A stretch of DNA of 64,000 nt. Source: Octopus sinensis. Lineage: Eukaryota. Below the pieces are notes generated by a model. It saw only the letters and a program-made list of their open reading frames with translations, had not been told where the DNA came from and did not search any database. This document shows, piece after piece, positions 1 through 64,000 of the stretch. Every line of letters starts with the position of its first letter. Position 1 is the stretch's first letter. The translations under genes and the position numbers were made by a program. Where the stretch lies: assembly GCF_006345805.1 (NCBI RefSeq), contig NC_043005.1, positions 41,850,001 to 41,914,000 of the forward strand. The letters run 5' to 3'.

Positions 1-99
1 TGTGTGTATGTGTGTTTGTGTGTGTGTGTATATATATGTGTGTGTGTGTGTGTTTTTATATATCTATATATATATATAGATATATAAACGAGAAAAAAA

Positions 100-259
100 G
101 CAATTGTACTAAATCTAATCCATTCTTGTTGCTTTTTTCTCGTTTATAATCACCCCACATTATTGTATGGTTAATACCATATAGTTTTCTCGTGCATCTA
201 AGTTAAGTACCGCATTCAAGTGAATTCATTAGAACTGACTTGAATCTTAATTGCTTTTA

Positions 260-260
<1 letters not shown>
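100..260 (+). mobile_element. 3'-terminal fragment of the Penelope-like family seen at 50400-53150
   Basis: Aligns by eye with 52991-53150 (attgtactaaa...ccattcttgttgct...tataatcaccccacatta...catctaagtta...tgaatctt.attgcttt); flanked by (TA)n. Confidence 0.75.
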
Positions 261-306
<46 letters not shown>

Positions 307-784
307 GTATTCTTTTCTCTATCCTTCTTAATTAAAAACTATAAATATTCAAATTGTTGCCTTCGACTACTCCTGTCCAGAACTACATTTTCAAACGTAT
401 TTTCGAACGTAGCCATTTCATATATGAAGAAAACAGCCCGTGATGTGATGGAGATTTCGTCGATATTTTCGCAGGCCTTGGGTCAATGTTAAGCCATACA
501 TGCTGGCACATATAAACATAAAGTTTACCGGGCTGGTTATGAAGTCATTTCTTATAATTCAATCTTATATTGTTTACAAATGACTGGAAATGTTAGTGAA
601 GTGACGTAAACCTGGCCAATGGGAAAGATATTATTGATTAAATTCAAAGGCACTGAATACGAAAGAGCACGCGACAAAGATAAATGCCTAAGCATAGGGA
701 TTAAATGATTTAAATTGAGAAAGGTGAATGTCAATTTCCAGTGGGTGCATGCACGTGCGCGTGTGGGCGTGCGTTATTGTGTAT

Positions 785-842
785 GCGCATGTACACAGAC
801 ACACACAGACGCACACGCACACACACATACATACATACATAC

Positions 843-873
<31 letters not shown>

Positions 874-1075
874 TGTATGTATGTATGCATGCATGTATGT
901 ATGTATGTATGCATGTATGTATGTATGTATGTATGTATGTATGTATGTATGTATGTATGCGTGTTTGTATGTATATATGTATGTATATATCTATGTATAT
1001 ATACACCACGCATATACAAGCATGTATGTATAAACATAATGGGTATATGTATAAATGTATATAATAATAATAATG

Positions 1076-1132
<57 letters not shown>
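785..1132. repeat. Compound microsatellite (CA)n/(ATAC)n/(GTAT)n/(AAT)n
   Basis: Directly visible; source of several spurious ORFs. Confidence 0.95.
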
Positions 1133-1135
<3 letters not shown>

Positions 1136-1240
1136 GCCCTGATGCAGTAGCAGGCAGTGGCTCTCGTGGCTTCTGATCTTAACTGATTGGAAATAACGAT
1201 ATAATCAAACATAAAACTAGCTTAAAGGATTCACCTATGT

Positions 1241-1550
1241 GGAGGCACAATGGCCCAGTGGTTAGGGCAGCGGCCTCACAGTCGGAGGATCGCGGTTTCG
1301 ATTCTCAGATCGAGCATTGTGTTTGTTTATTGAGCGAAAACACCTAAAAGCTCCACGAGCTCCAGCAGAGGGTGGGCGGCCCCTGTTGTACTCTTTCGCC
1401 CCAACTTTCTCTCACTCTCTCTTCCTGCTTCTTGAGTAACACTGCGATGGACTGACGTCCCGTCCAGCTGGGGGGAACACATACGCTACAGAAAACGGAA
1501 AACCGGGCCTACGAGCTTGGCTAGGCTTGAAAAGGGCGCATAAATAAATA
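1241..1550 (+). mobile_element. tRNA-derived SINE (family C)
   Basis: A box TGGCCCAGTGG, B box-like GGTTTCGATTC, ends in (TAAA)n tail. Confidence 0.75.
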
Positions 1551-1934
1551 AAAAATGGATACATCTTTGAAAATGGCTGTGTTTCATTGGTTCTTTCAAC
1601 TAACGGTCTTATAAATTCTTCTTATCGTAAAATCGAAGGAAACCTTACATCGAAGGACAGATTCCAAATACATATGGTAAATAATTATATACCAAATATA
1701 AATCAATTAATACATTTAAATTAAAATTATAAATTTTCACTTTGTATAACATAAATATTTTTTCAGCAGTATATGCACATACTAAACCATCTATGATACA
1801 CATATATACACTAAAATATACAGATGCAACTACGTAGTTATATACATATATAGATGAGACATAAATATACACACAAATCCACATATGCATCTGTATATAC
1901 GCACACATGCACGCGCACAAAATCACTTAGTAAA

Positions 1935-2067
1935 CTTCTTTCAGTTTCCGTCAACCAAATCCACGAGGCTTTGGTCGGCCCGAGGCTATAATAGAAAACA
2001 TTTGCCCAAGGTGCTTCGCAGTGGGACTGAGCCCGGAACTACTTACCACACAGACACTCCTACGCCC
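1935..2067 (-). mobile_element. tRNA-derived SINE head (family A)
   Basis: Reverse complement matches 4806-4965. Confidence 0.8.
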
Positions 2068-2654
2068 ATATATTTGCATACGACTAGACATATATGATTA
2101 CGCGTATAAATATAAGAAAATAAGTACGCAAATACGTATATACACTTATGTATATACATCCATGTACGCATGTACATGAATATACACATACACGTATACT
2201 TACACACATACACAGACACACACATACATATGCATACCCACAATACACACATACACATAAAAACATATCTAGATCATAACGTATATATACAAGCAATTTT
2301 TTAAAAGCTGCTCAGTGTGTAATAGTACTAAAATATTAAAAGTAGGATTTAATAAAAGGCATTTACAAAATGCAGCACCATATATAGAATTATTTATAAA
2401 TTAGATCTAAACAATTAAATAGGTTTCTAAAATGCAATAAAATAAAATAAAATAAAATGATAAAAAGAACCTCGGCAAAGCTTAAGCTTCAAAACGATAT
2501 GTAAAATAGTTGAAGGTTTTCTTAAAGAATACGTCGAAATATATTTTAGATATCGTTGCGATGCGAAATGACCATATATTATAAATACAAATTCAAAAGT
2601 AGCATTTGAAACTAATTCAAAAGTCAACATATATTATCCATATGGTATTTTGTC

Positions 2655-4650
2655 GGTTGACATTTTAAATTTCGTTGCGTGCCTGCAGGAACTTAAGAGT
2701 TCGCGTCTTTGATGGAAAGCGCTATTATTCTTGAATTAGATAAAGAATTTTTCCGAAAGGCATAAATTACATTTCATGGGTGTTTCATGAGATCGATGTC
2801 TGTAAGCTGATGCTTTATCTAAAATTTTCCATGTTACATCGAAATGACGGGTTTTATTTTCTTTCAATTCGCAGACATGTTTTGGCGGACTTGTCCTATT
2901 TTCGGGGTACCGGAATGAATTTCTGTGAAAAAAAAAAAAGAGTTTTCGGAAGCCCCTGTGTATGTTTTATATTCTCTTGAGCCTTCTATTTGTACTTTAG
3001 CCCTATACACAATCCCTTTCTCCAGACATTTTCCTTCCAACGGACAGGAGGTCTCATCTTTGCAATTAGAATTCTTCGGATTTGAATCGGCTCTGTAGCT
3101 ATCTGTAATTATTTTAGTGTTGTGTTGGCTAATGAAAGAGGCAAAGTTTTTACAACAAGAATAGCTAATCTTCAGCGTTCTTCTATTAAATATTCTGTAA
3201 AGCCTATGGTTAGATTGAAAATGCTTAGAAACTAACTTCCCTACCTACATTAGTTTTTACGGCCATATTAAAAGGTGGGCTGAACCACAAAACCCTCCTA
3301 GTTCTAGTTCTACGTGTGGTATTATTGCCAGCATTAACTTCGTTGTATTGGATCCTCTCAGAGAATCCACTATTCCTTAATGCGTTGTTGTAATAGGGTG
3401 CAGCATCTTGAAATGCTGTCTCATCCGAAGAAATTGAAGATATTCACCTACATACATTACTGACTAGGTTCCTAAGAATAACTGGCACATGATTAGATAC
3501 TTTGTTAATAAAAGATAGCTTTTCATTAGGCTTACGGCAAGGTTTGAATTTATCATACTCTAAATCTAAATTTATATCTAAGAAATCTACGCTTTAAGAT
3601 TACTATCTATCGTAATCAGTGAGCCCATCCTTTGGAAGAAAACAATTAGATCCTTCCTAAGCTTATTTAGTTCGTGGCGTTTAAATTATGGGTGACTATA
3701 AGGCCGTCATCCCTGTATAATCCTGCGTCAATAAAAGGGAATTCTAGATTTAGATTGTGCAAAATATAAGCTCCTATGAGCACACATAACTCAGCCCTGT
3801 CATATGCTCCCATCGGTACATCGAAAACAGAATCTTCACTCTTTTTTGATCGAGGTAGAATCCTCAAAAAAAAAAAAAGAAGGGATTTTCTCGCAGGTGT
3901 GATAATATCTATTTCCGAGTCATCAATGGTGACATACTGTTTGGCAAAGTATAATGCTCTTAGAAGAAAAGGCCTGGATATTGACGAGTAAAAGTCAACA
4001 ATATCAAACTCTGTAAATTTGCAGTTATGCTTATGGCTAATCCCTTTAAACCAATCTGTTACTGACTTGCTATTTTTCCAAATCCCTTAATTCAATTCAC
4101 TATCTAACATAGTTAAAATACGATCTAAAATATATTTGCTAATAATACCTATTTGAGTTTTAGCAGGATTTACTCTTTACTCTTTTACTCTTTACTCTTT
4201 AATCAATCTACATTTAGGGTTTCTATTAAAATTAGCTTTATGAACTTTTAGGATAGTAAAAGTGTGGCTTGGGGGAAGATATTCTATCCTATCACTAATT
4301 TTAAGATTCTTAGCTTTTCTTCTTGCATCCAAATTCACCTCTTTGTATAAATTTGCAATGTCTTTTTTGTGTGTCTGTGATGCTATTTGAAATGAGACGC
4401 TTATAAACGTCCTTATCAACCGCATATAAGTTTTTTTTCTTTTTTGTCTTATCAGAGTTCACGAAGATCTTATTCGAATTCTTAATTTCTCTAATTTTTT
4501 CCTTCATATCTCCCTGTAGTTGGTTACTGAATTTACGGAATTTAATTTTTTCTAATGAGCACGAAAAGGTCTTTTTCGAAGGCTTCTAATTCCGGAATAG
4601 GTGGTGGGTTTTTGGAAGATTTAAAGCCTTCTTCTTTGATACAAAACAGA
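2655..4650 (-). mobile_element. Penelope-like retroelement, degenerate near-complete RT + GIY-YIG ORF
   Basis: Motifs in order: CRLI(N)PAK (~4200-4160), FDVPMGAYDRAELC and YRDDGL (ORF 3667-3867), VLWFSPPFN (~3290), GIVYRAKV...YTGASE GIY-YIG (~3015-2945), C-terminal CNLCLSEK...CRH (~2770-2680); frameshifts and stops. Confidence 0.9.
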
Positions 4651-4713
4651 TAACTAACGGAAACAAATACGGAGTACTGTTTTTGTTGAATTTTCTATCA
4701 CGGATCAGTACGT

Positions 4714-4759
<46 letters not shown>

Positions 4760-4805
4760 CATATATGTGTTTGTGTATGTATGTATGTATGTATGTATGT
4801 ATGTA

Positions 4806-4965
4806 TGCAGGAGTGGCTCTGTGGTTAGAAGCTTGCTTCCCAACCATATGGTTCCGGGTTCAGTCCCAATGCGTGGCACCTTGAGCAAGTGTCTTCTGCT
4901 ATAGCCTCGGGTCGACCAAAGCCTTGTGAGTGGATTTGGAGACGGAAACTGAAAGAAGCCCGTTG
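4806..4965 (+). mobile_element. tRNA-derived SINE (family A, octopus OK/OR-type)
   Basis: gcaggagtggctctgtggtt...ggttccgggttcagtccc...gacggaaactgaaagaagccc; multiple copies in window. Confidence 0.85.
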
Positions 4966-5566
4966 TATATATATATATATATATATAGTTGAAATTTATA
5001 GAAAGACAAAAAAGCAGGTGTATTAGTTTGACGTTCAGGAAAGTGAAAATGAAAGGAATAAGAGAAGATAAACAGAATAAGAATAAAAAATAAATGGATT
5101 TAGCGGTGAAGCATGCCGGTCACTTCGACGAATGTGGGTTAGGTAAATCACCCTATGGCCACCTGTCTGCAAGTTCAATTCTTCAAACTTTTAGTAGCAT
5201 CCTCTACATGTTCCTGTCCACCTCTTTCCCTAATGTCACTCTACTTAAGAAAAACGTATGATGGTGTTGGGACTGGTGTCTTCGTGTCTTGAACAGTCTG
5301 TAAGATGAATATTATGATAGTGGGGCATTGTTTCTGTAGATCCATATATGGTCTGTTGCAAAAAAATGCCACGAGCTCAGTAGTTATTAGGATGCAGGAT
5401 TATAGATAGGGTTGATGTCTCTTCGAAAACCAGCTAAAGAGCAGGAGGCCTCATCTGCACACCAGGTCAGAACTAACTTGGAAACGATAGTCACTGACCA
5501 AGAGGTTGTTCAGCACCCTTTGAAACGTTGGAGCTCCCGGACTAGGACCCCACTACATTCACATAT

Positions 5567-5602
<36 letters not shown>

Positions 5603-5778
5603 GAGAGAGAGAGAGAGAGAGAGAAAGAGAGTGAGAGAGAGAGAGAGAAGAAAGAGGGTGAGAAAGCATACATCTAAATGTGTTTTCGAGTGTTAAATCT
5701 TGTTTTCAGCTTTCATTCTGCATTCTGTGGAAAATTGTTAATATTGTCATACACCAAGATTCCAAGTGACTTCATAAT

Positions 5779-5983
5779 CCTTTCTACTGTAGACACAAGG
5801 CTTGAAATTTGATGGAGAGTGACAGTCGATTACATTGGCCCCAGTACTCAACTAGTAGTTATTTTATCGACCCTGAAAACCAAAGTCAACCACAGCAGAA
5901 TGTGAATTCAGAGCGTAAAGACAGACGAAATACCGCTGAGCATTTCGTCCGGTGCGTTAACAACTCTGCCAGCTCACCGCCTT
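5779..5983 (-). mobile_element. SINE (family B)
   Basis: Reverse complement begins ggcggtgagctggcagagttgttaac; homologous to 28218 and 29814 copies. Confidence 0.8.
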
Positions 5984-6726
5984 TATACGTGGCTTATATA
6001 ATAGTATTATTTTGACCCACCTCGGGCACTATTAAACAGACCTATACTCACAGGCATTTCAGCCATGACCATGTTGTCATTATCATGCGTAATATATTTA
6101 CGGTTGAAGTAGCCAATGCGTTCTATTTTTGTTTTTCAGGACATTGACAGTATTGTTTTCGGTGTAGCTATAAGCTGATATTTTCACAGCACTTCATCAA
6201 CAAACAATAACGATTTTCAAACCAGTGTTAGGCTATTTAGTCAAGAACTTCAGCGTGTTTTCCAAACTTTCACGATCAGGTGTGATATATCTTCCTTATT
6301 GAGGAAAGACGACATTTAGCTTCTTTTATTTGGAACCAGGAGGCCTAAACTCTGCTAAAATTGTAACAAAAACCAATAATAATAAAGACGAACAAAAATG
6401 TAATGCTCGCAAAACAAAAGAAGAATCGAAAATAAGGTAGAATAGTTATTCGTAGAAATAACATTCTAAAAAAGGAAAAAACGTGAATGAAAACCCTCTT
6501 TTCAAATTTAATTTGAAAATCGACAACACATTCATATTATTTAAATTACACAAAGGAACCGTGATTCTAGCAACCGATTTCTTGCTGTTTAATGGAAAAA
6601 AAATATCGAAATTATTCTCGCAAATTCATTCTTGTTATTCGGAGACATAGATGAACGCGTGCCTGATTGTTTGGGCATGCGTGTGTCAATGGCTGTACAT
6701 ACGTACATACGTACAAAATTGTACAT

Positions 6727-6809
<83 letters not shown>

Positions 6810-7024
6810 GTGGTGTGTATGTATGTATGTATGTGTGTGTGTGTGCATAGACACACGCACAAAGTACGCGCATATACACACACGCACATATTTATATGCA
6901 CCTAGAAAGTTTGCTGTTTGGTTTGCTTCATTCGAATTATGTGTGTGCAATTTTTATATGGTAAAATTTTCCATGTGTGTGTGCGCGCGCGCGTGTGTGT
7001 GTGTATAGCTACATATATTCACGC

Positions 7025-7087
<63 letters not shown>

Positions 7088-7099
7088 GTACATACATCA

Positions 7100-7670
7100 A
7101 TGACTGGATGCATCTGGACACGTCTTCAGTGATGTGCCTGGTCTCATCGGGTGTTTCGGGTCTTTCAGCATCATACACCTTCCTCCTATCCGACCCCAGC
7201 TTGTGTCCAGATGGCCAGCTAGCTACTCCATGGCTCTCTTCTTTTGATCCACAACCATCTTGAGGCCCTCTCTGCTGCATCAGTGGTACTGCAGATGGCC
7301 TTCCTCCTTCTCACTCCATCGAAGCCCAAACTGCTGAAGGCTCTGGTCACGGAACGGGCTGCGAAACCCCTGCATCCTACCTCCACTGGGAGACACCTCG
7401 TTCTTCAACCAGCTCGCTGGCAGTCACGGACCTGACCCGCGCGCTTGGAGGGCTTTCTCTCAAAAGCTTCTTCCAGGTGATCTTCCAATGTGACAGTCAG
7501 CTTCAGCAGCACCCCTTGCTTGGTAGACTCAGACACGATGACAGTGTCTAGTCGCAGGGTGGTGACCGCAATGTGGCCAGAGAACTCCAGCTGATGCTCA
7601 AGATCCACCACCAGCTGCCACTCTCTTGCTGTTAGGATGCCCGCTGATGTTTTTTCTGGCAGGGGTGCTG
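7100..7670 (-). mobile_element. 3' end of RLE-type non-LTR retrotransposon (HERO/NeSL-like)
   Basis: WQLVVDLEHQLEF..HIAVTTLRLDTV...LLKLTVTLED...FERK (ORF 7405-7833), then LPVEVGCRGF...AERASRWLWIKR, stop near 7219-7221; structured 3' UTR. Confidence 0.85.
7111..7213 (-). ncRNA. Putative pseudoknotted hammerhead-like RNA structure in LINE 3' UTR
   Basis: Minus strand: CAUCUGGACAC..GGGUC..GGUGUA-UGAUG..GACCC-GAAA-CACC..CAUCA-CUGAAGA-C-GUGUCCAGAUG. Confidence 0.5.
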
Positions 7671-7745
7671 TAACATATCTGTAACATATCGACGTACCGA
7701 ACATAGTGTGTGTGTGTGTTGTGTGAGTGTGTATAGTAAAATAAT

Positions 7746-7823
<78 letters not shown>

Positions 7824-7850
7824 ACGCACACACATCTATCTCTTTCTCTC

Positions 7851-7896
<46 letters not shown>

Positions 7897-7912
7897 ATAT
7901 ATATAATATATA

Positions 7913-7949
<37 letters not shown>

Positions 7950-7952
<3 letters not shown>

Positions 7953-8573
7953 GGTGTCCCAAATGTCTCTGATGGGTTTCGAATCTTAATAACCTCCTGA
8001 ACTTTACAAATAAATGTATGAAACTTTGTCACAATATAAAGAACATAATGGAAATTAATATGCGCAAGTTAAATTTTGCGATACTACTACATCAAATATG
8101 AAAAATGACATCGCTTAAATGCCACCCATTTTCGACTTCGCACGCCTGTGCTCTTTCCAAAACTTGCACCATAACACCCTCAAGAGTTTCAGATCCCACT
8201 TCTCTGATTTCTCTGTTGATGTCCTCTTTCAGTTGCTCCAGGGTCTCCGGTTTGTTGACGTAGACCTCTCTTTCATGTATCTATGACTGAGACCATTTTG
8301 CGTCCGGCCATTCAAAGTAAATCTCACACATGGTTCCAGCAAGATGGGGGCAACTGCTCATGCCGCAAGAGAAACAATGCAGTTGTTACAGCAGTGCTTT
8401 CGAGATAGAATAATCTCCCGCTACGGCAATGTCAACTGGCTTTCACGTTCCCCAGACTTGACTAGCCCGGATTTTTCTTGTGGGGATATTTGAATGAGAG
8501 GTTTTATGACAACAAGCCGGAGACCCTGGTGCAACTGAAGGAGAACATCAATAGAAATATTTGGCACACCCTG
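7950..8573. mobile_element. Internally deleted/rearranged Tc1-mariner element (DD37D-like)
   Basis: TIRs cagggtgtcccaaat / atttggcacaccctg; WLSRSPDLTSPDF.LWGYL motif on + (~8437-8495); internal inverted copy of the transposase 3' part (8225-8275 vs 8495-8555). Confidence 0.8.
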
Positions 8574-8699
8574 TGTATATATAAAATTTCATATTCGGCT
8601 AGACAACCTAGATTAAAGCTCGTCTACATCATTCAGCTACCTGGTGTCAACAACAGCATGGAGATATTTGGCACTGAATTTTTTTGTGTCTATGCAGAT

Positions 8700-8999
8700 T
8701 ATATAAAAAGATGAGATACAGAATATGGAATTCACGAGATTCTTTATTTAGAACCATTACAATGGTTTCGAGTCATCATGCACCCGTTTCTTACAGGTGA
8801 GATGCTGTACAATCAATTGTCAAGCATCATAAATGCAGATGCGTCTCCTCAGATGACTTTTCAAAAATTACTTGGTTATTTTACTTGCGATTTCGCTTAT
8901 TTCTATAATAATATATTTTGGTTAATGTAGCGTTTCATCCGTCTTCATTAGGAACTGAGATAAAATAAAAGAACCATTCTCATAGAAGCAATGAAACCA
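8700..8999 (-). mobile_element. Hammerhead-bearing short repeat (Penelope pLTR-like), copy 1
   Basis: Inverted homologue of 10752-11028; AGUCAU-CUGAGGA...GAAAC-CAUU-GUA-AUGGUU at 8858-8752. Confidence 0.65.
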
Positions 9000-9014
9000 A
9001 TATATATATATATA

Positions 9015-10592
<1,578 letters not shown>

Positions 10593-10751
10593 CATATATA
10601 TATGTATGTATACATATATTATATATATATATATATATGAGGTATACAAGAATAAAATAGTGGCTGTATTCCATTTTATTTTATTTTATTTTACATATTT
10701 TATTTTTCATCCTTACACTTTTATCCTTGTATACTTTATTATATATCATTA

Positions 10752-11028
10752 TGGTTTTATTGCTTATATAAGAATTCTATGACTCTATATCAGTTTGTCA
10801 TCGAGACGGATGGAATGTTATGGTAGTTAAAATGTATTGTTTTAGAAATAAGCGAAACGGCAAGTAAAAAGCAAAGTAATTTTTGAAAAGTCACCTGAGG
10901 AGACGTATCTCTGTTTATAATGTATGGCGTTTATACAACATCTCAACTATAAGGTACGAGTGCATGATGAACCGAAACGATTGTAGTGGTCGTAAATTCC
11001 ATTTTCTCCCTCTCATCTTGATATATAT
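10752..11028 (+). mobile_element. Hammerhead-bearing short repeat (Penelope pLTR-like), copy 2
   Basis: AGUCAC-CUGAGGA (10889-10901)...GAAAC-GAUU-GUA-GUGGU (10974-10990). Confidence 0.65.
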
Positions 11029-11842
11029 ATGTACATACTATAATGGAGAAAGTTACATATTAATTAGGTATGTAACAATTACCAAAAGTACTATAAGAAA
11101 GCAATTATTAAAGGGTTGACTGTCTGGAAATATTTTTATAAATTCATGTTCTAAGAAATTTCCTACAATTTCGATTTCTCAAGTTTCTTGAATTTTTTAA
11201 ACTCCAATTTCTTGCAAATTTAAATATTCATTACCATTCACTGTGTCCAATTCACAAATTTAAATATTCATTGCATTTACTGCGGAGTATTCCATTCTCA
11301 TTTGCAAAGTCTCTCACTTTCTCTTTTAAGTTTTACTTCGCTATTTGGAAAACCGATAGCTTATTCTGTTAATGCATACGTAATGTAAAAATATTATTTA
11401 TTGAATGAACATTTTTTTAAATATCGGTATAATTTTTGAACGCAGGATGTCTGTGAGAAGAGCCTAGAAAATAGGGTAGTTACTATTCGAAGACGTGGAG
11501 AATAAATGTTACCGACAAGTACTCGAAATTTGCACTTATTCACAGTTTCCAAACACTCTGTACCACTAAGCCAATATATACACAAACAAGATGCATGAGC
11601 GACTTCAACAGTGACACACTCGCGCAGACACACAGATACACATACACACAAATGAAAGGCAATGAATGTGCACGTGTCTGTGTATGTGTACTCACTGACA
11701 AAACTTCGTGCTGCATTACTTTTGCAAAGTTTTGTCTGAACAGGTCGCGATTTCAAAGCGAAGAAAATATTTTGACGCGTATGAAATCTTAATGTTGAAG
11801 TGAAACTGGCACGATTTAAATACGGAGGTCCCTTAACAGTAC

Positions 11843-11997
11843 TACTATTTAAATACAAAGGTGTTACGTACAAGACATTTTAAATGTACGCTGTGTGCAC
11901 GTGTAATGACACCCTAACCCTAACTAACCCTAAAACTAACCTTCCCCTTCATATTGTTACATAGATGCGTCGGGGCTTCTGTATTTAAGTAGTGCCT
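11843..11997. mobile_element. Small MITE-like element containing telomere-like CCCTAA hexamers
   Basis: Imperfect TIR actatttaaatacaaagg / cttctgtatttaagtagt; ccctaaccctaactaaccctaa inside. Confidence 0.5.
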
Positions 11998-12774
11998 TGA
12001 AACTAATGCTTTCTGTGTGTTCTTGAATGGCATACAAACGTCAACGCTGCAATTGTTTTTGTTTCAGCACACGATCTCAGATCAAGTCGCTTGCTATGCA
12101 AGTACATCTCCGTAATTTTTTTAAATCGCTGTGGATAAATGCCAGCAATAACCTTCTCACGCTCTCCAATATTTTAATTTCTAAATAGAAACAATTGAGG
12201 GCAAGGAGTGGGGTTGCAAAAATTCATAATTCCTCCAGCTTTCTTTTTTATAGAATATGAATGCATATATAGGGGAAAATATAGAAAAACATCAATACAT
12301 GCGAGAGTGATAAAGATACAAGGAGGGTTGTCTTTGGATATGCTACAAACAACAACCAAATCGCCATTAAATCATTCATTTCCCCTCCGAAAATATTAAC
12401 AATTAAAATCAAAATTACCGAAAATGCGCTTTCCATGGTTTTGAAGTGCCAAAAAAAAAAGTGGGGGCCAAAATAGGTCCGAAGTGGCATGATGAAGGAG
12501 GGGATGTAAAAAAAAAAGAGTTTACAAAACTCTTTTCATACAAAGATGCTGTGGCTTTAAAAATAAATGAAGAAAATTCCGAAAAAAATTTTCCTCACAC
12601 ATTTCTTTGTAATCATAATCTTTGCCGTTTGAAAGGGATTTTAGAAAACATATCCATCTTCCTGAAAGTTATGACGGAATAATGAATGAAGGTAGTATTA
12701 TACAAAGAAATAATTAGACGTAAAATATAAAAATTATTAGAATTGGGAATCAAATGTGAAAATATTATCAAGGG

Positions 12775-12812
12775 GTTAGCAGAAGACCGCTCTTCGGGCG
12801 GTTTTGTGCTAG
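12775..12812 (+). mobile_element. Helitron-type 3' terminus
   Basis: Hairpin aagaccgct-cttcgg-gcggtttt followed by CTAG|T; 5' end not located. Confidence 0.65.
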
Positions 12813-12822
12813 TATATATGTA

Positions 12823-12936
<114 letters not shown>

Positions 12937-13724
12937 TATATATATATATATGCATGTATTCTACATATTCACACACACGCTCACACCTACATACACATAT
13001 ATCTATACCTTCATATGTCTGTGTGTGTATATATATATATATATGCATATATCTGATTATATATATGTGATTCATGTGTGTGTGTGTGTGTGTATGTGTG
13101 TGTGTGTGGGTGTATGTCTAAGTATATATTTACACGTCTATGTGTTCGTCTGTTGTCGGCGTTGGAGAATAATTCCCTTATCAATAGATATGATATATAT
13201 GTGGTCATCAATCTGATCAATTTCGTCAGTTGCTTCTAAACATATCCAGACATGTTCTTCAACTGTCATGCAGTTTGATAGAAACGGAGACCTTTGGCTT
13301 GTCTCGCTTTTCCGATAAGGAATTATGAGACATTACTTGGTGCCGAGATACTTTTGATCAGACAGTTGATCTTCATTGCTTTCAAATGGACATTAGTCCA
13401 AACATATTAACTCTCTGTAATAATGTGGTTTTGTTTAAATTGGAAATAATAATAAAAAAATGTTTAGAAACTTCCAATTATATATAGTTATTTTCTTTGT
13501 TACATATTGATGTGTAAATTCATATATCTAGTGTTAGTCCTATTTAAGTGGACATTCTATTCAGGAATGTACGCTTATATGGATTTACTCATTGTATATA
13601 CAGATGTTGTGTCGCTTTAGATATCATTTCTTTTTAAGTTGCAGAGAGCAAAGAATTACTTTTGAGACGTGAATTATCCCTGATATGGGCACTAAGACAA
13701 ACGATTTGGGGACAAAAATTAGTA

Positions 13725-14155
13725 AAGGCAATGTAGTAACGAGCGAAAGAGTACAATCGCGAATACAACTGAGAGAAACGGGCTTTCTTCGAAGAATCTC
13801 TGCAGTAACGTCACTCGATGGGGTGCATAGCTCGGAGATCAGAGAGCTTCACCAGGTCGATCCGCACTTCCCGACATTGAGGCATCGCAGCTCTGATACT
13901 ATGGACATGTGATTTGAATATGCCGCAAGAAATAATGCCACAGAAATTCCCTGAACCGAACCACTCGGCAGCAGACCTCAAGATAGACCAAGAACGAGAG
14001 GGTTGGATAAATAATATTCATACTCTCAGTTGCTCATGATTGGGGACCCAACTAACCGGATGTTTAATGACGGTTGTCTTTGAGAGTACTCTATGGAGCA
14101 GTTACCTGAGAGACTCTATCCCCACGATAGGTATAATGGGTGGAGGAGATGGAGG
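13725..14155 (+). mobile_element. RTE-clade LINE 3' fragment
   Basis: SRIQ..ETGFLRRISAVTSLD.VHSSEIRE, LRYYGHV, RRP..RPRTR motifs typical of RTE C-terminus. Confidence 0.75.
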
Positions 14156-15455
14156 GACCGAAAGTAAATGCAACCGTACCGTACTGTGATGGAACGACAA
14201 ACTGACCTTCCAAGATTTGGTTACTATTTCTAGAAATACTTATTTATTCTATCAGCATATATAGAGTTAAGTATTCCATAGAGATATGTAACATTAATGC
14301 AATATTCGGACTGAAGCAGTAAGCAATCAAACTAGCTTGTAACTTCAGGTAGCTCTATTCGATGGGCTTTAAGATAATTTCCATTTATCCAAATTTTATT
14401 CACGAGACTAGGCGCAGAGTTGCCAGAAGATTGAAGAGATCCATTTGCAATCATCTGGTTCCACATTCGCTCTTATTTCATGTTAGCGTACGGATACTGT
14501 TTTGAAACCCGTCGGTAGATTATACCTCTAATTTGGAAGTCCAGGTTTCCCCACCACGTTACGATAAATCTCGAGGTGAAATAGCTTAAGATTACATTAA
14601 TTAGGTGAATAATACTCGTAACTGTGGAATGTTTAGGTACACGCACATTAAAATACCGATATGTATATTAGTTATAATATATGCACAGCTACTTAAAGTT
14701 TTCCGTCACCGAGGAGGTAATATTAAGTCGAAATGCCGGCGTTCTTGACCCTGTTTATACACACTACGTCTTTCCCAGGAAGAATACTGTGTTAAATTTG
14801 CTTTTTGTGATGTATTAAGGTTAGGCATATATATGCAGGCCGTTAGTTTAATCTACATATAAACGTAAATATACAAACATACACACTTACACACATTCAC
14901 ACATATACACATACAGTGTTGTTGCGCAAAACTTTGATATCAGTAAAGGCATCAGTGTAATATTTGTATGCAACCTTCGTTGGTAATTAAGTATTTATTT
15001 ACACAGAATCTACAAAAATATAAGCAGCAACGGGTTTATTTTTGCTTTTATGATAATTGTTTTAATATATATCTGTTTGTGTGAGTGTATGTGTGTGAGT
15101 GTATGTGTGTATGTATGTGTGTGTGTGTGTACATGTTTGCGTGTGTGAATATTTATGTGACTGAGCGCGTTGTCGGGCTCTGTGACGATCTGTTCGTGTA
15201 TACGTATGTCTGTATGTTCGTAGGTGGACATATTTTCATTTAGAACTTATCCAGGTTATTGGACTTCTCTATACTCAACTTTAAATGCTGACTGCATTGG
15301 AAAACTAAAATATTACTACCACTATCACCACGACAACCACCACCTGTACTAACATAAGAAGTAGTAATAGTAGTAGTATGGCAGCGCCAGCAGTGATAAC
15401 AAAAACAACAAAAAAAGAAACCAAAGTAATAATGATGTCAACAAAAAAGAAAAAT

Positions 15456-15514
<59 letters not shown>

Positions 15515-15970
15515 ATTATACATTTTGCAAATAAAGATGATAATGATGACAGCAGTGATTGTAATTTTTTTCTTTCTGTTTTGAAGATAAAATTAGATGG
15601 TCCAATTATACAGATAAATTACCAACTCCAACTTGCACTGCGAAACAGAGAGAAACAGAGAAGGTGATAGAGAGTGAAAGAGAGGGAGAGAGGGAGAGAG
15701 AGAGACAAAATGCGTTATGTACACAGACAAATATATGCTCATTATCCTACACACACAAACATATATATATATATATATAATATATATATATAAATCTGTA
15801 TACCTATCTATCTGTTTGTCTTACTATTCCTCTTTCTGTCTCTCTCGTTTTCACTCTCTCCTTCCCTCTCCCTCTCTCTCTATATATATACATACACAGA
15901 TAAATAGATATACGTACATATCTTATATATTACATATATATATATATAAATCTATCTATCTACCTATATG

Positions 15971-16130
<160 letters not shown>

Positions 16131-16172
16131 CTGTAGCCATACCTATCTATTTATCTCACTATTTCTCTCTCA

Positions 16173-16230
<58 letters not shown>

Positions 16231-16671
16231 ACCATATATATGCATATTTTAGCTATACACGTATGGGTGTGTATACACATGCCAGGCTGCTAAGTATGTA
16301 CCAAGACTAGTTAGATGTTACAAAGCACTTACACTCACTTTGAAGAAAACGTAAACGCCACCAGCATACCTTATATGTGCATCAAGGTGCGTATGTATGT
16401 TTTAAATATATTTGTTGGTTTGTTTATTGTTTCCTGCGCGTTTCTGCCAGTGAAATATATGAACTTATAGAATAATTTTCTAAGTTGATCAATAACAGCT
16501 AGTCTAAACGATGTAAGTAATTTGCTTTGCATTTGAACTTATACGCACGGTACATACATACACATACACACACATTGTTAAACGTATTTTCACACGCACC
16601 CATATACACACATACAACATATACACCACATATATTTGTGTATATGCATATAAATGTATATATGCATACAG

Positions 16672-16736
<65 letters not shown>

Positions 16737-17062
16737 TATATATTTATACATCCACACAAGTATGTAAATATACATACACACGCACAAACACACACACTTA
16801 TGCATACACATACATATATATATACTCATACAAACATACGTATATTCACGTACAGTGCAAATGAGTGTACACAGGAACATGTCTGAACATACTTTTTGTA
16901 TCTCAATATATATGAGCAAATGAAATATTGTTTACCCTAACTTTTCGCTATCAGGACAAATGTAAACCTTGTTTGCAGTCTTGTAATTAAGATTTCCCTT
17001 TTCTTTTTTTTCTCTTTAATTCGTGGCTTTAGCAGGAAGTAAGATAAACTATTATCGGTTAT

Positions 17063-17310
17063 CTTTTTCTTACTTCAGTCGTTGGACTGCGGCCATGCTG
17101 GGGCACTGCCTCATTGAAGGGATTTAATCGAACGAATCGATCCCAGTGCTTTGCTTCTTTTGTTTTTTCAAGCATGGTATTTATTCTATCGTTCTGTTTT
17201 TCTTAACCCTTAAGTAATGGAGACATAAAACAAACCAACACCAGCAGTGAAGCTGTGATGGGGGTCAAACACACATGCAAAGACACAAGCACACACAGAC
17301 ACACACACAT
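17063..17310 (-). mobile_element. SINE family A, 3' portion
   Basis: ttcagtcgttggactgcggccatgctggggcac...tattctatcg; matches 29260-29460. Confidence 0.75.
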
Positions 17311-17499
17311 ACAAATGCGTACACATATACTTACATTCAAACACAGACAGAGACGCATTCAGATAGACAGACACATTCTCTCTCTTTCTCTCTCTCTCTC
17401 TCACACATGCATATGTATATATATAAACTTGGATAAACTTAGATATGTTTCAACCAATGATTGGTCCAGGCCATGTCTAACTTAATAGCACCACCTGAT

Positions 17500-18575
17500 A
17501 GGATTATTTGAATCCTGTTTAAGTCAAGTTTTGTTTATGATCCATTGAAGTAGTGAGTTTTTGTCGGGTGAGTTGTATCCAATTATGGGTGGCTTATCTG
17601 GTATTCCTTGCAGGAATCTATCCAGACTCCGTTTAAAGTTGATGGGATCCTGTTCCTTTTTGATCTCTTTCGGGACAATGTTAAATAGGGCAGGGCCTGT
17701 TGAGGAAAAGAAATTATGTTGTAGTGCACATGTATGCTGTGATCTTGAATTGGGCAGGGGATGAATGGCCCGTGGTCCCAGTCTTGGATGAACCTTGAAG
17801 CTAATGTTCAGGTCGTTTGGGCAAAGTTGGCGGTATATTCTCCACATCGTACAAATGATGTACCGCTCACGGCGAATCTGGAGAGAGTAGAGTTTCAAGG
17901 CTTTAAGGCGATCCCAATAATCGAGAGCAGCCATGCCTTCAATTCGTTTAGTGAGTGCTCTCTGGGGTGATTCAATCCTCGAGATGTTTTGTCTTGTATG
18001 GGGAGACTACAGTGGGCAGCAGTATTCGAGGTGTGGCCGTACAAAGGAGGAGAAAAGTGGTATGATGACACCTTGTTCTCTGGACCGGAAAGTTCTTAAG
18101 TTCCAGGAACTCATCCTACGAGCTATATCGACCTTCTTGTTGATGTGTGCACTCCAACTGAGATCGTCATCAACAATTACACCCAGGTCTCTGATATTGT
18201 TAGAGGCTGTGAGCGGTTCCCCTGAAGGAAGAGAGTATGGCTGTTTTAGTGAGGAATTTCTTCCAAAATGCATCAGCTCAAATTTTCCCTCGTTCAGTTG
18301 CATTTTGTTTCTGTCTGCCCATTGACTCACAGCATATAGATCAGACTGGAGTTGAGTTCAGTCTGCTTCTTCATTGACGATTTGCTGGAGCTTAGTGTCA
18401 TCAGCAAATATTTTCACTTTGCAGTAATGTACGACACTGGAAAGGTCGTTTATGTAGATTATGAAGAGTAGCGGACCCAAGACAGTCCCCTGGGGGAGTC
18501 CGCTGGTGACTTTTGCTGGGCTTGGGTGGACTCCATCAACTACAACATGTTGTGTTCTATTCCCCAGGAAATACT
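17500..18575 (-). mobile_element. CR1-group LINE, 5'-truncated RT and 3' end
   Basis: [67 protein letters not shown]. Confidence 0.9.
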
Positions 18576-18699
<124 letters not shown>

Positions 18700-18723
18700 C
18701 ATATATACCTACATATACATACA

Positions 18724-18759
<36 letters not shown>

Positions 18760-19260
18760 TAAGTTTTTCTTTCAGTTTCCGTCTATCAAATTCATCCACA
18801 AGGCATTTTGTCTCCCAGAAGCTATAATAGATGAAACTTTCTCAAGGTAGAACGCAATGGGAGTGAACCTGGAACCAAAGAGTTCTATTCCCTTTGTCTA
18901 TCAAGAATATTCCGAGTCTGATTAATATATTTCTTACCATCACTCTCATACTTTACAAGCTAGATTCGGTAAGGAAATATCAACGCAAACTTGAAACATC
19001 ATTTTGTCAGTGATACTCAGAGTAAAAGACATATAAAGGGCAGAATTAGTATCCTTCATGTATTTATTTGTAGAGTATGTAGTGGTATCTTCAGAATTTA
19101 AATACTGTTGTATCCACTTTACCTTTCAGTTCAGCAAATTGTAATAAAAATCAAGTTTTGCTGTTTAAAACAAGATCAACCGTGATCCTAAAGTTTTATG
19201 AACAATGACCTTCCATCACGTGTTTTATATTCAAAAATGGTATTTCTATAGTAAAGCATA

Positions 19261-19326
<66 letters not shown>

Positions 19327-19343
19327 ATATATATCTATATATA

Positions 19344-19386
<43 letters not shown>

Positions 19387-19389
<3 letters not shown>

Positions 19390-20996
19390 TGGCGGCCAAA
19401 ATGTTCAGAACGGCATTGTTTTCGTCAGAAAAGTAGATATAATTTTTTATGAAAGTTGTTATATATTCTATAATTTTCACAGACAATAAATGCGATATTA
19501 TTTGTTATTGCCTGAGATTTTGGTGTAATTTGAGAGGATAATACAAAAGTTATAGATGATTTAGTGATTTACTGCAAAACCCATGGCGGCTAAAATGATC
19601 CGAACGGTTGCTTTTACTCTGTGTTTTAGAACATTTAACCGGCGAACTCTAATGTTTTGAATTTGTTTACGTGACGGTTCGTTTACTAAACATTAGTAAG
19701 AATATTTGCAGTGTACTTTGTTAATATAATGCCACTTACTCCGTTACCAATTCGTCAGCAGATTATTAAGCTTCGAAGGAAGGATAATTTAAGTATTGGA
19801 TCTATTGCAAAGATTGTTAACAAGTCAAAAAGTGTTGTACACGGTATTTATTCTTAAGGTCTACGATGATTGTGGTTCGTGTGAAGCAAGAAAGTTTACA
19901 GGTAGGCCAAGGAAAACGACCAAGAGAGAAGATCGTGCTATGGTAAAGTTGGTTAAAAAGGACAGATTTAAAACTGCTGCTGCTGTTTCTCGGAAACTTT
20001 ATCTCGAAGAAATGTGTCTCGTCGTTTAGTTGAACAAGACCTACAAGCAAGAGCACCTGCAGTGAAGCCACTGATCAGCTCCAAGAATAAAAAGTGTCGT
20101 CTTACCTTTGCAACCAAACATGTGTTGTGGTCTCAAGAAAAATGGCAAACGGTGCATTTCAGTGATGAATCTAAGTTTATGTTATTTGGCTCAGATGGGA
20201 AAAGGTACGTTCGTAGAAAAGTAGGTGAAAAAATGTCGCCTAAATGCCTTAAGATTAGTGTTAAATTCGGTGGAGGAAGTCTCATGGTTTGGGGGATGAT
20301 ATCTGGAGATGGTGTGGGCCCTTTGGTGCGATTACATGGAAAGGTAAACGCAGGAGTTTATAAACAACTTGTAAAAGATCATGTCTTGCCTGTGCTGAGA
20401 AATTCAACTAAACGACCACCCATATTCATGCAGGACAATGCCCCATGTCACAAGGCTAAGGTGGTCATGAACTTCCTTAAGGCTGAAAAGGTTATTGTTA
20501 TGGATTGGCCTGCTTAAAGCCCAGATCTCAATCCTATTAAAATTGTATGGAATATTCTAGGAGAACGTTCGAAAGCCAGAAATCCTAAAACAACTGAGCA
20601 ATTATGGAATGCCCTTCAGGAAGAATGGAATAAGATCACCCAGCAAGAAATTGATAATTAAATTTCTCATGCAGTCAAAGATGTCAGAGTGTGATTGAAG
20701 CTAAAGGGCTTCACACTAAATATTAAATAATTCCTGTATTCTCTGTCATTTTTGATTATTTTGTTATTTTTTCAACCGTTCTGATACTTTCGGCCGCCAT
20801 GGGTTTTGCAGTAAATCACTAAATCATCCATAACTTTTGTATTATCCTCTCAAATTACACCAAAATCTCAGACAATAACAATTAATATTGTATTTATTGT
20901 CTGTGAAAATTATAGAATATAAAACTACTTTGATAAAAACTTATATTTACTTTTCTGACGAAAACAATGCCGTTCTGAACATTTTGGCCGCAACTG
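19387..20996 (+). mobile_element. Full-length Tc1-like DNA transposon with ~220-bp IR/DR-type TIRs, TA target duplication
   Basis: TA-cagtggcggccaaaatgttcagaacggcattg...caatgccgttctgaacattttggccgcaactg-TA; inner repeat tggcggctaaaatgatccgaacgg at ~19584. Confidence 0.95.
19729..20726 (+). pseudogene. Tc1 transposase (DD34E type), disrupted
   Basis: GRPRKTT, HFSDES, VWG, FMQDNAPCH, WPA*SPDLNPIK; frameshifts, in-frame stop at 20515-20517, E to K. Confidence 0.92.
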
Positions 20997-23128
20997 TATA
21001 TCCATAATATATATCCTCCTATTTAGAAAACATATCGGTCGGTGTAATTGTGTTTGTTTGCCATCGCGTGAAATCTATATTAGTAAATTCCTAAAATAAC
21101 CTTTAATGATTGAATTAATTTATTTTAACCTTACATTTACCCAACTAAACTTATTGCCTGCTCCTTAAAAAGAATTTATAATTAAAATAACAGTTTCACA
21201 ACTGACTCTGTGAATGCTGTTGAATAATGGAAGCGGCTGAATGCTAGTAAAAATTTCTTTGTGGTATTTATTTTTCTATTCTATTGATAGAGTGGAAAAT
21301 GTTTCACTTTCTTCTGACAGTGTGGAAAATACTGGATACTACTTTAATGGGATCACTTCAATCTACTTATAACCATCTTCGGATGTCAGGAACCCTTAAT
21401 ATACAAGATTAAAGAGAATAGTCACAATTTCAACGTCCTTAAAAATATCTCAACGGGATCAGAGATGGTTACAGGCTCAATAACAATAGCATCATATTTG
21501 TAGTAGAGCTCACTAAAGGTTGGCATACATCACTTCGAAATATCAATGAGAGACATGCTCAGATTTTTGTTAGAAATCGGCATCTTTATCGGTAATTGAG
21601 ATATTGGACCCTCTTTATATTTAATTAATTCGAGTGACCATAAGACTTTAGTCTTATGGTCATGTTGAAGCCCCACTTCAAGTTTCGTATGTCACTATTC
21701 GGCGGTATTTGTATGAGAGAAACTTACTCAGGTGATTATTTTAAACAGGAAACCCTGTGAAACAATTGGATATCCTTACGTAATCTACACTGTGCAAAAG
21801 GAAGTCTGCCATGTTAGATGGTGAACATTCTGTAATATAAAACATCGTATTGGTGTTTAATTATTTCACATTCTAGAGTTAATACAGTCCATTGCTGCAG
21901 ATTTCTCGTTTAAAGGTATCTGTAAGCGGTATATCAGCAGCCGTAAAAACGATAGTTTAGCCCACATATGGTTGGAAAGGTGTTAACAAAGTAAATTAGT
22001 TACAACTGAGAAAGGAAATGATTCGCAAAGAGCTATTTAGTTCACCAAGAGTTTATCACATAAGCTACGTCACTGGTGATACCTTGAGTAGTAAAATATA
22101 AATATTAAAAGTGAAAGTAAAATGGAAATTAAAGGGAAATGTAGTAATGCGTAAAATTGTCTTAGATTTCTATTTAATAAATATGCTTTTATTGCTTCAT
22201 TATAAATACGTTGAGACATCAAGTGTTTCAGAATACTTCTTTAGTAAAATCTGATTAAGTTGTTTCGCTTCGATTTCATTTGAAGGTAGCTGCAAGCAGA
22301 TAACATTATCTGACTTGTGCATCCGTGATCATTAAAATCAACCTGGATTATTTGCCTTAAGTTTACCTCAGTTACTTCCATGGCATCTGTCTTTCATTGA
22401 TCTTCTTTATATCTCCTACCAACAAATTATAGAATAAATTATAGAATACATCAGAGTTTTTGATCATATTTGATAATCACTGTTCTTGTTTTCTTTCAAT
22501 TTTGTAAAATAACAAAAACATAGCACAAAAATTTCGAGAATTTTCACTTTTTTCTTGCATATGAAAGTATATAGATGCTTTGAGAAGAAACAAAACGTTA
22601 ACACGATAAAAGGAAATCCAGTAGACACTTTATTCGTGTTAAATATCACGAGTAATTAAAATGTATCACACAGATCTTTTGAATAATTTGCCATTTCTAG
22701 AAATTGAAATAAAAAATAGCAACACCAACATCTATCATTCTTACATTATGTTAACAAATATTACTCATATAATAACTTTCGAGTTTGGAGCTAAAATATG
22801 TATTACGTTTAACATCTAATTCGTGGTTCTAAGAATATAGATTATTATTGCCCTGCCGTTTATTATGAATAAAATACATTGTTTAGTAGAAAATCGCTGA
22901 GTGGGTAACATCCAGGTTTCCTTATCATCAACCCAAGAGCTTGAATAGAAACTCATGTCCTAACAGTTGACGTAGAAAGTATGGTTGAAATTTCTCAGAG
23001 ATACGTAAATCTTATTTTCGTATGTAAGCGAAGCGTTTACCTGAAAAATAAATTGCAGAAACGAAAGTTACAAAATATGAAACTTTATAATTAGAGTACT
23101 TACTAAAATGTGTGTAATATCCATAGCA

Positions 23129-23470
23129 TCAGTTCCTCGTGATTGGTGATCTCACCGGAAGATTAATGATAGTTGTTTTTGATAGTACCCTATGGAGTAG
23201 TTACCTGAGTGACTCTATCCCCACGATCTTCTCAAGTCTAGTGGGCGGAGAAGACGGGGCCTCGAAAGCAAATGCAACCATAAAGTGATGAAATGACAAA
23301 TTGACCTTCCTAGATTTGGCTGCTATTTCCAGAAATATCTATTCATTGTATTAGCATATATACAATTGAATATTATACAGAGATACAATATTACATAGAG
23401 ATATGTAACGTTAATGTAATATTCAGACAGAAATAGTAAGTATTCAAACTAGCTTGGAATTTCAGGTAGC
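23129..23470 (+). repeat. Diverged direct copy of 14027-14355 (RTE tail plus downstream sequence)
   Basis: Shared blocks gttacctgag.gactctatccccacgat, tgaccttcc.agatttgg, catagagatatgtaac, caaactagcttg...ttcaggtagc. Confidence 0.8.
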
Positions 23471-23471
23471 C

Positions 23472-23726
23472 CTTGTTTGCGGAAGACCAGCAGTCGCCCA
23501 TGCATACCAGCATCCCCTGTCCACGCCACCGCTGTTATCCAAGAGAAAAACAAAGGTCGATACAGTTTGGCCCCAGTGACGTCGCAACTCATTTCTACAG
23601 CTGAGTGAACTGGAGCGACGTGAAATAAAGCGTCATGCTCAAGAATGCAACACACAGCCCGGTTCGGGAATCGAAATCACTACCTCATAATTGTGAGCCC
23701 GACGCTATATCCACTGAGCCATGTGA
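23472..23726 (-). mobile_element. tRNA-derived SINE (family D)
   Basis: Minus strand catggctcagtggatatagcg (A box)...atttcgattcccg (B box)...tcttgagcatgac core-like segment. Confidence 0.75.
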
Positions 23727-24029
23727 GACAAGACAAACAAGATTTATAAAACCGATAGGATGGGTGAAAGGCATCATATATAGTATGTGAAAAAAGTTAA
23801 AGAAATTAATGAAAATTACATTAAATTACATACAATAATTAGAAAATTGTAGAAAAACACATCATAATTAAATATGAAACAAAACAAAATATTGAAGTTT
23901 TTCCTCCTACATATAGTTGGGAATCCACGTGCTACGTTGAGTCAGAGAACTCTACTATACACTTAATTTGCACAGTTTTATTCCACTTTTTATATAACGA
24001 GAATCTGTTGTTCCGAAAAAATTCCTGCG

Positions 24030-24700
24030 TCATTTATGTATCGGAGGTTGTCATGGATAGGTCTACTTTTATCCGTGTACACCACCTCCGAAACTTTGCT
24101 AGCACCTTGGCCAAAATCATAAATTCTGCATTTGACATAATTATATGGAAATTATCAATTACATCACACTAGTTTGCATCCGTCTTCATCAGTGGTACTA
24201 CTCTCCAGTGGACATAATTTAAAGAGTCGGTGAACCAATATGGCATATATACATGAAGATGGTAGAGTATGTCAAACAAACCACGTGATCTTTCCTATAG
24301 AAATTAAACCTTTCTCCCAGACTGTTTCTGAGACCCAACTTATTTGGAACAACTTCCGAGGTTTGAAACGCACGGAGGTGTTTTTCCGGATCGCAATATA
24401 TGTACGAGTAACTTAGTTGAAACCACGGTTCAATGTAAGAAGCCGCTGTTCGGCATGGATTTGGTTCACCAAGTGCTAATTGCAAGCCGAACTACCTTTT
24501 CTTTTTAATGTAGGATCTTGATACGTTTTGATGCCCTTCTAGAATTGTTCCATTCCTTCTGATTTCTGTTGTACTCCACTGCATGACTGATATCATTTAC
24601 ATATGCAAGCATGGCCCTCATGAGTCCCACTTTGAATGGGATGGCCCTCAATTTCTCCAACCTCTGTAGTAAAGGCTCTAGTGTCAAAACATATAAGAGA
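24030..24700 (-). mobile_element. Degenerate, rearranged L1/Tx1-like RT fragments
   Basis: TLEPLLQRL...AYVNDI (YADD region, ORF 24505-24687); DVIDNF...LAKVLA and RPIHDNLRYI near 24170-24035. Confidence 0.6.
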
Positions 24701-27055
24701 CAAGAAGTAGCCTCCAGTAATACGAAATAATCACCTCCGTTATGTTCTCTTATATGCTAAGTAGATTATCTTTAAGGTAGATATTTCATTATTACTCATT
24801 TAAAGATTAATAACATTCATTTTTATTAATTTCAAACGAGCAAACCTTGCTGATGATCATTATCGTCCAGCGTTCATGTGCAGAATATTACAATATCACC
24901 ATGTTGTTCTTTGGTAAACAAAAAGAAAACATCGATAAAAATAATATGAATAGCAAAGGAAAACTACATGTGCAGTTATAAATCATAAAGTATGAATTAT
25001 TGTTGGGTATTGTGTTCATTGATTACAAAAGTTGAATCTATCTAAGCATTTTGCGATGAGAGTGGATAAAAACTGTCAACAGTTCGCAAGTTTATTAAAT
25101 CGTATATATCGCCGAGAGACACTAAAACATTGCTACAGGGACGTATTTTTGTACTGATGACAACATAGAATGCTACGTTTTTGCAGTTGATTGATGCAGT
25201 TTTGTATTAAATTTAATCCATTGTGAATTTGATTTTAATACTTTTTCATCACACTTTTCATCAAAAATAATAAAATAAAATGTAAGCTTCAAAATCAATA
25301 TTTTATTTTAAAAAATGATGTCTAGTATAATTATAAAAGCGACAGAGAATTCCAATCTTGGCATATTTAATATGTAATTTTTGTATTTATATTTTCTAAA
25401 GATTGATAAATAATAGTAAATTTGACATATCTATAAAAATATCCATTCATATATTTTCTGTATTCGCGCTTAACAATGATATGATGTATCACTATAAAAA
25501 AAAAACATCTTTCTTTTTTTTTTTTACTTTTTTGTGTCAGTGTTGTTAGAAACTCATGCATACATTCGTGATGCGTCAGTAATTCTCAGAGTAGCACATG
25601 TAAATAAAGCAACAGGTATGTAACCAGTATGAATGTAACAAAACTAAAGTTATAAGCATGGTTTTTATGGCCAAAATGCAAGCTTTGCTTGTGTTATTCG
25701 ATGGTTCTTATCGGTGTACGTCAAATATATCACGTCAATCCCCAGGTAGCAAAACCCAGATAAAATGGCGTTTTATTATAGGGAGATGCTATGCGCTATT
25801 TCTGTTTATTGCAATACAATCATGAGTAATTTTCTGACGTACAGGAACATATAATTAACAAAATTACTTCAAATATAAACAACGCATAACAAATTTATTA
25901 TAAACGTGTATTTTATTCGGTTGAACTGATCATGTAATTCAATTCCAATATCATTTTCAAATTATGTATACTTGTGCAATTCAGAGTTTAACTCAGTATT
26001 CCGGCAGTGCAGGTTTTGACAACACACTTGCAACATAAGTGGAGAAGGAATTTCAACTGTTGAAGTATAATTCTACCTAATTTATATGGCGCGTAATAAA
26101 CGAAACAAGAACAGTAGAATATAAATGTGGGACGAATATATAATTGACGCACTCATGGGAATGGGTGAATTATTATAAGTTATATCTTGTTAAATATTTG
26201 ATGTTACACGCTAAAAAAATTAATTTAAGAAATGAATTATTTACTGTCAAGCTGATATTGCAGAAGATATAGTATCTTGTCTTCACTTCTACGTGGATTA
26301 CTTTAATCGTATAATAATGAGAAATGTAGAAAAGAAAGAAGGTATAATTTACTTCGATACAATATTTTAGAAAGTCCAAAGGGACTTAGTGTTACACCAA
26401 AACACAATTTCTCGATAGCCAGAATATCAATAATGCTAATAGAACTAAAAATGATGGAAATAATATGATATATTTATTACACTGAGGATTCATATTGCAT
26501 TAAACACCATCAAAAAGAAATTATGCTAGCGAAGGATAAAGAAGCAAGGGAATAGGGCAAATGTAGAGTGTGTATGATTATCACTGCTGCTCGGTTATAT
26601 TTTGTATTCCATAAGTAATTAGGCATATTTTCATTAATAAATATAATTGTAGGAATTCAAGATTATATTCGGAAAAATAATGTAAAATACACTACACTCA
26701 GAATAAAATTTTTAGTTTCATTATACAGTGAAATAAGCAAACATATATGAATTTATGGGCCCCATTAATTAAAATGTGAATGTCAACTTACTTTTTAAAA
26801 AAGAGATAAGCACAATTAAACGGTACGATTTGGGGAACAAAAGTTTAAGACCGAAGCATTCTAATGATCCTACTGACATGAATTGAATCCTCCAACTAAG
26901 AAAGTGGTTGCCTGGTTTGCTTTCGTCTGTGACTATTTGCACGCATAAATTCTAATTCGCACGCGCGCATGCACACACACACCAACATATGTATGTCTGT
27001 ACGTATATCTACGAATATATGCATGTGTGTATCTATCTATCTCTATATTTATCCT

Positions 27056-27133
<78 letters not shown>

Positions 27134-28007
27134 AGGGATAGAGAGCGAGAGAGAGGAGGAGAAAATGTGATAGAGATTGTGAAAGAGAGAGTGAGAGAGA
27201 TGGGGAGAGAGAGAGAATGGAAAGTTTTATCTTTCTGAAATAAACGATGTCAAATTCCACTATTGATGATATTGTTTCAACGAAAATTAGCTTCAATTTA
27301 TATTATTGAGTGAAATCATACAATAATCATAATATCTAAGATACCAAGTTTATAAATCTATATTGAAATCCAAAACCAAAACAGCAACAACAAACGTAGA
27401 ATATAAAAAAATACCGAAAATATTTGCTCTAATATGAATATTGTATGTTGTTTCGTTCACTCTATGCCAGACATCGTCAATTAAAACTTTAATAGTCTTT
27501 GATTTCAATTGATTGAAGAATGTGGAAGGCAAAGTTCATAGCAAGTGCTCCTTTCTGTAATGTATGACATCATGCAATATAATTGGCTTAACTTATAATT
27601 GTGTGTTGTTTTTTAATCGATGAATCATTAAAATTTCCAGTTTCAGCAAAGTAGTGTTTAAGTACTGATATAGTTTACATCAATTTTCAACTTTTCAAAA
27701 TTTGTTCACATTTCGGAAATGTCTCAGTGTGGGCGGGTGGGTTATAATTTTCTATAAAACTAAATTAGTCGTAGTAGTTTTCCTTCAATTTGATATAGTC
27801 TCAGTTATCGAAGAAGAAATGTTCTATTAATTATCATTTATTTTTACGAGGAATAAAATACAGTCGTGTATTTAATTTCAAATCCCGCACTTTATCCGTT
27901 TTTGATCGAGAAATATTAAAATAGTCAAGTAGCTGGGTAGATTCGATCTCCTGTTTCAATACTTCAAATATATATTCACAAAACTATGGCATTAGTATTA
28001 CCTGTAT

Positions 28008-28410
28008 GGCCGAGAGCTGGTAGAATTCTTAGTACGCCAGAGAAAATGCTTAGTGGCATTTCTTCCGGTTTAACTTACTGAGTTCAAATTCCAACAAGGT
28101 GAACTTTGCCTTTCATCTTTTGGAGGTTGAACACTGAGGTCAATGTAATCGAAGTATGCCCTCCCCTGAAATTGCTGGCCTTGTGCCAAATTTTGAAAAT
28201 AATTTAATAATGATTATGGTGGAGAGCTGGCGGAAATGTTAGTTTAGTGGCATTTCTTCCGGCTTTACGTTCTCAGTTCAAATTCTACCGAGGTCGACTT
28301 TGCTTTTTATCCTTTCGGGGCCAATGAGATCAGTACCAGTTGAGCACTGGGGTCGACGTAATCGACTAATCTCTTCCAACAAAAAATTTCAGGTTTAATG
28401 CCTCTAGTAC
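28008..28410 (+). mobile_element. Two tandem family B SINEs (28008-28193, 28218-28410)
   Basis: gagagctgg...gagttcaaattc...actttgcctttcatc...ggggtcga repeated. Confidence 0.85.
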
Positions 28411-28794
28411 TCAGAATTATTATTATCATCTGTATCATGTGTATTATAGGAATATAGGAGAATATTTATATATTATTGCTAGTTTCTTTTACGGTAAGGT
28501 ATGTTTTATCGAATCTGGCATTATTTTAGTGTTTGTTATATATAAAATGAGTGAGTTGTTTGTTTTACTGTTCTGTGGTCAAACTGCGTGTATTGTGCAA
28601 ATTGTATTATATAGTACCGGTTGAGTACAATGTCCGTTGTTTTATTTTATTGCACGGTTGTTCTGTAGAAAATGTGCTGTGTATATTTGGGCATCGATTG
28701 TGTAGAATATGCCGTGTGGATTGTGTAAGGATGTTGTCTAAGTAGAATATGCTGTCATGTTTCATTCTTCTATTGAGTAATAAATGTATAGAAT

Positions 28795-28906
28795 ATGATT
28801 TGTAGATATCGTCGGTATCTACAAATCAAATTTGAGCGCAATCGGATGGAGGATGACCGAGGTCCTAGATGACACACACACAGGCAGAACGGATTTTATA
28901 AAATAG

Positions 28907-28908
<2 letters not shown>
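28795..28908 (-). mobile_element. Helitron-like 5' terminus fragment
   Basis: Minus strand a|tctattttataaaatccgttctgcctgtgtgtgtgtc...ccgattgcgctcaaattt; ends in a 13-bp-arm hairpin. Confidence 0.45.
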
Positions 28909-28937
<29 letters not shown>

Positions 28938-29037
28938 TGTGTGTGTGTGTGCGTGTGTGTGTGTATACATGCACAGGTATTCATATGCAATCGCATGCAC
29001 TACACTGTTTTTGAGGTAATTTACATGTTTTGTAATT

Positions 29038-29726
29038 TGGCGAGCTAGGAAAATTGTTTGCGCTGTGGTCAAAATGCTTAGTAGCATTTCGTTCGTCTTC
29101 AAGCTCTGAGTTCAAGTGCCACTGAGATCCACTTTGACATTTATCATTTCGAGTTCAATAAGATGAGTAACAGTTGAGTACATAGATCGATGTAATCGAC
29201 TAAAACCCTCCACTCAAAAACAGTTGGCCTGTTATTACTCTCTCTTTTACTCTTTTACCTGTTTCAGTCATTTGACTGCGGCCATGCTGGAGCACCGCCT
29301 TTAATCGAGCAACTCGACCCCGGGACTTATTCTTTTGTAAGCCCAGTACTTATTCTATCGGTCTTTTTTGCCGAACCGCTAAGTAACGGGGACATAAACA
29401 CACCAGCATCGGTTGTCAAGCAATGCTAGGGGGACAAACACAGACACACAAACACACACACGCACATATATATATATACATATATACGACAGGCTTCTTT
29501 CAGTTTCCGTCTACCAAATCCACTCACAAAGCTGTGGTCGGCCCGAGGCTATAGTAGAAGACACTTGCCCAAGAGTCCACGCAGTGGGACTGAACCCGGA
29601 ACCATGTGGTTGGTAAACAAGCTACTTACCACACAGCCACTCCTGCGCCTATTATTATTATTAAAATTTTATTGTTGTTGTTGTTGTTGTTGTTGTTGCT
29701 GTTGTTGTTGTTGTTATTGTTATTAC

Positions 29727-29792
<66 letters not shown>

Positions 29793-30020
29793 CATTATTA
29801 TTATCATTTTTAAGGTGGCTAGCTGGTGGAATCGTTAGCACGCCAGGAGAAATGCTTCGGGGTATTTCGTACATCTTAACGTTTTGTGTTCAAATTCCGC
29901 CGAGGTCGACTTTGCCTTTCATACTTTCGGGGTGATAAATTAAGTACCAGTGAAACACTGGGGTCGATGTGATCGACTTACACGCTCTTCCAGTGTTTCG
30001 TGCCATGTGCCTTCAGTAAA
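29038..30020. mobile_element. SINE cluster: family B (+, 29038-29232), full-length family A (-, 29235-29650), (TTG)n(TTA)n, family B (+, 29814-30020)
   Basis: Homology to other copies in window; family A ends in a (GAGTAAAA)-like tail. Confidence 0.88.
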
Positions 30021-30027
30021 AAGGAAT

Positions 30028-30058
<31 letters not shown>

Positions 30059-31149
30059 TATTATTATTATTATTATTATTATCACGTAAGAAATTGGTAG
30101 AATCGGTACAACGTCGAACAAAATGCATTGCGGTATTTGTTATGAATCTGTATATTTTAATTTCAAATCCTGCTATGTTCAGTATTCTCTTTTCTTTGTT
30201 CCGATCACGATAAAAAGATACCAGTCAAATAATTTGGTAGATATAATCGGCTATTTTTCTTTCTCGAATCTCAGATCTTGTGCCTATGTCAGATATAATT
30301 GTAATGGTGGTAGATTAGCAGGACGCATTGAGATTAGGATGATATACCTTGTGCTTCTTAATTAGATTACTTCTGTTTATGAGTTGATATCTGTACTTAG
30401 CTTTCTTATCTTCCGAGATCAAGAGAATAAGCATAAATCATACATTCGTGTCTACAAAAAATATTATAGCAGCATTGGAAGAGTTTGGTACCAAAATTAG
30501 ATCTAATTTTCAACGTGATTATATATGTTCGGATGCAGGAATGGTTCTACCGGTTTAATTTTTACTTGTGGTCATTACTATATGTATCATGAAGAGTGAA
30601 TTAGGAAGGGGCTTGAAGAACAACTGTCCAGATAGACATTTCAAAAATTTGAAGCGACTCATAACGCTCATCTCATATCGAAATCTGTCACAGGTTTACT
30701 GTCATGCTGGAAGTCACGATATAATACGACCTCGTGTTTCTATGATCAATGGGAGAATTATGACAGATATAGATTTTATATTATGTGTGATTCGCCTAAA
30801 ACAATACTCACAGAATAGACGTCGTAGCAAATTCAACACGCAATCTATATAGACAACCAGACGAATATTCAAATGTAGACGTGCGTGTATGTACACACGC
30901 ACACGCACGCACACACACACACACACCACACACACACACACACGTACACATACATACATGCATACAAACATACATTCCTACATACATACACACATACAAA
31001 CATACATGCAAACATACATACATACATACATACATACATAAATACATACATAAATTCAGAATGAAAAAGTAAAGGACAAAAATTAAAGGAAAGGATATAA
31101 GTTTTGCAGGATATTATAAGGGATATAAGTTTATGAAGTAGGAATTTGA

Positions 31150-31440
31150 GTAGACCTTTTGGGTTGTCTGGAGGAATATATAGTAGGTAAAAGATTAAAG
31201 AGAAAACTAGGATACTCTTAGGAAGCATGTTCATAATATCACTAAATTCGAAGGACAACTTCTTTCCTCCATAGCACCATCTCATATGCATGTGATATCA
31301 TAACTGATGGTTTATCCTGAGACTGAGGAAGATAAATTTTGTACAGAATTTGGAAGAGAGATTTGCTAGTTAATTTCTATAGGGTGCATGTCTGTTGAGT
31401 TGGAGTTTTAAAAGCCCAAGAACGTTAGATTTCCAGAATT
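31150..31440 (-). mobile_element. Possible degenerate APE endonuclease fragment of a LINE
   Basis: SNVLGL...FIFLS and LLYIPPD resemble N(I)RGL, LSET and YRPP motifs. Confidence 0.35.
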
Positions 31441-31503
31441 CCATATGTAAATAGTTTGAGGAACGATAGAAAAATATTAGATTTATAAGCCCTAAAATTT
31501 ACT

Positions 31504-31730
31504 CCATATGGCGTAGTGGTTAAGAGCGCGGGCTACTGATTCCGAGTTCGATTCCAAGCAGTGACCTGAACAACAGCAATAATAATAATAATAATAATAA
31601 TGATAATAATAATGATACCCAGATTCGAAATTTCCCCAAGGCTGGAGTGTATATTGGCCGAAACGTTGTGTTAACAACAAACAAGATGAGGACAAATATC
31701 CGTCGAATGTAAATAATGTAAACAATGTAG
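31504..31730 (+). mobile_element. tRNA-headed SINE with (AAT)n middle and hammerhead-like tail (family E)
   Basis: A box TGGCGTAGTGG 31509-31519, B box GAGTTCGATTCC 31544-31555, (AAT)n, tail ggccGAAACGTTgtgttaacaacaaacaagatgaggacaaatatc shared with 46850-47134 and 49905-50050. Confidence 0.8.
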
Positions 31731-31935
31731 ATGAATTTGTTTTCCAAAGCATATTTCAAAATTTTCATTTCAATATTCAGAATACTCTGCACAAAAGAAT
31801 AATTACAAATGGGTAAACTTAAAATGTAAGCGTCGTTCAGGTTTGTTCATAAATAATTTACTGCGCTTAATTTTGGTGATTGAATGAAAATGACATGTTT
31901 TGGGGTTCCTTCACGCTGAAGAAATTTAATTGGCT

Positions 31936-32055
31936 TTCTTCTTCTTCTTCTTCTTCTTCTTCTTCTTCTTCTTCTTCTTCTTCTTCTTCTTCTTCTTCTT
32001 CTTCTTCTTCTTCTTCTTCTTCTTCTTCTTTTTCTTCTTCTTCTTCTTCTTCTTT

Positions 32056-32100
<45 letters not shown>
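31936..32100. repeat. (TTC)n followed by (TAG)n microsatellite
   Basis: Directly visible. Confidence 0.97.
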
Positions 32101-32102
<2 letters not shown>

Positions 32103-32502
32103 TGCGGTAAGAGGTAACCAAATCTTGTTGCTAGGTATGGGTGGCTAAAGCATCACTTGGCAACAAAGCCACAATTAGGTTCTTGACAGAATGTGACTAA
32201 CTGCTAATTCGTTCCAAGCAAATGTGTGCGGCGTTCCAACAGCCTTTCGCTCAAATGTTCGGAGTGGCCGAGCGATAGATCGTAGAGGTTTTGAGTAACA
32301 AAACTGACGATCTGCCGGGCTTCTGCGCAGAAAAAAACGTGCCGCATTGCGAAATACAGGTAACAGCAAATTAGATACAGGAGGTAGTGAGCGGTTAAGC
32401 AATAGACAAATCATCCGGTTTGTATGACCTGTCATGTATATTTCATGGCTTATGATTTAATTTTCTTTGGTAATCGCCTTTGGTAATCGCCTACCGCAAC
32501 TA
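32099..32502. mobile_element. MITE with ~24-bp TIRs
   Basis: tagttgcggtaagaggtaaccaaa / tttggtaatcgcctaccgcaacta. Confidence 0.7.
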
Positions 32503-33239
32503 GCAACAGAGAATTACCGGTTCGACTTACAGGATGAATATGGACATTTTATCTTTTTTATATTGTCACTTAAACATGTACTAATATACCCATACGAACT
32601 AAAAATTACATATGCCATACATACGAATTTATACTCAAGGTAGAAAAGTTGCAAGTTTCGAAGCAGATATCCATTACTATTCTCCCTTTCGTGGCTTTTT
32701 AGGAAAATGTACAGATCACTGTTCAAACACCTATATCAGGCCTATTTTATTTGTGTCTGACAGAAGTTTTAATGAGATAATTTTGCCGATACTTTTCATC
32801 TTGATACTTATAAATATTTAATACGAGTAACATGCTCTCTAGATATTCCAGGACTGTCTTTCCTGTTGATAGAATTGTATATTGTCTTCACAACAACATG
32901 GTACTACCTTGGGAGTAATTATCGTAATGGCATTTTTGGAGAGTTTCAGAAACACGACATAATCGTCAATTTCGGTAGCACCAATTGAGTTTAAGGGCTT
33001 TACTATCGCTTTTGTTCATTAGGCATTTAGGTACAGTCCCCTGTTTTTAGATTGCTTTGCCTTTAGAAATCGGACGTGATGTGAGTATATATGTACGCAT
33101 GTATGTGTGTAATTTTTCTTTAGTTTTTACCCTGGTTCTTCTTAAGCGAGTTCAGGCCAGTCGCTAACAAAACGACAATTTGTTTTTTAGTTAAGAAAGT
33201 TTCCGGTGTTTGTAGAAACGTGGTTTAGTGTGTTCGTTG

Positions 33240-34270
33240 AGCTGTCGATGCATACATCCAAGCGTGTACCTCAATTCACCTGAAGACTCACAGATGGAGA
33301 ATCTTTGGAATATCATACAAAGCTTCACTGTGCTACTAATAGATTGAATTTGGAGAATCTGCGTCAGTTTCTTTTGATCTTTCTTCGAAAAACCTACCAT
33401 TTCTCGGTTTCTGTGGAAATTTGTTGGTGCATAGCTTAATGTACATATGCTGATAGGAAGAAATGAGAATTTATAGTTAGTGTACAAGAGCTTTAAGTTC
33501 GGCATTAATTCACTATAAATGTTCTCTTTTTCCTGAAATTTTGATTGAATATTTACATCTGCTGAGTAGCTGACCTCTACAACATTACATAACTTTCGTT
33601 CCTTGTCTCGCAGAATAATATCAGGTCTGTTATGTTTGCATCGAATTGCTATTTTTATTGTTCCATCAGTGTTCCTTTTTTAAAAAAGTTGTGAATACAT
33701 GCTGTTTCTGGCATTGCCCGGAATACATCTGGGCAATTCTTCCTGCAGACAGCCTTACCTCAGAAGCAAGTATTATCTTGTAGACATTTTGGAGCAGCTA
33801 CTACTGATGTGGTTAATATCTTCTTGACTAGTACCATAGAGCCGACACTTTCTATCACAATATGGAGGTTTGGTAGTATCTTTTTATCCCTCTTGTTTGT
33901 CAAGTGTTTGATAGCCATGTTCTGTTCATAAATAGCAAAAGCATATCCTTTTAGGTGGGATGTAATGTATCTATCACAGGTTCAGAAGAGGCTTCTTTTC
34001 CTGTCAATGCTGTTCTTATCCTCTAGCTTACCGGATATGTACATATGCGTTTCTTTTTGTTGGTATAACGTCTGCTTCTCTTCCAAGCTTCTGTTTAGCT
34101 GGGCCAGTCCAACCTCAATTGAATCGCACGAGACAGGTTTATTCTTAGAGTACTTGCACAGTAATTCTTCTCAAACTCTAAAAATGTTGTTGCTCTCACT
34201 TTTGAGCATGCATGGAATGTACTCATTTCTTTCCTTACTGTTCAGCAGGTGAAACAATGCGACATTCAAA
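33240..34270 (-). mobile_element. Degenerate R4/Dong-like RLE LINE, 3' part
   Basis: DRKCRLYGTSQEDINHISSSCSK (CCHC-like), CKHNRPDIILRDKE...VEVSY...QEKENIY (PD-(D/E)xK RLE). Confidence 0.8.
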
Positions 34271-34368
34271 AGCTGTTTGAACGGATTTTATGAGCCTACC
34301 ACCATCATTTCGACTCACATAAATCTATTCGGTGTCGATTTTAATGAAGATGTTGCCAGTGGTGGTCA

Positions 34369-34399
<31 letters not shown>

Positions 34400-34401
34400 T
34401 G

Positions 34402-34435
<34 letters not shown>

Positions 34436-36837
34436 TGTATGTATGTATGTATGTACGTACATACGCACTACGAACGTATATATATATATATATGTATGTA
34501 TGTATGTGTGTTTTTGTGTGTATATATATATGAATGCATGCATGTATGTATGTATGTGTGCATGTATGTGTGTATGTGTGAATATATGTGTGTATGTGTG
34601 CTTGTGTGTGTGTCTGTATGTGTGTGTGTGTGTTGTGTGTGTGTGTGTGTGTGGATGCATGTGTGTATATCTACCTAATTTTGTTGCAATGGAAATATCA
34701 AACAAAGATAGAGAGCGCGAATAAGACTTCGATAGAAAAATGAATAGAGCTAACCACATACTTTCAGTAAAATTAGAAATGTAATTAAGCAATCTATGAA
34801 AATACGTCGTCTGTGGAATGACTATGCAGTTTAGAGGTTAGTTTGTAAAGTACGAATGTTTTGATTTTCTTATAAATTTACTTCAGCGAACTTACTAATT
34901 CAAAATATAGAATTTCTCCTTATGTCTACAAATTGTGAACTATCTTGAGCAATATGTTGATTTCGTTTATGTCTCAATCGACTCAATGAGGCAGACTTAT
35001 GTCGGAAGGTTACCCAATCTGGTTTAAAGGCATTTGATCGTCTCTTTATTGTCTAGACATAGTGTGACGCAGGCTGCGTTATACAATGAGTACTGCCTTT
35101 TATGCTATTATGGTTTAGCATGAGGCAGAATTGGCTCTTATATGTCATAGATAAAAAAAGACCATCCATACAAGTTTCCTCGTTGGATCATTGGCCCACA
35201 GTTAATATTAATGTGCATAAGGATGCCCGTACGTATCTATTCGGCGACTTATTTCGATAGATCGAGTAAATTGGATGTTTAGTTGTATCTATCCAAAAAT
35301 GAGCATCCTTATTGATTTCATGTACTTATGTAATGAAAAATCTTTGTGTTTCTGTCGTGTCCAAGAACATAGAGAAGTAAGTCAATTTTCTGTTATAGGA
35401 AATTACATCAGGAACGGAAACTAGGTTTCTCAAGAGGATACCATTGACTTTACAGCAAATCCTCATATCATGTAGAGTGTATGAACAATTATGTAACAAA
35501 ATTCCAAGTAATTATTTGATGCAAGTGCCCGAATGGTTACTTACCAGTCTTAGTAGAGTTTTCTATCGTCTGAGGATTTAATGCTTCCACGTAGACACCT
35601 GCATGGAATTGTCAAAGGATTTAATTATATAATAGATATCAAACGAAAACAGTTTCCAGCGACAACTGTAGATGTGTGAGTTTATAAAATGATGAATACT
35701 TTAGCGTGTGCGTGTATGTGTGTGTGTAGTGTATGTGCGCGCGTGTGAATTTGGGCGCGTGAGTTTTCGCACGTGTGTATGTGTGTGTAATTTTCATAGC
35801 GGTTACTGATTAATCAGTAGGAAATGCACTGTGTGTGCAATATAGCTTGTGGAAATAATACTAAAGTTTGCACCGAAATATACCAAGGATTAAAACTATG
35901 TTATGTGAATACCGTTTGAGTCGTGACTATATTTCATCAATATAAGATATCATAGAAACAGATATTAATTGGAAAAGACTTCGCATTAAAAATGCAGAAC
36001 AAATACTTATGAAATTGGGAAGGTCATTTTACATCAAATCGAAATAATACTGACGTATGGAGGATGCAGTTCTTTGAAACAAATGTGTTGTGTCGTCTAA
36101 AAATGCTTGAACAGCCCCATGAGAGAGAGAGAGTGCGTGTGTGTGTGTGTGTGTGTGTGTGAGTGTGCGCGTATGTGTTTGTGAGCAGGACCTACATACA
36201 CGCCATACACGTGTATGCATACATTGGTATATTAGTCCACTGTGATCCTAAAAGATAAGAGAGATTAAATATGTACAGGATTCGATCGCAACTCTAAAAC
36301 CAAATACCAAAAATTAGCTCATTATGTTAGAACGCTCCCAAACTTGCATAATTAAATCAGACTAATACCAGCCTTGCAAAATATTTGTGAAGCCTTTTTG
36401 TTCTTATTCTCTTCATATGAATGATAAAGGATAAGTAATGTTTGCATTTATATAATTCCACTTTCTTCGTCGAGGCATTGGTCAAGTTTGCACAATATAA
36501 ACCTATTTAATTTTATTAAAACAGCAATTTGAGTGCTCCCATTCCAATCTTCACAGCCCCTTTATGAAAAAATTGTACTAATGAATGGGCTGAACCAGAG
36601 AAAAAAATATATATTATCTCACATACCACCTTTCATATTTCCCAGCTCCTAACTTTACTTTCCCTATGAACTAGAACTACTGCAAGACATTCAAAGTAAT
36701 GAGGGAGGCCACCACGGTGTTCAACTTGCTAGAAAACACCATTCTGAAATCCATCAAATTACACCAGGACCTTTGGAAAAGTGGCACATTTTCACAAGTA
36801 TTCGCTAACATAAATCACAATGATTTGCTTACAGGTA

Positions 36838-37049
36838 CGAGGGAGTAGTCAACAGTTCTTGATTTTGAGTAAAATAAAATACAGGACGAGCAGTTAATTA
36901 TGATTCTATTCAATATATTCCATTCTCAGATTCACACACTCCAGCGCTCCTTCGGTTTTTCTAGGCCCTGTAAAAGGAATTGTCAGTTTCGGCCTCCATC
37001 CAGGTTATTTGCGATACTCTTAAATCAGGAACTTTTCAGCACCCACTCG
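36838..37049. mobile_element. Mariner-type MITE
   Basis: TA-cgagggagtagtcaacagttcttg ... caggaacttttcagcacccactcg-TA. Confidence 0.65.
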
Positions 37050-38349
37050 TAGAAAGTATTTAATCATAGATGTGCTCGATATCGACTGGGGTTTAAGTAG
37101 CACCAATCATTACTACTGCTATAACAGAAATTCTTGACGTTCAACGACAACCACAACAAGCAACTCTGAGATAATTATAGTCTTAAGTTGAGAGAGCTCG
37201 ATGGTATATATTGGGAAGAGAGGAGGAGATTAATATATAAAATTAAATAAAGAGCAAGAATGAATCAACCGACTACTAAAAGGGAAAAGCCGAACAAAAG
37301 CGAAATCTTAACACAAACCATTATTAAATTATCCTCAAATAATGTAGTTTTCTTAACGTATCACAGTCTGTCCTACTTGAACTACGTAGGATACTCACCT
37401 GATTTATATATACATATATATATAATACAAAATGGGACAATGACGCAAAGCATCCAGACAGTTAGATGATACAAAAAGGGACAACAAAACATCCAGATAG
37501 ACGATACAAAGAAAACAAGGACGACTCATTCGGAGTTTTCTTTCCTCAGTCAAGTTCCAGATTATCTTTGCAATTTCGGCTGGTTATACTTGAGATTGTT
37601 CCAATCTGGTCAGTCCCAAGGAAAAACTAAGCTAAGGGCTTAGTAGAGTTCAAAGTGTTAGGGAGTGAGAGCAGGGGCATCTAATGTCTAAAAGAAATGT
37701 CTGTGTTCCTATCAAGGGAGTGGCTAAAAAGCATTTATTGAATGGATTTTTGTCCACCTATGTGTGTGTGTGTGTTTGTATTTGTATTATGCTAAATATT
37801 CTTTTACTGTTTTGAAAACTGACCAGCTGCGAGTTAATGAGCGTGAAGAAATTCTCTTGTTGAAAAAAGAATTAGGAATTTTCTTTGGGTTAGATGTATT
37901 CGTTTGAGTGTCTCCCACCTGTTTGTATGTGTTTTGTGATATTTTCTTTATTGTGTATGTGTGTGTGTTTGTGTGTAAAGAATTGTGTTTGTGTTTTTGC
38001 GATGTTTTCCTTTGTATGTGTCCGTGAGTGTATGGATGCGTGAGTGTATTTGTGCATGTGTTTGTGTGCGTATAATTTTGTGATGTTTTCTTTTTCGCAT
38101 ATGTGTGTATGTTTGTGTGCTTGGGTCTCTGATGTTTTCTATTGTATGCATGTGTGAGTGTATGTGTGTTTGTGGGTGGATGTTTTTTGGTAATGTTTTC
38201 TTTTTTGTATATGTGTGAATGTCTGTGTGTGTTTGTGTGTGTGTGCGTTTATGTGTATGTGTATGTGTATGTGTGCTCATTTAGGAGGTGACGGGAAGTA
38301 CATTTTAAAAATGATAATAATTTGTATCAAATTTTTTCTAAGTGCCTGT

Positions 38350-39620
38350 TCTTATATATTGGTTGTGGTTGTGTCTATGTTTAATTGTGGTTTATATTTG
38401 TTGATAAATTGTCTTTCTTTTTTCAGTCTTTGTTGTCTGAAGGAATCTGAGCACTTGTAGAGGGGAAATATTTTGGAATTAGGTAAGACCATTCGTGCAC
38501 AGGTTCCAATGTGGCTGCTTAAATTAATTTTCCTTGTGCTTTTGTCTCTGATCTGTTGGTGATGGGTTGTCATTGTGTTGCGTAACGATCCACCCGTCTA
38601 ACCTATGTAATTATGTTGGCAACCATGGCATGTGATTACGAAGATTAGGTTTTCTGTATTGCAGGTGAGATTAGACTTGACTTCGGACGTTTGGCCATCT
38701 TTGAATTTCAATATTGGTCCCTCAGTTAGGTAAAAGTAACAGCAGCTGCAGTTTGTTCACCCGCATTTTGTGACCGTTGGGTTGGGGGTTCTTTGTGTCT
38801 CTTTGCTCCAGTGAGAATGAGTTTAAGTGTTTTGGGTTGCCTTTTGTTTTGGATGATTTGTTGTTTTTCTAATATTTTCCTCCTTTTTTCATCTACAAAT
38901 AAGATATGGAGATTTTTGTGGATGTGATCAAATATTTCGGTGCTCCTGGGATTGGAAGTTGACACAAATGGTAAAACATTTTTCTTTCTTTCGTTCTTTG
39001 CTTTTCTAAGTTCATTGATATCTATTTGTTTTTGCCTTGTTTATTCCATTGATGATTTTTCCAGTGGGGGAGGCTCTATGGAGAAGTGTGTCCTTCAGTT
39101 CTAGTCTTTGGTCACGTTTAGATGGTTCTGATACTATGTTACAAATTTGTTTTGCCAGGTTGAAGGCAACGTTAAGTTTGGTGTGTTTCGGCTGACATGT
39201 TGTGAAAAGAATATGTACTGTTTGTAGTCGGCGGGTTTGTAGAATATGTCCGTTTCTATTTTCCCATTTTGTTTTTTGATTAGGATATCTAGAAAGGCAA
39301 GTTCTTTGGGATTAAACTCCATTGTGAATTGGACGTTATTGCTGAGGCTGTTTATCATGTTTTTGAATTCAATTAATTTGTTAATGTTTTCCTGCCGCAA
39401 AACGAAGCAATCATCCAGGTATCTTTTCCAGTTGGTTCTGTGTTGTGCATGGAGCGTGTCACCAAATATTAGAAGAGATTAGTTGTATATTTTTTGTTCG
39501 TGGAATCCCATGACTAAGTTGGCGTATGTAGGGGCTACTTTGGTTCTCATCACCGTTCCTGATGTTTGGCGGTAATCCGTACGGTTCAAGTTAGAAAAGT
39601 TTTCAAGTATGAATCTGAGT
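38350..39620 (-). mobile_element. Penelope-like retroelement (second clade), 5'-truncated and degenerate
   Basis: YRQTSGTVMRTKVAPTYANLVMG, WKRYLDDCF, FLDILI...ETDIFYKP, NLIFVITCHGCQHNYIG (GIY-YIG). Confidence 0.9.
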
Positions 39621-39678
39621 CCTGCATTGATAAAATCTTTTTTTACGTGTGTATGTATGTATGTATGTATATATATAT

Positions 39679-39712
<34 letters not shown>

Positions 39713-42624
39713 ATATATATATATATGCGTGTGTGTATGTGTGTGTGTGTGTGTGTATAAAATTAATATAGACAGCCATGTGCAGTGTGTTACGAACAAG
39801 GAAAGCTATAATTGTCTCTACATATGACTTGGGTGCTAGAACACCTACATTGCTAGAAGTAAGAGCGAGAAGCTCTAATGCTGTAGAGCGTTTTAACTCT
39901 TATATCTACCAATCTAGGTGTTCTAACACTCGAGTTATATTCAATATATCTGTGTGCGTGTGTGTGTGTACGTGTGTTATCTCTCCTTCTGTCTGTCTTT
40001 CTCTCTCTCTCTCAATATATATATATATATACACATACATATAAACTAGAAGGAAAACAGCAGCACTGAGCAAAAGTTAATTAACTAGTCAATAAACAAT
40101 GTTACATCCTGCTATATCATGTGAAATTGTTTAATGCTTTCAACAAATCGTGGGGTTACAGTGATATGTAAGTATGTGAATGAAATTATAAAAGCAGTAC
40201 TCATTCCAATAAAGCCCTAATCCGGAAACAGACCTAAAGTAACATCATAACATATATTTATTTCCACGAGTAATACCTAAATTGATGTGTGATACAGGAG
40301 TCATCAAACTTGTGATCTGTTTGTTAAATGAGAAATGAAAATTTTATGAGCCATAGTCCCGCCTAAACATTGGACCTCAACCGACTCGGAGTAACAAACA
40401 AAGAAAATTTAAATATCTTAATTGTGAATAAACAAATGGACTCTGATTAGTTTATTGAGTGCTTTCTTGCCTGCAGAGCTAAAGATAAACATGCGTCCTT
40501 ATTCCAGTCACCTCCACATATATTTGCATAATGCAACTTCCTTTTATTTCCATCTTTTTAGCGCCTAATCCATTTTTATTCACTCGTCATCATTCTTCAA
40601 TATTGTGCGAATATAAAAATAAATATGTACGTTTAGTTGTGTCTCCTAGCTAATAATCAAACGACTAAATGCGTAAGTAGCTATGTTTGCTAATGAAAGT
40701 GTGCGTGTTCTGGAGTTTAAGTGCATGCGTGTGTGTCTGCTTACTTGAATATTGTGTGCATATGTATGTACATGTGTGCGTTTGTATGTGCTTGTGTGTA
40801 TGTGTATGTCTGTCTGTCTATGTATACCTGACGTATGTAATTATGTTTAGCTGTGCCTCTCACAGTGAATTTGTATGTGTGTGCATTTAATGATGAATGT
40901 GAAAAGGAACACGACTTAAGATTTGAAATACACATAAGTAAAAAAAACAAATCCATTTCGGTCATGTTTCATCTGAATTTTTCCTTTTCTTCTTCCTGCC
41001 TTTCTTATCATTCCATCTTGATTAGTTTAACTTACTTTTTATTTTCTGTAATTGTGGACTTATTAACTGATTTTCACTCATGATTTTATTTTGTGTTTCA
41101 TCGAGGATTAATATTCTTTATTATTAATATCAATATTATTACTTTATTATTATTTCAAGTTCCTTTTCATCAAAACTTCAGTACAACAGAACAGGCAGAA
41201 ATGAAATAAAATAAAATATACTGTAAATAAAACGTGAGCTAACTTCTGAAAGATTATGTTCTTAAGAATGACTCTTTAAACTATAGCAATGTCATTCCTT
41301 CTGTTAGATAAACTGTAATGTGTTATCATGGTTATCTGGTTCTCGAAACATAGAAGGAAAATATATATAAACAATAAAAACAAATACAGCAGATGTAACC
41401 ACAAAATTTCCAACGATAAGAGAAACATAATATATTTTCGAAATAAATAGATAATTAATCCACTGAATTAGAATAGTGCTGAAAACTCAGATAAAATATC
41501 AATCGCTGAAACGTCAGAAAAGTATATCTTAAATAATAAATATCAAATCAATAAAGATATGGGACGATGTAATAATTAGATAGATAAAATGTCTGTTACT
41601 TATCTGCTTGTAAAGCAGGTAAGTAGAAAGAGAGTGTGCGAAGAGATTGACTCGTTGGCTCGGAGTCTAAGTGAACAATGTGAGGCTTACAGAGCAGCGA
41701 CAGAATCCTATTCTGAGGTGATAAATATAAAAAAGAAATTAAATAACACAATATGATTATTATAGAGATGGTTTTAAAAAACAATTACCATGAAAAGTTT
41801 TTACATTGGCTCATCTAGGGAAGTGAGTATTTACGCCTTCGTATCAAACGTTCTACTTGGTGAAGTGCAGTGACATGTTTATGAGATGTGAGGATAGGTG
41901 ATTACATGTTATTAATACTAATTTAATAGACTTCAAGTAGACATGATACTCGATCATATATATTTTAATCAAGTTATTCATTGTCAGATATTCAGCTCAT
42001 CCGTTAAATAAAACATTGTGTATCAAGGCAATAGGCAACTTTAAAGATCTAGCAGAGAAAACAAACAACTAATAGTTCGCTTTACCTACTGCCCTAATGA
42101 TCTTTCGTAAAACTTATTCTCTCCCTAAAAATACGACCTTTTCTTTTCACAAAGAAAAAATAACTATACTTATATGTAAATGAAAGACGTCAATATGGCT
42201 GTGTAATGTATAAAGTCAGGGCCAGAGCTTCAAATAAATAATACGCTGAATAATTAAATGAAAGTGTCTCATATCCTACCGCTGATACCGTAACATGGAT
42301 ATAGAGCATTACCTCAGAATAGGCTAACAAAATTCACCACTACATTTACCCGAGCGTTGAAAAGTTGATAGTTTTCTAGTTTATGTGGTGAGTTGTTTAG
42401 CGTCTCCCGTAAATATAAGTCGGTGAGTTTCTTTAAAACCAAACGTCCCTAGCATAACTTACAAGTTCAACAATAAATAAAGTGGTGATCAAGAATGTTT
42501 AATTGAGGAACTTTAAGGAATATTATCCTACAGACATTTATTAAAAATATTACATTGTAATTAAAAAGAATTCGCTTTCACAATCTCCAGTCCTTGTTGC
42601 AAGGCGATAGCTTTTGTGCCTGAA

Positions 42625-42770
42625 TTACTCTGGTAGGGCCTTCCATGCTGTGCAGACCAAAGGAAAGAAGCCAGACGAATATGGACTACCTCTTCTCAGG
42701 GGTAAATAAATGGGCTTCCTAAGGGCCAAGATCTCTGCCTAGAAAAAAGAGAAGTTACAGGAGTATAGAT
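42625..42770 (+). mobile_element. Possible RTE 5' UTR remnant
   Basis: ctggtagggccttccatgc...caaagg...gagccagacgaa-like sequence resembles RTE 5' UTRs; recalled similarity only. Confidence 0.35.
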
Positions 42771-44462
42771 GTCAATAGAAAACCAACGAAAAGACCTGGG
42801 AGAGGGATAATCCAGAGTCGAGATGGCAAATGCACCATAGGGAACGAATTCGGCGACTAGTGGGAAATCGGATAACGACTGAAAAAGGGCACCTCATTCT
42901 CTAACTCTCGCCCTTATGTCTCTAGCAGGAAGTTCGGAACTCTTGAGAAAACGAATGAAATACGGCGATGTTCATAGTGTTGGAGTGTTGCAATTTTTGT
43001 GTCTGGCATAAGCTAAAAGAAACTACGTTGTGCTATTTTTTGAAGTTTTAAATATTTAATATGAAATTGGTAACAGAGAATTGTATTTAAAATGTTAACT
43101 GAAATGTTGATGACAGTTATAATGATGAGTGTTTGTATGCCGTAAAATTTCTAATGTAAAACAAGGTGTGTTGTTCCAAAAATTATCCCTACAGTGTCTT
43201 AAATCTGACGTTGCTTCTTTTAAAATTAAAATAATAATCCTAATCGCCTTCCAATACTTCAGACTCTATCAAAATATATGTGATAGCCCTTCATGCATAA
43301 ATTCTACCGACACGAAGATTTTTTTTTGATGTCGTACATCGAATGAAGGATTCAGTTCAGAAAATAAAATTGCATGTATGCTTGAGCTTTTCTGTGCTAT
43401 TGATTCTTTTCTGCTTCGTACTCAATTTAACCCCCTTTTGCGGAATTTATTTAATGTTTGCTCATGCGTGTCTGCAGATCTGATAAATGAGAACGATGGA
43501 ATTGTCGATTCCTTCAGATTCAAACTATAGAAAGTAGCAATTAGTTTACGTTATGTTGGTACTATTCACGTTGGTTTATTCATCTTGGTGTTTTACGAGA
43601 TTTATTTGCATATTTATCATAAAATTAATTATCGACCATCTGTTGAAGTATATTCAATATCACAACAAACTTGCTAGTACAGTATATTTCATAAAAGACA
43701 AGTTAAGCATATATTTTGAAGGTTCGACCTTAAAAAAGTTATTTTTCCTCCTAATACTTTTGTGTTTCCCTATACTTTATAGGCTAATTTTGTTTCCGTC
43801 ATTACTATTATCTGGACGATGACGGACGGCAAGCTCGTAGTGTCGTTTAAATACTAGATAAAAAATTTTGCGCAACTTGTTCCGAATCTTTTCGTTCCGG
43901 TTCTTTTCCGCTTATCTTTAGGAAAATAGGGACTATACAAAACACTACATTGAGGTGTATCGACCTAAATAACAGGAACGTACTACACAGGAACGTACTA
44001 CACAATATATTCATCTTCAAATTTAATTAAATCAGAAAACATATTCTTCACACATTTCACACAAATTAAGTCTGATGAAGGATTTCGAGAAGACAATGAA
44101 TATTAATAGTGAGGATTTCAAATAGATAATGGGGACAAGTTCAAGGGCTACAAAGTGAAACTAAAACTAAAAGAAAATGTATTTTTTGGACCGAGATTAA
44201 AAATCATTAATGTTAGTTGGTTTGTTTAAAGGAAAATAAACAATCATAAACGGTGAGATACTTTAAAAGAATTCCTTCTGATTTGATTTTATTTGTTTAT
44301 TTATTTTTTGCAACGTTAGTGTTCAAGCGAATTGGGCGAGTTGGTATTGGACAATCAGATAAGCTGCCATCTTGCGTTTTGTAGTGCAAACATTGAATTT
44401 ACCACACGCCATATCATAGAAGTATCAGAAATGAATAATAAGTATACTATCTAGAAATATTT

Positions 44463-44675
44463 GTTTCAAATTTTGGCACAAGACCAGACATTTCGGGACG
44501 TGGGAAGTAAGTCGATTATTTCGACTCCAGTTGAGCACAAGCACTTATATTATTGACCCCGAAAGGATGAAAGACAAAGTCGACCTCGGCAGGATTTGAG
44601 CTCAGAACATTAAGACGGACGAAACAGCGCAAAGCATTCTGCCCAATGTGCTGACGATTCTGCCAGCTCACCGCT
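44463..44675 (-). mobile_element. SINE family B
   Basis: gaccccgaaaggatgaaagacaaagtcgacctcggc...ctgccagctcaccgc. Confidence 0.85.
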
Positions 44676-46395
44676 TTATACCGCCTCAAAATATTACGCT
44701 ATATACACCAGGTTTGTATTATTTGATCGTCTCTCATTTGCTTATATAAAACTAGAATCAACACTTTCTCAAGCATCTTTTTAAAGGAACATTTGTATCT
44801 AGATTTGCATAAGTGGAAGATTTTCGTTGAATTCTGTAAAAAAAAAAGTTTGTATTTTCGGCACACACCACCACCACCACCACCACTACCACCATATACA
44901 AACACAGGCTTATACATGTACACATGTTCTCCCCCCCCCCATTCTCTCTCTGTTTTGCTCTCTTTCCCTCTCAATGTCTTTTCTTATATGAGAAATACAA
45001 TGAACTTTATAAAAGAGGTGACCACCACAAAATATGATTAATATAGTGCGATGCTAAGTAAGAAACAATAAAAATACAATGCTAAAATAGTGATTTTTCT
45101 TAAATTATGTTTAAAAATCTTCAAAAACAAAAAACAGAATCCTTTATTTTAAGCAATTTAGAATAGGCTGCTTCCATACTTAACATGTGCATCATAATTA
45201 TCTCTGTTACGCTTTGTGAAGAAGGTGTTAATGTTTCGTTTTCTACTATAACTGTGGTAATAGCATTCTACTTTTCCTATCCAAAGCTTTTAGAAAGTTC
45301 TTTGCACGCTTTCATTCGTTCGGTTTATCTGCTTCGAGTTTCTCTTTTCTAGTACAGAATTATTTCACATTCTCTCGAAGTTTCTAAATTCTTATGATAT
45401 CAACACCATACAAATTTTTGCTTGTAAGACTAAAGTATCTAAAATGAATGAAGAAATTATTTTGTCCAATAGTAGAACATCTGTCATGTACACAAGAAAT
45501 GTGGGTTCGTGCACAACGAGCAGACTTCCTTTTTTTTCTATCCAAACTGAATGTTTATAAGCTATCATTTATAGCTTTATCTGCTTCGAGTTTCACCGTT
45601 ACAAACGAATTATTTCATAATAAAAGCTTTACAACAGAAACGTTCATTTTCACAGGATATTTTAGCTTTATCTTTAAAATATATAACTAAAATATCCTGC
45701 GAAATATCCATATTTCGCTTAAAATGCCATAAATATGATTCGGTGTATCAAATGTAGTCGAGATGTTTTCGTAGATTACACATAGCGATTGTAGGCGTTT
45801 TACTACATATATTAATGCAATGGCGAATAAACTATAAAGATTCTTTATATTAAGGGTATAATGATCAAATATAAAGTGTATGGTTAACGAAATACTATAA
45901 AAATAATACCAAATTTATCATTGGAGAATAAAATTATATTTTATTGACTAATTGATTTGTTTCTAATTTCTTTCGATATATAAACTATACTATGAAATGA
46001 GCTTATTGATATTTAATTCAACAGGAACATATGCAAGACATAATTTATAACCACAGACCTATATTTATATTACACCAGAACAAGCCGTCCAAGACAACGA
46101 TATTTATATTCCGGTGGGAGAAAGCTCTTTGGTAAAACTGTAATGTAATAGCAGTTAATATGTAAGATGAAGCAGCCACATTAGCATCGTCATGTCCATA
46201 GGTGTCAGTGCCACTGTCAATTCTGCCATTACTGCCATTATCTCTGCCGTCTCTTTATTTCGGCCGTCGCTGCCACCGCTGCCGCCGGTCTGTAACTCTG
46301 TCGTATCTACCACCTCTACTGTTGCCGCCACCGACGCCGCTACTGCTGACGTTGCCGACGTTGCCGCCGTTGCTGCCGTTTCTGCCGCCGTTTCC

Positions 46396-46712
46396 TAGTA
46401 TTTATTCTATCGGTCTTTTTTTTTTTGCCGAACCAATAAGTTACGGGGACGTAAACGCACCAACATCGGTTGTCAAGTGATGGTGGGGGGGGGAGGGGCA
46501 AACACAAACACTCACACAGAAACACACACACACATACACACGCATATATACGACGAGCCTCTTTCAGTTTCCGTTTACCAAATCCACTCACAAGGCTTTG
46601 GTCGACCCGAGGCTATAGTAGAAGGCATCTACCCAAGGTGCCACGCAGAAGGACTGAACCTGGAACCATGTGGTTGGTGAGCAAGCTTCTTACCACACAG
46701 CCACTCTTGCGC
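46396..46712 (-). mobile_element. SINE family A
   Basis: Matches 29345-29650. Confidence 0.88.
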
Positions 46713-46826
<114 letters not shown>

Positions 46827-46849
46827 ACAGTACCGTTTTATATTTAAGA

Positions 46850-47019
46850 GACGAGGAATTATGTATATTATTTACATTATTTACATTTGACAGATATTTG
46901 TCCTCATCTTCTTTGTTGTTAACACAACGTTTCGGCTAATATACCTTCCATCCGCCATCACGTGTCTTGGGGAAATTTCGAACATGGGTTCTCATTCCTA
47001 AAGTATTTTTTCTATGTTG

Positions 47020-47079
<60 letters not shown>

Positions 47080-47134
47080 TCACAGCCTGGAACCGAACTC
47101 GGAATCTTGCTCTTAAGCACAATGCCATATGCCC
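46850..47134 (-). mobile_element. Family E tRNA/hammerhead-tail SINE, inverted copy
   Basis: Reverse complement of head, (AAT)n and tail; head-to-head with the copy starting at 47151. Confidence 0.8.
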
Positions 47135-47324
47135 GTGGGCATATCTGCATGGTCATATGGCGTAGTGGTTAAGAGCACGGGATACCAACCACAAAATTCC
47201 GAGTTCGGTTCCAGGCAGTAACCTGAATAATAATAATAATAATTTTTTTTTTCATTTTTTTTTCTCCTTTTTTAAATTTTTATTTATTTATTTTTTTTTT
47301 GTTTATTTTTAATTTTTATGTATT

Positions 47325-47458
47325 AGACATTCACTAGTACAACACGAAAAAAAAAACCCAAATATATGGCACAGAACTTCTAACCTGTTGTCTCTTGAGG
47401 TCTCTAGGTGAGACTTGGAGCCAACTTGTACAGACATAAAGCAAAAGTCAAACATAGA
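47325..47458 (+). mobile_element. Probable short 3' end of a second (AAT)n-associated LINE
   Basis: Unique segment inside the (AAT)n tract ending ...aagtcaaacatag-(AAT)n. Confidence 0.45.
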
Positions 47459-47529
47459 ATAATAATAATAAAAATATTAATAATAGTAATAATAATAGTA
47501 ATAATAATAATAATAGTAATAATAATAGC

Positions 47530-47561
<32 letters not shown>

Positions 47562-47578
47562 TAATAATAATAATAATA

Positions 47579-47677
<99 letters not shown>

Positions 47678-47681
47678 TAAC

Positions 47682-47736
<55 letters not shown>

Positions 47737-49853
47737 TCACAAAGGCTGAACAAGCACCTGGACGAAAACAAACTGTTCCCAGAAGAGCAGAAAGGATGCC
47801 GCAAAGGCTCATATGGCTGTAAAGATCAACTAATGATTAATAAAGCCATAACGAAGACAGCCACAGAAAGAAGAAAGGCCTCAGTATGGCCTGGATTAAC
47901 TACAAAAAGGCGTTTGATAGCATCCCCCACACATGGATCCTCGAAACACTAGCCATTAACAAAGTAGCACCAACAATCATAAAATTCATAGAGCACTCTA
48001 TGAATAAATGGCAAACAGTCCTACACCTCCAAACAAAAGAGGGACTCATGAAAACCAAAGACATCCCAATTAGAAGAGGAATATTCCAGGGAGACACGCT
48101 CTCTCCACTCCTTTTCTGCTTGGCACTGTCACCTCTATCTGATATGCTAAATAGAACTGGATGCGGATATAAATGTTACGGCAAAACGATCAGCCACCTT
48201 TTATATATGGATGACCTAAAACTATACGCTGCAAATGGCAAACAGCTGGAAACACTATTAAAGACAGTTCATGGATTTAACCAAAGAAATAGATATGAAA
48301 TTTGGATTAGAAAAATGCGCCAAAGTAACCATGAAAAGAGGAAAACTAGTTAAGAATAACAACATCACACTAGATAAAACCAATGAAATAAAAGAATTAG
48401 ACCAAAGCCAAACTTACAAATACTTAGGAATCCATGAACTAGATAAGACACAACACACACAAATGAAAGAGAAAATAAAAAAAGAATATTATAGACGAGT
48501 TAGATCAATACTAAACACAGAGCTCAATGTTAAAAACAAGATAATAGGTATCAACACTTTAGCTGTCCCAGTTATAAGTTACAGCTACAATATCCTTAAC
48601 TGGACACGAAATGAACTGACCAAAATAGATAGGAAAACAAGAAAAATAATGACAGGATCTAGGATGCATCACCAAAATCTGACATAGAAAGACTATATAT
48701 ACAACGTATAGAAGGTGGTAGAGGCCTTATACAGCTGGAAAACTACTATAAAATAACCACCATAGGACTGCAAAAATATCTACTTCAGAGAAGGAAAACT
48801 GATCCAGATAGCGGAAAACACGAGCAAAACAAAAAAACTGTTCTCAGTATTTAAGGAAGCTGACAAATACAAACAAGAAATCATACCACCTAATAAACAT
48901 GAAGCAGAAGAAGAAGATGAAGAAACACACAAAGCTATAAAACAAATGAATCCAAACTAAAAATAGAACAGCAACGAACCATGATAAAACGATGGCAAGA
49001 AAAGCCCTTTCATGGTAAATACTGGACTAAAACTAAACGCAAAAGAAATAGACAAAGAAAAATCCCAGCAATGGTTGAGAAGCTCAGGACTCAAAGCAGA
49101 AACAGAGGGATTTTTAATTGCAGCACAAGACCAAAGCCTCCCCACCAGAAATTACCAAAAACATGTAATGAAAAGAAATATACAAGTACTGCAGAATATG
49201 TGGAGATGGACAAGAACAATAAATCATATTATCTCTAGCTGCCCAGTCTTGGCTAAGAAGGAATATATTCACAGACATGACAGAGTTGGAATCTACATAC
49301 ATTGGAAGCTATGCCAACATTATGGAATAACAACAGAAAAAAGATGTATAGACACACACCAGAAAAGGTCACAGAAAACGAGAAAGCAACCATACTCTGG
49401 GATATGCCGATACACACAGATAGAGAAATTAAGGCCAACAGACCAGATATACTTGTCAGAGATCATGAAGAAAGAAAAAAATGCTTTCTAATTGATGTAT
49501 CAATCCGGCTGATGACATACAAGTGTCTCTAAAAGAAATGGAGAAACTCTCAAAATACAAAGACCTGGAAATGAGAGGTAACTAGAATGTGGAATCTGAA
49601 AACAGAAACAATTCCTATCATAGTAGGTGCATTAGGCATGATAAAAAAAAATATTCAGACAATACATAACAAAAACACCAGGACTTACAAACACATATAA
49701 CATACAGAAAATTGCACTACTAGGCACTGCACACATCCTACGCAGAACACTTTCCATACAATAACCATCAGAGCATCACAACAAATCACAGCACATACCC
49801 AAGGCACACAGAGCTGTGCTCGGTAGTGAAGTGAAAGCACGCTATAAAAATAA
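47737..49853 (+). mobile_element. R4/Dong-clade RLE LINE, 5'-truncated, inserted in (AAT)n
   Basis: EEQKGCRKGSYGCKDQL, YKKAFDS, GIFQGDTLSPLLF, HLLYMDDLKL, YKYLG, HIISSCP...RHDRV, WDMPIHTD...NRPDI...LIDVSI; ORF ends ~49763. Confidence 0.93.
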
Positions 49854-50168
49854 AAAAAAATTTTTTAAAATAATGATAATAATAATAATAATAACAACAA
49901 CAACAACATCGAAAAAATATCCTAGGAATGAGAACCTAGGTTCGAAATCTCCAGAAAAGACTTGATGAAAGCTGGAGGGTATATCAACCGAAATGTTATG
50001 TTAACAACAAACAAGATGAGGACAAATATCCGTCAAATGTAAATAATGTATATACAACAGTTTGTATATGCCGCACACACGCACTTACACCCAGATTATA
50101 TATATATATATATAAAAGAAATATTGAATTTCTAAATCTCTCATAGAGACATGTACGGTGGTGGGGCG

Positions 50169-50393
50169 ATAGAATGGTTGTATACTGTCAATCTAACAAG
50201 AACGTGACAGTAGGGGTTACACCACCGCTGTATAGCCCTAGGAAGCATCGAACGCCTCCTGATAGCTTTGACACATTTTTGCCTGTGTTCTTAAAGCCAT
50301 CAGGAGGCGTTCGATGCTTCCTATGGCTATACAGCGGTGGTGTACCCCCTCCTGTCACGTTCTTGTTAGATTGACAGTATACAACCATTCTAT
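50169..50393. mobile_element. Foldback/MITE: near-perfect ~100-bp-arm palindrome
   Basis: atagaatggttgtatactgtcaatc... / ...gattgacagtatacaaccattctat; mirror ORFs on both strands. Confidence 0.85.
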
Positions 50394-50399
50394 ATATAT

Positions 50400-53150
50400 A
50401 TATTCAAAGTAATTCTGGAAAAAAATTTCCCTATCTCTCATAGATATCATAGAATTATATCTAGGAAAACAGTTAGGATTTCTTATTCAACCCTCCCAAA
50501 TATGTCCACTTTAATAGCTAAGATTAATAATAAAAATATTAAACTAGCCAGGAAAGATAGAAATAAAAATAATAATATCAGCATGAATACCAATAGCAAT
50601 TATAATAATACTACCAACAATAAAAACAACAATAGTAACTATCAAAACATAGGTGAAATTAGTAACCACAGAATGACTAATAACATTAACATTAATGGTA
50701 ATAATAACAATGCCGATATTAATAGAAGTAATAATGTTAATAATAGAAATAATAGAAATAAGGCTAATGGAGAAAATAGGAGAAGAATGAAAATATCAGT
50801 GATATTTATAACAACAATATGCAGTCGGATAATAAGACTAACAATAATAGTAACATTACCAATAATATAAGAAATCATGGTAGGACTTTAGACCTAAATG
50901 ACGAAGCTGAAGGATCAATAAATAATAGCAATACTTTAGATATCAGCACCAACTATAGAAATGATAATCAAAATAATAGGAACCTAAGACATCTACCCAA
51001 GAATAATCCAAAGCCTGAAGTTGCCTCCTGTGTGTAAGTGTAGAAGAAAATCAAAATGCCCGCACCTGGTCTATGTGGGGAAAATATGTAATCTATAAAT
51101 GTACCATATCCACGGAGAATAACAAAATCTTTACCTTGGATGTACAATTAATTTTCTAGCCAGAGTTAGAAATCACATCTCGTCTTTTAATTACGTCATA
51201 AAGCTGGTACCACCACACTTTCAAACAAAATCTGGGAACTCAAAAGTAATAATAAAAATTATAACCTTAATTGGGAAATAGTTAGGAGAGCAATTCGTAT
51301 AAAAATAGTAGGGTTGGTTGCAAACTATGCTCCATGGGACGTATGAATTCTAAAGCATAGAAAACATAGAAACTTATGAATAACCATATCGAACTAGGTC
51401 AAGTTGTGTCCACGCTAAATTGAAGACTTTAAAACATTTTAAATGATTAGAATATTCGTAACTAGATAGATAGATATAACTTGATTTCTACTAGTATAGC
51501 ACTGCTTTAAGTAGATAAACTAAGTTTCTCACACTACAGTTATCTTTTTCCTTATATCTGCATCAGTTTTTTGAGAACAGGGAAATGAATAGTACTTATA
51601 TGCTGCTTAATTGAGGCCTTATTTAATTTCAAACTCATAATTTTTAAATTCTTAATTTTAAATCTTAATTGTAATTTTTAATTTTAATTCCTAACTTAAT
51701 CTAATTTAAGTAGCATAACTCTAATAAAATAAAATGAATTACTATAGCCCCATAATTCTATTTCAAAATTAAATAAATAAGGCTACCCCCTCGGTGATAA
51801 TATGATTATCTTCATTATGATAGACAATCCCCTAACACCTTGTAAATGATCTTCTAAGATTTGACCTGTAGTCCGTCAATGTATGAATAATAAAGGCAAC
51901 TCCTTAAGACAATAAAATGATAAATTAAATAAGTAAATCTTAATGACTTTTTGATAGGATTATACTTAGATTTCCTAATGTATTTTCTTTTGATTTTAGT
52001 ATCTGACCCCTAAACTCCTGACTGTGTTATCTCTTTAGATTCTCTTTAAATTCATAGCTGATTTCAACAGCAAAAATTAGCTGTTTTACTGGTCAAAGAA
52101 TAATATTCTCCTCTAGTTCCTAGATGCCTGTAAATTAAAACCAGACTTGCCGTCTACTGATTCTTCTGTATAACTAGAACCCTCTTTTTTTCTTTCCTTT
52201 TCCTTTCTTTTTCTTTTTCCCTTCTTTCCCTATTTCTTTCTCTTTCTCTTTTTTCTTTTCTTCTTCTTATTCTCTTTTCTTTTTCTCTTCTCTTTTAGTC
52301 CCCTTCCCCCCTTTTTTTGCTCCCTCCTCCTTTATTTCTTTCTTTTCTTCTATTCCCTTCCATTTTCTATTCTTTGCCTCTCTAGAAAGCCCTTCAGCCT
52401 TTAAAAGTTAAATAGCTACAGCCTCGTAAATAGCAGTAATATGATTAATGTGGCAAATACCTAATCATATAACAAGAATTGATACCTACCTCATTGTGTT
52501 CAACATTGATAAATTTATCGCCTGTGAATATGAAATTCCTCTCATTTTCTGGAAAATTACATCTACACCATTGGAAATTGTGCATCTATACAAAGGATTA
52601 ATTCACCCTCTCTGTAATGCTAATAAGCAGGAATTGAGACCCACCTCGTTGTGATTAACAATGGATAAATTTGTTTTCTGTGAGTATGTAATCCCTCATC
52701 ATATCTCTGGAAATTCATATGTGCACTATGGATTAGGTCACCTTCTCTGGGTTGCTATTAAAACTTTTTTAAAATTCTGTGATAAGACTGTACATCATCT
52801 TTAAAGAACTTTAATGAACTTTGGATATCTGTTTATGTTTATGTTACTTAATTATCTTCATTACTTCATGAGTATAGCCTCAACCACTAGGATGTCTAGA
52901 GAACGCACATCTATTTTAGCTGATGAGTACGGGACACGTTTATATGCTGTAATTTTTGCAACTTTTAATAAAGCCTGTCCTTGTATGAAACGATTGTACT
53001 AAAAACCTATCCATTCTTGTTGCTCTTTCTCGCTTATAATCACCCCACATTACTGTATTGTTAAAACAGTATAGTTTTTTTTGGGGCATCTAAGTTAGGT
53101 ACCATATTCAAGTAAATTCATTAAATTAATTGAATCTTTATTGCTTTTTG
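50400..53150 (+). mobile_element. Penelope-like element, 5'-truncated: RT-distal region, Asn-rich linker, GIY-YIG, long 3' region with hammerhead
   Basis: RKTVRISYSTLPNM (~50462-50505), VIYKCTI...YLG...ARVRNHISSF...LSNKIWELK...WEIV...CKLC (51090-51330); HHR at 52914-53004. Confidence 0.85.
52914..53004 (+). ncRNA. Type I hammerhead ribozyme
   Basis: UUUUAG-CUGAUGA-GUACGGGACA...UGUCCUUGUAU-GAAAC-GAUU-GUA-CUAAAA: intact core, 6-bp stem I, ~10-bp stem II, 2-bp stem III. Confidence 0.85.
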
Positions 53151-53226
<76 letters not shown>

Positions 53227-54641
53227 GTATACACACATATAAGAATGATTCCCATTAATGAGCAAATGACTCATTTAATTGATACTATTGCCAATATTCG
53301 TATATTTAGATAGGTCATTTGGGTGGATGATACAAAAAATAAAATGAATGAATAAATAAATAAATGAATATATAATTAAAAGTAAACGGCTGATTAATCA
53401 TTAGTGAAAACAACTCTACTGTTGTATCAAAACTGTTTAAAAGCAGGTGTGGGTAACTGTAATCGCAGATCAAAACAATAATAGAATATACACCATACGC
53501 GGAATAATAAAAAACATTATTTAGAAAGAAACAAATTATCGTTTAAAATAAATATCCGCAGGTGTGAACCGCAAGACATTTTAAGATGAATAAATATCTT
53601 AAGACTAATGAGTACTGTTAAAAGATTAAAAAAAAAATCAACAGAAAGAATACCTAAGTGTTCTTAATAAGAACGGAGAAGTGATATAAAAGTGATAAAA
53701 TCCCACTGGTAGAAATGTCAAATTGCTGAATAAAGTATAAGATTATTATCGATGTAAAATACTCATGTATTTAGCTGACGCGAGGGGTTAATTGAATATA
53801 AAGTGTGAAGCAACGTATTAACACACAAAATGAAAGCAAAAATGAAATACACATACCAAAAAGAAAAAAAGAAAGAGGAAGGAGCAAATGAGAACTCAAA
53901 CTTTTAGCAATAATCTATTTATAAAACAAAGCAAAGTATTTTTCAGGGGTCAATTCACATCTGACAAAATTGGCGTTGTGCCTAGTTTTGCCAATTAATC
54001 AATTTTTATGTAGTTATTTGTGTATCTCGGGGTTATCTGGGGTTAACCGAAACAGATATGCCTTGATACATGAATATTACTATATATATATATATAAATG
54101 CATCTCTGTATAAACATTTAGCTATACAAAGACGAACACACGCGCGCACACACACACACACATATGTAATTCGTTCAATCGACACATATGATAGATAGAT
54201 GTAGAATAAATTCTCAGACAGTGACTTGTCTTACAATGAAATGTACAATTCTGGAAATTCTTGAATAATTGCTACACGTTCACTGCTAAAGATTTCAATA
54301 AATATACATACATGTATAATTATTGACATTTGCACATATAATTATAGACCATCATAGTAATTGGGTCTCTGGATTATTCCGAAACACAATATGCCAAAGA
54401 CGTATTGGCATAATTTTCTGAGAAATACCAAATATATTACGCTCGCAGATAGTTTTTCTTTAGAGTTGAGTAAAATGGCAAGGCTAGTAGGATATGTGAT
54501 GATGTTGGTGTTCATCAGAAACTTTCCTGATTAATGTTTAGCTGAAAGATGTGATGATGTGATCTTGGAGAAAGATCCCCTAAGCGGTAAATTTTAGATC
54601 TTTATTAGGACAAGGAGGAGAGACATAGTAAGCATATTTTA

Positions 54642-54886
54642 TCCTTTATCTTCTACTTGTTTCAGTCATTAGACTGCTGTCATTTTGGGGCACCACCATG
54701 AAGAACTTTTAGTCGATTGGATCAGCCTCAGTACTTTTGTTGTTGAGTCTGATACGTATCTATCGGTCTCTGCTGCAGAAACGCTAAGTTACGAGAAAGT
54801 AATGACAACAACACCGGTTGCCAAGCACGCACACACACAGACACACGCATAGACACACACGAACATGTATATATATGTGTGTGTGT

Positions 54887-54948
<62 letters not shown>

Positions 54949-55128
54949 TGTGTGTGTGTTTGTGTGTGTATTTATAATTGGCTTCTTTTAGCTTCCGTCT
55001 ACCAAATCCACTCACAAAGCCTGAAGCAATAGTATAAAACACTGGCTCCCGAAGTGCCACACAGTGGTACTGAACCCGGAACCAGGTGGTTGGAAAGCAA
55101 ACTTACTACCACAGGTCCACACCTGCCC
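54642..55128 (-). mobile_element. SINE family A with expanded internal (TG)n
   Basis: Head 54980-55128, 3' part 54642-54850. Confidence 0.85.
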
Positions 55129-56707
55129 CTAATACTCAAGAGTATGTAAATTTACCGAGAGAGATTGACCAGCTTTTAACATAATTTATTATCTCAAAGA
55201 AGAAGAGATTGTTATAGCAGATATAGAAGTGTGGTAAATGGGGGTGGCGTAAGCGTGAGAGAAACTAGAATACTTTTTATGGTTGGTGTTTATGGCAGTT
55301 GTTGGTGTAGTGAATTTTCTTGCGTGTGCTCTGCACAGAGTGTCAGTTTGTTAGAGAATCAGCAGCTAATAGATTGCTTTGAAAATTTGTAGAAATCTGT
55401 CGCGATACGAGCGCAATTACAAATCAATAGTCAACACTCTCGATGGAAATTTTATAGAAGGTTCGAATTCATAACTTGCGATTACAGAGATCAAGTGCAG
55501 TGTTTATTGGTGTGCATTTGGGCCAATGCTAGCGATATACAGAAAAGTATACTCGCTAAACCAAAGGTACATTCACCTACATGCTCACTACCATCCACCT
55601 TGTATTTAACTATCCTTTGCTTTTCTGATGGGTTACTCATCGTGGAGTAAGCGCACATGTGCTTGAAGAAATCGATGTGGAATCCACGAAGTTTTAAAAT
55701 GTAGAGCTTTATGCATGTTAGTCGCATTTTATGGGTTTTGCTTGTTTGGAGCAGTGCAGAAGCGTTTTATTTTTGTTTATTCTAGTCGGTGTGTTTTTAG
55801 AATTTTCATATCATTTACTACAATTAAGAGATAACTAGCATGGCACATGCAATTTTCCTTTGCGTCTGTGGTAATTTGCATCATTGTTGCCTGTATTGCT
55901 GCAGGAAAACGGTTGATGTTGTTACTCCTCATACGTTCGGCTGTCGGTTGTGCTTCCACCAAAGCGAGATAGAAATTCGCAGTCTACGGCTATTTGATCC
56001 TTGTTCCTATACCTGTGCTTTTCAAATTATAATCATTGTCTTTGATTGGTTTCTCTGTTGTTGAGCTCAAGAATGCAGTTCGTAATGAAATGTTTGCCTT
56101 CGCATATTGGGGTTTGTACAGGTGTACAAGCTCTCTTCATCGTTTCAGCAGTGCTTTGGTTATTAGGTCTTCAGTCCTAGTGTTATTCGCTCGCAATAGA
56201 ATCACCTTGTTTATCCTTTTATCTCGACACTTGCAGTTCTATAAATGCCGCAGTTGATATCGTCGGGAAGTTTCTGATGTGCTCTATTTCCTGTGCAGGA
56301 TTTAGGTTGAGCGGCAATAGGAGAATTAAACGAGCTTGACGTTGGCGGAGAGATTTTATTACTTAAGTAGAAAAGCATGGCACAATCTGTTCTGTATTTC
56401 TTTGAATATTACGGTTCTGAGCATTCCCGTTTGCTGACTAGTTATCAGAGGACACGTAAGTGGCTTCCTTCTCCAATTCATAGAATAGAATAGGAAAACA
56501 TATTCTTTCTATTTTACACATATTAATAGCATAAAATAATATTTTTACATTCATATTTTACTCATTCCAAGGTTTTATGATATTTACCATTTATTCCAGT
56601 TTTCATTTATGTTATGCTTTATACAAAACAGATATTGTTTAATTAATGTCGACCTGTCAATGCACAAATATGTAAATTAGATCATCCACAACGGACCAAC
56701 GTAATTT

Positions 56708-56868
56708 GGTTTCAAATTTTGGCACAAAGCCAGCAAGTTCGCGAAAGGGAACAAGTTTATTACATCAACCCCAGTACTTAACTGGTACTCATACTTTCGA
56801 CCAAGAACGTAAAGATGAAATGCCGCTAAGCATTTCATCCAGTGAGTTAACTATTCAACCACCTCACG
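56708..56868 (-). mobile_element. Degenerate family B SINE
   Basis: tttcaaattttggcacaaagccagcaa...ccccagtac...aactggtac...cgctaagcatttc. Confidence 0.7.
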
Positions 56869-57320
56869 GACTAACCTAATTTAAGATTGCTTTATATAAC
56901 AGCTATAATGCTCTGTACTGGGAAGGGTCTATGACTGGGAAAGAAGCTGGGTACTTCTCTCAGGAGTATGTCTGTATGTGTGTATGCGTACTTGAAAATT
57001 ACAACCTCCCTGTTGTTGAGATATACAAGTAAAAACATCCTTTTTATGCTATATCAACATCATAGAAATATCTTTACATTCTCATTTCACCAATACTGAA
57101 ACTTTCTAATACGCGCGCGCGCAAACACACACACTCACACTCGCACATATGTCATAGCGACAGAAATAGTATTAAAACATCCCCTCAAGGTAAATAGTGC
57201 AATATTCTGTGTTTTAATACAATCGCCACATTAATTTGGAGTTCAAAATTGCTTTATTCATACACACACACAATGCATACATACATATATAAACCTACAT
57301 ACATATATATATATACATAT

Positions 57321-57507
<187 letters not shown>

Positions 57508-58064
57508 TATACATGCATACATACACTTATATATGTAATATATATATATAATTTTCATTCGTTGAATAAATTGTTATCAAGAAATGGAAAGCATATCGTC
57601 CGCTAGGTTTTCCCGAATAATTTCCATAATAATGAGTATATATAAGTGTGTGTTGGAATTTAGTGATTCCTTGTCATGTCAGAGGAAAGAGGAAAAGAGA
57701 AAATATTAATCGTTGGCTTTACCTTCAATAGCACTGTTTGGATATTTTCTTCCTAAGTAACATTTTACTCTTCTGTTCGGCTGTCTTGAATATTGACAAA
57801 AGACGACAGTTCGAAGCATCAATATTTCTTACTTTCCTTGCAAGTGCAATGAATTAAACTTACTACTCTTTTCTTTAATGCTTCCATTCCCTTCGGATGT
57901 GTTTGCTTAAGGCGATGATGCAGAAAAACCCAAGATTATCATACTGAATTTATTATATATAATAAATAACTCTTTTCTGCATTTGTATTTTGTGAATTCA
58001 GATGTGGACATATAAAAACATATATGCATACACACATACATACAAACATATACGCATATATATA

Positions 58065-58184
<120 letters not shown>

Positions 58185-58304
58185 AAAGGGCTTAGTAAAA
58201 TAACTTTGCCGCATACTGAACTCGTTAGAATAGCAGCTAGAAAAACTTTTTATAAACTATTTCTAACACTTAAAGAAAACCTCTCTCATATAGTGTTTGC
58301 ATTC

Positions 58305-58357
58305 TGAGCTGATGAGAGAAGGGTCGATTTTGACTAATCTTGAAACGTACGTACTCA
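58305..58357 (+). ncRNA. Minimal type I hammerhead ribozyme, copy 1
   Basis: UGAG-CUGAUGA-GAGA(AGG)GUC GAUUUU GAC(UAA)UCUU-GAAAC-GUAC-GUA-CUCA; palindromic loop III. Confidence 0.88.
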
Positions 58358-58867
58358 AATAACCTTTGCATTTGATTTTTTAATGTCTCTACCCCCATAC
58401 TTCCTTGAGTTGAATTGAGCAAACACTATATGAGAGAGGTTTTCTTTAAGTGTTAGAAATAGTTTTATAAAAAGTTTTTTTAGCTGCTATTTCTAACGAG
58501 TTCAGTATGCGGCAAAGTAATTTATTTTACTAAGCCCTTTTATATAATGTAATAATTTGAATTCGCCTTAAATGGTCCCTTTGCATACTGAATACTTGGT
58601 GAAATTGATTAATTAATTAATTAATTTTACCCTCAATTGTTGAAATTATAATTCATCTCTCTCTACTTAATGTCTCGGATTTTACCGAAAAAAACATAGT
58701 GTTTGCTGATTTTAACCCACGCTGGTGGAAAGGGGAGAGCAGAAATTCTTCGCTTGCATATTTGAGTTTGTTGGCACTGTTAGTTTGGAACAGATCTTCA
58801 GAAGCGATAACAAGCCGAAAGGGTATGCTCCCATTTTCAGTGTTTTCAGATTCAAACAAGGGCATTC

Positions 58868-58920
58868 TGAGCTGATGAGAGAAGGGTCGATTTTGACTAA
58901 TCTTGAAACGTACGTACTCA
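58868..58920 (+). ncRNA. Minimal type I hammerhead ribozyme, copy 2
   Basis: Identical to 58305-58357. Confidence 0.88.
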
Positions 58921-59205
58921 AATAACCTTTGCATTTGATTTTTTAATGTCTCTACCCCCATACTTCCTTGAGTTGAATTGAGCAAACACTATATGAGAGA
59001 GGTTTTCTTTAAGTGTTAGAAATAGTTTTATAAAAAGTTTTTTTAGCTGCTATTTCTAACGAGTTCAGTATGCGGCAAAGTAATTTATTTTACTAAGCCC
59101 TTTTATATAATGTAATAATTTGAATTCGCCTTAAATGGTCCCTTTGCATACTGAATACTTGGTGAAATTGATTAATTAATTAATTAATTTTACCCTCAAT
59201 TGTTG

Positions 59206-59265
<60 letters not shown>

Positions 59266-59500
59266 GAATTATTACATATTCATTTCATGGCATACGTAAA
59301 TTATTACATTTTCATGCGTGTACGCACTGCGCACTCTTACAACTTTCGCACACTGGAAAAAGTACATACTCTCTCACAAGCGGTTGTATATAACGGTGAA
59401 AGTAAATTAAAATATCAACTGTGCCACTAAAACCATTTATTTGATGGTTATTTATTTCTAATACAATCAGTATACACATTTCAGAATTAATCTTATTCTA

Positions 59501-60065
59501 TTGGATTGTCCGGGAAGTCCGTGCCGATTTTTAAAGGAAAGAAAAAGGTCAATAAATACTTGACATTACATTTTTAATCAACCAAATACGAACCATTTCG
59601 TTGCACAATGCATCTCCATCTTTCCTTTAACTTGAAAATACCCTCTTCCCAGAATTGAGGTGGTTTCATGGCAAAGAATTTACCAAGGTATCTTTTACGT
59701 CATCCAAGGAATTGAAATTTTTACCATTAAGACTATTCTGCAGAGATCTGAACAAGTGGAAATCCGAAGGAGCAATATCTGGTGAATATGGAGGGTAGGG
59801 TAGCACATCCCTGCCGAGCTGCAGCAATTATAGTCTGGTCCCCAAAGCATCTAGTGCCGAAAATGAACTTTCTTATCTTCCATTTTAAAGGGTTACAGAA
59901 TTAACACATGTTATAGGAACATAAACCTTCTTCCACAAAAAGATAGCTTAAACTGTGCTCTAAATGAAGGTGTAGTCAAATCCTATTTTATGGACTCAAC
60001 CATGTTCTAAAATAAGTCGAAATGTAAGCTGCTATAAATCGGCACGAACTTTCCGGACAATCCAA
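59501..60065 (-). mobile_element. Internally deleted mariner (DD34D) element
   Basis: TA-ttggattgtccgggaagtccgtgccgattt...aaatcggcacgaactttccggacaatccaa-TA; PYPPYSPDIAPSDFHLFR on minus strand. Confidence 0.92.
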
Positions 60066-60186
60066 TAATTACAGGAGGAGCTCCTGGATTTCATCGCCCA
60101 CATATATACTTTCTCATTGGTAATGTTTTTTTGTGTATATGCTTAAATGTATTCGTTTTCGTAAATAAATTACACTTCATATTTGA

Positions 60187-60267
60187 GGCTCCGATGAAGC
60201 TATAAGGTGTCACTTTAGCTTTCAACTACGAATCGACTGCATCTTAAAGCGGAAACAGCTGTAAGCT
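60187..60267 (+). ncRNA. Type I hammerhead-like motif (core variant CCGAUGA)
   Basis: GGCU-CCGAUGA-aGCUaUAAGGUG...CAUCUUAaAGCg-GAAAC-AGCU-GUA-AGCU. Confidence 0.65.
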
Positions 60268-60839
60268 AAGGGACTTCATAAGATAATCGTTTATTTCTTT
60301 TATCATCTTTTTTTCTTATTACCACTTTGTACCCGACAAAAGTTTCGTTCAGAAGCATACATATATTGAGTTCTACACTAGGTTGTTAGTATCACAATGT
60401 CTTAGCAAAATGTATATATATTCGTAACTTTGGAATGTGTGCAGAATAAAGAAGAATGTAAGACTCGGAGAACAGTCGTGAATATCATTCAAAAATCGAA
60501 TGAACTTTGGTATCTTTATTAAGTTATTCAAAGAAGGGAGAACTGTTTCTTAGAAGAATTTTAGTATAGACTAGAGAGATGATCTTCAGCCACTTCAAGG
60601 GAAACATAGCATAAATATAATAAGAAGTTTCAAACCTTACTAAAAATAATGAGTTGTGTAGAGAAAATATACTTGAATAACTGCAGAAACATCGTATTAG
60701 ATTCTTCAGTTAATGAAGGTGGTAAAAATCGCTTGATCGCCTATTCAGTACACCGCACCGCATATAAATGAAACATCAGGAATGATGAGAAATTCAACAG
60801 TACTGAAATGTGGTTAAATGAAAATAAAATCAAATATTC

Positions 60840-61260
60840 TGAAGGGATGCATCATTGATAGAATAAACAGTGCTTTTTAGTGAGTCACGTAGCCGAGTTA
60901 TGATCAGTCAACTCTGTTACAATATATAACCATATTACAGAGTTAACTTACTACCTAACCATGATAATAACGTATATGAGAAATACATGAATAAGTACTA
61001 TAGCAATGTAGGTATTGCTATAGCAAAATCAATGACGTTGACACTAACGAAGCTAATGCCGAAGATCAGGCACGGATATCGGCTGATCGCATGTCAGAAT
61101 CTAATGTAAAAACTCTGCACAAGTTGTTCGAACTTATTTCTTCGAGATCTCTTTGAAGTCAATGTGATTACAGAAGAAAATGCAAGAGAAAAAAAAAGTT
61201 ATGGTTGTGCAGAACAACTTTTGATGGAGAAAACTTTGATACTTGAAATAAATCAATAGC
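60840..61260 (+). mobile_element. Highly degenerate R4/Dong-like RT fragment
   Basis: YRLIACQNLM*KLCTS (~61076-61125) and ITEE...SYGCAEQLLMEK (~61166-61235), parallel to the motif at 47780-47845. Confidence 0.6.
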
Positions 61261-62293
61261 TATAGAATATGGCATAGGTTTATGTAGACGACTAAAAGGC
61301 ATGTCTTTCTATCGTCTATTCTGGAATACTAGAGTTAGAAAAAAATCTACAAATAATCAGCAAGTTAGTTATTGAGAAATAGTTGCATAGTTATAGTGGA
61401 ACAGTTTAAATATAAAAATAGAGAGCTTTCACAGAAGATTGTCTTCACAATAGTTCTCTTTCTGCTTGTGATAACTCACCTGTCTGAGCCGTTAAGGTGA
61501 AGGAATCCTATATAAGGTGATAAATGCTTATATTAGAAGATGATAAGTTCTGTGCAAAAAAAAAAAGCTAACTTTAATAATCAGTGTAAATAAAATGAAA
61601 TACTTGAATTATATTCTGTATGAATAAACTGAAATGCTTGGTAAGAATATAAACACATCTTTCTTGCCATAACATCATTCAGCTCTATTTGACGAAGAAA
61701 AGAATTCATATTAGGATTGTATTTGTATGCATAAAAGAGTGAACTGTTTTTAAAAAATTTAAAAAAAAACAAACAAAAAAAAGTCGATTATTCTGCGCCA
61801 GTTATAACACCAATCAAATGAATATCGAAATAAAAAGAACCCGCCAGCACTTCAAAAACATAGAGTACAGAACCATCGATAATAATATATTTTTGTACCT
61901 TCATATTGTAAATCTAGCACTCTGTCAGTATGTGTAGTATACCGATAATTCGAATATAGAGGACATTCTCACAAAATTGGTTGCATTTTAAATATTTTGG
62001 TTCCATATGGTGAAAGAATTGTTTTGGACAACACGTTTTGTGACTTCAAGGTTAAATGAAACTTGTTTTGAAATGCATCTTGCTACAAAAACAAAAGTTT
62101 TATTGTGGTTGAATTTAAAACACCTTATTAAAAAATAAAACTTGGATCACAAATATTGACTACAGTCCTCTAAAATATCACATTTAGCACAGTTTAGAAG
62201 CAAATATAATGTGTAATTTATTGCATATTTGTGCAACAGACTCTTGAAAATGCAATTAGCTGCAAATGTATAGAGGGGCGAAAATGATGAGCG

Positions 62294-62335
<42 letters not shown>

Positions 62336-62337
<2 letters not shown>

Positions 62338-62413
62338 ACAATTGAGGGTAAAATTAATTAATTAATCAATTTCACCAAGTGTTCAGTATGTAAAGGACTT
62401 TGAATTCGCCTTA
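62336..62413 (-). repeat. Terminal fragment of the 58178-59213 family
   Basis: caacaattgagggtaaaattaattaattaatcaatttcaccaagt is the reverse complement of 59156-59205; between (TA)n tracts. Confidence 0.85.
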
Positions 62414-62439
62414 TATATATATATAAATAGTATACATAA

Positions 62440-62582
62440 GCGCAGGCATGGCTGTGTGATAAGAAGCTTGCTTCCCAATCATTTAGTTTTGGGTCTCACT
62501 CCTACTACATGGGACATTGGGCAAGTGACTTGTGAGTGGACCTAGTAGATAGAAACTGAGAGAAGTTTGTAATGTGTGTGTG

Positions 62583-62620
<38 letters not shown>

Positions 62621-62626
62621 ACGCGC

Positions 62627-62692
<66 letters not shown>

Positions 62693-62900
62693 TTGTGTGT
62701 TTGTGTCCCATCACCACTTGACAACTGGTACCGTTTTCTATACTGTCCTGTAATTTAGCTCTTCGGCAAAAAGGGAACCGATAGAAAATGAACCAGTTTT
62801 AAATTAATAAGCACTGGGGTTGATTGTTCGACGAAATCCTGTAAAGTGGTGCCACAGCATAGCCGAAAACCCAAAGACTGAAACAAGTAAAAGATGAAAG
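62440..62900 (+). mobile_element. SINE family A
   Basis: gcgcaggcatggctgtgtgataagaagcttgcttcccaa...(TG)n...gactgaaacaagtaaaag. Confidence 0.85.
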
Positions 62901-63440
62901 GTAAAATCTCTCAACTTTTGTGATCAAACTTCGCATGACCAAACTTCGCTGATAAAACTTTGTATGTTGATGTTCGGGCTAAGTTGTATACAGATTTCCT
63001 AATTATGTATTAAATTTTCTCAAATATGCAAATAGATACCCTCACTTTTCAGAGTTTCATCAAAGTTACATTCCTTAATAATCCTGTTATGTTTTAATAT
63101 GTTCGTTGGGAATGTATTATCGTATCTGTCAACTGAAAGCATCTCTTTCAATGAAATATACACTTATACAGCTGCAGATGACATTTCTCGATCATTTCTT
63201 TGTGTGCTAATCTCGTTATGCACAAAATCTAAGAGCAAGCACTAGTAAAAAGCATATATTGTGTAGTTCAAAAAGAAATGAAGAAATGACTAGTGCATTA
63301 CATCGGTTAGAAAAGGTGTTTATGGCAAAAAAAATTTCGTATGCTTCAAGTAATCTCTAGCACTGTGAAAGGAATTATTTTTGAAAGTTGGATACGTGGC
63401 AACATTTATAGAATCTATGGCACATAGAGTCATACTGATA

Positions 63441-63953
63441 TCTATATATATAAAACAGTAGTTGTGTGAGTGTCTGTCCTCTTCGATTTAGATTCCTAAC
63501 TACTCCCACATTTTGCGGTGCAGTTTAACCAAATTCGGGTATCTTATAGTCGTGATTCATATCAAGCCCGTCTGAGTATTAGCGCGCGTCTACAATGAGT
63601 CTACGATTTTAAAAATAATTTAACATCATTTTTTATTCCATTTTAATGCATAATTTTTCGTGTGTCGATGGCGGCGGAGTTGGCGTCCATGGTCACACCT
63701 GCACCTGTTTGCTTCTCCCCCTTCTTCCCTCCCTCGTGAAGCTGACGGGAAGGGAGTGTAAGGAAATCAACGTCGTAAACCGTTGTCAAGGAGACCAGCG
63801 TTCTTTTAGAACAACGACTTCATGGCTTGAAGACACCAAAACAGAAATGGCTAAGAAAGCCCGAATTGGCATCTATAAGGGAAGTAACTCTCTAAAAATG
63901 CTTATATAGTTATTTCCCTTACAAAGCCGAGCAACGCCGGGCGATACTGCTAG
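63441..63953 (+). mobile_element. Non-autonomous Helitron
   Basis: A|TCtatatatataaa 5' end; subterminal hairpin ccgagcaacgccgg; CTAG|T 3' end. Confidence 0.8.
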
Positions 63954-64000
63954 TAATTCATTAACTGCTCTTGTATATACACCCTAGATCCGCGTCATTG

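Follow-up and report, generated by a model that had tools for sequence, protein, structure and literature searches.

The 64,000-nucleotide stretch of Octopus sinensis contig NC_043005.1 analysed here, referred to below as the window, contains on its minus strand the remnant of a LINE reading frame and, beginning 5 nt past the stop of this broken frame, a series of short strands resembling the core of a hammerhead ribozyme. Hammerheads are defined by the elements CUGANGA, GAAA and NUH, and their types I to III are circular permutations of the three strands, here called blocks C, G and S, that carry them. In the window the blocks run S-G-C, and the question raised by the locus is whether this arrangement is the trace of a self-cleaving RNA, how such an RNA would be built, and what it would do for its host element. 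An earlier note on this DNA had listed a closing helix (7213-7203/7121-7111), GGGUC (7196-7192), GGUG-UA-UGAUG (7179-7169), GACCC-GAAA-CACC (7162-7150) and CAUCA-CUGAAGA (7134-7123), all of which are present on the minus strand at these positions. It offered two interpretations, a hammerhead of new topology with a split stem II and a defined cleavage site, or a ribozyme-derived structure recognized by the reverse transcriptase (RT) of the LINE. Our parse of the locus is given in Table 1.

Table 1. Features of the LINE fragment and of its hammerhead-like motif in the window.
Feature	Window coordinates	Strand	Basis
Decayed, 5'-truncated 3' fragment of an RLE-type (HERO-like) LINE, family A	7083..7678	-	Sequence comparison with own-genome copies
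C-terminal restriction-like endonuclease part of the ORF, with one internal in-frame stop; TAG end at 7221-7219	7219..7678	-	
P1 5' strand (closing helix); 7202 mismatched in the window copy	7202..7213	-	
Remnant of the P2 hairpin 5' arm, including the GGGUC of the earlier note	7192..7201	-	
Site of the 19-nt deletion, which removed the P2 3' arm, the true stem II 5' strand with G10.1 and the first part of the interaction helix	7187..7188	-	
Predicted k-turn, GA of the non-bulged strand	7181..7182	-	
Block S: stem III 5' strand, GUA triplet and stem I 5' strand; predicted cut 7174/7173	7169..7180	-	
Block G: stem II 3' strand, GAAA and stem III 3' strand	7149..7162	-	
Predicted k-turn, bulged strand (3-nt bulge and GA)	7144..7148	-	
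Stem I-II interaction helix, 3' strand; partner deleted in the window copy	7137..7141	-	
Stem I 3' strand and CUGAAGA core	7123..7134	-	
P1 3' strand, beginning right after A9	7111..7122	-	
Element 3' tail, without poly(A), running into a (TA)n microsatellite	7083..7110	-	

A search of the same genome with the window copy returned at least 39 other matches with 74 to 91% identity, and the set used for this family (family A) comprised 40 matches, 30 of which were kept as loci. Their alignment displays a 19-nt gap that is private to the window copy, the segment being kept in 28 of the 29 other family A copies. The deleted nucleotides correspond to the 3' arm of the P2 hairpin, another copy of GGGUC, and the first part of an additional helix. 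In family A the stem II partner of GACCC is this deleted GGGUC; the P2 5' arm ends in the GGGUC that remains in the window, which is therefore a look-alike. The proposal of a split stem II was correct, while the strand assigned to it was not. P2, the stem I-II interaction helix and the k-turn had been overlooked because the window copy carries this deletion. Own-genome matches starting at query positions 145-148 were considered as traces of cutting and rejected, as they too reflect the 19-nt deletion. Taken alone, the window copy folds no better than its shuffles in single-sequence folding (z = -1.21), and no hammerhead model appears among the 79 Rfam matches up to E 10 in the window region. 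Family A is old, with a strict pattern of all elements passed by one of its 30 copies, and the window copy itself is likely inactive and a decayed example of the motif. At the 5' junction of the LINE fragment an 11-bp direct repeat is found (window 7668-7689), and the minus strand at 7970-8600 carries a broken reading frame whose motifs we take to resemble the C-terminus of a Tc1/mariner transposase.

The host element was identified through the protein of a sister copy (P0001, L005), which is 87% identical to fish ORFs of approximately 990 aa with an RT domain, and whose endonuclease part is 63-67% identical to the Tetraodon proteins AAN12398/BAC82599 and the Takifugu protein BAC82598, which are presumably Zebulon, HEROTn and HEROFr. 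Close full-length relatives possess the RVT_1 domain, and protein alignment places a CCHC knuckle ahead of the PD...E motif of a restriction-like endonuclease (RLE), giving the single ORF with RT, CCHC knuckle and C-terminal RLE that is a trait of the HERO clade. In a C-terminal protein tree built without outgroups, the Tetraodon and Takifugu proteins, whose HERO names we assume, nest with the window's family. HERO is described as one of the RLE clades in three reports (PMC4640811, PMC7650587, PMC9004415). The host is thus, on its protein sequence, likely a member of the HERO clade, in agreement with the HERO-like affiliation it had been given at the outset. The same genome harbors a second, young family (family B), which has 39% protein identity to the window's family and the same motif layout in quite different letters. 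The protein of the window's family is 87% identical to that of fish elements (P0004, L081), compared with approximately 39-47% for its other own-genome relatives, and a horizontal transfer of this family is possible.

The conservation of the core was scrutinized in relatives that had been chosen by two ORF peptide patterns only (metagenome scan), the best 79 of 261 confirmed relatives being analysed. GUH, GAAA and CUGAnGA follow each other in this order, together with stems I and III, in 55 of these best 79 loci, compared with 1 of 1580 shuffled sequences and none of the 79 reverse strands. The elements that define a hammerhead are thus present, and all 55 parsed loci have them as S-G-C, the only order searched, and not in the circular-type orders CGS, GSC or SCG. 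Among the loci without a core call, nine lie on contigs that end too early and 15 fail; eight of these 15 match when at most two substitutions are allowed (32 of 600 shuffles do so), and seven of the 79 have no core even then. One relative with 50% protein identity (L152) shows no trace of the motif after its ORF and may mark a lineage without it.

The letters that the search left free follow the same pattern as in active ribozymes. The cleavage triplet is GUU in 23, GUC in 19, GUA in 13 and GUG in none of the loci, H17 never being G, and any base is found at N7 (U in 19, C in 9, A in 5 and G in 5 of 38 sequences). A free N7 together with a non-G H17 is the pattern of catalytic hammerheads. 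In a MAFFT alignment, 97.8% and 98.5% of the cells of stems I and III are paired, with double changes in five of five and three of five pairs, respectively, and the G10.1-C11.1 pair next to GAAA is G-C in 32, G-U in four and mismatched in two of 38 sequences, its partner strand coming from upstream. Rfam detected nothing at gathering score in 14 motif-bearing loci, and a family-A-specific and hence narrow pattern had no matches in viral contigs. We consider it almost certain that the RNA structure is real.

A plain SGC hammerhead, with stem II contiguous to CUGAnGA, was evaluated and rejected, four contiguous pairs being reached in only two of the 55 loci. Instead of being followed directly, or after one or two extra nucleotides, by the stem II 5' strand, A9 enters P1. 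Sequence comparison gives the order in the fold as P1, P2, stem II 5' strand, interaction helix, S, G, CUGAnGA and P1, with no linkers at the points where A9 passes into P1, the P1 5' strand into the P2 hairpin, and P2 into G10.1. This arrangement was evaluated on 42 representatives (distinct sequences with less than 85% identity). In 32 of them stem II, P2 and P1 all form their first four pairs with zero linker, compared with 1-6 of 42 when one linker is shifted and 14 of 1260 when the upstream sequence is shuffled. The linker shifts (1,1,0) and (1,0,1), which score 27 and 28 of 42, are not controls because they only trim the first pair of the same helices.

The helices are also supported by covariation. 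In a MAFFT alignment made from sequence only, covering 39 of the 42 representatives (two truncated and one doubtful sequence were omitted) and with region limits taken from our own parse, 87.6% of the cells are paired, compared with 61.7% after shuffling, and covariation amounts to 0.68, compared with 0.22 for shuffled and at most 0.16 for slid structures. Double changes occur in all six helices, but a count of changes on both sides is in itself non-discriminating, as 50 of 500 shuffles reach it. Mapped on the protein tree (38 of the 42 representatives), changes on the two sides of a pair coincide with a mean of 0.86 versus 0.37, and 22 of 26 pairs exceed the 95th percentile of the null, with the registers of stem II, P1 and P2 in this test, as in the 38-sequence parse, having been fitted to pairing. 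Relatives thus display both the conserved core and the covarying helices by which the earlier note had proposed to check its reading.

Two further elements join the outer parts of the fold. In 32 of 38 sequences the outer strands of stems I and II are connected by an interaction helix of at least 5 bp, compared with 12% of shuffles. A k-turn consensus, that is a paired helix, a 3-nt bulge and tandem G-A/A-G pairs, is found after stem III and before the interaction helix in 31 of 38 sequences, compared with 96 of 7600 shuffles. Its bulge is always 3 nt long, bulge lengths of 1, 2, 4 and 5 giving 1, 0, 0 and 0 matches; in family B a one-sided bulge takes the place of the k-turn. From this geometry we infer that P1 on P2 and stem II on the core would be the two stacks of a four-way junction, which would hold A9 beside G10.1. 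What is new in this motif is the interruption of the CUGAnGA block, which the predicted four-way junction opens without linkers between A9 and G10.1, together with the predicted k-turn past stem III, the covariation of all six helices and the autonomous LINE as host.

The strand order, which had also been thought to be new, is not: S-G-C corresponds to the published type-SGC permutation, which was shown to cleave (Eckert et al. 2023, PMC10085705). That report found SGC hammerheads, including HRIMA-1, only in metatranscriptomes and in none of the genomes of known organisms, and it assumed block C to be uninterrupted. In its alignment a single purine separates stem II from the interaction helix, and A9 is often followed by a bulged U, so that a bulge at this place is tolerated (PMC10085705). 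The LINE motif, compared with that description, agrees in block order, core and short stem I-II linker, and its interaction helix likewise starts one purine past the 5' strand of stem II and extends up to the 3' strand of stem I. It differs in having the stem II 5' strand and the interaction strand at its 5' end, block C split at A9/G10.1 by P1 and P2, a k-turn consensus joining stem III to the interaction helix, and a genomic, autonomous LINE as its host. Of the features of type SGC, the S-G-C order and the helix of the stem I and II outer strands are present and the uninterrupted block C is not; since block C is split by P1 and P2, the motif would work like an SGC hammerhead and is not filed as a plain member. 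Because the same interaction helix and the A9 bulge are seen in the SGC alignment, it can be viewed as an SGC hammerhead re-opened at A9/G10.1 and re-closed by two zero-linker helices.

Traces of cleavage were sought in family B with a pattern demanding foreign bases just 5' of the predicted cut. It yielded 13 matches, of which nine are independent insertions whose first base is the one that follows GUC (in two of them an additional C matches) and four are local mutations. The same design applied at control sites -9/-10, +10 and +35 gave 1, 0 and 1 true starts. For nine of 11 true starts to fall on one of four sites P = 1.3e-4, and from the background density 1e-4 to 2e-3. The comparison covers three control sites only, and anchors were counted for one of these, +35, with 966 compared with 718 at the cut. 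The copies start at the very bond for which the cut had been predicted from the window, and they make the alternative of a non-cutting RT-recognition structure unlikely. In an unbiased family B sample of 90 copies, taken from the first 100 among 310 matches, two start at the cut, none starts 2-39 nt upstream of it, and 88 cross it cleanly, which would also be the outcome with an uncut template. A dedicated search for family B copies ending at the cut gave three matches and none of this kind; one 19-nt duplication and one 4-nt insertion among the same three matches have their joints at the cut (this search had no control). In the small and old family of the window, the cut-start test gave one match, which is not a cut start. 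Altogether, the ribozyme very probably self-cleaves after GUH.

Several individual copies deserve mention. Upstream of the cut-start copies L296 and L306 lies further sequence of the element, an inverted piece of the tail in one and an internal piece of the ORF in the other, as if the RT had jumped from the cut end. At L151:972-1244 a fragment ends one base past the predicted cut, and at L094:1 the upstream partial copy of a contig begins one base after it, each being a single case.

Forty places match the 5' UTR of family B and 35 of them reach its start; all 35 continue upstream into the element's own 3' tail via one invariant junction. After duplicates were collapsed, 21 independent tandem events remained, with upstream overhangs of approximately 8, 8, 27, 30, 57, 133, 139, 141, 160, 181, 245, 283, 285, 325, 344, 371, 382, 429, 490, 503 and 985 nt. 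The cut lies approximately 121 nt from the junction: 16 of the 21 events extend beyond it, 12 contain the whole upstream ribozyme, and none starts there. Of the 90 family B copies in the sample described above, 74 have their 3' end at -6 to +1 relative to the junction, with no poly(A). At L061 the divergence between the two repeats is 0.3%, compared with 3.8% relative to other loci, and 17 of 18 rare alleles are common to both. The shared-allele test as a whole is mixed, the own repeat being the closest in only five of 14 tandem loci and no closer than the median at L193, L195 and L203. Among the best 79 of 261 metagenome loci, 11 have the start of a next ORF downstream, and five more have the tail upstream of the ORF; assembly collapse may shape such contigs, yet the junction must exist in reads. 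No tandem of the window's own family was seen in its own genome. Bouneau et al. in 2003 reportedly described a Tetraodon element, counted here with the HERO clade, 'with tandem structure'.

Family B also includes internally deleted units of 0.6-1.4 kb (L162, L163, L167, L175, L182, L200 and L201), which keep the 5' UTR, the ribozyme and the tandem junction and, judged by this content, are likely non-autonomous, retrozyme-like mini-elements. The deletion joint of the L162 type was found in contigs of three sequencing runs; the four contig sets analysed reveal neither RNA ends nor cleavage and are given no weight as evidence for the ribozyme, and the runs listed include no RNA data set with the element. 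On contig C18, at approximately 3.8-5.2 Mb, a single family B insertion with a 371-nt overhang is present many times (L170, L171, L174, L176, L177, L180, L181 and L187), likely multiplied by segmental duplication. In the 5' UTR there are between three and five small hairpins, many of them preceded by GTGAC, whose loops are rich in purines and of the GGAAAGAC / GGAGAGAC / GGAACAG type (L087:100-263, L094:88-236, L116:2800-2925, L131:2795-2990, L136:2480-2640, L141:140-289, and the start of the family B unit in L061). These hairpins are conserved across distant families, and a role as a protein-binding, translation or promoter signal is possible.

The reading that we favor, with a probability of roughly two in three, is that the 3' UTR ribozyme of HERO-like LINEs would cleave after GUH and trim tandem transcripts to unit length, the ends being rejoined or kept paired so that the RT would run round past its own start. 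A master copy with an upstream partial repeat and ribozyme would give an RNA running from cut to cut, cleaved at GUH in vivo, and the two RNA ends would rebuild the cleaved ribozyme via P1, stems I and III and the interaction helix. The ends would then be ligated, as for retrozymes, either by the ribozyme itself or by a host RtcB-type ligase, or be bridged by an RT jump. Target-primed reverse transcription would start at the tail, approximately 121 nt downstream of the cut, and usually cross the joint; a processive RT would pass its start point again and rebuild the partial tandem, whereas one falling off an unsealed nick would leave copies of 121 nt. The template of the RT would accordingly be, with good probability, a circular or nicked-circular RNA. 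With less assurance, we lean towards the wider view that a whole clade of autonomous LINEs moves in this way, with a hammerhead of new topology, bent by a k-turn and with its core rebuilt across the four-way junction, that both cuts and rejoins, an RT that starts internally and rolls round, and apparent 5' and 3' ends that are the RT start site on a circle.

The chief rival holds that cleavage would do no more than release the element's 5' end from an upstream read-through transcript, as the HDV-type ribozyme of R2 does, or dispose of surplus RNA, with linear and mostly uncut tandem templates and an inherited tandem. The 88 of 90 copies that cross the cut and the mixed outcome of the shared-allele test are in line with it, as are the nine short copies starting at the cut, which a linear 3' product would give as well. 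A linear RNA from the upstream cut would produce an overhang of 121 nt, and this length is seen in none of the 21 events, 16 of which are longer. Under a linear scheme overhangs can only shrink, yet tandems are present in distant families (the 11 plus five loci mentioned above), and the duplication whose joint lies at the cut implies that the RT made use of a free 3' end. We regard this explanation as unlikely.

It would be still more surprising if the fold were ribozyme-derived, no longer catalytic, and retained in the 3' UTR as the structure to which the RT attaches when it begins target-primed reverse transcription. R2-group proteins recognize their RNA at the 3' UTR, which is where the fold is located; the RT starts a short and fixed distance downstream, and a contiguous stem II is lacking (the two of 55 loci with 4 bp). 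Yet across 42 distinct sequences the catalytic core is invariant with N7 free and H17 non-G, and copies begin with nucleotide precision at the scissile bond; by the time the RT reaches this point, it has already stripped away the strands that pair there. A role in RT binding can coexist with cleavage. That the tandems arose without the ribozyme, from new copies targeting the 5' ends of old ones, would suit RLE elements, which are often site-specific (PMC4640811), and those tandem pairs that are no more alike than unrelated copies, but this is already largely refuted and very improbable, given the tail upstream of every copy with a 5' UTR start (in two with only about 8 nt of it), the unrelated sites at which most copies insert, and the rare alleles shared by the L061 repeats.

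The proposed cycle of ribozyme cutting and RT passage round the joint has partial counterparts in other elements. In Penelope-like elements a truncated copy likewise precedes a full-length copy, with the ribozyme in the pseudo-LTR repeat (PMC8557442). They differ in belonging to another RT clade, in having a GIY-YIG instead of a restriction-like endonuclease, and in their hammerheads, which are of the minimal type I (PMC7229834). Non-LTR retrozymes provide the closest parallel in mechanism, as their hammerhead cuts tandem transcripts to monomers, which are circularized and from which, as has been proposed, the RT would make tandem cDNA (Cervera and de la Pena 2020, PMC7229834). As described there, retrozymes are small, non-autonomous and of type I, whereas the LINE studied here has a 3.7-kb unit with its own RT ORF. 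R2 and other LINEs also use a self-cleaving RNA that frees a non-LTR element from a longer transcript (PMC13725137, PMC7650587). Those ribozymes are HDV-like or twister and are located at the 5' end, whereas here a hammerhead is located in the 3' UTR and would act via the tandem. A literature search, with subscription papers and Repbase Reports mostly outside its scope, found no ribozyme for HERO, and within the same scope neither a hammerhead in the 3' UTR of HERO or RLE LINEs nor an insertion of a four-way junction into a hammerhead core.

The motif is, to judge from the comparisons made here, a split-core SGC hammerhead in a LINE clade for which the literature searched holds no ribozyme report. 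It extends the hammerhead architecture beyond the six three-block permutations, in that a helical junction can make up for a break of the catalytic strand at A9/G10.1, and it places a non-circularly permuted ribozyme in ordinary eukaryotic genomic DNA, in hundreds of copies that were missed by Rfam models. For the HERO-like LINEs it provides a testable cause for their partial-tandem structure. It also suggests that circular templates can be entered internally by an R2-group RT, a point of relevance to gene insertion tools built on retrotransposons.

Follow-up and report, generated by a model that had tools for sequence, protein, structure and literature searches.

SINEs are defined as parasites of LINEs; passengers that depend on Penelope-like elements (PLEs) have been proposed in the form of retrozymes, whose insertion route is unproven. 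tRNA-derived SINEs have A and B boxes, a fixed 5' end, a length of about 300 nt and high abundance, properties shared by the octopus repeat described here. In the standard model, however, their tails are derived from LINEs, whereas the tail of the octopus repeat is PLE-like. Endonuclease-bearing PLEs (Penelope/Poseidon, Neptune and Nematis) resemble the repeat in having a minimal type I hammerhead and an optional tail of 30-40 nt, according to parts of PMC4209133 and PMC11167929, and also in their insertions, for which sections of PMC8557442 and PMC3846280 describe an inverted 5' copy, a duplication around the whole unit, a junction palindrome and an AT-rich target. Unlike PLEs, the octopus repeat has no RT or endonuclease, carries a Pol III head and an (AAT)n array in place of the ORF, has a fixed rather than variably truncated 5' end and showed no partial tandem.

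Several non-coding elements combine some of these properties. In schistosomes, SMalpha and Sjalpha place a type I hammerhead behind a Pol III promoter (parts of PMC6765202 and PMC8490949). SMalpha is often arranged in tandem, with a hammerhead that releases monomers in vitro, as those sources describe it in part, whereas the octopus copies are dispersed or inverted and have a minimal hammerhead and PLE-type ends; this comparison is one of descriptions, not of sequences. The metazoan non-LTR retrozymes are non-coding as well, with a type I hammerhead, a pLTR-like organisation and a proposed use of PLE enzymes (sections of PMC7229834 and bioRxiv 10.64898/2026.07.22.740005), and non-autonomous Chlamys (MRC1) is likewise non-coding with a proposed dependence on PLEs (part of PMC8557442). 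Tandem units and circular RNA are the defining marks of retrozymes, for which the sections concerned describe no Pol III head; the octopus repeat has its own promoter, so that a single copy would stay transcribable. Part of PMC8969392 suggests that retrozymes may count as a new SINE type. A conceptual parallel is offered by the tRNA-bearing, non-autonomous elements Helenus and Ajax, in which a small-RNA promoter stands on a non-LINE retroelement, but these use LTR machinery with a PBS and PPT and not that of PLEs (sections of PMC10886601). Further SINE and retroelement context is found in parts of PMC6962438, PMC4758252, PMC3531059 and PMC4824008.

From the octopus families OK, OR1 and OR2 the repeat is set apart by description only, not by sequence, and it may be one of them. 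Ohshima and Okada are said to have distinguished three octopus SINE families in 1994, OK being the family beside OR1 and OR2. The latter two are cited as CORE-SINEs in the portions of the literature concerned, whereas the present repeat has only (AAT)n between head and tail. A study of O. vulgaris repeats lists SINEs and PLEs separately, and the word hammerhead has 0 occurrences in its supplement and none in portions of its main text (PMC13282606). The literature compared, with Repbase, Dfam and SINEBase outside the comparison, held no dispersed tRNA-headed SINE with PLE marks and no octopus hammerhead SINE; the family may already have been named without a PLE interpretation. A Pol III promoter with a hammerhead (SMalpha) and a proposed PLE dependence (retrozymes) are each known already, and the comparison suggests that what is new is the union of both marks in a dispersed tRNA-headed SINE.

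In this paper we describe such a repeat in a 64-kb stretch of AT-rich, microsatellite-rich DNA from Octopus sinensis (64,000 nucleotides; hereafter the window). We put at about 0.7 the probability that this repeat of about 300 nt is transcribed by Pol III and is reverse-transcribed and inserted in trans by a PLE RT/GIY-YIG protein. A preliminary description of the same DNA had proposed a SINE mobilised by Penelope machinery, and this gains support from an intact hammerhead core in the family majority together with PLE-type insertion marks.

BLAST within the window returned three heads and three tails and no further locus with both boxes; a weak 31-nt head match at 29.6 kb is part of another SINE. 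The order is head, (AAT)n, tail in all three copies, in one orientation. Copy 1 (+) has its tRNA-like Pol III promoter head at 31504-31570, with the A box at 31509-31519, the B box ending at 31555 and a middle part 8 nt shorter than in copy 3, followed by an (AAC/AAT)n spacer at 31571-31617 and a tail at 31618-31729 that ends in AATGTA repeats. This tail is without its first 38 nt or so and without the hammerhead core, but retains stem II, the GAAA-CG-UU sequence and the 3' strand of stem I (31640-31671). Copy 2 (-), 304 nt long, has a head at 47076-47135, 16 nt shorter than that of copy 3 and with two mismatches in the A box, an (AAT)n(AAC)n spacer at 47013-47075 and a tail body at 46864-47012, probably the pLTR and ORF start of a PLE. 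Copy 3 (+) has the most complete head, which lies with the start of its (AAT)n at 47151-47243; its (AAT/AAC)n resumes at 49878 and runs with the tail to 50048, including a hammerhead remnant at about 49957-50002 and stopping at the second AATGT repeat. The preliminary description had likewise recognised three copies with A and B boxes, an (AAT)n spacer and a common tail, as BLAST and box matching confirm; its limits of 46850-47134 for copy 2 become 46832-47135 on the minus strand, and its three copies derive from two insertion events, since copies 2 and 3 entered together (see below).

Against the type-2 Pol III consensus, which was taken from part of PMC8969392, the A and B boxes have 0 and 1 mismatches in copy 1, 2 and 2 in copy 2, and 0 and 2 in copy 3, with A-B spacers of 25, 17 and 33 nt, respectively. 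All three 5' starts fall within 3 nt of one another, 5-8 nt before the A box, and the sequence upstream is unrelated. No internal T4 is found in any copy, which is compatible with Pol III transcription. The heads presumably resemble tRNA-Arg. Neither ARAGORN nor Rfam called a tRNA in the window or in the copies, and the predicted folding of the heads was no better than that of shuffles (z near 0); decay of the tRNA fold in such a head is expected. By the usual marks of a tRNA-derived SINE, the repeat has internal A and B boxes near a fixed 5' end, falls within 80-500 nt, is non-coding and is dispersed, and it lacks a recognisable tRNA fold.

The tail of copy 2 contains a minimal type I hammerhead motif at 46921-46966 (-), decayed in this copy, with a predicted cut after GUU at 46926/46925. 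As the preliminary description had stated, the core has decayed in every copy of the window: it is deleted in copy 1, where 13 nt are gone between two AAG triplets, and reads GUGAUGG in copy 2 and UUGAUGA in copy 3. The family majority was obtained from contigs of four public runs (X1, X2, X7 and X21, with three organism codes) aligned to the copy 2 tail, the query excluding the head and the repeat at 47006-47045. The runs yielded 5397, 3059, 18941 and 2255 matching contigs with unrelated flanks, these counts and the depths below not being copy numbers. At six motif positions specific to copy 2, the alternative letter prevailed in every run, at 88-100% of depth, and the first core base was C in 93-99% of depth, giving an intact CUGAUGA in the majority. 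The majority sequence has stem I ACAC, CUGAUGA, an extra A, a 5-bp stem II (GGCUG/CAGCC), GAAA, CG, UU and stem I GUGU. The consensus that had been guessed from the three window copies was therefore right, with C at the position left as n, and the intact core sought in it is found in the contig majority of the four runs.

The minimal hammerheads of PLEs have, in the part of PMC4209133 concerned, a helix I of 4-5 bp, an extra base after position 9, a G10.1-C11.1 pair and a palindromic 15.2-16.2; the tail majority shows all four. When the 64-kb window was shuffled 300 times, a strict minimal-hammerhead descriptor gave 2 matches with a stem II of at least 4 bp and 0 with at least 5 bp. Rfam gave 0 matches at gathering score over the whole window, and among the 150 of 213 E-value matches listed, almost all of them microsatellite noise, there was no hammerhead or tRNA. 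On single copies it called neither; at 58309, where another family has an intact minimal hammerhead, it likewise made no call. Single-copy folding of the hammerhead gave z near 0, and no covariation was seen in its pairs across the three copies, with 84% paired and the comparison uninformative. Pattern scans of metagenome, prokaryote and viral collections gave 0, 0 and 0 matches. A shorter pattern hit four loci, all four of them chance matches of 18-23 nt without flanking homology, and was rejected. Tail contigs also occur in run X7, a run only guessed to be RNA. These data support a minimal Penelope-type hammerhead in the tail of the family majority, with its cleavage predicted from sequence; a single minimal hammerhead is reported not to cleave (part of PMC4209133).

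The 3' ends of the family fall into two classes. Common ends lie at the AATGTA repeats, 46864-46873. Among the matches listed, loose ends at 46867-46873 were carried by 313, 106 and 135 contigs in X21 and by 52 and 32 in X2; they also cluster in X1, and X7 has one row of 23 with an agreement of 0.51. The class at 46867 is probably clipped at the copy 2 mismatch at 46866, so that the true end would lie near 46864. A second, smaller set among the matches listed ends at 46835 (86 contigs in X21) and 46831 (20 in X2); X1 and X7 have no long-end row among the matches listed, yet each has a piece starting at 46835. Flanks beyond the loose ends are unrelated (agreement about 0.4), and in each of the four runs depth drops about tenfold below 46834. 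Translations of other copies, found in three protein records, match copy 2 through residue 54 (46834), and all three differ at residue 55. Within the window the short end is found in copies 1 and 3 and the long end in copy 2, whose extension (46832-46863, -) is predicted to pair with the upstream GAUGAGGA stretch. This stem-loop is modestly stable (z -2.0; 7 of 200 shuffles equally stable).

The end classes are thus 30-40 nt apart, with an extension of 32-41 nt that is shared by a minority of family copies and by one of the three in the window, as with the optional tail of PLEs. With a purified PLE protein, reverse transcription was seen to begin at two positions inside a stem-loop, and the gap between them corresponds to the optional tail of 30-40 bp, which is called unique to PLEs; insertion in vitro is independent of hammerhead cleavage (sections of PMC11167929).

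Copies 2 and 3 lie head-to-head (5'-to-5'), 15 nt apart, and are a single insertion with the published PLE signature, the inverted layout arising from one event. A 13-bp direct repeat, in our interpretation a target-site duplication, stands at 46819-46831 (+), where it adjoins a (TA)n array, and again at 50049-50061 (+), outside both tails. In the window this 13-mer is confined to 46819 and 50049; 21 of 20000 random 30-mer pairs share at least 13 nt, and 6 of the 13 duplicated bases are TATATA. When target duplications were sought around single copies, the longest shared words were 5 nt for copy 1, for which no duplication was found in its flanks, 4 nt for copy 2 alone and 7 nt for copy 3 alone. 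The inversion junction (47127-47150) holds an 8-bp fold-back, 47127-47134 with 47137-47144 around a 2-nt loop, followed by 6 nt. A 5'-to-5' pair within 20 bp arose in 439 of 1,000,000 random placements. Identity between the two copies is 79% of aligned columns in the tail, ends included, and 86% in the head; this divergence and the 16-nt head deletion would mean that the copies either decayed separately once inserted together or came from two templates. An inverted repeat with 8-bp arms and a 4-nt loop also occupies the right flank (50050-50069), where it overlaps the duplicated 13-bp word.

For PLEs, parts of PMC3846280 describe a pLTR that lies next to the element in inverted orientation, a duplication of 8-10 bp enclosing the unit, a one-sided 31-bp tail, palindromic inverted junctions and pLTRs that suffice for mobilisation in trans; the insertion scheme in part of PMC8557442 is identical. 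The combination of inverted 5' copy, whole-unit duplication and junction palindrome is seen in one of the two insertion events of the window, and PLE insertions without target duplication are also described (part of PMC3846280). The preliminary description had proposed absence of LINE-type target-site duplications as a test of PLE mobilisation, which is the wrong discriminator, for PLE insertions carry duplications of 8-10 bp (part of PMC3846280) and the present one carries 13 bp.

The (AAT)n of copy 3 was subsequently interrupted by insertions totalling 2.6 kb (47244-49877, +), which comprise a T-rich stretch, a piece of about 130 bp, (AAT)93 and, chiefly, a 5'-truncated and frameshifted LINE. 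The LINE, from 47737 to about 49860, has RT, CCHC and restriction-like endonuclease motifs, its RT domain matches Pfam RVT_1 (E 3.6e-16), and its relatives include single proteins of about 1200 aa. From these motifs we take it to be a Dong/R4 element. Dong-R4 elements are listed for O. vulgaris in part of PMC13282606. As a partner of the SINE this LINE was rejected, the 3' end not being shared. The 130-bp piece between the head of copy 3 and the LINE (47325-47457, +) ends in (AAT)n and may be the 3' end of another LINE that targets (AAT)n.

Translation of the tail matched a predicted protein labelled Octopus bimaculoides at 71% identity over the whole query, which indicates that the repeat family occurs in Octopus. 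The frame spans 55 codons, with one stop in copy 2 and none in the O. bimaculoides record, as expected if the tail contains the first codons of a partner ORF. A search with this frame gave a single match, itself near-length, and a search of representative proteins gave three of 51-156 aa, none of PLE length, which is weak evidence. Equally weak is the result that none of four candidates among longer proteins was a long PLE ORF starting with the tail frame. Two PLE fragments occur in the window, neither with a matching pLTR. One (50169-51440, +), which lies about 110 bp beyond the end of copy 3, consists of a 225-bp fold-back and then the 3' portion of a degenerate PLE, and has an asparagine-rich insert in its linker; N-rich inserts are described for rotifer Penelope (part of PMC3846280). 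The other (2660-4640, -), also degenerate, has RT-like and GIY-YIG-like remnants, identified by eye and with no Pfam match, and shares 38% identity over 64 aa with the 50.4-kb fragment; no hammerhead was found downstream of it.

Other elements were also observed in the window. At 58174-59213 a second, unrelated family has an intact minimal hammerhead twice (58309 and 58872), with the loop ACGUACGU; the two belong to a partial tandem (563 bp, 352 bases identical) that follows an inverted copy and is surrounded by (TA)n; to judge by its layout it is a putative young PLE-type pLTR arrangement without an ORF between the repeats. A more abundant SINE-like family of about seven copies (1935-2074, 4807-4986, 18711-18877, 29434-29656, 46502-46716, 54969-55134 and 62412-62617) usually stands beside (TA)n and has a short head stretch in common with the head of the hammerhead-tailed SINE. 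A Tc1/mariner remnant at 19368-21014 has 243-bp inverted ends (92%) and a transposase fragment, and a LINE C-terminal fragment at 33191-33679 (-) has a restriction-like endonuclease motif (weak Pfam match, E 0.025).

The preliminary description would have given up the SINE if head and tail proved usually unlinked; in the window they are joined in both insertion events, and, the contig query having excluded the head and 47006-47045, the linkage rests on these two. That small number is one reason to ask whether head and tail are separate repeats, an (AAT)n-tailed tRNA SINE and a truncated PLE pLTR that repeatedly landed in its microsatellite end, the more so as the tested PLE endonuclease prefers ATT (part of PMC11167929) and PLEs are biased to microsatellites (part of PMC8557442). 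Yet all three heads have tails and all three tails have heads, while the four other (AAT)n arrays of the window (1078, 15458, 29731 and 30034-30080) have neither; the spacer-tail junction of copies 2 and 3 is identical; and the duplication lies outside both tails while the inversion turns at the head starts, which means that copying in this event included the heads. Independent landings are therefore unlikely. Mobilisation by an ordinary LINE, with the pLTR as a passenger and the AATGTA repeats as a LINE-type 3' end, would agree with the short 3' tandem repeats at which most copies end, as many LINE-dependent SINEs do, and SINEs in general are said to borrow LINE RT. It is nevertheless quite unlikely, for it leaves unexplained both the longer class of ends, 30-40 nt beyond the first, and a full head-to-head copy inside one duplication, and the tail matches none of the LINE pieces in the window, the inserted LINE included.

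The tail, with its 55-codon frame, resembles a pLTR joined to the beginning of an ORF, which could also mean that the copies are 5'-truncated pieces of an autonomous PLE that captured a tRNA-like stretch in its 3' region, with Pol III uninvolved; most PLE insertions are indeed 5'-truncated (parts of bioRxiv 10.64898/2026.07.22.740005 and PMC8969392). Random truncation would not be expected to place three of three starts within 3 nt with unrelated sequence upstream, and we judge this origin very improbable. Least probable of all, to our minds, is an element that replicates as SMalpha or a retrozyme would, by way of multimeric transcripts cut by the hammerhead and of circular RNA, even though SMalpha likewise has a type I hammerhead behind its Pol III promoter and metazoan retrozymes are proposed users of PLE enzymes (parts of PMC7229834 and bioRxiv 10.64898/2026.07.22.740005). 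The hammerhead is of the minimal and not the canonical type, and the element ends at the head start and 52-93 nt downstream of the cut site, not at the cut site itself. Head-to-tail tandem units of this repeat were absent from the window, and no partial tandems forming direct pLTRs were seen among the three copies, which are too few for this to weigh heavily.

Mobilisation in trans by a PLE protein, the reading we prefer, most likely began when a PLE pLTR landed in the (AAT)n with which a tRNA-derived unit ended, and Pol III read-through, with no T4 inside, would then have produced a new master element. Once a PLE protein had bound the tail, cDNA synthesis would begin inside the predicted 3' stem-loop, at either of two positions, and the choice of position would give rise to the optional extension. 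With cDNA starting internally, neither poly(A) nor a fixed 3' end would be needed, and heterogeneous Pol III ends would be irrelevant. Fold-back priming at the 5' end would yield the inverted second copy. The hammerhead would remain mostly uncut in a monomer, keeping promoter and tail on one RNA, so that head and tail remain joined; it may be an inherited part of the recognition region and not a release device. On its sequence features, the repeat would appear to work like a non-autonomous PLE that has a SINE head.

We lean towards regarding the repeat as a third SINE type, tRNA-headed and driven by Pol III, parasitic on PLE machinery and not on that of LINEs or LTR elements, and highly abundant in octopus genomes, with its own promoter on each single copy. 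If this is true, an element of about 300 nt present in thousands of copies would offer a PLE protein a minimal natural substrate in trans, and the cis signals would be mapped to about 150-180 nt. The copies would also allow the two start sites, fold-back priming and target choice to be analysed in large numbers, and would test the need for the hammerhead. In part of PMC13282606, 893 of 900 recently active octopus SINE families are unclassified, and on the same condition part of this unclassified fraction may be wrongly assigned to LINEs.
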